Source of the DNA: Podarcis cretensis
Taxonomy: Eukaryota
Direction of reading: 5' to 3'
Assembly (NCBI GenBank): GCA_951804945.1
Contig: OX638149.1
Coordinates: 134,726,001 to 134,790,000, forward strand
DNA length: 64,000 nt
Under the pieces are notes generated by a model. The model saw only the letters and a list, made by a program, of their open reading frames with translations. It ran no database searches and was not told the DNA's origin. The position numbers and the translations under genes are program-made. Below, one piece after another: positions 1-64,000 of this stretch (positions are counted from its first letter, which is position 1; every line of letters begins with the position of its first letter).

Positions 1-107
1 AGTCAGTAGTCTCCCAGAGTAGCATCCCATAAGGGGGAGGGCTAAACAGAAACAGTGTTCCTGCAGCAGCAGTAGCAGAAGCACCAGATGTAATGCATTT
101 TTTGCTC

Positions 108-155
<48 letters not shown>

Positions 156-402
156 CCCACCCATCTGTGGATACATGTGTGGGTGCATCTGTGGGTACAC
201 TCTGGGCGGCTCCCAACAGAATATTAAAAACGTGATAAAACATCAAACATTGAAAACTTCCCTAAACAGGGCTTCCTTCAGATGTCTTCTAAAAGTCAGA
301 TAGTTGTTTATTTCCTTGACATCTGATGGGAGGGTGTTCCACAGGGTGGGCACAACTACCGAGAAGGCCCTCTGTCTGGTTCCCTGGAACCTCACTTCTT
401 GC
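108..402 (-). mobile_element. L2-clade LINE 3' fragment with (AAT)n tail
   Basis: Minus-strand ...RAFSVVVPTLWNTLP...FRRHLKEALFREVF, typical of an L2 ORF2 C-terminus. (AAT)n at 108-153. Same family as 61470-61970. Confidence 0.75.
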
Positions 403-415
403 ATGGAAGAGAGTA

Positions 416-743
416 CAGTGGTGCCTCGCAAGACGAAAAGAATCCGTTCCGCGATTCTCTTCGTCTAGCGGTTTTTTCGTCTTGCGAAGCAAGCCCATTG
501 ACGGCTTAGTGGATTAGCGGCTTTTAGCGGCTTATCGGCTTATCGGATCAGCTGATAAGCGGCTTAGCGGCTTAGAAAAAGGGGAGGGGAAGGGAAAAAA
601 AAACGCAGGAACTCGCAAGACATTTTTGTCTTGCGAAGCAAGCCCATAGGAAATTCATTTTGCGAAGCGCCTCCAAAACGGAAAACCCTTTCATCTAGCG
701 GGTTTTCCGTCTTGCGAGGCGTTTGTCTTGCGGGGCACCACTG
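416..743. mobile_element. Tc1/mariner-pogo type MITE
   Basis: TIR CAGTGGTGCCTCGCAAGAC / GTCTTGCGGGGCACCACTG; TA on both sides; sibling at 25133. Confidence 0.9.
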
Positions 744-834
744 TATTTTACATCTAGAAGCATGGAAGAGAGTACAGTACATCTAGAAGCAGCCATTTTT
801 CCACAGGGGAGTGATAGGATGCAGGGCTACGTTT

Positions 835-1665
835 CATAGAATCGTAGAATTGAAGAGTTGGAATGGATCCTGAGGGCCATCTAGAGCAGTGTTTCCCAAC
901 CTTGGGTCTGCAACTGCTTTTGGACTACAATTCCCATCATCCCTGACCACTGGTCTTGCTAGCTAGGGATGATGGGAGTTGTAGTCCAAAAAGAGCTGAA
1001 GACCCAACGTTGGGAAACAGTGATCTAGAGCAATCCCCTGCAAAGCAGGAAGCTCAACTAAAGAACCCATGACAGAGTGGCCATTAAACTTCTACTTAAA
1101 AACCTCCAAGGAAGGAGAGTCCACTACCTCCCAAGGGAGATGGTTTCACAATGAACAGCTCTTACTGTCAGAATGCTCTTCCTGGTATTTAGTCGTCATC
1201 TCCTTTCTTGTAACTGCAAACCATTGATTTGACTCCTACCCTCCAGAGCAGGAGAAAACAAGCTTGTTCTATGCTCCATACGAAACCCTTTCAGATATTT
1301 AAAGAAGACTACCATATCTCCTCTCAGTCTCCTCTTTTCTAGGCTAAATATACCAAACTGCCTCAGTTGTTGCTCACAAGGCTTGGTTTCCAGACCCTTG
1401 ATCATCTTGGTCCCCTTCCTCTGCACTCACTCCAGTTTGTCAATATCCTCCTTAAACTGTGGCACTCAGAACTGGACACAGAATTCCAGGTGTGGTCTGA
1501 CTAAGGCAAAATAGAGTGGTGTGATTACTTCCCTTGATCTATCCTTCTGTTGATGCAGCCTAGAATAGTATTAGCTTTTTTTGCTGCTGCATCACACTGT
1601 TGACTAATCCCTGGATCCTTTTCAGACGTACCACTGGCAAGCCAGGTATTCCCCATCTTGTATTT
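835..1665 (-). mobile_element. CR1 LINE 3' fragment
   Basis: Minus-strand KMIKGLETKP.EQQLRQFGIFSLEKRRLRGDMV..FKYLKG; (ATTCT)-type tail remnant at 835-850. Confidence 0.9.
887..1022. mobile_element. Palindromic hAT (Charlie-like) MITE nested in CR1
   Basis: 8-bp TSD ATCTAGAG (879-886, 1023-1030); element is almost fully self-complementary. Confidence 0.9.
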
Positions 1666-4492
1666 ATACCATCTTGTGTGTGTTTTATGTTATATAAGCA
1701 GGTTCTTTGGCTGAAGAGGGGTTAAATGAATGAATACCAAAGAGGAGAATCAGAGTGTTGATGCTTGTACCAACTAACTAGCATTATACTACCATTTAAA
1801 GAGGATTATAGATCACTAAATTTTAGGGAGTTAGTGAAAACCTATGAAGAGTTGTGTGCAGATTTAATTAAGTTAATCCATGTGGAACAAATCAATGTTT
1901 CCACTTTACAGTCATCCATACAAGAAAAGGATGTTTTAGCTCTTAAAATCTGTCTAAGATGCCCATGCTTTCTTTTTGAGCCCTAGTTAATGAATATATT
2001 GAACTAAGAGTACACAGTGCTTTCCTGTATAGTGCCCAAAAATGGATGATTGCGGAATCAAAATCCTTCCTGCGTTTGCTTCTAAGATAGCTGGAGACAA
2101 CACAGAATGGTGAGATGCCTCCAGTTTTACATGTGGCTAAAGCCTTTGATATTGGGCATAGTCTCTGAAGATGTGCATTTTTCCAGCTTTTTTTTTTTCT
2201 GGCTGAACATTTAAAATAAGAACCCTATTAGCTGTTCAGGTGAATAATTATTATTCCTCTTTCTTTTATTACCAGTACATACCCAAACACACACAGCGTC
2301 AATATTAGCATTTGGGAATTGGAGGAAATTTCTCTTATTTCTACATGTCAGCCTTTTATCTTGGCACAAACTAGAATATCTCTGAATGCTTTTTGAAGAG
2401 CAAAAATAATTTAGCTAAATGTTTTTTTTCTGAATAATTTCACAGTTTTTTTCAAGTAACTGGAGTATCAAGAGTACTGTGGTAATTATTTGATTGCTGA
2501 TTATTATAGTGTTGTCTTCACTATAGTTATTTAAATTGTTAATGGAAAGCTACTAGTATAATTAAATATTTCTGAGCACTTGACTACAGTTGCATTGAAC
2601 TGTGAAGAAATAATGTTATATAGCCAATCAAAAAGAGATACATGTAAACTCATTTAGAGCGCCAGTGTGTGTTAGGACTATGATGGTGATGCTTATTGCA
2701 GGAGAAATTAAAGATACATTTTTATGCTAAGAGGCAATACAGAAATTAGTTCCTGAATTAGTTGTTAATTGATTTGGTAATTCCCCCGGGTATGCATGCT
2801 CTTTTCCCTTTTTTGTTGTTGCATTCAGTTAACAGTGACTATTCCCAGAGCTCTTGAAATATTTTTCCAATTAGATCAAATGTGCCCTTATATCAGAGTG
2901 GCTAGAGCCAGGGATAACTGCATACAATGTTTAATCTGCATTTGGAGGCTGTCCGTAATTCCACTGTTTGTTGATCCAAACAATATGTTATGCCATTATT
3001 TCATAAGCTGTGGTGGTGCACGCAAAAGTAGTGGTCTGAGTCATAAGTGCAGTTAAACGTGTTTTTAAAAGTTTGGTTCTTTTTCTTCTTCATGTGCTTG
3101 TCACCAAGTGCCTGTGGCTCCAGTCACTCTGATATGAGTCTGATATAAGGTCGCCTTTAAGGTCAGGTTTGATCTAATTTGAAAAAATGTTGTTGGTATA
3201 AGGAAATTTACAGGGAGACAATGCAGCTTCTCTGGTGCAGATGAGAATGAGGGATTTTTTTTCTTCCAGTTCTTCTAAATTTAAGATGTGAAAGTAGTCA
3301 TCCAAATTATTGTCCTATGTGTTCTCCTTCCAGTGATTATTCAACAAGAATACACAGCCCAAATACTGAATGATCTGGATCTTACCATTGCACAACAGTA
3401 TTAAAGTAATTCTCTGCAATATTGTTAGATGTCGTCTTTCAAATACACAAGATTAAATGAACATTTCTGATGTGGAAAAAAAAATGTTGCTGGTTTGCCA
3501 TGTGTGAGAGACTTTTAGAAATGGTTTTGGTTTTATGTATTTATTTACAATATTTGTATAATGCCCAATAACCTATAGGATTCAATTTATTTAATGTATA
3601 TTGATGCAACATGCAGATTCCAAAAGAAGCGTTGTGGGGAACCGCTTAGGATTCTTTAGCGTCTTCCTTTTTGCATCAGTGTTACACATTTATTGCATGT
3701 TAGCTCTGTGGCAATTAATACAGTGTACTTGTCAAATGCACTTGGGAATTCCTCACAAATTCCTTTGCTTCGGGCATTAAAAAGAAACAGTGTGTACAAT
3801 CTGAAAATGTTGATGCCAGGGTTCTTTCATCACATAGTGTAAGGAGGGAATTAGCAGGCAGATGAAGTGATTTACAAAATGAGATTAAGTAGAATAGTGA
3901 TGACAGTTAGCAAGTCAGATTGCTTCGTAGACTTTTGTTGACACAAGGATTATTAATATGTTGTAGAGATGTTAAGGGAATTCTGCCATATTTGTATGGT
4001 TGCCAACTAAACGTTGACACTTGCATTGTGGCTAATAAATTCATTTAGATTTATAAGCATTGTTTACAGAACCTATACGCCTGCTGAAACTCTAACAGCA
4101 TCTGTTCCTTCTTACTAATTAACAGCTAATTACGAATGAGCTTTGTGTGTTTGTCAGTGTAACCGGCTCATGCATTTTGTAGGGAACATTAACAAATTGA
4201 TTTACATAGTAGGAAAGCAATCAAAAGAGTAAACTGAACAGCAAGTATTTAAAGGCCCTTAGCTTCTTCTTGAACAATGTAAACTTGTGACAGTCTAAAT
4301 ATTTCCATGCAATTTAAGTAACTGCACAAATGTGTACCAGTTACTTGTTGAAATAATGATTTTCAAAGCAAAATTGTGAGAAAAGGAGCTTGTATGGTGC
4401 ATATAAGCAGGGCGTTTTTCATCTGGAACTGGCTGAACTCAGTTCCAGCCCCTCTCAGGTAGTCACCATTGCCCTTTTCATGGAGTTGGAAT

Positions 4493-4609
4493 TAGAGATG
4501 GGAAGACCCAGAAAAACAGAAAAGTCAAGGCGGGGGAAGGGGACCCTCTTCCCCCTAAAGTGAGGGAGAACTGGTTTTCCCAGTTTTTCTCTGGGCCTTT
4601 ACGTCTCTA
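4493..4609. mobile_element. Degraded hAT-like MITE, next to a fragment (about 4408-4475) of the 20550 MITE family
   Basis: TAGAGATG ... CGTCTCTA ends; flanks GTTGGAAT / TATGGAAT form an imperfect 8-bp TSD. Confidence 0.4.
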
Positions 4610-5417
4610 TATGGAATTCTTTGTCAGAGTCTTCCCATGCACCATGGAGAACAGTTGGAGGTTTTGATGCAGTTTTCAAAACAGGACCCCCTTTTTTCTG
4701 GGTAATGAAATAAGGTACCACAAGAGAGATCTTATGGTATCTGAAAAACATTTATAATGGCATAAACATTTGTGGACAACAAAAACCTGAGCAAACTCTG
4801 CAAACTTTTTCTTTTTTACCTTGATAAACCTTGTTTATCAACCTTGATAAACAAAAGGAAAATGCTCTGACTTAAGTGCACACATAAGTGCCCCTCACGG
4901 ACTCTGCCTAACCTTCCTCACTTGGCTGTTGTGAAGCTACAGAAGGAAGTATAAAATAGCTGCAAGAAGGAACTTAGTGCGGGTATCATCAAATTTTGGC
5001 TCCTTTAACCGGCCTGGTGCATCTTTGTCCTATACAGGCAGAATTCTTTTTGTGACAGTACTCACAAGCAGCCATTTCGTCTTGGCGCCTACTACACTTT
5101 TATGAATATATGAGTACTTGCACCTTGTTTGCACTGTATCATGTTTATCTGCAGACACCCCCTCCACACACATTAGTGCAGCTTCAACCAGTCTGCTGTG
5201 GTTATTTCATGTTTTAGATCCCATTTTAAAAAAACAAACCAATTTTCAGTGTTTTGCACTGAAAATAAGCATTCCGAATCAAAGGCCTCTCAGTCAAAAG
5301 AAATTTAAAACCCACATTCTGAATTCAATGTAGCACTCATTGGGATATGCATCCAGGGAGCAAGGTCCACTTATGCGATTATTCTTTCCTCCCCTCCTTC
5401 CCCATGTGGAGGGAAAC

Positions 5418-5601
5418 CAGTGGTTCCCAATTAGCTAAGTACTGCAGACCTCGTGTTTTTCAAAAGCCATTCATGGACCTCTTACTTTTGAGCATTTTTA
5501 TATTTCTATGGTAATTCTTGTTAAGTGAATGGTGTCACAGACCCCGAGGGGGGTTACATTGACCCCCCTGGGGTCCACAGCCCACATATTGGAAACCACT
5601 G
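5418..5601. mobile_element. Old hAT/Charlie-like MITE
   Basis: CAGTGGTTCCCAA ... TTGGAAACCACTG inverted ends; TSD decayed. Confidence 0.55.
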
Positions 5602-6161
5602 CTCTAAACCTATTCTGGGTTTTTCCCCAACCTCCGGAGTCAATTTAGAGAACAAAAGGAAAGGAGAAGAATTCCTGTTGCATGATTAGACTACATTCTG
5701 CACACACAACAATTTAGTTGAATCCTGCTCATAGCAATGAGTTTCATTGAGCATTCTGACACAGGCATTTCCCCCCTTTCTTTTGCACACGCACACACAT
5801 GCACACATACACTTGTTGACAAATTCTGCTTTCCAAAGTAAACAAGAGAATGAAGACAGGTCATATGTGTTGACAGGTGGTAAGTGAGCACATGGGATCC
5901 TCATTGCTCCAGCAGCCCCACCTTCAACAACGAAAAGCTGCATACCTGCTTGTGTCAAACCCAGACCCAGAAATTAAAAGATCCACATGAGAGCCTGTTG
6001 TAACGTTTCAATTCATATCTGAGCACAACAGGCATAAAGTGGCTTATGTAGCATTTTCACTACAGAGTTAGTGGGTTAAATGTACAACATCTCTAATGTA
6101 TTTTGGGGTACATTCAAGCAAATAATAGTAACACTTTAATTGAAAATGGCTCAAATGATTA

Positions 6162-6467
6162 CAGTATTTTGCACCCTATAGGACGCACCGTCCCATAAGG
6201 CGCACCTAGTTTTTTGGGGGGGGGAATAAAGGGGGGGAAATTTATTTTTCCCCCCCGGCGTGGGGCTGGGGCGAGGGAAGCCCAAGCTTCCCCCGACACC
6301 AGCCCCCAGAACAGGCAACTCTCCACAAGCCTTGTGGAGAGCTGCGCGAAGTCTGGAGAGCGAGAGGGGTCGGTGCGCAAAGCCTGCATTCGCCCCATAG
6401 GATGCACACACATTTCCCCTTCATTTTTGGAGGGGAAAAAGTGCGTCCTATAGGGCAAAAAATACGG
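6162..6467 (-). mobile_element. Tc2/pogo-type MITE with C(C/A)GTA termini
   Basis: TA flanks; CAGTATTTT ... AAAATACGG ends; inverted, shorter relative of 52603-53188. Confidence 0.85.
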
Positions 6468-7100
6468 TAGCTAAAACATGCTTTATTCACTAAAAACTAT
6501 ATTAGACCACAATCCTATGCACAGTTACCTGGAAGGAAGTTCTTTTGAACACAATGACCAACCAGATGCCTGTTGGAAATCTGCAAGGAGGACACAATCC
6601 CAGTAGTAACTACTAAGAGCCTTATGATGAACAAGAGGTAAAGGACTGAGAAAATAGATAGCTGAATACTAGAAAGATTAGTGCAGGGTTCATTTGCCAT
6701 TTAACTTGACTGTAATGATCCAAGAAAAGAGAGCAAGTAGATTAACAGAAATGGATGAAATCATATTCTATTCCACTTGGAAGAACTGTAAATGTCAATT
6801 GGGAGAGAAATTAAGTAAGAAGACCAAAAGCATCGACAAGAATGAAATGAGGCTAAAATTTAAAAGCACCATAGAATGAGACAAATACATACTGCATTGA
6901 CTCAGTGGCACTTTGACATTCTTTCTTAGTGCCCGACTTTGGCATTTTTTTTAGTTTCTCTCACAATGTGCAAATAATATACTTAGGACAGTTCCCAGTC
7001 TTCTGATGTTTATACTGTTTTCTAATACATGTGGCTGATAAATTGGTCTAAACCAATTCAGTAGTTTATCACAAATGGTTTCAAACAATTCATTATAGTA

Positions 7101-7724
7101 CAGTGGTACCTTGGTTCTCAAACTTAATCCGTTCTGGAAGTCAGTTCCAAAACAAAAGCGTTCCAAAACCAAGGTGCACTTTCCCATAGAATGTATGGGC
7201 AAAGCGGATTAATCACTTCCAGACTTTTAAAAACAACTCCTAAAAGAAAAATTTAACATGAATTTTACAATCTAACAAGGCCATTGATCCATAAAATGAA
7301 AGCAATAATCAATGTACTGCACTATAAAATAAATGAGACAATATTTAATTATTTTCTTACCTGCACTGATGATAATCATTATTTGGATGCGGGACTTTAA
7401 TCTGTTTCCATAGTCACACAATCAATCAGTCAATCAATCAGTAGCTGAACTGGGTTTCAGAGTCCCAAAAACAAATTAACTGAAAAAGCCTTTAAAAACC
7501 CCACACAAAAACGAAAGCGCCAAACAATCTGTTCCGGAAGTAGTCCGTTTGACTTCCGAAATGTTAAAAAACTAAGGCGCAGCTTCTGATTGGTGCAAGC
7601 GCCACGGAAACGATAGCCAACAACTGCATTGGACATTGGGCTTCCAGAAAACGTTCAAAACCCGGAACACGTCTGGGTTTTTGGTGTTTGGGAACCAAGG
7701 CGTTTGAGGACCGAGGTACCACTG
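7101..7724. mobile_element. Tigger/pogo-like non-autonomous transposon (624 bp)
   Basis: TIR CAGTGGTACCT(T/C)GG; TA on both sides. Confidence 0.88.
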
Positions 7725-8624
7725 TATCTTTAACCGAGGGGTATGTAACAGACATGGGAACTTACACAGATTCATGGCTGGCTGGAGAAACAAGAAAAAG
7801 AGCTGTGATGGACAAAGTTGTTGATTCTCCCCCCTGCCCCCTCCTATGAGGTGAGGCAGGTGGCTAATAGAAAGAGGGCCTTGTGGGTGGTGGCATCCGG
7901 CTTTCCAGCAAGGTTGACTGGTGCTGTCTTTATGGTCTTTTGGCACTGGGTGGATTTTCCTCAAACCCCGGCCCCAGGCCTTTTAATAAAGTTGTGCTTT
8001 TAAAACCAGGGTTTCTCAACTAATGATTTCTGTTTTATTGTAATCCATGTTATGAAGTACTTTGATACTTTTATGCTGCTTTTATTGTGTTGTGTTTTTT
8101 TTTTTTGGTTGTTTTTTTTTGGTGAGCCATCCAGTAAATGGGTCATTGGAGAAGCATACTGGAAGGAAGTCACAGAGCCTCTTGCTCTTCTATCAGGCTG
8201 GCAAAAAGTTGTCTTTGCAGAATCTCCACCTGTTTTAAAAGTCTTCCCTGTTGATGATTTTTCATAATACATTTTAGGAAGGAAACCTGGGAGTGGGGGG
8301 CAGGGAGAGGCATAAATGGTATTGTTTTGTACACCGATTGGAGAGTTTTAGTAGTTTAAAGAATCCAGTAACTGTACTCTTAGTTGCTACATTAAAACAC
8401 AGACTTCTAATACACATAAGGTGGTTTTCTTTGATTCTCCCTAAATTTGCTTTTTCATGACATCTCTTATGACTATAATTACCAGATTACATGGGAGGAA
8501 TGTAGAGGTGACACATTCTGCAACAAGAATGCAAAAAGGAGGAACCTGTTCCCTAAAGTGCCAGCAAAGAGGATTTATTACAGTTCAGCGTGTTTCAAAA
8601 GCACAAATCTCTTGTTTAGGAACA

Positions 8625-9713
8625 GGGTCATTCCACGCCAAATCACCTGGTGCCATGTGCTCTCACTTCTCAGATCTTGTTCAAAAAAATAATTATGTGT
8701 AGATACCTAGGAGATAACCTCAAATTATTTTTTAAAGGTTTTTTGGTCCAAAATTGGGCGCAGGGGAATTTTTTAAAAATGTCAATTTTCACACGATTTA
8801 GGCTAATGCAATTTCTGCATCAGATATTGCATACAGTGGCCAAAACAGCATCATTGACCATATTACATGTATGGGAAACAAAATAGCTTTGAGCATATTA
8901 TTTCACAAGTGTTTTACACAATAAAATGAACAAGGGTTCCAAGACATATTTTGTTTTTATTAAATAAATAATAAAACTTGATTTTTAAAAAATATTTTAT
9001 AACCACAAAACACGCTTCTTATTTTTAAAACATAACAAGTTCATGGTTAGCCCATTCTACAAAAAAGTATGATACAGTGGTACCTGTTTACCAACTTAAT
9101 CCGTTCCGGAAGTCCGTTCTTAAACCGAAACCGTTCTTAAACCAAGGGTCACTTTCCCTAATGAGGCCTCCTGCTTTCGGTGCCCTTCTACCATTTGGCT
9201 TCTGTTCTTAGACTGAGGTAAAGTTCGCAAACCTGGACACCACTTCTGGTTTCTCGCAGTTAATAAACCGAATAGTTCGTAAACAGGGCTGTTCTTAAAC
9301 CGAGGTACCACTGTACATGTGTTAGTTGTGGTTTGCGCACTACTTATCGAACCTACCAAGGTAGAAAAAGACTAAAATTCACTTTGAATGGTCGATGACC
9401 CTTTTCTGTGGCACTTAATACCATTTTTATACTTTATTTTGAAAGAGACCAAAATTAGCTTTATTTTGATAATAAAATAAGCCCAATTGGTTGAAAAATA
9501 AGTGGAAAATATTTTTTCTAAACTGATGCAGAAAAATCATTTCACCTAAATCATGCAAAAATTGAATCTTAAAAAAAATTTCTCCTGTGCCCAATTTTGG
9601 ACCAAAAAAATCTTATCTCATAGGTAAGTGCACACACAAAAATTTTGAACAAAATCTGAGACATGAGAGCACAGTCAAGTATTAAAATCAGGTGATTTGG
9701 CGTGGAATGACCC
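8625..9713. mobile_element. Non-autonomous DNA transposon with GGG termini, long TIRs and 4-bp TSD (Sola2-like)
   Basis: Perfect 25-bp TIR GGGTCATTCCACGCCAAATCACCTG; imperfect inverted match continues about 150 bp; AACA duplicated at 8621-24 and 9714-17. Confidence 0.8.
9075..9313. mobile_element. Tigger-like MITE nested in the 8625-9713 element
   Basis: CAGTGGTACCT / AGGTACCACTG, TA TSD; sibling at 32836. Confidence 0.88.
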
Positions 9714-10762
9714 AACAATCAGCTTCATTAACTGAAGCAGCTTGCTTAAATATTTCTGCCTGTGTGGCAACACGAGGAAACAAGCAAAATGATATTAGAA
9801 GTAAATTTGAACCATTTCCATTGTGATGAATCCTGGAGGGCACCCTTTCTTACAATTGTAGGATTACCACATCCTTACGTCTATTATGCCAAAACAAATT
9901 CTCTGTTCTCCTTTTTCAGTGGTATCTTTTAATTTCCTTATAAAGAAGGTAATTTCTGTTTCCTACAAATAAAAGTAATTTGAAAACAATTATTTAATGA
10001 CAACAACAATAATATTGCCAGCATTTCCACTACATTTGCTCCCTGAATTCTTTGTAGACACACCCATTGTTAAATAGTTGGTCAGTGGAATCTTTTATTG
10101 CATTATGCCATGAGAAGCTGTATGAATTGCTGCTGAAGAATGAAGATACTATTTTTATTTATTCATTGTTTATCCCTTTATCCAAAGGAGCCCAGTGTGG
10201 TCATACAATACATAAATAGCACAACAAAATTAAAATTAAAAACACGATAACGATGTAAAACAATTGAAAAGACATTTTCATTGTGCATATACAGACCATT
10301 TTCAAGCTGCTGAACATACCCCCCACCCTTAGGTGCTAAACACCTGAGTGAACGGGAGTGCTTTCAGGCTCAGTCTAAGTGATGATTACATAGGGGGCAC
10401 AAACCCATTTCCCCAGTAATGTGGCCACAAAGAAGGTGCTGTGCAGATCACAATCTTCTGGGCAGCATGGAAGAACCTTTCCTTAGTTCGGAGTATATAG
10501 GGCTTTATGAGGTACATAGCCTATGACAACACATCCTTGTATACCAGAAATCTAAGGGACGGGTTGTGTTTTTTTATTGGCTGAAAGAGCCATAAAGTTT
10601 ACTTGATGACTTTTGTATGTCATTATATGTTACTATTTATTTAGAATCATTCTTTCATCTGTGCATGTAAAATTCCTGAATATTTTTGAAGCTCTTACTT
10701 TTCACTCTAACTGAACAGGTAGCATAGTAATACTATTAGTCAGAGCTCTAAGTAAAAATGAC

Positions 10763-10958
10763 NNNNNNNNNNNNNNNNNNNNNNNNNNNNNNNNNNNNNN
10801 NNNNNNNNNNNNNNNNNNNNNNNNNNNNNNNNNNNNNNNNNNNNNNNNNNNNNNNNNNNNNNNNNNNNNNNNNNNNNNNNNNNNNNNNNNNNNNNNNNNN
10901 NNNNNNNNNNNNNNNNNNNNNNNNNNNNNNNNNNNNNNNNNNNNNNNNNNNNNNNNNN
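10763..10958. other. N gap (196 nt)
   Basis: Run of N. Confidence 0.99.
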
Positions 10959-11256
10959 CTAAAGACTGCTTTCCGATTTCCTCAGAAAAGGACAAGGTCC
11001 ATTTTTCTAGGCCACATTTTCCTTAAGAAAGTTGCAGCTATTTCCATTGGATGAAAAGGACAAATTCCAACAGTTGATGATGCTTTAATGGTCTAGTTCT
11101 CCCAAACCAGTCTTTAAACAAACAAACAAACAAACAAACATGACCTACCACTTTAGATCAGGTCACATTTTAGGAGAATTTTTATGGAGCTTCCTCTCCT
11201 ATAACCTGAAACTCATTTGTTTTGTAGTAGCACATTTTGGGTCCAGATTCACAATA

Positions 11257-11487
11257 CAGTCAAACCTCGATTCTCAGACAACTCCATTTCCAAATATTTT
11301 GGCTCCCAAACGCTGAAAACCCGGAAGTAAATGTTCCGGTTTTTTGGAATCCGAACGTCCAATGCAGCTTCCGTTTGAGTTCAAGAAGCTCTTGCAGCCA
11401 ATTGGAAGCCTCACCTCGGTTGTCAAACGTTTTGGAAGTCAAACGGTCTTCTGGAACAGATTACGTTTGACAACCGAGGTTTGACTG
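11257..11487. mobile_element. Tigger-like MITE
   Basis: CAGTCAAACCTCG / CGAGGTTTGACTG, TA TSD; inverted sibling at about 22031-22262. Confidence 0.88.
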
Positions 11488-11544
11488 TAGATTATAAGTG
11501 AAACATCAATTTTCTGAGAAATAGGACTCTATGAAGTAATAGTT

Positions 11545-11900
11545 TGAATTGCTGTATTGCATTATTCATGGAGCTGCTTCTGAAGATTATTCGGAAACTT
11601 TTGCTGGTGCAAAATGCAATGGCCAGATTGCTCACCAGAACAAGACAGTTTGAGCATATAACACCAATTCTGGCACAGCTGCACTGGCCCCCAATCAGTT
11701 TCCAGGCCCATTTCAGAGTGCTGGTATTGACCTATAAAGCTTTGCCCGGCTCAGGACCTTAATAACTTAAGGATTGCTTTTACCTATTCAAACTGGAACC
11801 TGTGCTTGTCCTCTGAGGCCCTTCTCTATGCCCCCCCCCCAGAAGAAGTTTGAAGGGTGGCAACAAGAGAACAGGCTTTTTCTATGGTGGCTCCCCAATC
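11545..11900 (+). mobile_element. L2-clade LINE fragment
   Basis: LLLVQNAMARLLT....EHITPILAQLHWPP, an ORF2 C-terminal motif. Confidence 0.8.
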
Positions 11901-12559
11901 GGCTGTATCTGTGAGGTTGAACTGAAGTTATAGTGTTAGACATAATGAAAACAGCTAGGTTCCAATGATAAGGTTTGGAAACCAAAGGTGCTCTCAAAAC
12001 CTAGTAACTAGTTTGTTTATTTAAGACCATTTGCATACCACTTAGTACATAAACTATCTCTTAAGCAGTGCACAGCAATTAAAAAACACAAATATTACAG
12101 AAAATCTATCATAAAACCATCAATGTAGAGTGCTGAAGATGAATTTCTAGTCATAACAGTTCCTCATCAGCATATTACCCTAGTGCTGAAAGGTTTGGCA
12201 GTTGCTGCCAGTACATTACTAAGCTAGTTTAAGGTCTTATTGGTGGTGTATAAAGCCCTAAACAGCCAAGAACAAGGTTACCTTATATCGTCCAGATTGT
12301 TCCATGTTACCACATATTTATTTAGTACTGTATTTTATGACGTTTTCATGCTTTTATCGTACACTGCTATTTTTCAATGAGTTGGTTGTTTATTTTATTT
12401 ATAAGAAAAATTCTAAATACAGATGACCAAGAACGTCAATTAAAAGCAAAGAAGAACAAATAAAACATTATGACATACAGGGGGCAAGGTTCAAGTTTAA
12501 CAATCAGTACTATCTACTGTTTGAAAAACAATCCTCAGAATTGCATTCCATCATTCCAC

Positions 12560-13029
12560 AGAGGGTAGGGCCGTTTGAGGTAGTGGGGCAAATTAACACT
12601 GTGTCGTTCTGGCTCAGACTGCCAGCTTCGATGAAGATCCATCCAGTGTTCCATAGGGCTCTCCTGTCACCAGTCACTCCAGCCCACCGATATCAGAAGC
12701 CTAGGCAAGCACCCCCTCCTCCCGTACTGGTGAAGAATCAAGAGGAATAGGAGGTGGAGGAGATATTGGACACTAGATTTTTCAGGAGAAAGTTGCAGTA
12801 TTTGGTGACCTGGAAGGGTTATGGACCTGAGGAAAGGCGAGAGAGGCGAGGATGTATGTTCCCCTGCATTGCAGAGAGTTCCATCGCCATTACCCACACA
12901 AGCCCAAACCTAGAGAGTGGGGGGAGGAGGCTAACCAAGAAGAAGAAGAGTGCAGGATGGGGGAGACCGGAAATGAGGGAGCCCTTCACAGCAGGCAAAG
13001 AGGAGGAGGGAGGACTTAGAGGAGGGTGA
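12560..13029 (+). mobile_element. Ty3/Gypsy chromovirus 3' internal region: degenerate integrase C-terminus, chromodomain and polypurine tract
   Basis: GPF motif (GPFEVVGQINTVSFWLRLPASMKIHPVFH); chromodomain [26 protein letters not shown]...FHRHYPHKP with a stop and frameshifts; purine tract at 13000-13028. Confidence 0.92.
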
Positions 13030-13497
13030 TGTCAGGAACATGCCTTCTCCAAGTGGATCCTCCCAGTGCCAGCGAAACCTCAGAGGGAGAAGGGGGGCAG
13101 ACGGATTTACACAGGGAGAGTAACGGTAGCTCTCCCCCCCTCAGGAATGCCAGACACAGATTCCACGGATTCCCATGAGGCAGGATGAGTTGAAGTGGGG
13201 GTCGGCTCGAGAGGGTGAAGGAGAAGGGAAGGAACAAGCCCTCCCAGAATCTCCTCACAGTCGGCGCATGAGCAGACTCCAGGACCAATGTCAGCCACGC
13301 AGGAGGTGGGGGCAGCGTAGGACGTTACTCTGCTGGAAGGGGAGGAGCCAGACACTGGAGCTATCTGATTCTTCTGGAGATGATTGATCGTAGGGGCTAG
13401 GAGTGAGCTACTGTGCAATTACCCAATAAATCCAAGAAACTATAAAACTGTCGGCTTGCTGTGTCTTGGTGTGAGAGGAGCAACATAAATCCTTACA
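13030..13497 (+). mobile_element. 3' LTR of the Gypsy chromovirus
   Basis: TGTCAGG...CCTTACA directly after the PPT; AATAAA at 13425. Confidence 0.85.
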
Positions 13498-13924
13498 ACT
13501 GATGCACTTGATCCAGTGGTACCAGCTTTTCAAAGTCCAATAGTCATTTACAGCTCCAGAGTACCAATGCTGTTTGATTGTGAGTCTGTTTGTGGGTTTG
13601 GCTGTGTGTTCTGCTGGAGCACATGGACTGAGGCCGAGGGGTTACTGCTGAGAGGAAGCCAGATGGAAGGAGGAAATGTTGTGGGTGGAGTTAACAGACA
13701 GCAGCAGTTCTTCGCTGACTGCAGCTTCTGGTAGCTCATAAACAGGGGTGTTTGTGGGGGTGTTTAGTGGCACTCCAAGGTGACTTTGGAAGGTACAGTG
13801 GGGGGGGGGGACACCTGGCTTGCCAGTAGTACATGTGAAGAGGATCTGGGGGGTCTTTGTAGACCACAAGCTTAACATGAATCACATGGAAGACATTTGT
13901 CTCCTGCTCTAGAGGGTAGAGGGT

Positions 13925-14707
13925 CCTCCTGGATTCTTTGCTGTCGCTTGAGGCTCAGGTCACCTCAGTGGCCCAGAGTGCCTTCCATCAGCTTCGGCTG
14001 GTGGCCCAGCTATGCCCCTATCTGGACAGGGATAGCCTAACAACTGTTGTCTGCGCTCTGGTAACCTCAAGGTTAGATTACTGCAATGTGTTATATATAG
14101 CGCTGCCTTTGAAGACGGTTCAGAAACTTCAGCTGGTGCAGAATTCAGCAGCCAGGTTGCTCACTGGAACAATATGGTTTGAGCATATTATACCAGTCCT
14201 GGTCCAACTGTACTGGCTACCGATTAGTTTCCAGCCCAAATCAAAGTGCTGGTTTTGACCTACAAAGCCTTAAATGGTTCAGGACTGCAATACCTCAAGG
14301 ACCACCTCTTTCCATATGAACCTACCCGGACCCTAAGATCATCCTCTGAGGCCCTTCTTTGTGTGCCTCCTTGAGAGGTCAGGAGGGTGGCAACACGAGA
14401 ATGGGCCTTCTCTGCAGTGGCTCCCCTTCTGTGTAATGTTCTCCCCAGGGAAGTTTGCCTGGCGCCTTCACTATATACCTTTAGGCGCCAGGCAAAAACA
14501 TTCCTTTTCAACCAGGCCTTTGCCTGACTTGATCTACATCCTACAGTATACCCTTTTTAAAATGCTGGCTCTTTGGGGTTTTTTTTTATTGGGTTGTTTT
14601 TGTTTTGATTTTATGTATTTGATATTTTATGTGAACTGCCCTGAGACCTTTGGGTGTAGGGGGGTGGTATAGAAATTAAATTAAAATAAATAAATAAATA
14701 AATAAAT
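13925..14707 (+). mobile_element. L2-clade LINE 3' end with (TAAA)n tail, inserted in a CR1 remnant
   Basis: VCALVTSRLDYCNVLYIALPLKTVQKLQLVQNSAARLLTG; CR1-like sequence on both sides (about 13840-13920 and 14710-14770). Confidence 0.88.
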
Positions 14708-15210
14708 GATAGGACTCGAACCAATGGATTCAAGTTACAGGAAAGGTGATTCCAACTAAACAACAGGAATAATTGCAAATGCAGTTCAGTGTAAGTGTCA
14801 TCATGCACATCTATGGTGTGAACATGCTTGGAATACTTTGTACAGTTCTGGTTGCTGCATCTCAAAAAAGACAGTGTAGTGCCAAAAATGATCATGTCCC
14901 TGAAAGAAAGGTTATGTTTGGGGGGAAGGTGGATGTGATCAGTGCCTGTAAAATTATGCATGATGTGTAGACTTGCAACACTAAAACCTTGGGTCATCAT
15001 TGGTGGCAAATTGAGAACAGACACACTTAACATAAGCAATCTTCTGAGAAACTGACAGAACTCCATATGTGGTTACCTTCCACATCTACTAAAAGCACTC
15101 CAACATACCATCAATATTCTGAAGCCTGTCATGCACTCTGAATCTTCTATCACTCTGCTAGTCTACTTGCCCTTATTACAGATGGCCTCCTAATCCAAAA
15201 CAGCTACATA

Positions 15211-16560
15211 CCGTAATTTTCGCTCCAAAACACACACTTTTTTGCTCCTAGAAAGTAAGGGGAAATTCCTGTGCGTGTTATGGAGCGAATGCACTCGACT
15301 GGAGCCATGGCTGCCGTCAGTCAAGCAAAGCGGGAGCCGCTTGCAGGGCTTCTGTCCCGCTTTGTGTGGCTCTAGCTTTGCTTGCTTTACAGCCAGGAGG
15401 AGGGGGAGGAGCCGGGGAGGAGGGAGGGAAGGAGAGCCGTGGCAGCAAAGCGGGCAGCAGCCGCTTACACGGGAGGAGGGACAGACGGGAGCCATAGCGA
15501 GCTGGGAAAAGCGCCGCGTAGCCAGCAACAGCTGCTGCAGCCTCAGCTAGCAAAGGTCCGTGCGCTCTCTAAACGGAGCATTGAGGCTGCAGAGGGACGG
15601 CGGGGCACAGGAGGGCTCTGAGCCACAAGTGCAGTGAAAACCAGTAAAAACGTTTTTAAAAAGGCTGCTGGGGACAGGAGGGCACGGGATGAGGGAGAGG
15701 GGGAAATTACGATTCTCCCAGCGTCTCAGCTGATCCGCTAAGCAGGACTTGGGTTGCAGGGGATTCGCCATTAGCTGCGTAAAGCAGCAAAGAGGGAGAG
15801 AAGGAGCAAAGCGGGAGAGGAAAGGAGTTGCTTACACTGCTGTAAGTGGCTGCTGTCCGGTTGGCTCCTTTAAAGCAACAGTGCTCTTTCCCTCCCCCCT
15901 CCCCGCTCAGCTCACCAAAAAGCTCCTTTTCCACACACCCCACGTGAGCTCCTTCTCCCCTTAAACACCTCTCCTGCATCATTAGCAGCATCCTTCTCCA
16001 CACACCCCACGCGTGTTCCTTCTCCCCATAGACCCCTCGCCTGCATTATTAGCCGCATCCTTCTCCACACACCCCACACGTGTTCCTTCTCCCCTTAAAT
16101 CCCTCTCCTGCATCATTAGCAGCATCCTTCTCCACACACCCCACGCGTGCTCCTTGTCCCTTGAATGCTTTTCCTTCCCTCCCCACTTAAAACGTGGTTA
16201 CAAAGCACGGATCCACATGGATCCTCAGGATTTTTGCACTGGGTCACCCCAAGTTCACCATCAGATCACATAGCATATCCATGGCTACAGCCTGCACCAA
16301 AAAACACACACGCACCCACTGTTTCATGGGGCTGCAATGGCGCAAAAACATGGTTACAAAGCATGGATCCACATGGATCCTCAGGATTTTTGCATTGGGC
16401 TACCCCAAACTCACCGTCAGATCACATGTCTGTGGCCACAGCATGAACCACAAAAATCATACATCCACTGTTTCGTTTAGAATATTTTTTTCTTGTTTTC
16501 CTCCTCTAAAAACTACGTGCGTGTTATGGTCAGGTGCGTGTTATAGAGCGAAAAATACAG
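15211..16560 (+). mobile_element. GC-rich Tc2/pogo-type non-autonomous transposon (1350 bp) with internal tandem repeats
   Basis: TA-CCGTAATTTTCGCTC ... GAGCGAAAAATACAG-TA; 67-bp repeats start at 15931, 15998, 16065 and 16132; about 80 bp duplicated at about 16195 and 16351. Confidence 0.85.
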
Positions 16561-16713
16561 TAACATACAAGAACTGACCACCTAACAGACACAAACCACA
16601 CTCTGCAACAAACCCAGATGCCAGCACTGTCCCTAGATCTTATTTTGCATATATTTAAGCTGTAATTGAATTGTCACAGGTGACATTTCTCACACTTCTA
16701 GACAGTGTGCAGG

Positions 16714-16856
16714 AGGGGCCACAGCTCACTGCTTTGTACACCAAAAGCCCTAGTTTACCTCCTGGCATCTCTAGTTAAAAGGATCAGGCTGCAACCCACA
16801 AGAGTAACTTCCAGTCAGAGTCCTATAGTTTTGGACTAGATTAACAACTAGTCTGT
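16714..16856 (+). mobile_element. Degraded tRNA-derived SINE (Squam3-like)
   Basis: GGGGCCACAGCTCA head; body similar to the minus-strand SINE at 52430-53212. Confidence 0.5.
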
Positions 16857-17229
16857 GTATCATTTGGCTCCCCTGTTTTATACTCCCCCCTTCCCTTTAT
16901 ACCTGTACTTACCTACTGAGGATAACATTTGATGCATCTGATGAAGTGGGACTGTGGTCCTCAAAATATTGTATCATAATACATTTGTTAGTATTTAAGA
17001 TGTCAAAAAACTGTTTCTTGTTTTAAGTAAAATGCAAGTAATAAAATAAAAGTGGTTGTGAAGCAAAAGTAACATTCTTTAAAATATCCACTGCAAAGAA
17101 GATTAGCTTGCAGCTTCAACGTGGAATTTTAATTTGGCACATGGAATAGCACACCTAGTGCAGATTTCAAGTTAAAAATCAAATAAGAGAATTGCATGTC
17201 CAGTACTCATTCTTTACAAATTCAGCTGG

Positions 17230-17373
17230 AGTGGTGGATTCTCCTTTCTTGGAAGTTTCAAGCAGAGGTTGGATGGCCATTTGTCATGTATGATTTAGCT
17301 GAGATTCCTGCATTTCAGGAGATTGGACTAGATGACCCTCAAGGTCCCTTTCAACTCTGCAGTTCTGATTCTA
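17230..17373 (+). mobile_element. CR1 3' end
   Basis: GGTTGGATGGCCAT...TTGGACTAGATGACCCT..GGTCCCTTTCAACTCT...TGATTCTAT. Confidence 0.8.
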
Positions 17374-18659
17374 TTAGTGTGTGTCCCTAGAAAGCCTGAG
17401 CTTAAAACATGAAGCTTCACACTTTTCCAATAGTGACATGTTGCCACAGGTCTGAATGCCTGAAATATTTTCAAGACATAGTATAAAGAAGAAGGCACAG
17501 AAACGAGGTGGGAGAAGAGGCAAGACAGCTAATTATCTTACATCAGGTTGTTTCTAGTCAGCCTTATCCTTTTGGTACAATAGTTCTACTATTTCAAACT
17601 TCAGGATAATGTGGCCTAAATGGGGACATGTGTGTCAAAATCATAGAAAGATATGAAACAGTTTATAATGAGGAGTGAATGTTGCTCAAATAATGAGGCT
17701 GGTCAATCTGTAATGTTAATAAACTGGATAGTATATCTGGATTGTTTCAACAGAAGCTGCCTCCGAAATAAAATCATATTGCAAGTAAACATATGGCTGT
17801 AGAGTGAACTGTAGTGTGGGGTGTCTTCAATGCATGGGAAACATTTTCCAGGGAAATTTTGATGTATTAAGTAAATTAGGGTAAAAAAACAAGAGGCCAT
17901 ATCACAATATTGCAAAGAGGGTACTTGCTCTATACTCCCCCCTCCACCTTTCTAAGCAATATGATACAATAAGATAATGATCTGTTATTCAAATGGGTTA
18001 AAAAAACAACCCTAGTTTGCAGTCTTTGAAACAAGATTCAGAATCCTTTTCTGAACAGAAAAGATTGATCATTCAGTACTTTTAAGAGGTACTTTTTGTC
18101 AAATAGAAGGCAAATAGGCAAAAATACAGGAAGGTATTCCAGATACCACAACAATATGATTGCTTGGGAATACAATGCAATATGACAACATTGTATGTAA
18201 AACCACAATTGCAATATTAACAAAGGTAGAGCTAATTAATCTCTTCTGTGTTCATTTCTTACGTGCAGCTGATTTGGCCAGTTAACTTTAGTTGAGTTCC
18301 ACAGAACTAACAGCACAACTTCTGGCACCCAAAATTAAAAGTTCAATTTAAAATGTGAAACAGATCAGAAGCCCTGTCAAATGGAAACACAGCTGGAAAA
18401 AGGAACTTTGATGTATCTAATGTCTATTGTTTAATGTCTGGGTTTTTGCTTTTAAATGCCAGCGCCCAGCATGGAAGCAATGCCCTCCCATTGTGCAACC
18501 GAGGGTGCTTTGGGTGATGGGGGTGGGGGGAGAAATGTTCCACCTAGAGAAGAAAAAGTTGACAGGCCTGGAGATCTTTTTTAAGAAATTGTGTGCTAAA
18601 TTGAGCAAATAAGCATTCTGTCTCTCTCTCTGTGTGTATGTGTGTGTATGCAAAAGTTA

Positions 18660-19100
18660 GCAGTCAGTCAAGTTTTTATCTCTTAATGAATAGAGACTGC
18701 TGAAGTAAGGGTTAGGTAATTGAGTTTATAATTAATTAGCCATAACCCTCATCAGATAAAGCAGTTGTCGAGATTTTTTTTATCTCCTTCTCTCCTCGGG
18801 GCCTGCCCTTCTTTGTCCTTGTTCTGACAGCCAGCACTTATCTTAGGCCTTCTCTGGGCTTTTGCCCATCAAAGCCCTCCCTGTCTTTTGCTGCTTTTGG
18901 TGGTCAGCTGAGGCCCTTATTGTAGTGTGTGGCTCACAATCAACCTAGCTGTCTCATGCTTGGATGATGAATTAGCGGTAGGAGTTAACATAGAGGTGAA
19001 TTTCAGATTTGTCCACTGATAGCTTGTGGAGCCTCTTCTGTCTGTTAGTCACTCTCCTGGCCTGATATACTGCTGACACTTTGCAACAAAGAGGTTAAAA
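18660..19100. promoter_or_regulatory. Candidate conserved non-coding element; includes sequence similar to the human AGAP1 alternative terminal exon
   Basis: TE-free, with TAATTAATTA and GATAA motifs. 18800-18925 translates GLPFFVLVLTASTYLRP..., resembling the recalled human short-isoform C-terminus. Confidence 0.6.
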
Positions 19101-19481
19101 AGGTAGATGTAGTAAAAATGTTGCCTTTTCCCAGAAACTTAGTGTTCTTACAAAGGAGCCTTAATTTCCTCTGCCATGCGCTTGATTATAACAATACAGA
19201 TAAAATAAATGGGATTTTTCCACTATTTCTTTGGGTGTCCTTATCTCCTCTTTATTCTGGTGCAAGCTAGGTTGATTCCTCACAGTATCAAAATGGAGTG
19301 TCCATGTGTTTGAATGTGTGTCGAATCTTGCAGTATCTAGATGTTTAGTTATGATATTGGTTCAGCATGCCTAAGTTTCATCTCCATAAAGGTTCTGTAA
19401 ATGTTGGCAATATTAAGGGTATTTTTTAAAAAAAAATTCTTAATGCACTTATGTTTATGTTAACAAAGTTTGCCTCCACTT

Positions 19482-20235
19482 CATAGAATTGTAGAGTTGG
19501 AAGCCACCCGAGGGGTCATCTACTCCAACCCCCCGCAATGAAGGAATCTCAACTAAAGCATCCATGACAGATTACCATCCATCTTCTACTTTAAAACCTC
19601 CAATGAGGGAGAGTCCACCATCTCTTGAGCGATTCCGTTCCACTACAGCTCTTACTGTCAGAAAGTTCTTCTTGATGTTTAGTCGTAATCTCCTTTCTTG
19701 TAACTGGAATCCTTTGATTTGAGTCCTACCCTCCAGAGCAGGAGAAAACAAGCATGCTCCATCTTCCATGTAGCATCCCTTGAGATATTTGAAGATGGCT
19801 ATCATATCTCCTCTCAGTCTCTTCTTATACAAGCTAAATGTACCGAGCTCCCCCAACCATTCCTCATAAGGCCATGATCACATTAGTTACCCTCCTCTGC
19901 ATACATTCCAATTCGTCAATATCCTTCTTAACTTATGGTGCCCAGAACTGGACACAGGACTCCATGTGCAATGTGACTAAGCAGAATACAGTGGCACCAA
20001 TAATTATCTTGGAGCAGGACAGTAGAATAGCATTAGCTTTTTTGCTGTTGTACCACACTGCTGACTCCTGTTCAGCTTGTGGTCTGTTAAGACCCTTAGA
20101 TCATTTTCACATGTACTACTGGGAAGCCAGGTATCCCCCATCTTTTATTTGTGTAGCTGGTTCTTCTTGCCCAAGTGTAGAACCTGACATTTGTCTCCAA
20201 TGAATTTCATTTTGTTAGTTTGGGCCCTGTTCTCC
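19482..20235 (-). mobile_element. CR1 LINE 3' fragment
   Basis: Minus-strand FSLYKKRLRGDMIAIFKYLKG; same family as 835-1665. Confidence 0.88.
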
Positions 20236-20549
20236 TATACTGAGAATGGTAACTTGGGAAAGAAGGCCTGAGAACTGGTCTTGTAAGATATCGAACTGTG
20301 CTGTGGTGTCACAGTAGATGGTTGTGTTGTAGTGTCAAAAGAAGACGTTAAAGGTGCTAGTCATTTAGTGTTGATGGTTGTGTCATAGTGTTGAAGTTAT
20401 TGCAGCAGAATTGTTCATAGGGAGAGCAATTGTTATTTTCTTAAATGTATGTTCATCACAGTCATTCTGCTTTTGAATAGGCATTTTTCTGTTTCTGTCA
20501 GAATGTTTTGCAATGCTTTGTGTTTCCTCCCTAACTTGTATGGTATTAT

Positions 20550-20685
20550 GAGGGCTTTATTTCGGTGGGAACTCACCAGAACTCAGTTCCGGCACCTCTC
20601 AGATGGGCACTATTGCCATTCTAATAGAACAAGGGAGGCATTCATGGTGAGTTCCAGCACCTCTTTTTCTAGAAAAATAGTGCTG
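20550..20685. mobile_element. hAT MITE
   Basis: 8-bp TSD GGTATTAT (20542-49, 20686-93); related fragment at about 4408. Confidence 0.7.
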
Positions 20686-20876
20686 GGTATTATAAATGTA
20701 AAAATTATTGTTTTGAAGTGGCTTCAGGAAGGTTTTCACTTGATAGTTTGAACTTAGGTGAAGACACAGGAGTACAAAATGCACAAATACTGCCCGGTGT
20801 GGGGAGCACACACACTTTCTTCTTAAAGTACACAGTAGTGGCATCCAGGATTGGTGTCCTGCTTCCTTTTATTATA

Positions 20877-21105
20877 CAGTGGTACCTCGGGTTAAGAACT
20901 TAATTCGTTCTGGAGGCTTGTCCTTAACCTGAAACTGTTCTTAACCTGAGGTACCACTTCAGCTAATAGGGCCTCCCGCTGCTGCCGCCGTGTCGCCGCC
21001 ACGCGATTTCTGTTCTCATTCTGAAGCAAAGTTCTTAGCCCAAGGTACTATTTCTGGGTTAGTGGAGTCTGTAACCTGAAGCGTATGTAACCCAAGGTAC
21101 CACTG
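20877..21105. mobile_element. Tigger-like MITE
   Basis: CAGTGGTACCT(C/T)GGGTTA TIRs, TA TSD; inverted sibling at 30332. Confidence 0.9.
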
Positions 21106-21821
21106 TAAAGGGAAATGGAACTGTTTAGATGGCCCTGTGCCCACATATGTGTTTTCATACTTGCTTAAGTATAAAACAGCAAGTAGAAGCCATCTTTATT
21201 ACTTGTAGTTGAATCTCTGGTTCTGATCTGAAAAAAACATTTCCTTCCTGCCTCTGGGGGATAGATGTGAGCCAGATAAATTGGCCAGCAGATTTAGTTT
21301 GATTAAGGTCAGCTGTGGCCTTTAGGATAATCAGCTGAGTAGGCTCAGTTCAAATGATGTGAACCTTGTTTGTCAAAAGACCCAATGAGCTCTTGTCTTG
21401 GGACAGGAGAAATGTAGAAGAATTTGGTTAGAGATATGCTGTAAAAAAGGGGTCTTGAGTCTAAGTTTTTCATGCTTTCTGTCTCTGCCAAGGAACATGG
21501 ATGTATACTCAGTATCCTTTTATAACTTATTTTCATTACCACTGGCTGCCTGCTGTAGTTTCTCTCCACTTGCTCGTCGAGCTCATTAGTACTATTATTG
21601 ACCGTATTGGAATGTTTTAGTTCCATTTATTTACAGCAGGATTAGACCAATTTGGGGAGCAGGGGTATGTTTTGTTTTGGATACCCTGAACAAATTAAAA
21701 TCCCCATTTTATTGTATGCCAAACAGCATAAAAATAACACAGTGAATGATAGAGCTGACTAAGATAAGATCTGATACCTCCTTGCGTCCTCTCCTCTGCA
21801 ACCTTGTGTATGCTCCTAGAG

Positions 21822-21956
21822 CAGGCATAGGCCACCTTCGGCCCTCCAGATGTTTTGGCCACAACTCCCATCATCCCTAGCTAACAGGACCAGTGGTCAG
21901 GGATGATGGGGATTGTAGTCCAAAACATCTGGAGGGCCGAAGGTTGCCTATGCCTG
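21822..21956. mobile_element. Palindromic hAT MITE
   Basis: 8-bp TSD TCCTAGAG; TIR CAGGCATAGGC; core shared with 887-1022. Confidence 0.9.
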
Positions 21957-22030
21957 TCCTAGAGGCTGGTTAAGATCAGAAGGGTCTTGATTGTGTCTTC
22001 TGAATATCATGCAGCCAAGGAGCTGCTATG

Positions 22031-22262
22031 CTTGGTTCTCAAACATAATCCGTTCCGGAAGACCGTTTGACTTCTGAAATGTTCGACAACCGAGGTGCAG
22101 CTTCCCATTGGTTGTAAGAGCTTCTTGTACTCAAGTGGAAGCCACATCGGACATTTGGGTTCTGAAAAACCTTCAAAAACTTGAGCATTTATTTCCGGGT
22201 TTTGGGCATTCAGGAGCCAAAATGTACGATAACAGAGGTGTTCAGGAACCGAGGTTTGACTG
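22031..22262. mobile_element. Tigger-like MITE, one end eroded
   Basis: Ends CGAGGTTTGACTG-TA; reverse complement of the 11257 family. Confidence 0.75.
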
Positions 22263-22779
22263 TAAAGCTTTTTTGCACTACGGTCTGCTTCATCAAATGC
22301 ATACAGAATAAAGGATAACACTTCGTAACACCGATAAAGCGAACTCTAGTCCACAAAACATTGCACTGTAATAAATTTCTTAGTCTTAAGAACTTTTTGC
22401 TGTTTTTTTCTGGTTTACCTTGCTGGAAATTATCAAGGAGAGTGTCTAGTTGTATTCCATGACATTTGCATAGCTGAGAAAGGTACCCTGATATTTGTAC
22501 TTGCTTCTCCAGTTACGCCTTGATTTCAAGAATAACAAATTGAAACAGTGACTTGTGACTTGCAGCATATAAACAGAGTAACAGTGTCAAGCAGAGAGGA
22601 GTTCCCATCCAGACAGACCCTGAAGAAGGGAAGTCAGGAAGGAAAAAGTGTTGAACTGAGCAATAAGGCCGTAGGAATTGCACTGTTCTGCACTTGCCAC
22701 CTGATCCAGGGAATGAAGTGGATCTTGCCCTTTGAGCAATGCCTTTCACAATCAGGTTTTAAAAAATTATTTGCTTCTA

Positions 22780-23850
22780 GAGTCCAGGAACCAAGCCTTA
22801 TGGGGAACAGTGGGGGGAGTTGGGTCTGTTTAGCTTGCATAAGAGAATACAGAGGTGATAGAATGAGGGAATGGGTTTCCCAAACCCAAAACTGACTGTG
22901 CAGGCAGTTTGAAACAGGCACCAAAATCCCTATTTTTCCTTAGCTAAGATCCATTAACTTGAGCTCTGAGTCAATGTATAAACAAAAACCCAGCTGAATA
23001 AACAAGTGCTCAGAGCCCTCTCCCTTATCAGTTCATGACGGCAAGGATGGCCTTGACTGTTCCAGTAGAACAGGGATGACACGTCTAGGTCTTATCTTAC
23101 GTCCTGGACACACTCTGACACACAGACCTAGTCTGGGAACAGTGCCAGAGTGTGTTCTTGGAGTTGGTGACCTCTTGCTCCAAGATAAGAGTAGGAACAG
23201 GAATAGCCATTTATGGTCAGAAGTACAGGAAGGAATACCCTTTTATGGTTAAGAATACCATAAAAGGAACATATGTGATGTCAACCTGCGTGTATAGGCT
23301 GACGTGGTTGGATTCCTGGGGAAGGAGGGAGAGGGTGCCTGGAGGATATATATACTGCATGAAATTTCTCTTTTCTTTGGACTTGCTGTGGACACACCAC
23401 GCAGGTGCCTTTCTGCTGTTCCGGAGAGCAGAAATAAATAACTCTTTCTCTGAACCAACCCTCGGTGTCATTTGACTTCCTTCCTCCTGTCCGGGAGCAA
23501 TGCAGAGCCCACCAATTGGTAAAGTCTAATAAGGCTACAATGGTAGCCATCTTCAAATATCTGAAGGTCTGTCACATGGATGATGGAGCAAGCTTGTTTT
23601 CTGATGCTCCAGAGGGTAGAACTCAAACCAGTGGCTTCAAGTTTCAAGAAAGGAAATGAAGACTTAACATTAGGAAGAACTTTCTGAGAGATAAAAGCTA
23701 TTCTAAAAAGCTGGTGGACTTGACTTCCTTGGAGGTTTTTAAACAGAGGTTGAATGGCCATGTGTCAGGGATTCTTTAGCTGTGATTTCTACCTGGCCGT
23801 GCAGGGAGTTGGACTAGAGGACCCTTGGGGTCCCTTCCATACTTTTCTAT
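22780..23850 (+). mobile_element. CR1 3' fragment split by an approximately 680-bp LTR-like insertion (about 22861-23539)
   Basis: CR1 sequence ...AGAGGTGATA (22860) resumes as ATGGTAGCCATCTTCAAATAT (23540). The insert has a TATA-like ATATATATA (about 23347) and AATAAA (about 23433), and ends in CA. No clean TSD. Confidence 0.6.
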
Positions 23851-25132
23851 ACAACAGAATATGGAATATCATTTGCAGAGCAGGATAACTTTAGAGGTAA
23901 CTTCTATTTTCTATAACATTATCATGCATTGGAAAACAAACCACAATTATTCCCTTTCCTCTATTATTCTAAATGTGTAGCTTGTTTTCCTAAGCTGAGA
24001 CTTCTTTATCTGATTTTAATGTGGACTATGAACTTAACCCACACTATTAAAATGGCTTATCTTTCTTATTGATGAATTCATCATGCGTCAGTGCTGATTT
24101 CACCCAGTGTGCTTCCTGCATGCTTTCTCTTTAAAATATCTGAGTATACATAGTGCCATTGTGCTTAAATTTATACTAGTTTATTTTTTTTTATTTTTAT
24201 GCTATTGTAGCATTCCTGTGAGTAGAACTAATAATACTTGCTCCTTTATTCGCAATTGTATGTCTAATTTGAAACCTTGTTGTTACAAACATGATCTGTT
24301 CTCATCAGCTGAATTTGATAGCTTTTTTCCTATTAACCACACTTAGCAAAGCACTTGAAAGCGGTTTGCCTGTAATGGTTTTCCGAAAGTCTCTGTATAC
24401 TATTACACATCCAATATTCCGAATGTTGGGAGTTCTCTGGTAGATATTGTTCTCGTGGGGGAATTCTTTGAGGGATAAGGATGTCATATATTTATCGGTG
24501 CACAGTTGCTTTGGGTCTCCAGTCCACTAGTGTAAATATGTGTAGGCAGTAATACTAAACAACAAACTGAAGAATGTTCTCTCAAAAGCTTTGCATTTGC
24601 TACTCTGGAAAGGTCTGGTCTGGTGGTTGCCTTTCTGTTGTATTCCCAATAATGTGAGCATGTCTTACTCTTAAGACCCAGGAAAGTTGTATATGTTATG
24701 TGTGGCTGTGTGTTTGCAGTTCAAGTTTCTTTCATTGTGGGACTGCCTAACTAGATATGGAATGTAGCTTGTTCTGTGCAACATTTGGTATGAGCTCAAA
24801 AAGTGAGAATATGAAAAGGTACGAAGTGCTTGAAGTTGCCCATGGACTCATTATTCTTGTTGCTGACATCTGTCTGTCTTGAGAGACAATGGAGTGTGCC
24901 TCTGGGGGTGAAGTCAAAGCACTGCATTAGCAGCACTGAGGCGACCTCCCCAGGGCACAAGCCTGGGCAGGGTGGATGGAGGTCCTCTTGCTCTTGGCCT
25001 CGCTGATGTAATCCAAAGGAAAGCAGAGCCATACATGTGGCACTAGCTTGGCTACAAGAGTTGCTGGAAGGAGACATAAAAGGCACCATCCAACCATCTT
25101 AGGGACTCCACTCATATTTGCTGTACAAATTA

Positions 25133-25545
25133 CAGTGGTGCCTCGCAAGACGAAAAGAATCCGTTCCACAAGTCTCTTCGTCTTGCGGTTTTTTCGTCTT
25201 GTGAAGCAAGCCCATTAGCGGCTTAGCGGATTAGCGCTATTAGCGGCTTAGGGGTTTAGCAGATCAGCTGATAAGTGGCTTAGCGGTTTAGTGGATCAGC
25301 TGTTAAACAGCTTAGCGGATCAGCTGTTAAGCGGCTTAGCGGATAAGCAGATAAGCGGCTTAGCGGCTTAGCGGCTTAGAAAAAGGGGGGGAAAGGAAAA
25401 AAACCCGCAGGAACTCGCAAGACATTTTCGTCTTGCGAAGCAAGCCCATAGGAAATTCGTTTTGCGAAGCACCTCCAAAAAGGAAAACCCTTTCGTCTAG
25501 CGGGTTTTCCGTCTTGCGAGGCATTCGTCTTGCGGGGCACCAATG
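25133..25545. mobile_element. Tc1/mariner-pogo MITE (same family as 416-743) with an expanded internal minisatellite
   Basis: Same TIRs, TA TSD; TAGCGGCT/AGCGGATCAGCTG repeats at 25216-25378. Confidence 0.9.
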
Positions 25546-27739
25546 TACCTTCAGGCAGAATCTTAGCTTCAAAATGCTATGTTACATTGAATGGGTATTC
25601 AGTGATTTCTCAGTCTGGAAAGAAGGTATGGTGGTTTGATCTGATAGTCACAACATACTGAGTGCTAACTTGACATCAAATTAGAAGTAATATTTATGAA
25701 TGCAAACACTTAACTCTAGAGAACATAGTATTTTCAAATGCATTTAAATGGAAAGGTAGAAGAGTGATGTACATGGTGACTTATTATACATACTAATTAG
25801 ATGTTTTGACGTATAACAAATCTGTAAATTTTGACGACTAAAATGTTTCTCTAGATAAGACATTATATGGACGTTTCTTGCTGGTGATTGCTATCTTAAA
25901 TTCAAGGTTGTCCATATTGTGTTTCTATTACAATGTTAACATACATTTTTGGAGTTATATTAAGATTTGAGTGTTACATATTGAAAAGGATTTATTTATC
26001 CCCATGGAACTTATATTCAAATGATGAAAAATTTTCTGGTCACACCTAAGCACAGAGAAAGCTGAAGTTAATGTGGTATCAAACAACAGAAGCCATAATT
26101 GACAAATAATACCCCTCATAAATACTATCAGTCTTTTCAATTAATTTTTGTCTAAAGTTCTAGATATAAAATGATGACCTGTCAACTGACAATGGATGAC
26201 AAAAATTAATAAATTGTCTTCTAAATAGTGTGGACACTTAAGAAAAATTGGGCAGCCAATTTAGCACAGCATGAACCAGGGAGGAACCTTTTGTACTGTT
26301 GCCGTGCCACTAATGTTGTCTGGGCCTTTATTAATGGTGCTTGGCTGCTACTGACAGTTTTGTTGCTACTGGCAACTTTCTTCATTAAAATTAAAGCCAG
26401 CGTCAAATCCCATTAGCTACACTCTGGGTACCTTGGGTGGGGATTTTTTAAACTTCATATACACAGTTTGTGTATAATATGTGCACACACATATGCAACT
26501 TTAATAGCACATTTTTAATATATGTCAAAAGTTGAAGTGGGATAAAAGCAGACCTTTTTCATGGTCATCCACTTATTTTTTAAGTATAAACATATTAAAT
26601 GTCGACTGGGATACAAATTAACACTTTTAAATGCCACACACACCCATGCAATTTGTAGAAAGCTTGTTTTACCAACATGCCTTGTTTGAAGGACAAATGT
26701 ATGAAGCAGGTGAAGAGTTCTTGCATTATGCCTCTTTCACTTGTCATTTTTTGAAACAAGGAACATCCTTAATCCTGTGTTGCCTGCCTTTTGCAGGAAA
26801 CAGTGACTAATCTTGGGGACTGTTGTTCTTACAAATAGAATATTGAAGGACAGTTATTGTGGCTACATAGTTACTAACACAGCTGTCACTTTGATCAGAT
26901 GTAGTGGGAGAAGTTTAAATAACTTTTGAATCAAGAGGACTTTAGGCGACAACATATTAATTCTTGAGAGCAGCATTGATTTCCCCCCTTCCCTCTCCTG
27001 TATTTGTTTTCTCTTACTTACCCATATGAGACAGTGAAATGCCTGTCAGTTTTATTATATCGGTTGTTAGACTGCTGTGGCCCATGGCCTGGGTCCCATC
27101 CTAAATTGCAGTTAATGTTGTACAGGCTTTATAGACTGAATGTGAAGAGTATTTTGTCTTTCTGTTTTTGGTGATTAAAACTGTTAAGTGCACTGTATTG
27201 TTTACTTTTATTATATTATCCTTGTTCTTGTTTTAGTTATATTTGTCCTTCTTTGAGGTTGTAACTCCTCTCTCTACTTATGTTACAAAATAAAAGAAAG
27301 ACATATATGATGGGGAGAACCCATTAAGTGCAAAATAATAATAATCTTTGACCCAGCTCAAACTCATGGTAGCATGCATGTGTATCTAGAATTGAAGACA
27401 GCACATGCTCTTACTTCACTAATTAAAAGATTGTCTAGCTGCTATCTAGTCATAACTGTGTGAGAATGTCCAATAAACTAAAAGGGACGTGCAGTGGAAC
27501 CAACTTCTTGCATTTTGTTTCTAAGTGAGGCATGATTTTTGCTTTGCCAGAAGCTCATAGTGGCCAAGAAATTGGGTCCTTTTCTGCCTACTGTTCAATC
27601 CTGACAGCACAGAAAAATGAAGGAAAACTAACAGAAATAATTTCAGCAGAAATAATGTCAGGTTCTGCATTTAGGTAGGAAGAATCAGTGGCACACATAC
27701 AGGCCAGTTGGCATTTGGTTTGACGTGTAAATAATCTAG

Positions 27740-28345
27740 GGATTTTAGTAGACCAAAAGCTACACATGAGTTAGCAGTGCAGTGTAGATCAAAAAAGCCT
27801 AATGTATTTTTAGGTTGCACCAAAAAAAGTATAGGTTCCAGATGACATGAAGTAATGGTATGACTCTATTTTGCTTTGTTCCAGTTAAGTTCTAGACACC
27901 CCATTTTTAGAAGAACTTGGGCTGAAAATGGTGAAAAGTCTAGAGATCCAGTCCTATGAAGAAAAATTGAAGTAGTACAGTTTCATTAGCCTGGCAAATA
28001 TACTATTAAGAGGCAATATGGTAACCATCTAAATATATTTGAAGGGTTATCACGTAGATCAGGGACATCCAATTCTGCAATCTGCAATCTACTCACAGTA
28101 TAAAAAAACTGGCAGTGATCTACCCAAAGTTGTGGAGCTTGAGCTTTTTTTTAGGAAGCCAAAGTTGTGGGCTTTTTTGCTTTTTTGTAAGGAGATCGCT
28201 GAGGGGCCAGAGATCAACCAGAATCTACCAGGAACATCTGATACCTGTTGGACATGCCTGACGTAGATTATGGACTACAGTTATTTTCTGTTGCTCTAGC
28301 ATGTAGAACTTGAACCAGTGAGTTCAAACTACTACAAGTATTTAG
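27740..28345 (+). mobile_element. Old CR1 fragment interrupted by a hAT MITE (28060-28260)
   Basis: Degraded CR1 ORF2 sequence; MITE CAGGGACATCCAA...TTGGACATGCCTG with 8-bp TSD ACGTAGAT. Confidence 0.7.
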
Positions 28346-28900
28346 ACTAAGCATTAGGAAGAACTAACTGACATGTCCCAGCTTCTTATCCCAATCCCAG
28401 ATGTCTTGTTTTGGCTCCTGTGATCTGGTTGTGCCAGAGCGTGGGACCAAAAAATGATAGGAAAATCCCACACGTTGCCACTCTTCTTCCTCCTTCTATT
28501 GTGGCACTTCCAGAAGCTGGCTTCCGGAAGTATGTCTGTGGTGCCAGAGAAGGAGGAGGCTGTGATGGGATCAGCAGGATGGTGTGGAGGGTGCCCTAAA
28601 TTGACCCCCAAGTTTTTTTTGAGGGGTATGAACTGATGGTATGAGCTATTAAACAGTGGGGCGGATTGTCTCAGAAGGTGGTGTATTCTCCTTTAGAGTT
28701 TGTAAACAGAGACTTGGTGTTCACCTGTCAGGGATGTTGTGGCAGTGGATTTCCTGTTTTGGCAGGGGATTGACTTTTGAGATCCTTTGCAACTCTTTGA
28801 CTGTTCCTAATTTAGCTTCAGACTTTAAAAGCTTGAATGCACTGTGCATAAAATGGTGTGAATAAAGTGTGTCGTATTTTAATACTATATTTGTATGAAC

Positions 28901-29048
28901 AAAGGTAAAGGACCCCTGGATGGTTAAGTCCAACTGAATTCAAGTTTGGGTGCAGTGCTCATCTCCACTTTCAGGGTGAGGGAGCCAGCGTTTGTCCGCA
29001 GACAGCTTTTCCGGGTCATGAGGCCAGCATGACTAAACTGCTTCCAGA
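28901..29048 (-). mobile_element. Sauria SINE 3' fragment
   Basis: AAAGGTAAAGG tail followed by the reverse-complemented SINE 3' body. Confidence 0.75.
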
Positions 29049-30331
29049 GCATGAGACAAAAATGAAGTATTGGAGGCAATGATGTCACGTATCCATTTCC
29101 TGCTCCTGACTTTAGAATTTCAACGAGCAAGAAATTAGGTTTGCTTTTGTTAATTGTGATCAGCTATTAATCAAATATAAACAGGTTGCTGAAGCCTTTG
29201 CTGTACATTTGACAAAGCACACCTCTTGTACCCTGATGACAAAAAATATAATCTGACGTTTTTGGGAATAGAATTAGTTAAAGCATCGGGTAACCACCAA
29301 CAGCATGCACATCCAGGTTTTCAGCTCCATCATTCTATTTATCTACATATCTTTGGAAGTTTGCTTTCAGGTAAAATTTTCTATGAAGACAGGGCTCGCT
29401 GCCTACAAACGGTCTTAATTTAGTGTTTGCTGCTGTCAGAACATGTAATGCCATAACCTGAGCTCTTCTGCTGACAGGAGGTCAGATGTGAGAACTGAGA
29501 AGTTTGTGGAGTCTCATAATGGATAGTGGAACATTACAATCGAGTAAAGAACAGTGTCTTATATGTTTCTTAATTAATTATGTTCTTGGGTGGATTTGAA
29601 ACCAATATTGCTTTGGTTTTGTTTTAAATAGAAAGTAGTTGTCATTTGTATTGATTCCTACAAGCTTTGCAACTTTACAATTAGACCTCTACAAACTGAT
29701 TAAGGGTTGACCTATTTAAAAAGCTATATAAAAAGAATACAGTGGTAAGAAGTAGTAGTGTAGAGAGCAATTAGAAAGCAGAAGGAGCTAAAAGTTGGTA
29801 ATGCCCCGCCAAGGCCCGGCAAAGGGCCTTCTGCCAGCTCCCAAAGCCCTTACTCTGCCCATTCATCTGTCCACTCTGAGCTTGTGAGCAAGGGCAAGGG
29901 AAAGGAAAATAAGAAGCTTTTCTTGCATTTTGCCCTTTCCCTCTTGGCAGCAGTGTAGAAAGGATCCCGAGGGAGAAGGCAAACAAATAGCCTGGGAGGT
30001 GGGCCTACTCTCAAATACCATTTTACCCAACAGCCCTCCTGGAATATCTGTCCCTAGTTTAATATATATATTTCCTTAAAGTCTTTATATTGGTTGCCCA
30101 GTAACATAATTCTCTGGGTGGCTTACAAAGATAAGATAATATCAAAAATAATTGTAGCAGAGAGACCTAAAACCAAATTCACAGTACAACTAAAAAAATA
30201 TCAAAATATATATCAAGGGAGATAATAGATTTTCAAAATCTAGGAGGTAAAAAATGTATTTTTCTGTTGCTGACAATACCTTTCTCTAATTACCAACTTC
30301 CTTTTGTGGCAATGTTCAAAACTCAGATATA

Positions 30332-30562
30332 CTGTGGTACCTCGGGTTATATACACTTCAGGTTACATACGCTTCAGGTTACAGACTCTGCTAACCCAGA
30401 AATAGTACCTCGGGTTAAGAACTTTGCTTTAGGATGAGAACAGAAATCGCGTGGCAGCAGCAGGAGGCCCCATTAGCTAAAGTGGTGCTTCAGGTTAAGA
30501 ACAGTTTCAGGTTAAGAACGGACCTCCGGAACGAATTAAGTATGTTACCCGAGGTACCACCA
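30332..30562. mobile_element. Tigger-like MITE
   Basis: Reverse complement of 20877-21105; slightly decayed termini. Confidence 0.85.
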
Positions 30563-32835
30563 TATAAGCTAATCACCAAATGACACCTTAAATCTAGGTT
30601 ATGGTTGCCACAACAGAATGTCTACGTGCCATTTCCCTCCCCCAAATGAGATGGTGCTCTCTAGATATTTGGATTACCTTGCTGGCTGGAACTAGTGAGA
30701 GTTGTAGTCCAAAGCATAAGTAGAGCAGCAATTTATGGAAGGGTGCTCTAAGATAGAACAAATTAATCAGGTAATGGCAGCCACTAATTTTATAGTGTTA
30801 TTTTGGATCAGCATTACAGCTCAACGACTTAAGTGTTTGTTTCTAATGCTTATTACCAGTTATGCATAGAGAACTTGAGTACTTCTTGAAGGACCAGGGA
30901 TTGGGTATATTTATTTCCCACAGTCTTAAGAGCCCCTATATGTCATCCAGCGTACAACTGATTATTTCTGGTACAGATGTGATATCACATTTGTGAAGTT
31001 ATTGAAGAAAATAGCAAATAATGTTTAGATGCCACCATCTGGCATACTAATTTTATGCCACTATAACATGGCTGTTTATATAAAATTACATTTTCTGATT
31101 CAGTATGTTTACATTACTCATCTGTATGACCATAGTGTTTTGAAAACCCGTGTTTTAATTAACAGCATAATATCTACAAGCATAATGAGATTGAAATCTG
31201 GACTGCATATTGTCTTGTGTTCAGATCATTTAATTTTATAGATATATGTCTAAAGTTATTATATTAGACTAATATTTAGAATATTATATTAATCTATACA
31301 TTAAAGAACAATGTTCATAATATATAGAAAGATGGTGATAGCTTTTCCTCCAAGCATCCCCAGACTGCCTATCATTCCACAGATTTTGATGTCAGGATTA
31401 CATCCACAGTAGTTTACGGTTGGCTTTCTATTTAACAAACTTAACCTGAGATTTCTTCTGTTTCTTTGACTGTGCCATTGGATAGGCTGCCCTCTGTACC
31501 TCTGTCTACATGGCATAAGTAATTTTCTAGGTCACTGCTTCTTCTATCTCGTCTGTCGCTATCTCTTCTGTCGGTTCTTGCTGTGGTGCTTAGCTAACCA
31601 GAACTAACTAGAACCCTACTAGGTTCCCAGTGGCCAGTAATGATCTTTCTTCAGGATAAGACTTTCTCAAGTGTTGTGCTTCTTTTACAGAAAAATACTG
31701 TGCTAAATGATATCTTGAAATTAAGTTCTGGAACAAGTTGCCACTGAAATGTCTTGGACTTCGGGATAGTGTCTATGAAATATAAAATATGTGCTTTTTA
31801 AAAAATTTGTAATCAAATGAATACCAATGGATAGATTTTGTGGATTGGCAGTATAATTCAGCAGGCTTCGAAATTTTCATCCATAAAGCAGATTCTCTGC
31901 CTTGAGGGGGAAATAACATCCTTGCTACAGGACAAAGTCTATAATAGTTGGACCATGACAAAAAAGGTGTCTTCTTTTTAACTCTTGTGTTTCCAACCTA
32001 GGTCAGAAAACAGTTGTTTAAGATAAACTGTAATAACAAAAATTAAAATGTTTTTCTAATATCTTGGAATCCAATCTGCTGTATTAAAAATCTATGATTG
32101 TATTTGTAATTAATGTAAAAATGTCTATCTATAATGGTGCTAATAGCTCTAATGTCATAAAAACAAATAGTTTTACAACAAATTTTAATAGATTTTTATT
32201 ATGAATCCCTGAGACTTGAAGGTGGCATATAGTCATTTTCAGTACCATTTTTTTTTTAAAAAATCAGAGTTTACTCTGAAGTATACTAGAGCAGTAGTGT
32301 GATAGACTCATTGATAGAATTGACACTTGCAAGACTACACTCAAGAGAAATGAATACATTCTCCTGATTACCCATATCCAGTGCAATAGAATGTCGTCCT
32401 CCTGGAATTACAGTAGTTCATAGTTGGCAACTTCCTCAGCGGAAGAAAAGGTCATCATTCATTTGCATGTTAATGCATTTAAATGTATGCAAATTCAACA
32501 TTTCATCATTGCCTAATATCAAGGGTGAGTTTAAAATAGAAATTAGGTAGGAGGAAGAAAAGCCAATCAGGCCAACTTAATGCTGGCCATGTGGCAACCT
32601 TAGCACTTGTTCATAGTGGCCCAAAGGCCACAGACTATTTCATGATATGGAAGATAAAATGTATACCCAACTAATAATCCTGATTCCCCCCCCCCATGGC
32701 AGCTCTTTTTGTGTGTTAGCTTTCATTACCTAACTTGCATTCTAGTTATTTTTAGGTAGATACTAAGCAAGTAGTCATTTAAATCAATGGCCAGCCTCAG
32801 GTTTATCAGACGTGCATTGTGAATTCATATAAATA

Positions 32836-33076
32836 CAGTGGTACCTCGGTTTACGAACTTAATCTAACCCAGAAGTTCGTTCTTAAACTGAAAACGTTCT
32901 TAAACCGAGGCACGCTTTCCCTAATGAAGCCTCCCACCACCGGTGCCCTTCCATAATTCGGCTTCCGTTGTTTGACCAAGGTAGAGTTCGTAAACTGGGA
33001 CACTACTTCTGGTTTTGCGGAGTTCATAAACTGAATCATTCATAAACAGGACTGTTCTTAAACCGAGGTACCACTG
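32836..33076. mobile_element. Tigger-like MITE
   Basis: CAGTGGTACCTCGGTTTA TIRs, TA TSD; same family as 9075. Confidence 0.9.
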
Positions 33077-33639
33077 TACTCAAAAAGCTGTAGGTCAGGC
33101 AAGTAGGTGTGGATGAATCTTTAGAATGAATTGCAGTGCAATCATTGCAATAAACTCAGAGAATCAGCACATTTAATGCATCCCATGTCTCTAATCATAT
33201 AGAAAAGATCTGGCTTCATTCAGCATCAGTACAGAGAAAATGGCTTTATCTGGTGTGTGTGATAACACATATACATTTTTCTTTTATACCTACATCAGAC
33301 TTGTAAGACAATGTTTGTTCATAAGCTGGGTTCCCACATAGTTTCAGATAGCACATAACTGAGTGCTCCTCTATACATTATTTTTTTTAACCCACCACAT
33401 AGAAACCTTGCACATCAGAAATTAAGCTACCCTGGAACCCACCTCATTGATGTGTAATTTTCAATAAGAATGGAATTTATATGGAATAGCATTTAGCTTG
33501 AAATTGTACAGTCCAGACCAGACAAAAATCATACCAAATCATCAAACATTCCAGCTATTTGCTAAAATTTAATCCTTGCTAAAGTGATGGAATGGATGTT
33601 TGTTTGTTTGTTATATTTGTTTCCTCCAGAGAACTTGAT

Positions 33640-33806
33640 ACATGGTCTTCCACTAGTTTATTTGCACAGCAGCATTGTGTAGAAGGCCAAACGGAGAGTT
33701 TGTGACTGGCCCAAGGTCACTCGGTGAGGTTTATGTCTGAGTTGGGATTTGAATCTTGGCTTTCCCAGCCTTGGTCCAACACTCTAATCACTACACTGTG
33801 CTGGCT
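33640..33806 (-). mobile_element. MIR/CORE-SINE remnant
   Basis: GTGACTGGCCCAAGGTCAC...GGGATTTGAA...CACTACAC, matching the reverse of a CORE-SINE head and core. Confidence 0.6.
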
Positions 33807-33837
33807 CCGTTTTGGAAAAACTCACTGAATTTTTATG

Positions 33838-34350
33838 TTAAGAACATCAGAATAGTCCTGCTGGATCAAGCCAGTGTTTCATCTAGTCCTGCTTCCTTTT
33901 CTCCCAGTGGCCCATTAGATGCCCATGAGAAGCCCCAAAGCACGACCTGAGCACAGAGCACTCTCCTGTGTGCAGTTTCCAGCAGATGTCGTTCTGAGCC
34001 ATACTGCCTCCAACAGTGGAGGCAGAGGAGAGGCTTCGTGGCTAGTAGCCACTGGTAGCCTTGTCCTCCATGAATTTCCCTAATCTTTTAAAGCCATCTA
34101 AGTGGGTGGCAATCCCTTCCTCCTGTGGGAGCAAGTTCCATGCTTTTACTGTGTGCTGCCTGTAGAAGTCCTTTCTTTTATCCGCCCTGAATCTTCCAAC
34201 ATTCATCTTCATTGGATATTCATGAGTGCTATGAGAAAAGCTTTCCTCTATCCACTTTCTCCATGCCATACATAGTTTTATATACCGATATATACCGATA
34301 TTTCCTTAAACTGAAAAAACCCTCAAATGCCATAACGTTCCTCATAGGGG
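33838..34350 (-). mobile_element. CR1-group LINE 3' fragment (second family); a + strand copy lies at about 54830-55095
   Basis: Minus-strand GRFRADKRK.FY.Q..VKAWNLLP...LDGFKRL.KFMEDK; AAGAACAT-type tail. Confidence 0.75.
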
Positions 34351-34765
34351 AGTTAATGTTTGCATCACACAGTAAGCCATAAGCGACAACTTACCACACA
34401 CAGGCAATTAATAATAATAATCAAATGTATGGACTGCTGCACAGCTTAAAGCCATTGAAGTGGTGTACATGGTAAAAACAGAATAAAACACTGAAACACA
34501 AGCACAACAAAAAAATATCAATTCAACAAACTCAACAATAAAACCATCCATATAAACTCTAAAAACAACAAGACAATTTCATTAGATACAAAATTAGATC
34601 TTCCATATATGATTGGGTTACACCCCAGGGAAAGCCTTCCTAAACAAAAATGTATTCAGTGGACAACTAAGAATCATCACACTTGGTGCCTGTCGAATTA
34701 AATCTGCTAATCAGCAAAATTTATACAAATAAGTTTAAATATAAAAAATGAGTGAAAAGGAAATA

Positions 34766-35190
34766 TGCAGTGTGGTGTAGTGGTTAAGAGCGGTAGTCTT
34801 GTTATCTGGTGAACCGGGTTCGATTCCCTGCTCCTCCACGTGCAGCTGCTGGGTGACCTTGGGCTCGTCAAACTTCTCTGAAGTCTTGCAGCCCCACTCA
34901 CCTCACAGAGTGTTTGTTGTGGTGGAGGAAGGGAAAGGCAGTGGCGTAGCGTGGGGGGTGCAGAGGGGCCCGGCCGCAATGGGCGCAACATCTGGGGGTT
35001 AGGGTTAGGGGGCGCAAATCCACGGGTTAGGGGGCGCAAATCCACGGGTTAGGGGGTGCAAATTACTTGCCTTGCCCCGGGTGCTGACAACCCACGCTAC
35101 GCCACTGGGGAAAGGAGAATGTTAGCCACTTTGAGACTCCTTAGGGTAGTAATAAAATGGGATATCAAATCCAAACTCTTCTTCTTCTAT
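34766..35190 (+). mobile_element. tRNA-derived CORE-type SINE interrupted by a hAT MITE
   Basis: A box TGGTGTAGTGG, B box GGTTCGATTCC, CORE GGGTGACCTTGGGC, (CTT)n tail. Confidence 0.8.
34939..35107. mobile_element. hAT MITE carrying TTAGGG-containing 22-bp repeats
   Basis: Perfect 17-bp TIR CAGTGGCGTAGCGTGGG; 8-bp TSD GGGAAAGG. Confidence 0.92.
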
Positions 35191-35319
35191 TTTAAAATAA
35201 ACCAGAGAAGGAGGTTGAGGGAAGTCCAGGGGGAGGGGAAGATTTTGGATTTGGAAATTATGTTATTTGTTATGATGTAATATTGGATATATGAAAATTT
35301 AATAAAAAATAATTATAAT

Positions 35320-36077
35320 AAAAAAGTAAAAAATCTGGTAATTTATTCCAGAGAGCTGCAACTATAACACTAAAAGCCCAGTTCCTGGTACAGACTAGGT
35401 GCACCTCCAGGGTATATGGTACTCTCTCAGCAGTGTCCCATCTGAGAACACAGTTATTGATATAGTGGGCATGGTGGTCTCTTGGGAATCCTGGCCCCCA
35501 ATTGCTTAGGATGTTAAATGCTAAAATGAGGAGTCTGAACTGTGTTTGGTTGCATTTTGACAGTGAGTACAACTCCTTCCGCAGAGATCTTACATGGTGT
35601 TGGCAAGGGCACCCTAGTTAAAAATCTAGCTGCTGTATCTAGTTTATTGTCCTCATCCAGCCCACAACTGCTGCCAGACCCTGGCCAGAGCCTGCAAGGC
35701 CACTTCTATTTCAGATGTTATGGAGAAATAGAGTGGGGTGTCATTGGCATATGGATGACACTTCGCTCCATATTCCCTAATGATAGATCCCAAGGCTTCA
35801 TATAGTGCTGTGTGGCACTCCATAACCTAAATGCCATGGGGCTGATAAACATTCTGGACCCTGCATGTAAGACTTTCTGGACTCTGCATGCAGGAACTGA
35901 GCCACCATAAAATAGTACCGCTGACACCCGTCTCATATAAGTCCAGGAGGATAACATGGCCAATGGCATCAAAAGATGATGAGAGATCAAGCAAAGTAAG
36001 ATTGCACTCCCCTTGCCCTCATCCATCAGGGCAACCAAGTCTGATTTGTTCCTGAAACCAGGTCTGAATCAAGAGTA

Positions 36078-36114
<37 letters not shown>

Positions 36115-36880
36115 AATAATTTTATTATTTATACCCCGCCCATCTGGCTGGGTTTCCCCAGCTACTTGAGGTGTCTTACAGCACATAAAAAATGGTAAAA
36201 CATGAGTCATAAAAAAATTCCTGATACATGGTTGCCTTCAGAAATGGGTCTAGATAATCAATTCATCCAAGAAAGCCTGCAGCTGCTCTGGCACACCACT
36301 CTCAATTGCCAGACTAGGCTTTTAAAGGAGTGAACATACCACCACCTCTTTCAAAGCAATGGGCACCACTCATCCCTTAATGGCCCTTTCACCACACCCT
36401 GAGGCCACCCAGACACGCCCTACTGACTAGATTTTATTAACCAAGAGAGACAGGGATCAAGGAAGCATGTGGCTGGATACATAACTGACACTGTGTCAGT
36501 GTCTTCAAGCCTCAAGAAAATAAATTGATGCTCTAAAACCTGACCAGATATGGTGTTTGGTTCTGCACCAACTGTGGTGTCAAGATCACTATGAAGCCAA
36601 GCAATTTTACCCTCATAAACTCATCACAGCAAGCCTCCAAGGGGTCCAGGGAAACTCTCCCTGGGACCAATAACCTCTGAACCACTAGCAGAAGATGTGA
36701 CTGAGGCAGCAAAGTAGGCCTTCTTCATGGTAGGCAAACCAGTGTTCAGTTGGCTTCGGCACAAGATTTCTGCCATTTGCGCTCTAGTCCTCACCCAGGC
36801 TATTTTATCACTCACAATTTCCTGGTACCCCAGGGAGTAAAGGGGGCTACACAGAAATAGGGAGGGCATTCAGAAGTCAT
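35320..36880 (-). mobile_element. Fragmented old L2-clade LINE (RT region) with a younger L2 tail and (AAC)n/(AAT)n at 36078-36120
   Basis: Degenerate RT-like sequence (ALMDEG.GSAILL..., FSVIVAALWNKLP) on the minus strand. Confidence 0.6.
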
Positions 36881-37545
36881 CCTGTTGATGGCCCATCTCA
36901 TTTCTCCATTCCAGAGTGATACTTGCGCCTCATTGAGGTCAAGTCTTGCATCTCTGCTGAGATGTTTTGGGGTCTGAGTAAGTAGCACTAACTAAGGGCA
37001 TCGTTATAAGGGGTCTGTGTTATACAAGCAAATGACACTGCTTGATATTGAGTCAGATCTTGGTTACATATAGCCCAGTATTGTCTGCCCTTTGCATTAG
37101 AGGCTATTCAGGGTCCTAGACAGAGAAAGGTCTGCTGAAGGTGGCATCTGTGGCATGCAAAAGGATGTGCTCAGCCATAGATCTGTGGCCCCTCCCCTAA
37201 CAGGAGAAGACCAGGTGAAAGGAAAGAAAGATAAAGTAAACCAGAGAGTAACTAGAAAAATCAAGAAGGTACTCATCAGCCTAAAAGCGCGCGCGCGCAC
37301 ACACACACACAATCCACCTTGCACAGGTTTGAGGAACAGATACATATTATTTTTAACTTGGGACGTTCTCTTATTTCAAAAAACTCATATAGTTCAGGGT
37401 TTAAGGATTGCTCACAAAGCCCTTTTTGGTCCACAACATGAAGTGTGAACCCTTTTTGTGAAATAATATGGGCCACGTTTTTTTTTAAAAAAAAGCTTTC
37501 GTTTTTCTCTCAGTGTTCCAGGTTTTGTTATTCAGTAGATGTTAT

Positions 37546-37741
37546 NNNNNNNNNNNNNNNNNNNNNNNNNNNNNNNNNNNNNNNNNNNNNNNNNNNNNNN
37601 NNNNNNNNNNNNNNNNNNNNNNNNNNNNNNNNNNNNNNNNNNNNNNNNNNNNNNNNNNNNNNNNNNNNNNNNNNNNNNNNNNNNNNNNNNNNNNNNNNNN
37701 NNNNNNNNNNNNNNNNNNNNNNNNNNNNNNNNNNNNNNNNN
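37546..37741. other. N gap (196 nt)
   Basis: Run of N. Confidence 0.99.
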
Positions 37742-37990
37742 AGTCCTGGTAAGGGCTTTGAAGCCTTCACTTGTGTGATTTTCACAGCAGTGAGGTAGGA
37801 ATAGAGGCAGCTAATGACAGGAAGGTCGCTTGGGTTATGTGACCTGTGAGGTGGGGTGGTTAGGTTTAGCAAATAGGGCATCCACAATAACAAGTGTGTC
37901 ACTAACCCTGCCGTGCATAATCGAAGTTTTATAGGATTGTTGGAGATGCTGACAGCTCAATTAAAGTGTAACCCTTTGTACCGTACACCC
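37742..37990. promoter_or_regulatory. Conserved enhancer, probable orthologue of HACNS1/HAR2 (GBX2 enhancer in an AGAP1 intron)
   Basis: GCAAATAGGGCATCCACAATAACAAGTGTGTCACTAACCCTGCCGTGCATAATCG (37869-37923) matches my recollection of the non-human HACNS1 core. It lies in the expected intron, upstream of the 105-bp PH exon. Confidence 0.75.
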
Positions 37991-38899
37991 TGCTAGAATG
38001 ACAGAAATATTACCAACAAAAAAGGAGGGGGCCACAAGGGAACTGGTTAAGGATCCTATATTCTTTTTCACTACTTCATGGAAGGATCTACACAGTGAGC
38101 TGCAAAAACCATCCATTTGTGAAATAGCTTGTCTGGGGGAGGGGGCCCAGTACCAAACATGGATTTTTTTTAAAAAAAGAAGCTTCTATTAAGTGTTGTT
38201 CCTGATGTTCCTATGGAAACAGTTTCGATGAGAATGGAAAGTTTACTTCTGTTTTTAAAGCATTGTGGGGCTCTCTTCCTTCCAGCCCCCCCCCCCCCAA
38301 TCTATACCACTTTTTATATCTTGCTAGAAAACATGATACAAGGTGAAATGACTGAGGGCTGAAGTTGGTTAACTCAGATTTTGGATACAAGTATAAGTAT
38401 TCAACGTATGCTCATATTTTGCCTTTGTGAAAGAATATTCATATTTTCTGCCCTGCAAAATAAATCAAATGTATTAGATTTATACAGTTACTGAATTTTA
38501 TAGAATGTAGTATAATAGGCCATGCTGTTTTCATATCCATTGTAGTCAATTGTGTTGGTGCATAAAATGGTTTAAACTGGGCTAAAGAGCTGCTGATTTC
38601 TATACCCAAAGACATCCCAGTTCCACTGCTGGGTTTATTCAGCACTAAATAAATGCTCCATTGCTAAAGTTAACTACTTTCTTCTTGGGAAATTTGGACT
38701 TTCTCTGATGTTGAGAGATAAACAACTACTTGTACCAAGGGGCTATTAAAACTGCTGCTTATTAGCAGAATGGTGTCTTTGTTGTGGGTAGGAGGAGAAA
38801 CACTGCAGAAAGCAAAGGGAGCTCTGTGCTGCAAAGCAAAGAATGTTGACTAGCCTGATGTTGAACTGAGTATAACTGCTGAGGTTTGAGAGCATATGC

Positions 38900-40045
38900 T
38901 GTATGATAATTTCAATACATTTAAGATCATAGGGCAGCTCACAAAATAAAAACACAAAAATACATACCATAATGACAAACAAAAACAATAGCCCCTGCCA
39001 CAGTTTAAAAGGCTGCAGATTGTTTAATTGGCCAAAGGCCTGGGAGAAGCAGAATGTTTTTGCCTGGCACCTAAGGATATGTAATGAAGACACCAGGCAA
39101 GCCTCCATGGGACGAGCATTCCACATAGAAGGAGCCACCATAGAAAAGGCCTGTTCTCATGTTGCTGGATCTCTTGTGGAGGAGGCAGAAAAAGAGGGGC
39201 CTCAGATGAGGGCCACAGGGTTCGTATCGGTGGTACATATGGAGGAAGTCGGTCCTTCAGGTATTGAGGTCCTGAGCTGTTTAAAGTTATAGGTTAAATC
39301 CAGCACTTGGAATTGGGCCTGGAAACCAATTGGCAGCCAGTGCAGTCAGGCCAGAATTGGCATTATGTGATCAAACTGTATTGCCCCGGTAAGCAACCTG
39401 GCTTCTTAATTCTGCACCAGCTGAACTTTCTGAACCCTTTTTAGAGGCAGCCCCATGTATATCTCATTGCAGTAATCTAACTTAGAGGTTACCAGAGCAT
39501 ACACAGTTACAGATAGGTAGCCATGTTGGTCTGCCATAGTCAAAACAAAATAAAAAAATTCCTTCCAGTAGCACCTTAAAGACCAACTAAGTTAGTTCTT
39601 GGTATGAGCTTTCGTGTGCATGTATCTGAAGAAGTGTGCATGCACACGAAAGCTCATACCAAGAACTATACACAACAGTAGTTAGGCTGTCCCTGCTCAG
39701 ACAGGGGTGCAGCTGGGCCACCAGCTGAAGCTGATAGAAGGCACTCTGGGCCACTGAGGCCACCTGAGCCTCAAGTAACCGCAAAGGATCCAGGAGTACC
39801 TGCAAGGTGTGCATGCTCCTTCAGAGGAAGTGTAACCCCATCAAGAGCAGGCCACCTCCCAGCCATCCGGTCTAGGGAACTACCCTCTAACAGTATCTCA
39901 GGCTTATCTGGATTGAGCTTCAGTTCTCATGCAGGCCATTACCAAGGCAAGACACTGGTCCAGCACTTCCACTGCCTCACCTGCAGATGTAAAGGAGAAG
40001 TAGAGCTGTGTGTCATCAGCATATTGCTGGCACTCCAAAACTCCA
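38900..40045 (-). mobile_element. L2-clade LINE 3' portion (RT YADD motif to tail)
   Basis: LECQQYADDTQLYFSF and LEAQVASVAQSAFYQLQLVAQL; same family as 13925. Confidence 0.88.
39506..39667. mobile_element. Penelope-like element terminal remnant with a perfect hairpin, nested in L2
   Basis: 7-bp TSD ATACACA; perfect 30-bp inverted repeat (39593-39622 / 39639-39668); CTGAAGA...GAAA motif. Confidence 0.7.
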
Positions 40046-40599
40046 GATGACCTCATGGGCCTGGTGCATAATTTATTCACTGCCTCATCCCAAGAATGAA
40101 GAATAAATCTGGCATCAATTGGCATAGCACCACATAACCATTTCATGTAAACCTGGAAGGTGGGCAGTGTGTGCCACATGAGTAGGTGACCAACAAGAAA
40201 AAAGGGGCACCATTTGAGGCCACCTCCTCATCTGTTGGAGCTCTGGCTTGTCTTTCCTGATAAACTTGACTGAGAGGATGCAGCAGCAGGATAGTGTGTG
40301 CCAATGTGTTTTGTTGTTGACTATGGAGACTGGGACTGTTATAGTCTAACAAAACACCTGGAGGGCACCTTAAGTAATTTTGAGGGGAAATACCACATAG
40401 ATTCCAAGTTTTTCTGGTGCTTGAGGAAAGCCTATGGGTACAAACACCAAACTTTCTGTTTCTATCTTAATCCTAGATCTCACCCACTGCCACCCCATTC
40501 CCAACCCCACAGCACAGTGTCCAAGAAGCCTTTTACATTCTTATTATAAAGTTTAGTAATTTACTTGGCTACTGCTTTCTTCTTCCTTTTCCTTCTTCT

Positions 40600-40840
40600 T
40601 CATTAAATTTGTATACCGCCCTATTTCCACAGGTCTCAGGGCATTTCACAAGATAAAATCACAAGATTAAAAACATAAAAAAAAACAACAACCCAATAAT
40701 CCCCTCTCCCCAACACATTTTAAAAGAGCATTCTACAGTATGTCAATCAGCCAAAGACCTAATTAAAGAGGAACATTTTTGCCTTGCGCCTGTGTATAGT
40801 GAAGGCGCCAGCTGAACTCTCCCAGGGGAGAGTTTTCTCA
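40600..40840 (-). mobile_element. L2 3' tail fragment
   Basis: Similar to the reverse complement of 14440-14700. Confidence 0.65.
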
Positions 40841-42651
40841 TAACACTCCCTCTTTTTGTGCCTACTTTTTTCCTTTTGGGGTGCCCCATTCATATATATT
40901 TTTCTTATTACTGTAATTTTCTTCAATTATGTTTTAGGGTTCAACTCCCAACCTTTGGTCTCTGCAGCTAACCTTTTTTCCTCTAAGGGCCATATTCACC
41001 CTTGGCCAACCCTCTGGAGGCCAACACCAGTCGTAGGTGTCACCATCATCTCCTCTCTGGTCATCAACTTATCAGTCTGATGACTGAGGAGGGGACAGTT
41101 CGCATCTTCATCAATGAACTGGACTTTGCCCACCATAGCACCATTTCTCCTTCATTCTGATTTTGCTTCTACCACCAAAATCAATGGGGTCTAGGTACCA
41201 GGAAAAAGATCTTTGGCGTTTTCTAGAAGTTGGATCTATAAGTGGGATATATGCTTCCCATATTGTACATCCATGTAAATGCATACACATATGAAGTGCA
41301 TAGCCAGCCATTTCATATACCACATTCAGTGGCATGATTTGAATAGGTCAAGAACTTTGCTAGCTTCTGAGTAACACTGGGACCTTGGTTTTTCCAAAAT
41401 GTTAAGCATACAACTGTCTCTCTCCCCTTTCCTCACTTTTTTAAGGGGGAAAACCCCCAAGCTGACTGGGGAAATGCCCAGAGCTCAAGATGGGATGGGG
41501 TGGAGAGGTAGGGGAATCTTTTGACGGACAGGTCTATCTTTTAATCACGGTGATTTGGAGAAGGAAAGTTGAAGCAAATAAACAGAGTTGATATTCATAT
41601 GGGTCACCTTTCTCCGAGTTTTTACTGTGAGCAGGGTCGCCTGTTTCTTTCTCAACTGTTATTTCTCCTAACAAACATTTGAAAATCATAGCAGTCTTTT
41701 TCAAACTGATTGCCCTCTTAGGAGAAGGAATGTGGTGTCTATTTTCCTACTCCAAAATGATAAAGTCTGCCCTTGTAGAGGAACCACTGCACCAATCTTT
41801 CTGAAACTAGGCAGATTTTATCCCCTCAGAATGGTGATCCGTGCCTGCAATTTGCATCCATTTTTTAGCAGAAATGTGTTTTTTTTTATAAAAGATTTCC
41901 TGCACAAAAAAACCCTGAATGTATCTGCCTGAAATTCAGTTAACTTAATGCACTTTGGAAAGGCTCCTTTGCCTACATATTCCATCCACTTATGTAAAAA
42001 GAGAGGAGTTTTTAGCTGTTTTTAGATCCACCAACAAAGATAAAATAGAGCTTCAGATTTAACAGATCGAATTTGGAGCTGAATAACAAATTGGATCACA
42101 GTGAAAATTTGGGTTGCTTCCAGATGCTACAGATACAGATAAGGTAAATCATGTAGTCATTGCAAAACCTTACTAGAGGACATGTGTGTAGTATATCACT
42201 TCCCTGATTGGCCAAACACTACTTTTAATTGATCCCAGGTGGGGTTCTACTCGTTAACTGCACATTGTTACCATAACAGTCTTGATGCTGAGAATGGCAG
42301 TGGTCTGGACCATAGTTCTGTGCCTTGAAGGCCAGTATCTGAGGTTGATTGGCTCAGTTAGGAACTCAGACCTTAACAGCAAATGAATCAATACATATTT
42401 GTTGGTAAATAATTGCTATTGAATAGAGCTTTAATATAAATTTATGATTGGTGATTATCACAGCTTTGGGCTATAGTGAGCCACTTAGTGATGGATTTAA
42501 GATAAGACTTAAATTCATTATGTTGTTATTTATTGTGAGTTATTTAAACATTGTATTCTTAACATTGCTTTTGGCTTACAATGACCTCCTGGGACTAGAC
42601 ACAGAATATGTATTCATAGAAAGGTGTTCAAAAGAAAGTAAGTTGCTCTTA

Positions 42652-43014
42652 AAGGTAAAGGTAAAGGTACCCCTGCCCGTACGGGCCAGTCTTGACAGAC
42701 TCTGGGGTTGTGCGCCCATCTCACTTAAGAGGCCAGGGGCCAGCGCTGTCCGGAGACACTTCCGGGTCACGTGGCCAGCGTGACATCGCTGCTCTGGCGA
42801 GCCAGAGCCGCACACGGAAACGCCGTTTACCTTCCCGCTGGTAAGCGGTCCCTATTTATCTACTTGCACCCGGAGGTGCTTTCGAACTGCTAGGTTGGCA
42901 GGTGCTGGGACCGAGCAGCGGGAGCGCACCCCGCCGCAGGGATTCGAACCGCCGACCTTTCGATCGACAAGCCCTAGGCGCTGAGGCTTTAACCCACAGC
43001 GCCACCTGCGTCCC
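42652..43014 (-). mobile_element. Full-length young Sauria SINE
   Basis: (ACCTTT)n tail, tRNA-like head with B box, 12-bp TSD AAGTTGCTCTTA (42640-51, 43015-26). Confidence 0.93.
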
Positions 43015-43386
43015 AAGTTGCTCTTACGTATGCCCAATAAGCATGTCTTTCAAACAACTGGGAAAATGAGTTGAAACAGTAAGTAAAGAGCTTGAAAGTC
43101 ACACATCTGTTGTTAGATTCAGAGTTTTTTCTGGAGTAAGTTACTGAAATAGTAAGCAAACAACAGTGTGTACGGATATATGGTGTGAACATCATAGAGA
43201 CAGAATTGCATTCACAATTATTGTAAGATTAAATTTTAAACCCTGGTCAAGAAATCACATTTTAAGACTTGCCCCCTAATATTGCTAATGAAGATATTCC
43301 TGCGTAGAATTACAATGTATTTCAGTAGCTAGCTAGCTATATAATCTGAATTTCCTGAATAAAAAGTCTGTTTTTATAAGAGCCGA

Positions 43387-43686
43387 GGGACGTGGGTGGC
43401 GCTGTGGGTAAAACCTTAGCACTTAGGACTTGCCGATCGCATGGTCGGCAGTTTGAATCCCCGCGGCGGGGTGCTCTCCCGTCGTTCGGTCCCAGCGCCT
43501 GCCAACCTAGCAGTTCGAAAGCACCCCCAGGTGCAAGTAGATAAATAGGGACCGCTTACCAACGGGAAGGTAAACGGCGTTCCGTGTGCTGCGCTGGCTC
43601 GCCAGCCTATAGAGTGAGATGAGCGCACAACCCTAGAGTCTGGCAAGACTGGCCCATACGGGCAGGGGTACCTTTACCTTTACCTT
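43387..43686 (+). mobile_element. Sauria SINE with an internal deletion of about 60 bp
   Basis: GGGACGTGGGTGGCGCTGTGG head and ACCTTTACCTTTACCTT tail; lacks the CACGTGACCCGGAAG segment seen in its siblings. Confidence 0.9.
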
Positions 43687-43755
43687 AACTGAAGATTCTT
43701 TGGAAATAATAGTATTTTCTGGCCTGTCTATACCTAGTATTTGGAAGACACAATT

Positions 43756-44142
43756 TATCAGAGACATGGCAGAGGGGGAGGAAGAGGCAGAGGAAAACAG
43801 AAGGCTGCCTGTCACTTCTCAAAGCAACACTGAGATGCAGGTGGTAGAAGGGGGTTGGATTCAACTCCAGAGGAGGAGGAATTGGCTGCACCTGAGTCTC
43901 CCAGAAGTAGGAGGCAGAGCAAGCGATTACAGCAAAAGAAAGACCAGCTGGAAGCGGGGGTGGGCTCAGCATATATCTGGCCTTGGAAGGGGCCAGAGGC
44001 CAGTCGAGTCAACTGACTCAGATAGTGAAGAATGAGCTGTGGGAGGCTCTGCTTGCAGTAAGCTTGTAATTGCCAAATAAAGCTAAAGGAGTTAAACTGC
44101 CAGCTTGCTGTGTCGTGTGTGAGAGATGTGCTAAACCTAACA
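43756..44142 (+). mobile_element. Gypsy solo LTR
   Basis: 5-bp TSD CAATT; TATCAG (mutated TGTCAG)...CTAACA; AATAAA at 44076; 3' end similar to the 13030 LTR. Confidence 0.82.
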
Positions 44143-45130
44143 CAATTGAACAAGCAATCTTTGGCTTTAAAAAAATCTGAATTTTTGGTAGGGAGAACTG
44201 CAATCGGCAACAAAATGCTGTAGTGTTATAAGTGTGTTCCTGTTCAGGATTCCAGTAGCCAGTCATCTCTTCCCTCGGGATACCATATTCCTTCCCCTCC
44301 CTTTCCACTTTTCCTTTCATTTTTTTTCCAACAGATACTCAACATTCCTTAGGCACTTAACATGCTCAATCCACATTGGGCTGTTTTGGGATTTTATTTT
44401 ATTTTATTCCCCTCTCAGGTGGTAGCTTGCTTTGTAAAGTTGACTTGTACTGCAAGCCTCAAGGTTCTTCTGATTATGCTGATACCTCCCTTTGTTTTCC
44501 TGTTGACCCCATTGTGGCTCTAATCCAGTTGGTATCACTGTATGAGATTGCTGTTAGAGGGAGTGTGGTATAATATATTAATTTACATATTTGGATCAGC
44601 AGTACTGAAATTAAGTTGGCAGGTATTTTGATTAAGTGGTGCATATCTTTGCCTGCTGATCAAAGTTATTGTATTTTTAGAGTACAATAGCAACACACTC
44701 TTGACTTAAGTTAACAATCAAATATGTGTATCTAATGTGGAACTACATGAGATGAAACACATAAACAACACAACTTGGCAGTCCTCTTCCTCACAACATG
44801 GTTTGTACACAATTTTAATGAATATAATGGAGTGTGTAATGAGTTACTGAAATAATGGCTTGCATCTCAAGAACTGTGGGTGGCATTTTGCTTGCACACA
44901 GTGGGCCTTTCTTCCCCACTCTTTCTGCTGCAGTGGGGTCCCCTGCTCAGGCTTAGATCCAAAGGTCCTTTGAACATGATGTATTTAGGACACTTGGAAT
45001 GTTGCATACCTTCCAGCATTTCTCAAATGGAAATTGGGGTGTCCTAAGGAAAAGCGGGACATTCCAGGATCAAAGCAGAAACTGAAACAGCTTCTGTAAA
45101 TCTGGCATTATTTGCAGACATGCATGGTGG

Positions 45131-45485
45131 AAAAGGACATGGGTGGCACTGTGGTTTAAACCATCGAGCCACTTGAGCTTGCTGATTGTAAGGTCATCTG
45201 TTCGAATCTGCAAAACGGGGTGAGCTCCTGTCACTTTGTCCCACGCCTGCCAATCTAGCAGTTCGATAGCATACCAGTGCAAGTAGATAAATAGGTACTG
45301 CTGCGGCAGGAAGGTAAACAGCGTTTCCATGTGCTCTGGCTCTCGTCACTGTGTCCCGTTGCACCAGAAGCAGTTAAGTCATGCTGGCCACATGACAAAT
45401 GCTGGCTCCCTTGGCCTGAAAGTGAAGATGAGCATTGCACCCCATAGTCAAATTCAACTGGACTTAACCGTCCAGGCATCCTTTG
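45131..45485 (+). mobile_element. Older Sauria SINE
   Basis: Diverged head and GTGCAAGTAGATAAATAGGTAC core. Confidence 0.82.
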
Positions 45486-45789
45486 TACTACATGCAGTCT
45501 TTGTACAAAACAGAATCCTTTCTTTTAAATGTGCTAGAGACCACAGTTTCTATGAATATGAGGCAATCACTGTATCTCAACTGTAGGAGAAAAGGCTCAA
45601 AAGTAATACTACAACAATTTCACCATTCTGTGACTTATGGAATACACCCGTCTCTTTTCAAACATGTTAGAGAATTTCATAAAGGGTTGTTACTCTTATA
45701 GCCTTGGTATTGGATCACATGTGCCTGTGTACCATTTCAAAGCTTGGTTTGTAAATTTGTTTGTTTGCTTGCTTGCTTGCTTACTGCTC

Positions 45790-46160
45790 TTCATCCGCAG
45801 ATCTCAGGCAGTTTCACAACATAAAATTACAGTATATAAACCATAAAATACATAGTACAAATAAGAACAACAAAAAACCAATAAATTCCCCCCAGACACA
45901 CACATTTTAAAAGGGCATCACTGCAGGAGGAGAGATTAGCAACCGGCCAGTAGTTATTTTCCAAGTCCAGGGAGGGGTTCTTGAGGAGTGGTTTTACCAC
46001 TGCCTCCTTCAATCAGGCAGGGACCACCCCTCTCGCAAGGAGGCATTAATAGTTCTTTCCCTGCTAGTTTTAAAAAGCCAAGAGGGGCAAGGGTCCAGAG
46101 CACAAGTGGTTGCCCTGTCCAATCAAAGCACCTTGTCCACATCCTCAAGTCTTACTATCT
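45790..46160 (-). mobile_element. L2 fragments (3' tail joined to an RT-proximal piece)
   Basis: KEAVVKPLLKNPSLD..NNY.PVANL motif next to an L2 3' UTR. Confidence 0.7.
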
Positions 46161-47048
46161 GCAACTCATCCAACATGACTAGACTAGAGAATGCTCTGGA
46201 CAACCCTTGAGATTTGTCTACTATAAAAGTGGAGTCAAGATCCTGGTCAAGGCAAGCAGTAACGCCATAGTGAGGATGCAATGGAGGCAGCAAAGTACGC
46301 CTTCTTTGCTGCCTTCACTGCCACTAGGTAGGCTTGATGATGAGCTTTCACCAGTTTTCGGTTGCATTCAGCCTAGTTTTTCCTCCACTTGTGTTTGAGC
46401 CATCTCCCAACTCAAGGTGTTACAATGCAGTGATGTTATACGAAGACTGCATGTGTATAGAATTTACACAGGTTTAGGAGTGGTGCACTAGTATTCAGTA
46501 AATGCTGTCTTGGGCTCCCTTGGGAGGAAGGATGGGATGAGATATGATATGATATATGATATGATATCATTTTTCTCTAACTAAAATGCCCCTCCTTTTA
46601 AGCAAAGAGTTGCAACATGACTATTTTTGCAAATTAGGGATCACGTGATTGTTTTAAAGCCTGTTTTACATTATTTAAAGACAGTCATAGCAGCCATTAT
46701 TTGAACAGATGAGGCTTCTGTTGTGCGACCACTGATTGTCGTCATCACATCAGCCAGTTAAAGTAACAGTGGAGGCTAATCTGCCCAGTAAGAAACGTGG
46801 TGGGTGTTTGTGATCACTTACTCATCTGCATGATGATTAGCACTGTTTGAGAAAGAGAACTTCTACAAATTGATAATAAACTGCTTTTTCATACTAAAAC
46901 TTCACTTTAAAACATTTACAGCATTCTAAAGGTTAGTTTTGTGGCCTTCACATAAGTCACCTTTCTGCAAGCACAGCTAGATAAAATATGTCCTGTCAAC
47001 AGTGCTTAGTCACTATTGTCCTCAGCTGGAAATGGTGGGGAGAATATA

Positions 47049-47411
47049 AGGTAAAGGTAAAGGTACCCCTGCCTGTACGGGCCAGTCTTGACAGACTCTG
47101 GGGTTGTGCGCCCATCTCACTCAAGAGGCCGGGGGCCAGCGCTGTCCGGAGACACTTCCGGGTCACGTGGCCAGCGTGACAAAGCTGCATCTGGCGAGCC
47201 AGCGCAGCACACGGAAACGCCGTTTACCTTCCCACCAGTAAGTGGTCCCTATTTATCTACTTGCACCCGGGGGTGCTTTCGAACTGCTAGGTTGGCAGGC
47301 GCTGGGACCGAGCAGCGGGAGCGCACCCCGCCGCGGGGATTCGAACCGCCGACCTTTCGATCGGCAAGCCCTAGGCGCTGAGGCTTTTACCCACAGCGCC
47401 ACCCGCGTCCC
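47049..47411 (-). mobile_element. Full-length young Sauria SINE
   Basis: Near-identical to the 42652 copy; GGAGAATATA duplicated at 47039-48 and 47418-27. Confidence 0.93.
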
Positions 47412-48134
47412 TTTTGAGGAGAATATAGGATATATTAAATAACTTAGGAGCACACTAGTGGAAATACTGACATCTTGCAAGCTTTATTTTTTTCTTTTAT
47501 ATTATCATCAAGCGTTAAAGGTGATACATTTCATTTATATCATCAGATGAAGTAGATTCATCTATGTTCTGATGTAAGCACTCACCTCAACAAAGGCAAA
47601 GCAAGACTGGGGCACTCTGGACAACTGATCGGGAGCTTGTGACCAGAACTTGTAAACAGGGGTGTTTGCTAGGATGTTTTGAGTAGGGGGATTGGAGTGC
47701 TGTCTCAGGGTGTACATAGGACCAAGGACATTGCAGTGACCTGCTTCCTGCCTGAGAATGCAGATTCATATAAAGCCTGCTGACCACAACCCCTTCCTTC
47801 TGATTCATACAAACAGTAGTGACAGCCTCAGCCTTTGACGTATAGCAAGGGACTATGAGACTCTGCACAAGAAGCTGAAGGGCTTTGGGGCAAAGGTGGT
47901 TTTTTCATTGCACCTTCCTGTTGAAGCTTGTGGCCCAGGAAGAGAGAGGAAAATACTAGCTGCATAGGTGGTGTCGTCAGGAAAGCTTTGGCTTTTTGGA
48001 CCATGGTCCGTGCTTTCTTTAGGAAGGACTTTTGGGAAGATACATGTTGCACTTCACAGCGGTTGGCAAGAATGTCTTTGCTAAAAGTCTTGTGAAGCTG
48101 AAAGCAGGGGAGCACCTGGGACAAGGGATATTGT

Positions 48135-48475
48135 TATTGTTTAAATTTGTATACCACCCTCCATTTGAACATCTCAGGGCAGTTCACAACAGAAAAATAC
48201 AAATTGAGAATACAAAGTACATAATAAAAAGCAAACCAATAACCCACAGCCGAACACCTGGTTGAAGAGAAACATTTTTGCCTGGCGCCTAAACTTATGT
48301 CAGGTGAGCTGTCAGGTGAGCCTCCCTGCTGCCAACCACTGGACCTTTCACAGAGGAGGCACACAAAGAAGGGCCTCAGATGATGATCACTGGGTTCCTA
48401 TGGGTGGTTCCTAAGGGGAGAGGCGGTCCTTGAGGTCTTGTGGTCCAGATCTATTTAAGACTTTATAGGTCAAAT
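48135..48475 (-). mobile_element. L2 3' fragment, followed by a short CR1 3' end (+, about 48488-48550)
   Basis: Reverse complement of the 14260-14700 family. Confidence 0.7.
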
Positions 48476-49541
48476 ATTGGTCAAATGTTGGACTAGATGA
48501 TCCTTGAGGTCCTTTCCAACTTGACACTTCTATGATTTTATGATTCTATGGCTCATGAATGGAATATGAGAAAATAGCTCAGATGTTACTTGAGCAGCAG
48601 TTACTCTTGGTCTGAACCTTATATATGAGCTGCAGCTTCTCAGTGGCTGGCTCTCCTTTCAGAGAGATGCCTCTTCATTTATAGGATTCTAGCCTTCTCC
48701 AGCGGATAGAGCAGGGAAGACTTTGGTTGCACTAGGGCTTCTGCTATTAGAGTCATTTGAGTCAGAGGAGGTCAGTGCGATGTCTTCATGCCAGAAGGTT
48801 ACTCTCTCCAGAGTAATGTCCACAGTGGTGAATGTTCAACTTCATGGAACTGCTAGCAGATCATTTGGGTATGGCTAAGGTCTTCTGGTTTTCTCCTTGC
48901 CCTCCTTCCTTTCAACGAAATAGCGGGTACTTAAACATTGAAGTTGTATAAATATAGCACCTATGTGTTATCATGGTTCAGAAGGGGCCACTTCTGTCAC
49001 AATTTCTGATTTGGGTTCATAGCACAATAACCACATATTATTCATAAATAAGTCCCACTGAATTCAATAGAGATTGTTCCCTAATAAATAGGTACAGATT
49101 TGTAGCTTGATTTGATTAGTCTTAAAGGTGCCACACAGAACTGTTAACAAGGGTTCCCATAAATTGATCATTAAAGAACAGGAAGCAGAGAGTAGGAATA
49201 AATGGACAGTTCTCATCATGGATGGATATAAGAAGTGGGGTCCCTCCAAAGATCAATATGGGGACCACTCTTTAACTTGTTGGCTTCCTCCTGGTTTGTA
49301 TCCCCAACTGGTTAAAATGTATAAGATAAGACGCTGCAGGCGGGGTGGGTATGGATGATGGGCATGTATACTGATAATGTTATTTTAAAAGAATGTACTC
49401 ACTAGTATGTGAATGAAGGAGCCATATCAAAGTATTTAGTGCAATAACAAATGCTGTAAAACTTTATAGGATATGAACATATATATACTTGTGTGTGTAT
49501 GTCTAACAGTGTGTTTCATATTATCTCTCTCTTCTTAATAG

Positions 49542-49763
<222 letters not shown>

Positions 49764-49764
49764 T

Positions 49765-49980
49765 GAAGGGAGTGGAAGGTTTTTGCCTGGCGCCTAAAGA
49801 TACATAATGAAGGCACTAGGCAAACCTCACTGGGGCGAGCATTCCACAGACAGGGAGCCAGTACAGAAAAGGCCCATTCTCTGGAACACATATGGAGGAG
49901 GCACACAAAGAAGAGCCTCAGATGATGAACGCAGAGTCCGGGGGAGAGGCGGTCACTGAGGTATTGTGATCCTGAACTGT
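49765..49980 (-). mobile_element. L2 fragment just downstream of the 105-bp exon, preceded by a 15-bp tandem repeat (GGTTAGTTAATTCAA, 49720-49761)
   Basis: WAFSVLAPCLWNA.P.EVCL.PSL..FRRQAKT on the minus strand. Confidence 0.72.
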
Positions 49981-51064
49981 TTTCATAACCTTTCATTGCC
50001 TACAGACAGCCACCCAATCTTAAACAACTCCTCACCCACAATAATACAGCAAGCAGACTTAACATGGACACTGGTACCAGCGCCTGCAATAAACCCAGAT
50101 GCCAACATTGCTGCCACATACACCCAGACAACACCATCACTGGACCCAACAACATCAAACATACCATCTCAGGCCTATTTAATTGCTCTTCTTCTAACAT
50201 TGTGAAGGGAGTGGATAGAGGTTGAATGACAAGTATCCATTATTTTTTTAAAGGGAAACGCAGTTCTAATCAATGTGAAAATTAGGATTAAAAACATACT
50301 TTGATTACAGTTGAATATTAATGGGGGGGGGGGCATTTGATAAGATACGTAAGTGCCATTTCAGAGTTTGCTTTGATAAAGGGAATGGTTGATAAATGTA
50401 GCTTTCAGTAGTGTTATTGGAGAGCCATAATGCATAGTTTATTTTCTGTGCAATATTAAGCCTCCATTTAGGCTTTATTTATTTGCACAGATTTTGGTAT
50501 TTTTATAGAAATCATTCTTTTTTCACACTAAATAACAATGTATTAAACTTTCTATGTCTGTTCCCAATGGAGTAGAAAGTTTGCTAGGAATATTTCAAAG
50601 GCAAACATAATTTCATTTTAAGAAGATCATCTCCCGGCACTTGGAAGTAACCCTGTATTTCTGAATTTAGACTGAAAGTATCACTGTGTGTTATCCAGTA
50701 GTACTGAACATATAAGAACAGTGTGCATAACGGTGTGGCTACATCCAGCAGTATTTTATAAATACGTGTTTTTGGCTAAGCTTATAACACAATTGTAGAT
50801 TTCCTAAGGTCTTTCGTAGGAGGAGATGATCTCTTTCCCCCCCAGGTGTGCCTGTGGCCCCAGTGGAAACCAATCAAGGTGCGATTTATGTTCATTAAGT
50901 GCTTGTCAAAACTGAAAAATTTTCTAATCAACAGCAATCTAACTGAAGCCTCCTCAGTGGCTGGGAGTGTCGCCTCTGCAGTGTCGGCTACTTGCCTGTT
51001 ACAACTCTAGGCTAGAAATCCACTGATGATTACATTAGGCTAAGCTTCGAAGTAAATGAACCAT

Positions 51065-51217
51065 ATCTTATTTAGGTGCAACTAGCTTCAGTGTAGTCCT
51101 GCCCTGCAGGGCACTTTATAGCATTTTATGGCTTTAAAATTAGTGTAGCTTCCCATTTGCTGCAGGGTGCTACATGTTATGCCTTTGAACCCCATAAGCA
51201 AAGGGAAGGGGGTCTTT
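51065..51217 (+). repeat. Copy 1 of a local dispersed duplication (copy 2 at 54288-54412)
   Basis: Direct sequence match with a few substitutions and a 28-bp indel. Confidence 0.9.
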
Positions 51218-52429
51218 GTTCCCCTCCCTTTATTTTTCCTCTGCATTTTAGCTATTTTATTTTGCATCTTTTCCAGACGGCATTTTGCAATAAAAATGTC
51301 TGACTTCCCTCTGTACACAAAAAAGTAGAGTCATCAGCATTTGCCAGTCAGTACATACAATACTCTCAAACAATACTTAGCAATCTAAATAGATTTGCAG
51401 GTTGTTAACCAGTTTTCAATGATCTTCTTCAGTTATAAAATAGCATTTTGAAATAAGATTTGTAATTTGCCGTAATTTGTTGTTTTCCTGTACAGTATGG
51501 TTTGTATGAATTAAATAAATTTTCAGTCTACTAAGACTGAATTAAATTTGTTATTGATAGGAAAACAAAAGCACAAAGGCATTTCACACAGTTAATTGGA
51601 TAGAAGTATGACGAGCATATTAAAGACAAAGAATTTAACTTAACTCACTTAATTTCTGCAGAAATTAATATTGCTAATTATCAGAATGGTAAAAGATTGA
51701 TGTGTTTTGCTTACTTTGATTGGAATAAGGAGGCACTGAACAATGGTGATAAATAAAATAAAGAATGATTAGGTTAGCGGACATTGGATAGGGTTGTTAT
51801 AGTTAGTGTACTCTATTATGCCCACATAGATTATAAAGAATTGTTGTCATTGAGTCTTTTTAAAAAGAATGAGATTTTTCATCAAGTAAGCTAAATAAAA
51901 GTAGAGAAAATCATTGGCCCTGTGTGATTTCTAAACTCTCCAGCAGGGCACAGTATGAAACAGTGCAAGGTAAATAGATCCCATGCCAGATCTAGTTAGA
52001 AATCAGAAAACCTATTCTGCATGTCCCATAAGACCTTTTGAGCATAACAATTCATGCATATGGTCTATGGTTTCTGAACTGCTCAGTCAAGCCCTGATTC
52101 TGCAGTGTTCTTAGTAAAGTCTAAGTAAAGCTTTGCCGTTAATAATTTTGCATTTTATATCACCTCTGCACCACTAGAAATGTACTACTCATACAGGGAG
52201 ATGATGTACTTTGCAGATCTTAGTTTAATATTATATTTGTAGAAAAGAGTGCATTCTAAAACCTTTAAGAACTTGTACTGCATGAATACCAGGGATATTT
52301 GATTTAAAAGAAAAAGAAACAGTAGAATCTGTCCCCATGTCACATTTATTAACTTCTACTGGTACTTTCCTCTGCCCCTCATATGTCATGTATTTCTCCC
52401 TTTCCTTTCACTTCTGATTCTGGTTAAAC

Positions 52430-53212
52430 ATGGATCATTGGGACCATAGGCCTTGATACAGAATCAGACCATTGACCCGTCCGGCCCAGTACTGCCTACA
52501 ATGACTGGCAGAGCTCTCCAGGATTCCAGCCAGGAGGCTCCTCTTGCCCAACCTGGAGATTCCAAGAATTGAACCGGGAGCCTTCTACATGCAAGGCAGA
52601 TACCGTATTTTTCGCCCTATAGGACACACTTTTCCCCCTCCAAAAATGAAGGGGAAATCTGTGTGCGTCCTATGGGGCGAATACAGGCTTTCGCTGAAGC
52701 TTGGAGAGTGAGAGGGGTCGGTGCGCACCAACCCCTCTCGCTCTCCAGGCTTCAGGAAGCTATCAGCAAGCCTGGGGAGCCCGCGGGAGTTCCCGCAGGG
52801 CTCCTTAGGCTGCGGATAACAGCCTGCCGCCCGGCACGTGGGCACCCTGAAGCAGAGTGCCCCTCGCGCCGGGCAGATATCCGCAGCCTGGGGAGCCCTG
52901 CAGGAGTTCCCGCAGGGCTCCCTAGGCTGCGGATAGCAGCCTGCTGCACGGAGCGTGTGGTGCGCTGAAGCAGAGCGCCCCGCGCTTCGGGCAGACATCG
53001 GGCAGCCCCACAAGCTCGGGGGACAGCGGGGAGGCGCAGCGCCACCATCCCGCTGTTCCCCGACCTGGTTTGGATTCCCCGACCTGGTTTTGGGGGGGAA
53101 ATAAAGGGAAAAATTTTTTCCTTTATTTCCCCTCAAAAAACTAGGTGCGTCCTATGGGCCGGTGCGTCCTGTGGGACGAAAAATACGGTACTCTGCCACT
53201 GAGCTACAGTCT
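52430..53212 (-). mobile_element. Squam3-like tRNA SINE interrupted by a MITE
   Basis: Reverse complement of GTAGCTCAGTGGCAGAG|TA|TCTGCCTTGCATGTAGAAGG..GGTTCAATT, split at the TA target. Confidence 0.72.
52603..53188 (+). mobile_element. GC-rich Tc2/pogo-type MITE with an internal tandem duplication of about 117 bp
   Basis: TA-CCGTATTTTTCG ... CGAAAAATACGG-TA; duplicated palindromic unit at about 52770 and 52886. Confidence 0.9.
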
Positions 53213-53229
53213 TTCTTTTGCCCATGAAA

Positions 53230-53813
53230 CATAGCTGTCAAGTGTCCCTTATTTGAAGGGACAGTCCCTTATTCCAGCACCATGTCCCGCTGCTGTCCCT
53301 TATTGATGGATGTCCCTTAAATGTCCCTTAAATGATGTCCCTTAAAATTCAAAGGAAGCAGCTCCTCTCCCTCCCTCCCTTGCCAGCCAGGGAGGAAGGA
53401 GGCTCCAACTGTGTTGCTTGGCTGTGTTGCTCACCCAATAAGAAGTCTAAGAACGACTGGGGGGTGGAGCTTGCATGCCTTGTGTGTGGCTAGTTAATGC
53501 AAGCTGAGGGGTTTTTTGAATGCTGGACGCCATTTTGTTGCACATGCTGCTGCAAACTTTGCAGTGCAAAGCCAGGCCGGGGAGCCATCTTAAGTTGAGG
53601 CTGCATAGGCCTTGTGGTGCATGTGATTCAGATTCTATTCAGTTGAACTTCTGGTTACAAAGTTGGTTGGACAGTGTTCTTGAAGCTACCAGCATGAGTT
53701 TGACCAGACTGCAGGAGGACAGGAAGACTGGAGTGCCTGGAACAGGTGAGGCTGCAGGTCCCTTATTTTGGCTGCTGGTCCCTTATTTTCAAATCTGTAA
53801 GTTGACAGCTATG
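53230..53813. mobile_element. hAT (Blackjack/Tip100-like) non-autonomous element
   Basis: TIR CATAGCTGTCAA; 8-bp TSD CCATGAAA; subterminal GTCCCTTA repeats. Confidence 0.88.
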
Positions 53814-54287
53814 CCATGAAATTAACTCTGGCCAATGTCACCCTTCCTATATTTCGTGGCTTCACACAGCCCATAAATAATGCTTAACAAGAGAGTGTGT
53901 GGATAATCTGATAAAAGTGCATGGCAGCTGCCTTATTTACGGCTGTTTAGCGAGAAACAATATAATGTGTAGTAATGTGGGTGTTGGGTATTTTGCTTTT
54001 GATATGTCCAAAACTAAAGCAGAAGCTCTAGATGTCAAACATTTGGATTATTTTGAAATACCACGATTCTGAAGGCAGCTACCCTTTTCCTAATGGGGCA
54101 ATCGGGGGAGGGGTTGAGATTCAGGAATTCCTACACCCCTAGTTCTAATCAAGCAGCCTTCTGAAACGATCTATTTGTTTTAATTTTTAATCTAATCTTA
54201 ATTTAGCATCTGCATGCTTCTTTTCCAAAAGCAATGATAAAAATGGCTCACAACACTAACAATGCAGTAGAAAATAACATATGTATG

Positions 54288-54412
54288 ATCTTATTTAGGT
54301 GCAACTGGCTTCAGTGTAGTCCATGGCTTTAAAATTAGTGTAGCTTCCCATTTGCTGCAGAGTGCTTCATGTTATGCCTTTGAATCCCATAAACAAAGGG
54401 AAGGGGGTCTTT
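54288..54412 (+). repeat. Copy 2 of the local dispersed duplication
   Basis: See 51065-51217. Confidence 0.9.
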
Positions 54413-55328
54413 TATATGGTTATGGTGTTATACTGATAGATTTGTCAGCTGGGGTCTCATTCACCCTGGAGGGAACACACACTCCCTTGCAAACAGCAGC
54501 ACAACCAAGCCAGGATTGCAGACTTTGCAGCTCCAAATGTCTGTTAATGGCACGCAACTGATAAAGAGAGACAACACCTTCTTTTCTAATAAAGAGGAAT
54601 CTTACTCCAGAATGGATCTGTTTCCGATTTCACCTAACATGACTCAGGAAGCCTACATGATGGACTCATAGAACCATATAATTGTAGAGTTTCACTAGGA
54701 AGAGGATAGTGCAACTCATCTATGTGAGTTTAGGACTTTTTATTTTAAGAGAAAAGGTGATTTAGAGGAGTCACTTTTTGCATGGTATGCAGAAAGCTTT
54801 ACTTTCTATCTCAACGCTAGAACTTGTGGACATAAAACTGGACGTTGGAAGTTTTACTGCAGACCAAAAGAGTACTTCACACAGCCCATAAAGAGGTGTT
54901 GATGGCCACAGACTTTGATGCCTTCAAAATAAGATTCATGGAGGAAAGGATCTATTAATGGCTGCTCCACTCTCAGTTGCTGGGAAATACAAGTGGGCAG
55001 AGTCCTGCATTCAGGCATCCCATGGGCATCTGGTGAGAACAGGAAGCTGGGCTAGATGGGCCATTAGCCTGATCCAGGCTCCTCTTATTTTCTCATGAAG
55101 CTAATAAAGGGTCTCCAAGCCACAGTCCTCTTCAAAATGCCCCAATAGAAGTGGGATGGGATAATTTTAATTATTATAAAAAGAAAGTTCAGCAAAAATT
55201 GAAGATAGTTGTAATCTCTGACAGTAGTCCCTAACTTGGATTGTGCAGTTACTTTTTATTTTAAAATTGCAAAATATTTGCTAACTTCCTCTTAGTCATT
55301 TATAAGCAAAAGTCTATTTCAACACATG

Positions 55329-55744
55329 TGTCAGGGAGAATTCAGAGGAGGAAGTGACAGAAGAGGCGGAGCAGGGGCTCGGGGATGCTATGGTGCCCTT
55401 CAGCCGCCCAGAGACAGAGGAAGCGGAAGAGCGGGCGGATGTTGCAGAGCCCTTCACCACCCAGAGGCCCCGGAAGGGAGCTCAGACTCTGGAAGGGAGG
55501 GGGCTTTCAAATCAGCACAGACAAGGAGGGAAATGAAACATAAGGGTCAAAGATGTCTCATGCAATTTTCCCGCCTCCTTTGTTGGCGGGAGAATCGAAG
55601 GAAACCACTCCCCGAATCTGACTCAACGGATTCAGATGCATAATCCTGAACTGTAGCTGTTTCTTGCACATATGTAATAAAAAATGTAAATATCAAGCCG
55701 ACTGTGCCGGGGTGTTAATGTGAAGGGGAGACACCACCTTGACA
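55329..55744 (+). mobile_element. Gypsy solo LTR
   Basis: TGTCAGG...CCTTGACA; 5-bp TSD ACATG; AATAAA at 55676. Confidence 0.9.
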
Positions 55745-56313
55745 ACATGTTGTACAGCCTTATGTGCAGTGAGCACTAATGTAGTCAAATTATCACATCA
55801 GCACTGCTCTGTTTGCACAAATGCCAAGGGTATCCTCAAAAAGAAAAGCAATGGCTATCAATATAGTGGGTGTATTGTAGGAATTTATTGATTGATTAAT
55901 GTGTTTTGAGTTTAACTTCAACTACCACATTGCCCACAGCTGACTAAGATGAAGTTGCCAGTTAATGATAACTGTAGGCAATTACGTATGTTGTATTTTA
56001 CTAGCACAAGAGATTGTGTGCAGATCTCAGTTTAACAGAAATGCTTGCATGTAGGTAGCAGAAGTAAAGTGTATTTTTGATGCACTATGCTGCTTTACAG
56101 CAATTGCTGTGCAGATATTCAGAACAGATTGGATGTGTTGTTGCATATTATTATTATTTCTGTAGGAATCCGTTTGGTGTACTGAAGTCCTAATGGAATA
56201 TGCCACGACCTTCCCCACACAAACTGACTGCCCAAATCCCCTTGAAAACAGCTCCACAGAAGGTGGTACCCGTGTTAAGCTGTGCTTCTGTCAGCAAGCT
56301 GAGAGCTGTGGGT

Positions 56314-56493
56314 NNNNNNNNNNNNNNNNNNNNNNNNNNNNNNNNNNNNNNNNNNNNNNNNNNNNNNNNNNNNNNNNNNNNNNNNNNNNNNNNNNNNNNN
56401 NNNNNNNNNNNNNNNNNNNNNNNNNNNNNNNNNNNNNNNNNNNNNNNNNNNNNNNNNNNNNNNNNNNNNNNNNNNNNNNNNNNNNNNNNNNNN
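56314..56493. other. N gap (180 nt)
   Basis: Run of N. Confidence 0.99.
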
Positions 56494-58655
56494 AACATAA
56501 TTAGGAGTGGAATGTAAAAAACAAGCGATGGCAGAGGTGCAAGAGCCATGGGGTTCAGGGCATTCAGATGCTCAGTTACCTTGATATGAACACCTTTCGG
56601 GAGGATACCCTCCTGGCTCCGGTGCTTTTTGTATGCTGCTGAATTATGAACGTGGAAAACTTGAGAGGCAAAATGTAAATGGATTTGCAATTACTACTTT
56701 TTCAAGCTGTTGAGGGGCAGAAGATAGCACTTCTGGGGTGGGCCACTATGGAGTGGGCTCTGGGGACTTGTTAAGTGCTGTTTAAAAGTACTTGGCTTTG
56801 AATTACCCTCGTGTCTTGTTAAAGGTTCTTTCCCCCTCCTGTCCCCCCATCTTTTTTTTTTCTGCGATCAGCATTTTCTACAACTAACGTCTAGGGGAGT
56901 TTTCTTTGTAATATTTGCATATCAAAATCAGGCTTGCTATCTTCTCTTTAACACAGCATATTCCAGATGACAGGGTCATCTTCATCTTTTTCTAATGTGA
57001 TCATACAATAAATCACTATTCTGAAGTGGCTATGCTTTTTTGTAACCTTTTATTTCTCCAGGGCAGCAAAATTTGCGATGGAAAAGTGTTGAGATCTTGC
57101 TGGAAGGAAACAGCACTTTGCCAGTTTCCTAGTCTGTGAAACAATTACTGTTATGTACTTTATATACAGTGAAAGGGACTGTTGCATTACACAGTGTTGA
57201 AACATTAAGGAATAGTTTAAGATGACATTTTGTACAGTGAAGTTAGCGTCATAGTTTCATTGAAAAACAGTATTGACATCTCCCCCTGAAACACTCCCCT
57301 CTGCCACCACCGCCTAAAATGTATTTGTGGCTTATATACTAGAAGCCATACTATATTGTACCTGGAAAAGGTGAGGGGTTCATAACATGAGACTGATAAA
57401 ACGGACAGAGAACTACTGGAGCTAGCCCCACAAACAATTATTATGGGGGGCCCAGGCACCTACTGATTTTGTAGAATCTGCAGGAGGTAAAAACACTGGG
57501 TTTAAAACCGCTCCATCGAGCACAATGTCATGATATGTTGGGAGAGAATAATAAAGTTAGCTATCCCTGGTCTAAAAGTTTAGGATACATTTTGAAAACA
57601 TTTTATTTCATTTACATGGAATATACAATCAAGGTTTAATTAAGATTTTAAATTATTTTCTTGTCTCAAGTTGAGCCATGGACACTTAACATGTATGTTA
57701 TAGAAATATGAAAGTGGGGGCTAGTATTGACTTCAAAAGGTAATGTACGCTTTTTGCAGTGATACTGTATGCGATTTGTCAAGACTAGCTTCTGAACTGT
57801 CAATGTCTTTCATTCCTCTCCCTCAGTAATAACCTTTAAAAACAATCATACGACTACACTATTTACCCGGCTTTTTTTCATCCATTTTTCCTTTCTTTGC
57901 AGTTAGATTTTGGAATTAAGTAGTACTGTCAGTGAAAAGCATAAGATGCATAAGAGTGAATTCCCCTACTTTGTACCTCATTGGAGTGGCTTTGCCTCAT
58001 ACCATGCATCTAATTCTGGGCTAATTCTTTCATTGGTGCCTTTTATGCCTTTATGCCTGTTGAAAATTAGGTCTGTTAATTGTGTTCTGCATGACTCCTA
58101 CATTGATGGAGCTTTTTCACATTCATCTGCATTTTATTGTCATATGTCACTTTAATTCGTCTTTAAAAAATACAAGTTTTTTAAAATAAATAAGGTCTGT
58201 ATCATCAATCAAGGCTGTTATACCATGGGGTAGATAGTTTAAAATACTCATTTTAGGCAGGCATCTGAAAACTGTTCTGTAGAATAAGCTAATATAGTTT
58301 CCCACTCTCTGTCTATGCTTTTGCATGTCCATGTGCGTTATGTATAACAAAAATATTACTTGTTTGCAGTCTTTCATATATAGGCTCCAAAGAGCTGCTT
58401 TACATGTACCCATGGGTTTGAGCATTCCCAGTGGGAATTATATACTTTCCTGTTTAACAGCCTAGCGTCTCCTATGCTATGTATAGTCTGCTTTCAGAAG
58501 TTCTCTCAAGTTCAACAGTAGTTTTGCATCTAGAACAGTGCACTGCTGTTTTAATAAATCAACACCCAAAGCCCTGTTGGGCATATGGAACTAGTCATGT
58601 AAGGTCTTTGGATCCTACCATATCAAAATCACATCCATCCTCTCTCCCACATTAA

Positions 58656-58862
<207 letters not shown>

Positions 58863-59976
58863 TAAAGCAACATGACTACAGTCCATTGCTGTTCTATGAT
58901 TTAAGTGTTGCTGGTTTTTTGTATGGAGGATCACTCTATTGTGTGACCCCAACTGCTATCTGAAGTTGTACATTCCAGGCATTGCTTCAGTGTACCTCCC
59001 AAGGTATTCTCACTGGTGTGCAGAATGCAGAACTGCTAAGGAGTTGGTAGTTAGCAACTTCTGTACCCCAGGCAACATTTCTGACCCTACAAGCAACTTT
59101 TTCAACCCCCAAGACCCATTTTGCTAGAGGAGGTGGAGTCTGTGGCAGGGAAAGAAACCTGTGCCCTCTCCACTTTTGAAATGATCAAGAGGGAACAAAA
59201 TACTTCCCCATGGCTCTGCATTGGGATCTCTCTGCATGTTAGCATGTGTGTGTCTGCCTGCATGCGAGAGTAGGTGTTGTGTGTAGTGTAAGAGTGTGGG
59301 GTGGCCACATCCACCAGTGGCAGGCAACAGTGCTGTCTCGGGACAAAAAACATGTCAGCTATCTAAGTCTTGATTTTATGATGCAATGATCGGGGGACTG
59401 ATAGAGCAAATAATCAGATAAAATTTCAGCTTGTGAGTGTTAAAGCACAGGTTACATAAGATGTGTGTTTCCCTCACATTTACCATAAGGTCAGTGGGTC
59501 TTTACTTCTATGACGTGTTTGGAACATCTGATACCTGTTTCAGTGTTTTGTGTTGGAAGCTGATATCTTAAGACTGCACCAGCCTACTTGCGTTGGCAGC
59601 AGCATGTACTTCTTTTATCCCCTGCCCAGTGTGTTGGGCTAAAGACTGTTTGAGACTGCCTAATGGTTTTCATGGAGGCCATGAAGTGTCAAGCCGGCCC
59701 AGCAACAAGGGTCCTCCAACACCATGCCAGAAACCAGCTTGGTTAGAGATGCTGGAAGGCATAAGGGTGGTTGATAGACCAGCAGCATCCCCAGTCTGCC
59801 TCTGGTCCAATACCAGGTGCAGATCTTCTAAATCCATTCCAAGATCAAGTGGTTTTCTGTTGAGGTGGCGCTTGTATGAACAATAGCACTTGCTGCCCTC
59901 AGCCCCTTGGTCTAGTCTGATGCTGAATCGAGAACCCAGATGGGCACAATTGAGTTAGGTCAGGGCCACCTAGCAT

Positions 59977-60099
59977 TAAGGTTACCAGACGTCCCCATTT
60001 CCCGGGGACAGTCCCCAGATTTACAAATCAGTGCCCATACAAAATCCCTTGAAGTTGAAAAGTGTCCCCAGATTCATTGAAAAAAATCTGGTAACCTTA
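59977..60099. mobile_element. hAT-Blackjack (MER81-like) MITE
   Basis: TAAGGTTACCAGA / TCTGGTAACCTTA TIRs; flanks ACCTAGC(A/T); internal GTCCCC motifs. Confidence 0.8.
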
Positions 60100-60109
60100 A
60101 CCTAGCTCA

Positions 60110-60400
60110 CCTATCCAAGTCGCAGTAAGGCAAGCCTTTCATCCACAGTCAAGTCATGGACAAGCATGATCTTGATACAGGCAAACCTGGTATTCAGTGA
60201 CAGCACCTTCAAACTAGACAGCTCAAATGATAAGGTAGCAGTAACTTCCAGAAGAGTGGGAGTGCTGAAACAGGACAGTGACCAAACATATGGGTCTCCA
60301 CCCCAGATAACAGTCAGCTCCTCCACTCCAACTATACCTGCTATCTTCCTACCCCCATCACATCCTAGCACCATCAAATGTCATACAATACAGCAGGAAC
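60110..60400 (-). mobile_element. Degraded LINE endonuclease N-terminus (L2-like)
   Basis: LKVLSLNTRF...K..LVHDL.VDE resembles an APE domain start. Confidence 0.5.
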
Positions 60401-61469
60401 ATTAGGACCACAGATAATAAACAACCACTTGAAGTCTGAAGCTGCCACTTGAGTCACTTTCCACAAACCAACAATATTTTGAATCCCAAACAAATGTTTT
60501 ATCTTGCTGTTTCTACTCATATAGTTCACTATGTGAGGGGGGGCGGGTGCGGGTGGATTCTTATAATTTCTAACGTCAAAACTAGTGTGCTTCAAAACAA
60601 AATACTGTGGTGGCCAGTTCATCATATGTTAAAATTTGTAAGCAGGGACTGGTTTTTCTGAGTACCAAATGCAGGCACAGAGTGTTTGGGGAATGGTGCC
60701 CACATGCAGAAATTGTAGTTTGAAAGGACATGGACATGTGGTGCAAGAATGGGAAAGGATTGGGTCCCTGCTGGTCTGGATTTTGCCTGTAAAATGTATG
60801 CTCTATATGCAAGAATTAGTATAGGGTGCATCATATGAAGCAGCTTTTTTCTTTAAAAGAATAAATGCTTAAAAGAGTCTTTTAAACAAACTTTTTAACA
60901 TAATACAGGGGTTACACCTGTGTTCCAGGGGGCAACACCTGTGACCCTCCATATATTGTTAGGATTACAACTGTCATGAGCCCCAGCCAGCATGGCCAAT
61001 GATCAGGAAGGTTGGGGGTTAAAGTCTGGCAACTTCTGAAGAGCCACAGGTTCCCTATTTCTGAGCTACGAGAACACATGAAGGGAAAAGGTGGACCCAA
61101 ATTTTGTAGGTGGAATTAGTGAAAATTGCTTCCAAGTTGCTCAGGGGTTTCTCCAGTTGGCCTATTTTCCAAAGGCACTGTAATGAATCCATCTTTATCA
61201 ATGGGGGGATAACAATTTGCTTTTTCATATGACATGGGGTGGGAATTGCAAGAAGGTAGTTTGATGACCTGTTTTGAGTAGTTTACCAAAATATAGGGAG
61301 AAATGAAAGTGAATGTAAGTTAGCAGCATCTTAAAGTTGTTGCTCATGTTTTAATCCAAGTCATTCTAAAATTTACCAGATGCAAGTCCTTGTAGTTTGG
61401 AGCAAGAACAAATTTGTCTTAGCTCCCACTATGCTTATATGACATTGAAATCTAATCTGTTTGTTCTCA

Positions 61470-61472
61470 TTA

Positions 61473-61518
<46 letters not shown>

Positions 61519-61609
61519 TTTATATCCCGCCCATCTGGCTGAATTTCCCCAGCCACTCTGGGCAGCTCCCAACACAATTAATGATGGTGGTGATGGAGAT
61601 GATTATATA

Positions 61610-61640
<31 letters not shown>

Positions 61641-61970
61641 TAATAAAGCGATCAAACATTGAAAACTTCCCTAAACAGGGCTGCCTTCAGGTGTCTTCTA
61701 AAATTCAGATAGTTGTTTATTTCCTTGACACCTGGGGGGAGGTGTTCCACAGGGCACCACCACTGAGAAGGCCCTCTGTCTGGTTCCCTGTAGCTTCACT
61801 TCTTGCAGTGAGGGAACCGCCAGAAGGCCCTTGGACCTGGACCTCAGTGTCCGGGCAGAACGATGGGGGTGGAGACGCTCCTTCAGGCATACTGGGCTGA
61901 GGCCATTAGGGCTTTGAAGGTCAGCGCCAACACTTTGAATTGTGCTCGGAAATGTACTGGGAGCAAATGT
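61470..61970 (-). mobile_element. L2 3' fragment with two (AAT)n tracts
   Basis: Matches 108-402; microsatellites at about 61476-61512 and 61610-61645. Confidence 0.78.
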
Positions 61971-64000
61971 TTTGTTAACTCTCTCTCTCTGGTTCCCCCA
62001 CCTCTCTCCCTGAACATATTTTCAATGCCTTATGTACCAGAAAGGTATAACATTGGAGCTGCACTGCAGGAAGAGTAGCTGAGCCCAGACAGGAGAGAAA
62101 AATGAAAATACAGCTCATCAATCTGATTTCCATACTTAGATAGCTTCTGTCATTACATCCACAAGTGAAACCTGTTATAACCCCAGATTTGAAGAGAGAG
62201 CCAGTCATTTTGTAAGATCCAAATTATTTTTTTAAAAATTGAAACAAACTAATTTTTCGCCTTGCATTTTAATTTCTTTACAGCTGCTCTGTGCTGGTCT
62301 GCCATGAAAACTGAATATATAGCAGATGATAAACAATAGCCCCTTCTTGTAGTTGCCAGTTATTTAACTAATATCCACAGAGCCAGTTATTATTTTAAAT
62401 TCAAGAAACAAAGACCATGTTTGTAAAATCTATTGCATCAAGAATTTTTGCATGCTAACAGAATATGTGGGGGAAGTATATTACTAATGTTAAATTATTA
62501 TTTTATTATTACTTATATAAATTAATATTTATATGCTGTTTATATGTAAAAATGACTTCGAAGCAGCTTACAACCATAAAATCAATATATTATTAAAATA
62601 CACAATAACAAACAGCTACTTTATGGACTAGAAGTATGCAGATTGGTGGAAATTCATATTTCAGAGGCAGTCCAAAAGATATTTCATAATATCTTACATT
62701 TACTTTTTAATACCCCAGCTTCACACATTAGAGTTGAGACAGGGCAATTTTCATTAGTTGCCACAGCAGAAATTCACACAGTTCATACCAGCTACTGATA
62801 GGCTTGTATGAATGACAGAGTTCCCAAATTGTATCTACAAGAACAAGTCTCATAGTTCAAAATTCTGCAAAGGATAATTGGCATGCCAACATAAAAATCA
62901 ATATAATTTTTCAGAGGCCTCTGTGGCACAATTGAGCTAGTCAACTCAGCTAAATTGCAGATAGGAATAGGATTTGAATGTTAAATGTTCAAATGCACAG
63001 TAGCGATACAATTGGTTCCATTATTGCAAAAGGGCCTGCTTCCTGGAAATGCTTCACCAGGCCCTTGTAAGCGCAAAGGAGCCTTCAGTCCAGCATGCTT
63101 TCAGACAATGTAATCCATGGAATAGTATGGTCAGCTGCTATATGGAAGAACACTAAATCTTTGTGGGTCAAATGAGGAAGAAGCATTGGATTGCTGTTTA
63201 CCTTGTGTCTACTATCATTCTCAGACAAGAATGCTTTTTTAAATAAAAATTGACATTACTGTAGTATCAACCAAGCTGGAACATTTTATTCATGGAAAAA
63301 TTTAAGATCCAAGTTACAATGTGTCGATTTTGAACATTGATATGTTGAGTCTAAAAAAATGAATCAACAACCTGCTTGATAGCTACTGATGAATCCATGA
63401 TCATTGAGCATGAATATGAAAAAGAACTATTTTTTTCAAATAATCATTTCTTCTTTAATTTTAAATTAGCTTATCCTTGTTTCAGCTGTAACCCATCATG
63501 TAGATCAGACCTTGAGGCAGCACTGTGTTACTGTGCCGCCTTTTGATAGAAAAGGGAATTGCATCCCTGTGGGTTCTGCTGGATCTTAATGGTACACATA
63601 TCACCAGTCATGTTATCTGTCTGGATCTCCTAAATGGGCAGGAGTTGAATGGAATGCCAGATAGTGCCAGGAGACTCATGCTTGATGCTGTGGCCTTTGT
63701 CTTATGATATCCCACAGTGTTGCATTTTATCTTCCATGCTTTACATCTATATGCAACCACATGGATGGGTTGTCTAGAAATTTGGAGTTTGGTATCATCA
63801 TTAAACTGCTGCTACTCAACTCTCCTTCCCATCACAGCTTGGGGAGGTCATAGAGATTATGTATTAACGTTTGACAGAAGGAAAGAAGGGCCACACTCCA
63901 AGGCAGTTGACTCACCAGCCATTATCCACCTCCCATTCAATCAACACTCATTGTTCACTCCCCATTCCCAGGGGGCTAACTGAATTTGAGCCACACCTCC

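Follow-up and report, generated by a model that had tools for sequence, protein, structure and literature searches.

Three decayed long terminal repeats (LTRs), probably of lizard Gypsy chromoviruses, encode in their U3 regions a peptide in which an acidic tract is followed by a basic block, a Trp motif and a second acidic stretch. We favor, as likely, the reading that this peptide is a disordered tail fused to the integrase, which probably serves as an import or tethering platform. That pol reads through into the LTR, and that the tail it gains there is under selection, we consider highly probable. The read-through principle is already known from plants; the vertebrate tail itself is real and is new as a variant. 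The analyzed stretch of DNA (the window) is 64,000 nt of the Podarcis cretensis genome (GCA_951804945.1, contig OX638149.1, positions 134,726,001-134,790,000, forward strand). Positions 12556-13497 are the decayed 3′ end of a lacertid-type Gypsy chromovirus (copy A) with an SH3 domain, a chromodomain, a purine tract and an LTR. Two solo LTRs (B and C) accompany it. The features are:

12556..12675, + strand: GPF/SH3 (Tf2-1-like) integrase C-terminal domain of copy A (Pfam PF24626, SH3_Tf2-1, E 9.8e-10)
12748..12834, + strand: chromodomain of copy A (Pfam PF00385, E 1.9e-5, and translation)
12849..12920, + strand: post-chromodomain helix F-H-x-x-Y-P-x-K-P of copy A (tblastn frames), in a frame that differs from that of the chromodomain, with the break near 12840
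12921..13005, + strand: acidic linker of copy A from the chromodomain to the polypurine tract (PPT), with one break near 12950; the nearest relative is P0175 (Podarcis lilfordi)
13006..13029, + strand: PPT of copy A, G-G-L-R-G-G in the pol frame, which changes within the tract
13030..13497, + strand: 3′ LTR of copy A, TG...CA, 468 nt, an apparently old insertion common to two other organisms
13031..13387, + strand: U3-encoded tail of A, 118 codons net; the 5′ part is broken and 13130-13384 is open for 85 aa
13244-13282, + strand: PESP/basic motif of the A tail (translation)
13325-13342, + strand: LLCWKG of the A tail (translation)
13361-13384, + strand: LSDSSGDD of the A tail (translation)
13385-13387, + strand: stop codon of the A tail (translation)
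13425..13430, + strand: AATAAA of LTR A, then a GT-rich stretch resembling that of LTR B
43756-44142, + strand: solo LTR B, TA terminus, AATAAA at 44076, target site duplication (TSD) CAATT (43751..44147 with the TSD)
43757-44035, + strand: tail of B, 92 codons net; the basic/Trp motif is in another frame (43834-44013)
55329-55744, + strand: solo LTR C, TG terminus, AATAAA at 55676, TSD ACATG (55324..55749 with the TSD)
55330-55643, + strand: tail of C, with one frame change

Copy A is truncated at its 5′ side directly upstream of the SH3 domain, at about 12545-12562: tblastn matches to relatives begin at 12544-12556 and contigs from elsewhere align from 12562. The window retains no RT. A homologue search with the SH3-chromodomain region returned this architecture in 211 of 269 candidates, and Podarcis, Xenopus, Heteronotia and Lacerta are the sources of the best named relatives. 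In a tree of this region, from which 2 of the 21 chosen database rows were left out, A groups weakly with P0176, P0001 and P0122 (73/83). The chromodomain of A scores 24.9 bits against a curated cut-off of 25.1, and thus falls 0.2 bits below it in a copy that is decayed. A premature stop (12748-12750) occupies its first cage position, and the W-K-G-Y cage residues are retained. Further frame changes and two stops (13121-13129) interrupt the 5′ part of the LTR.

We assign copy A, and tentatively B and C, to the Tf1/sushi type of chromoviruses (Ty3/Gypsy, Metaviridae), with which they share a GPF/Y-SH3 domain followed by a chromodomain (in A), a PPT, TG/TA...CA ends, 5-bp TSDs (on B and C) and an AATAAA close to the LTR's 3′ end (PMC3601003). 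They differ from that type in what follows the chromodomain. The post-chromodomain motif is present in 164 of 281 fetched proteins, with a median of 18 residues beyond it, whereas the U3 of the lizard elements codes for about 100 residues. The U3 of the Sushi LTR model is described as T-rich (PMC3601003), in contrast to 15-17% T in the U3 of the window LTRs.

Contigs X5 and X14, from two other organisms, span insertion A plus both of its flanks (window 12400-13600), so that by this comparison copy A is old and fixed. Both contigs have 12 extra bases at 12935 relative to the window. A very high-copy short repeat begins exactly at the 3′ end of LTR A (13497-13560), with a summed contig depth of about 6000 versus 20. 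One contig from a run guessed to be RNA covers 13247-13493 at a depth of 2.8 and carries no weight as expression evidence. The window also contains direct and inverted repeat copies, which we take to be LINE-like and SINE-like, at 13920-14556, 42652-43014, 43406-43687 and 47048-47411.

B and C are the sole objects in the window that passed a scan for LTR ends, TSD and AATAAA. A fourth LTR candidate, at 29611, was dropped because it has neither LTR ends nor a TSD. C is tied to chromovirus proteins through peptide similarity, and B is tied to A alone, both through its peptide (1 of 2000 residue shuffles reaches the A-B score) and through the 3′ end, which is non-coding (0 of 500 shuffles). In the GT-rich stretch after AATAAA, positions 416-448 of LTR A are 88% identical to 44094-44125 of LTR B. 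The basic/Trp motif of B lies in a frame different from that of its start and acidic end. In both A and B, the frame of the LTR start is also the frame of the terminal acidic-Ser peptide despite the shifted middle, and the start frame of B has 92 open codons; this coincidence may be due to chance (one in three for each).

An earlier note on this DNA had claimed that the three LTRs share a peptide layout. Translation confirmed that the LTR starts at 13030, 43756 and 55329 read V-R, I-R and V-R from the second base. All of the basic, Trp (LLCWKG, IWPWKG, LLCWRE) and acidic-Ser (LSDSSGDD*, STDSDSEE*, SDSTDSDA*) peptides that it quoted are present, and the stops fall 37, 40 and 32 nt ahead of AATAAA (13425, 44076 and 55676), as it stated. 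The shared layout goes beyond chance for A and C in shuffle tests and is weaker for B. The note had also read EDLEEGDVR across the PPT of copy A. The peptide exists, and D-V-R is right at the LTR border, but upstream of the PPT it is in the wrong frame: this frame opens no earlier than 12977, and relatives do not match it there (173-688 of 1000 shuffles reach the score). The frame that reads EEEGGLRGG matches P0122, P0175 and P0001 (0, 1 and 5 of 1000 shuffles, respectively) and stops at 13027-13029. Given that this is the matching frame upstream and that D-V-R is right at the border, copy A switches frame inside the PPT. Upon translation of A, B and C, no copy was open from the chromodomain to the stop. 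As all three are broken, the window alone cannot demonstrate the proposed read-through of pol into U3; what upholds it is the combination of shuffle tests and intact relatives from databases.

The top match to a query with only the SH3-chromodomain region was P0001 (P. lilfordi). This protein and its cluster mates P0121 and P0122 run past the chromodomain via G-G-L-R-G-G-x-D-V-R plus 100 further residues, in which an acidic tract, an Arg/Lys-rich block, W-S-W-R and S-D-x-E-E follow in order. P0001 and P0121 (P. lilfordi) align colinearly and gap-free with P0122 (P. muralis), with 103 residues open from D-V-R. A second family is represented by P0176 (Logan), which is about 50% identical to P0001/P0122, likewise has 103 residues from D-V-R, and ends in L-L-C-W-K-R...L-S-D-S-A-S-D. 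Its 1425-nt ORF fills a 1528-nt contig with hardly any room for an intron, and thus P0176 is not a spliced model. For P0001, P0122 and P0176 the LTR border was judged from the protein. We infer that D-V-R marks the LTR start in them, as A, B and C show the same reading at their LTR borders and the protein ends match those of the TSD-bounded solo LTRs.

These two (P0122/P0001 and P0176) were the only independent intact families found. A homologue search with the P0001 tail, covering proteins of 661-2000 aa, gave 0 hits among 919 candidates scored. A profile search with the tail gave 3 among 8000 scored candidates, two of them the profile's own members and the third P0275. The search of representatives was crowded with multi-chromodomain proteins, and the rows examined were the 68 of 149 new ones that have the post-chromodomain motif. 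The terminal pattern of Trp followed by S/T-D/E-S/T occurs in 3 of the 281 fetched proteins, all from the tail families. Related DNA was not found in viral contigs or JGI metagenomes, and the tail had no usable match in the ESM Atlas and, in any frame, none in Pfam. Three other proteins, P0241 (Rhineura floridana), P0271 (P. muralis) and P0206 (Anolis), have an acidic tract after an apparent LTR start that reads V-M. P0241, which runs on into PxSP and a basic block, matches LTR A (4 of 1000 shuffles) and lacks the Trp end.

Read-through could also be passive, with promoter or RNA reasons for the high purine and low T content of U3, a shared peptide that reflects ancestry and composition, and a tail without function. 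The low T content of U3 provides few stops, and short crossings of the PPT look common, as judged from protein: 25 of 164 chromovirus proteins seem to run over the purine tract into the LTR, in varied phases and many with short ends. The tail also diverges faster than the core (P0001 and P0122 differ at 10 of 103 positions in the LTR-coded part and at 4 of 233 in the integrase core). Against this, the probability that a fixed frame stays open for 103 codons at the base composition of U3 is 0.006-0.015, and such a frame was kept in two families, each at p of about 0.01. In addition, the Trp motif and acidic-Ser end recur at a constant distance from the stop.

Shuffles that preserve dinucleotides or residues also fall short of the scores of A and C. 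For the P0176 tail, none of 1000 dinucleotide or 2000 residue shuffles reaches the score with LTR A, and the same is true for C; the best five of 294 window tiles for this tail all overlap A or C. The P0122 tail matches C (0 of 1000 dinucleotide and 2 of 2000 residue shuffles), and the A and C peptides match each other (9 of 2000). The score between the P0176 and P0122 tails was reached by 36 of 2000 shuffles. No match was detected for B with the P0176 tail (179 of 1000 and 1247 of 2000), for B with the C peptide (1254 of 2000) or for A with the P0122 tail (197 of 1000 and 610 of 2000), and BLASTP of the A tail gave no significant match to P0122. Against P0122, a chance tile at 29611 scores 54, and B scores 45.

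The A-C identities are built on different codons, which passive read-through does not readily explain. At 15 of 18 identical degenerate residues (0.83) A and C use different codons; neutral simulations run through the same pipeline gave a maximum of 0.82 and 95th percentiles of 0.43-0.74. Selection is thus likely to act on the tail at the protein level. Nucleotide identity between A and C by codon position is 0.47, 0.53 and 0.29, and the position-3 deficit of 0.21, from an alignment that is protein-guided, is near the 95th percentile of the neutral model. U3 similarity at the nucleotide level is marginal (31, 2 and 68 of 500 shuffles). Between A and B, codons differ at 7 of 15 identical residues, a neutral-like value that passive read-through would predict. 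In combination, these comparisons argue firmly for protein-level constraint on the distal 45 residues of A, C and P0176 and tentatively for the same in B, and we consider a passive origin of the tail unlikely.

The tail might alternatively be an accessory protein of its own, comparable to nef, sag or a sense additional ORF, made from a spliced RNA or by the LTR, or cut from the integrase by the protease. Its layout is conserved by itself and it has its own poly(A) signal, and proteolytic release is compatible with the data. However, both intact families have the peptide in the pol frame, A, B and C have no ATG position in common, and Met is absent from the P0122 tail. HIV nef and MMTV sag are separate genes that overlap U3 and have their own start. 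They resemble the lizard tail in that coding sequence within U3 has a double role, and differ from it in that the tail shares the pol frame and lacks a shared ATG. A P. muralis gene model would also seem to favor an accessory protein: P0275 (UniRef A0A670JKR6, annotated as a phospholipid-transporting ATPase) ends in 41 residues of the LTR tail of the P0176 family, with 6 differences from P0176 over these terminal residues, 4 of them conservative. The simplest account of this model is a join made in gene prediction, and an artefact of that kind is more likely than an exonised LTR. We regard a separate accessory protein as decidedly improbable and read-through of pol as the better explanation.

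The absence of a shared ATG also bears on the solo LTRs, each of which the earlier note took to leave a working small ORF. This idea is not supported. U3 sits upstream of an LTR's own transcription start, and so a tail from a solo LTR would need host read-through or splicing. With its stop and poly(A) signal and no shared ATG, a solo LTR is at most a latent last exon. Another suggestion, that the promoter overlaps coding sequence, fared better. Only 101-110 nt of non-coding LTR follow the stop in each of A, B and C, and as U3 is almost wholly coding, upstream promoter elements probably overlap the coding sequence; the overlap is likely, although no TATA shared by A, B and C was found. TATAAA at 13441 does not qualify as a shared promoter, since it lies downstream of AATAAA and is missing from B and C. 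In the mechanism we propose, the genomic RNA would bear U3 (as U3-R) at its 3′ end, and the ribosome would pass the PPT and stop 32-40 nt ahead of the poly(A) signal, leaving a very short 3′ UTR. U3 would then have two functions, one as promoter DNA (5′ LTR) and the other as coding RNA (3′ LTR).

The tail of roughly 100 residues, conserved and disordered, that the earlier note put forward is supported by the intact relatives, the shuffles, the A-C codon usage and predicted disorder. By charge-hydropathy, both intact tails fall below the boundary and the integrase core, as control, above it. AlphaFold prediction for P0001 gave pLDDT values of 93-98 for the majority of the SH3 and chromodomain blocks and <50 for most of residues 253-362, where the low values may partly reflect a shallow alignment. 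A weak helix was predicted from the Trp motif to the tail end, and the alignment is shallow there. A single-sequence prediction for P0121 gave no useful information (mean pLDDT 51). Five CK2-type sites are present in each intact tail.

Attached to an integrase, a disordered chain that combines a basic block with a hydrophobic, phospho-acidic end suggests nuclear import or host-factor tethering, and from these sequence features we judge such a role moderately probable. The basic block could act as an NLS or as a grip on nucleic acid or nucleosomes, and the Trp motif, together with the CK2-type acidic end, could be a phospho-tuned binding motif. The tail may instead have been selected as an RNA- or DNA-binding or particle-assembly segment, and an Arg-rich block set in an acidic disordered chain would suit nucleic-acid chaperoning. 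However, the invariant Trp, its hydrophobic neighbors and the CK2-type terminus better suit a protein-binding motif, and the upstream linker of the same proteins bears what appears to be a textbook host-binding motif (see below). A role confined to nucleic-acid binding or assembly thus seems very improbable, and import or tethering is the preferred function.

The closest parallel to read-through into the LTR comes from plants. In all CRM group A elements the polyprotein frame enters the 3′ LTR, where the CR motif, a putative targeting domain, is encoded (PMC3059260), and the polyprotein frame also extends into the 3′ LTR in Beetle7 of beet and in Bingo1 of the Reina clade (PMC3605345). The lizard elements may resemble CRM group A in this respect (the frame is open in P0122/P0001 and P0176, with the LTR border judged from protein, and broken in copy A), and the tail would be analogous to the LTR-encoded targeting domain of CRM elements. 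They differ in that the CR motif replaces the chromodomain, whereas the lizard elements keep a chromodomain upstream of the PPT and gain a separate disordered tail from the LTR. The hosts of CRM are plants and the host of the tail is a vertebrate; the lizard tail, without a Pfam match, is set beside the CR motif by description only. The earlier note knew of no description of this tail. Read-through into the LTR is no novelty in principle. For vertebrates, no description of an LTR-coded integrase tail was found in the literature covered, which lay outside Repbase/Dfam, supplements and most subscription journals; PMC7264820, in the part consulted, treats separate additional ORFs. If the reading is correct, the dual use of U3 as promoter and integrase code, so far described for plant centromeric elements in the literature covered, arose in vertebrates with an unrelated tail, and this tail is a short candidate by which reptile retrotransposons may achieve import or targeting. 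The peptide also recognizes solo LTRs that are barely linked by nucleotide alignment, and would account for odd C-termini of lizard gene models such as P0275.

When examining the chromodomains we noted that both outer aromatic cage residues (Y24- and Y48-like) are lost in P0001, P0121 and P0122 (T, L) and in P0176 (H, E). Both are missing in 6 of 132 scored chromodomains. Group II chromodomains, which are without the cage, are reported only from plants in the consulted part of PMC3350952. Copy A keeps the Y48-like residue and has a stop as its first cage codon, and so does not fall into group II. Between the chromodomain and the PPT, in the region matching 12921-13005, an acidic-flanked F-x-G-F occurs in P0001, P0121, P0122, P0123 and P0208, and twice in P0176. 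Among the 281 fetched proteins the acidic-flanked motif is present in 10, and in 6 of them it follows the chromodomain. The linkers are acidic and 9 residues long, and AlphaFold predicted a helix just ahead (236-248 of P0001). Neither the linker of copy A nor the tails of A, B and C contain FxGF. As copy A keeps W-K-G-Y without FxGF, the LTR tail and the FxGF motif are separable.

The TND-interacting motif (TIM) consists of a helix, a CK2-phosphorylated acidic linker of 8-16 residues and FxGF, and every known LEDGF/HRP2 partner has FxGF according to the consulted part of PMC9987994. The relatives P0001, P0121, P0122, P0123, P0208 and P0176 have this layout in their sequences and the window copies do not. 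Like the TIM/IBM of the LEDGF/HRP2 partners KMT2A, JPO2 and IWS1, P0122/P0001 and P0176 combine a hydrophobic helix, a 9-residue acidic S/T linker and F-x-G-F; unlike it, their FxGF precedes the PPT, outside the LTR, and is known from sequence alone. All ESM Atlas matches of the FxGF linker were below 0.8, and a search of PDB sequences with P0123 brought up chromodomain proteins, with no LEDGF-ligand peptide among the best 60 of 65. No report of FxGF motifs in Gypsy integrases was found in the literature covered (again outside Repbase/Dfam, supplements and most subscription journals). A tentative and rather doubtful scenario is that a disordered extension grew across the PPT and U3, after which two sub-families lost the cage, gained FxGF and were retargeted in the manner of LEDGF-dependent integration. 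The retargeted families would move from reading heterochromatin to H3K36me3 gene-body tethering, like lentiviruses, through mimicry of a cellular motif, and the LTR-coded Trp/phospho-Ser tail would be a second host-binding or import module. FxGF in the cage-less relatives thus points to a possible use of the LEDGF/HRP2 tether by retrotransposons.

Follow-up and report, generated by a model that had tools for sequence, protein, structure and literature searches.

Does the lizard Podarcis cretensis carry the human-accelerated enhancer HACNS1/HAR2, and, if so, what would the element do in an animal that lacks the human substitutions? The first-pass annotation of the window (the whole 64,000-nucleotide stretch of DNA analysed here) had proposed that a block beginning at position 37742 is the lizard orthologue of this enhancer, lying in an intron of AGAP1 (CENTG2). 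HACNS1 is described as highly conserved among lobe-finned fishes and tetrapods (PMC8758698, Supplemental Note), and Pollard et al. 2006 reported very high conservation across vertebrates (PMC1599772). We tested orthology with the HACNS1 primers and the allele table printed by Dutrow et al. 2022 (PMC8758698), and the comparison with the mammalian copies covered 64 primer-covered bases and 16 single sites.

Three HACNS1 primers each gave exactly one match with at most 3 mismatches across the 64-kb window; all three matches fell within 37797-37936 (140 bp), in the same order and orientation as in the published amplicons. The footprint of the forward ChIP-qPCR primer, which is listed for mouse, chimpanzee and human (PMC8758698), lies at 37797..37818 on the + strand (20/22 bases). 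On the - strand, the mouse reverse primer matches 37864..37885 at 20/22 bases (21/22 by eye against its chimpanzee version), and the chimpanzee-specific reverse primer matches 37917..37936 at 17/20. In a shuffle control, the primers for the 37797, 37864 and 37917 sites found any match in 0/100, 0/100 and 1/100 shuffles, respectively. The window is identical to the chimpanzee primers at 58 of the 64 primer-covered bases (about 90%, counted partly by eye). Ungapped projection of the 546-bp human element through its hg19 coordinates (PMC8758698, Supplementary Data 1) placed the element at about 37515-38060; its readable part, delimited by the primer matches and the projected coordinates, is 37742..38060 on the + strand, with an approximate 3' end. 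Further 5', two copy-number primers can be placed by eye in the right order, at 37401-37420 (12/20) and 37519-37539 (13/21); about 0.2 such pairs are expected by chance, and an extension of the element 5' of the N gap (37546-37741) is at most tentative.

The host gene was determined from two exons. A 105-bp coding exon bounded by AG and GT (49542..49646, + strand) encodes the first part of a split PH domain and matches Podarcis AGAP1 at 35 of 35 amino acids. This exon had been pointed out as a PH exon 11.6 kb from the annotated string, and it does lie at that distance downstream and does match a PH domain, that of centaurin-gamma 1 (PDB 2RLO, E 1.6e-12). Two Podarcis proteins named AGAP1 were its only 100% identical matches among the best 120 of 4021. 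The next coding exon (169 bp, AG/GT-bounded, 58686..58854, + strand) was found by tblastn with Podarcis AGAP1, and its amino acid identity was 56/56 with Podarcis, 53/56 with Rhineura, 52/56 with Anolis sagrei and 46/56 with Xenopus. The exon preceding 49542-49646 was not found in the 64-kb window by tblastn with Podarcis AGAP1, which places the element in an AGAP1 intron of more than 49 kb. The intronic location was thus confirmed, with two AGAP1 exons downstream on the same (+) strand. We take human HACNS1 to lie in the same AGAP1 intron, with human AGAP1 presumably on the + strand as well. The paralogues AGAP2 and AGAP3 were considered as hosts and rejected, since both exons are identical to named Podarcis AGAP1. 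These identities point to Podarcis or a close lacertid as the source of the DNA, the named matches including no lacertid from outside this genus.

The PH exon has a feature of its own. At 49563-49568 it encodes SCRSL in place of the SGKSL found in other AGAP1 proteins, and, among the 32 named matches listed, 31 of them with the motif, CR was confined to the two Podarcis AGAP1 proteins. The corresponding residues are GK in Rhineura, Anolis and frogs, CK in one caecilian protein and SK in Podarcis AGAP3. Judging by these proteins, two residues of a basic PH-domain loop that otherwise hardly varies have undergone a lineage-specific change. Around the 105-bp exon, the sequence of a Rhinatrema protein listed as AGAP2 is of the AGAP1 type, and this protein is possibly misnamed.

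We next consider the bases that changed in humans. The published allele table lists 13 human-chimpanzee differences in 81 bp, 10 of which are flagged as fixed human-specific (PMC8758698, Supplementary Data 2), and the orthologous cluster in the lizard is at 37854..37934 on the + strand (hg19 chr2:236774003-236774083). The 55-nt string quoted in the first-pass annotation is present at 37869-37923 on the + strand; its equation with the substitution cluster was correct in that it lies within the cluster, but it spans only 9 of the 13 sites. At the register fixed by the primers, the lizard has the chimpanzee base at 12 of the 13 sites and the human base at one (G at 37854), whereas registers shifted by -6 to +6 gave at most 5/13 chimpanzee alleles (P about 2e-6 for 12/13 at the fixed register). 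The ancestral, A/T-rich state that had been proposed for this sequence, with the suggestion that the human-specific sites be scored, was therefore found at all sites except 37854. Five of the 13 sites lie inside primer footprints and are hence not independent of them; of the remaining eight, seven are chimpanzee-type. The differences between the human and chimpanzee reverse primers map by eye to 37867, 37881, 37917, 37918 and 37934, which are projected table sites, and the register (hg19 236774003 = 37854) is thus independent of the allele fingerprint. There is no indel across 37864-37936 relative to human HACNS1. Table sites outside the cluster, placed without gaps, carry the chimpanzee A at 37980 and 38019 and neither allele at 37775; in view of possible indels, these three are left out of the allele count.

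The spaced allele fingerprint was rejected as stand-alone proof of orthology: at 2 or fewer mismatches it has 3 matches in the window against 2.88 expected, and 0.27 matches at 12/13 or better are expected by chance across the window. Because it is not significant window-wide, it is informative solely at the primer-fixed register. At the exceptional site, 37854, the G stands in a G-rich run whose nearest A is more than 4 bases off, and it could stem from a parallel change of A to G or from local realignment of the stretch. The same G is the last base of AGGTGG, a hexamer that follows TGACCT (37840-37845) at a distance of three bases. The published table gives a chimpanzee-only RARA motif at the site corresponding to 37854 (PMC8758698), and a nuclear-receptor half-site may, speculatively, have decayed here.

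We found no sign of HAR-like acceleration in the lizard lineage, as judged from 12/13 ancestral alleles and about 90% identity in the primer footprints. At the level of these alleles, the comparison shows that the bases changed in humans are otherwise fixed across amniotes. A coding or RNA gene reading of the block was also rejected: Rfam gave 0 matches to structured RNA families at the gathering score across the 64-kb window, and the open reading frames of at least 100 amino acids over the block all cross a run of N. Taken together, three collinear primer matches, 12/13 chimpanzee alleles and the AGAP1 host uphold the proposed orthology, and the block from 37742 to about 38060 almost certainly represents HACNS1/HAR2 in a lacertid, as the orthologue of a non-coding element that is deeply conserved and lies within an intron of AGAP1.

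The limits of the block called for some correction. Its start at 37742 had been given as if it were a boundary of the element, but it is the first base after an assembly gap of 196 N (37546..37741), which the first-pass annotation did not mention and which lies inside the projected 5' part of the element, hiding about 196 of its 546 bases (roughly one third). The block had further been called TE-free. This holds to the extent that self-BLAST found no repeat common to the block and the rest of the window within 36167-39032, the third longest self-repeat-free stretch in a window of which self-repeats cover 19%. The 249-bp block has 46% GC and 4 CpGs. With two other N gaps, at 10763-10958 (196) and 56314-56493 (180), the window has three in total; the assembly is a draft, and gap sizes may be estimates. 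Two further self-repeat-free stretches, 54413-61470 (7.1 kb, including the 169-bp exon) and 33080-36075 (3.0 kb), may hold other conserved non-coding elements of the AGAP1-GBX2 region.

Among the repeats, an element of about 360 bp with an (ACCTTT)n tail is present in three young copies (42651-43014, 43406-43687 and 47047-47411) that are 86-96% alike, two of them forming an inverted pair about 400 bp apart. We take it to be the Sauria/Squam1 SINE. Squam1 is abundant in lacertids (PMC10702118). Another element occurs twice, at 414-745 and 25131-25547, with 92% likeness and an internal 8-bp tandem array of the ATTAGCGG type.

The bases at which lizard and mammals differ were also compared. Over the 64 primer-covered bases there are six differences from the chimpanzee primers (37806, 37809, 37868, 37924, 37925 and 37927), and five of these six are G/C in mammals and A/T in the lizard (sign test P 0.06). 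Of the CpGs in the primer footprints, one of four is kept in the lizard (by eye). This small and unpolarised sample hints at a gain of G/C at the locus already in mammals, or else at a loss of G/C in lizards.

What, then, would the element do? Since the non-human alleles are retained in the lizard, the element is most simply read as a GBX2 enhancer for the pharyngeal arches with weak early-limb activity. By analogy with mouse, the lizard element is probably such a long-range GBX2 enhancer. From within AGAP1 it would act on the promoter of the neighbouring GBX2 gene, as the mouse and chimpanzee orthologues do; it would be open in the pharyngeal arches and weakly or transiently active in the early limb bud; TALE homeodomain factors (MEIS/PBX) might feed in through putative TGACAG sites; and the 81-bp module would retain the ancestral state of those bases that raised limb activity when they changed in humans. 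We infer the target gene, tissues and factors in the lizard, the first two from mouse.

The published work on which this analogy draws is as follows. When the human allele is knocked into mouse, H3K27ac rises both at the element and at the promoter of Gbx2, and the TAD of the element holds no other coding promoter (PMC8758698). The chimpanzee and mouse orthologues show weaker but significant limb H3K27ac, are marked in the arches and lie in the same TAD as GBX2; at E10.5 the mouse orthologue carries H3K27ac, and in the E11 limb it is poised (PMC8758698). Both orthologues are accessible from E9.5 to E12.5, the chromatin of the chimpanzee allele being open from E9.5 onward in mandible, arch 2 and forelimb (bioRxiv 10.64898/2026.09.08.750211). 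The human fragment (VISTA hs521) drives expression in limb, branchial arch, eye and ear (PMC3826498); the limb signal of the chimpanzee fragment is weak and proximal (PMC4009813). By the mouse coordinates (PMC8758698), GBX2 is more than 200 kb from the element and would thus lie beyond the 64-kb window.

We weighed several other readings of function against the GBX2 enhancer for arch and early limb. One, which we consider quite possible though short of the expected outcome, is that the lizard element is kept for roles outside the limb (arch, ear, eye, hindbrain) and does nothing in the limb itself, so that snakes and limbless lizards would retain it intact. Activity of hs521 in branchial arch, eye and ear besides limb (PMC3826498) is consistent with it, as are the poised state of the mouse orthologue in the E11 limb and the Gbx2 knockouts, for which no limb phenotype is reported (PMC8758698). 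In the study of squamate limb loss, the text and 24 of 25 supplements do not mention Gbx2, HACNS1 or hs521 as snake-diverged, though the lists there are largely coordinates (PMC6226452). However, the chimpanzee orthologue is accessible in forelimb as early as E9.5 (bioRxiv 10.64898/2026.09.08.750211), and H3K27ac on the mouse orthologue at E10.5 (PMC8758698) likewise argues for some early limb activity.

A second reading, which we consider possible but less likely than not, concerns the 81-bp module: it would be a repressor whose conserved A/T bases hold limb activity low and which GC-biased substitutions disabled in humans. This repressor or GC-biased-change model is reportedly owed to Sumiyama and Saitou 2011 and to Duret and Galtier 2009, and it is set out in PMC10691551 and PMC4009813. 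The 12 of 13 ancestral alleles kept in the lizard make the cluster sites as constrained as the neighbouring primer-covered bases (53/59 identical outside those sites), and it follows that the human changes struck constrained positions. Moreover, both a TGACA core (37897-37901) and an ATAAT (37917-37921) would be disrupted if the human alleles were present, which fits the repressor without proving it. Constraint, however, does not tell activator from repressor sites, and Dutrow et al. read the human changes as a gain of sites, 12 of 15 of them creating predicted sites (PMC8758698). The repressor module and the arch and weak early-limb GBX2 enhancer are compatible, the latter being our best explanation for the element as a whole.

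Motifs in the block bear on the factors. Candidate TGACAG hexamers of the PBX/MEIS/PREP type occur on the + strand at 37815..37820, 37950..37955 and 37999..38004. The first is common to mammals by primer sequence, its TAATGAC being included in the forward primer footprint (37797-37818); the second and third are motif matches in the lizard sequence. The TGACA core, at 37897..37901 on the - strand, holds cluster sites 37899 and 37901, and the human alleles would destroy it. Three TGACAG in 319 bp were reached in 0 of 194 N-free tiles of equal size (mean 0.23), a post hoc excess to be read with the caveat that 672 of 1000 shuffles of the block hold some hexamer three times; GGGTTA is as frequent in the block as TGACAG. 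TGACAG is a known PBX-MEIS/PREP site, and MEIS, PBX and HOXA2 co-bind in branchial arch 2 (PMC6411007). These matches hint at MEIS/PBX input through the TGACAG sites, as a lead only. Counting against a TALE-site reading, the published allele table, in the part available, does not include MEIS or HOX among the sites lost in humans (PMC8758698). At 37893, the human allele would turn the lizard CAAGTG (37891-37896) into CACGTG. CACGTG is presumably an E-box, which fits the MAX, CLOCK and HEY sites predicted in the published allele table.

A wider reading built on these motifs seems unlikely. It holds that the element is an ancestral, MEIS/PBX-HOX-driven enhancer of arch and proximal limb, whose TALE/homeobox cores (37897-37901 and 37917-37921) were fixed from lizard to chimpanzee and erased by the human burst of G/C, with G/C and CpG gain from early mammals on and the human-type base at 37854 a parallel change in lacertids. 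If true, this ancestral grammar would make the loss of constrained sites, rather than gain alone, the likelier source of human limb activity, and it names specific bases. Very unlikely, in our estimate, is that in lizards the target is AGAP1 itself, or another gene, instead of GBX2. The element does lie inside an AGAP1 intron, and the target assignment comes from mouse knock-ins only, but the sole other gain of H3K27ac in those mice is at the promoter of Gbx2, and the TAD has no further coding promoter (PMC8758698). Finally, that the block is a chance resemblance, a paralogue or a decayed relic is extremely improbable: the allele fingerprint alone does have chance-level matches elsewhere in the window, but three collinear primer matches, about 90% identity over 64 bases and the correct host gene speak against it.

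The value of the finding is modest: a famous human-accelerated enhancer has been located in a lacertid genome. It is an expected orthologue in one more species, its conservation across lobe-finned fishes and tetrapods being already in print; an equivalent copy could be obtained from any tetrapod genome, and here an assembly gap falls inside the element. The worth of the lizard sequence as a deep outgroup had been overstated. Chimpanzee, macaque, orangutan, marmoset and mouse had already established the ancestral state (PMC8758698), and mouse equals chimpanzee at 18 of 22 differing HACNS1 positions (PMC8758698, Supplemental Note). Since primates and mouse settle it, the lizard adds little to allele polarity. 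A comparison of limbed and limbless squamates likewise becomes less promising because non-human alleles are weak in limb. In the debate over gain versus loss, the lizard allele can serve as an outgroup, and Dutrow et al. ask that outgroup orthologues be tested in vivo (PMC8758698, Discussion).

Among CC-licensed articles in PMC and bioRxiv, we found no lizard or snake study of HACNS1, and the available parts of PMC8042745 and PMC10702118 hold nothing on the element. The pleiotropic conserved non-coding elements implicated in squamate limb loss by Roscito et al. 2018 (PMC6226452) are of the same class as the lizard element. The tegu limb ATAC-seq and snake divergence scores of that study would cover the HACNS1 orthologue, which the available parts do not name (PMC6226452).

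Compared with the known orthologues, the lizard element shares its AGAP1 locus, table strand and primer sites with human HACNS1/HAR2/2xHAR.3/VISTA hs521 (hg19 chr2:236773664-236774209). It differs from the human element in that just one of the 13 cluster sites has the human allele, in being not accelerated as far as tested, and in lacking the human-created E-box, with CAAGTG at 37891-37896. The chimpanzee orthologue (panTro4 chr2B:241105499-241106044) is much closer, with the same base as the lizard at 12 of 13 cluster alleles and 58 of 64 primer-covered bases; at 37854 chimpanzee has A and lizard G. The chimpanzee orthologue and that of mouse (mm9 chr1:91610534-91611083) are the best functional proxies for the lizard element, each an arch-marked enhancer with weak limb activity.
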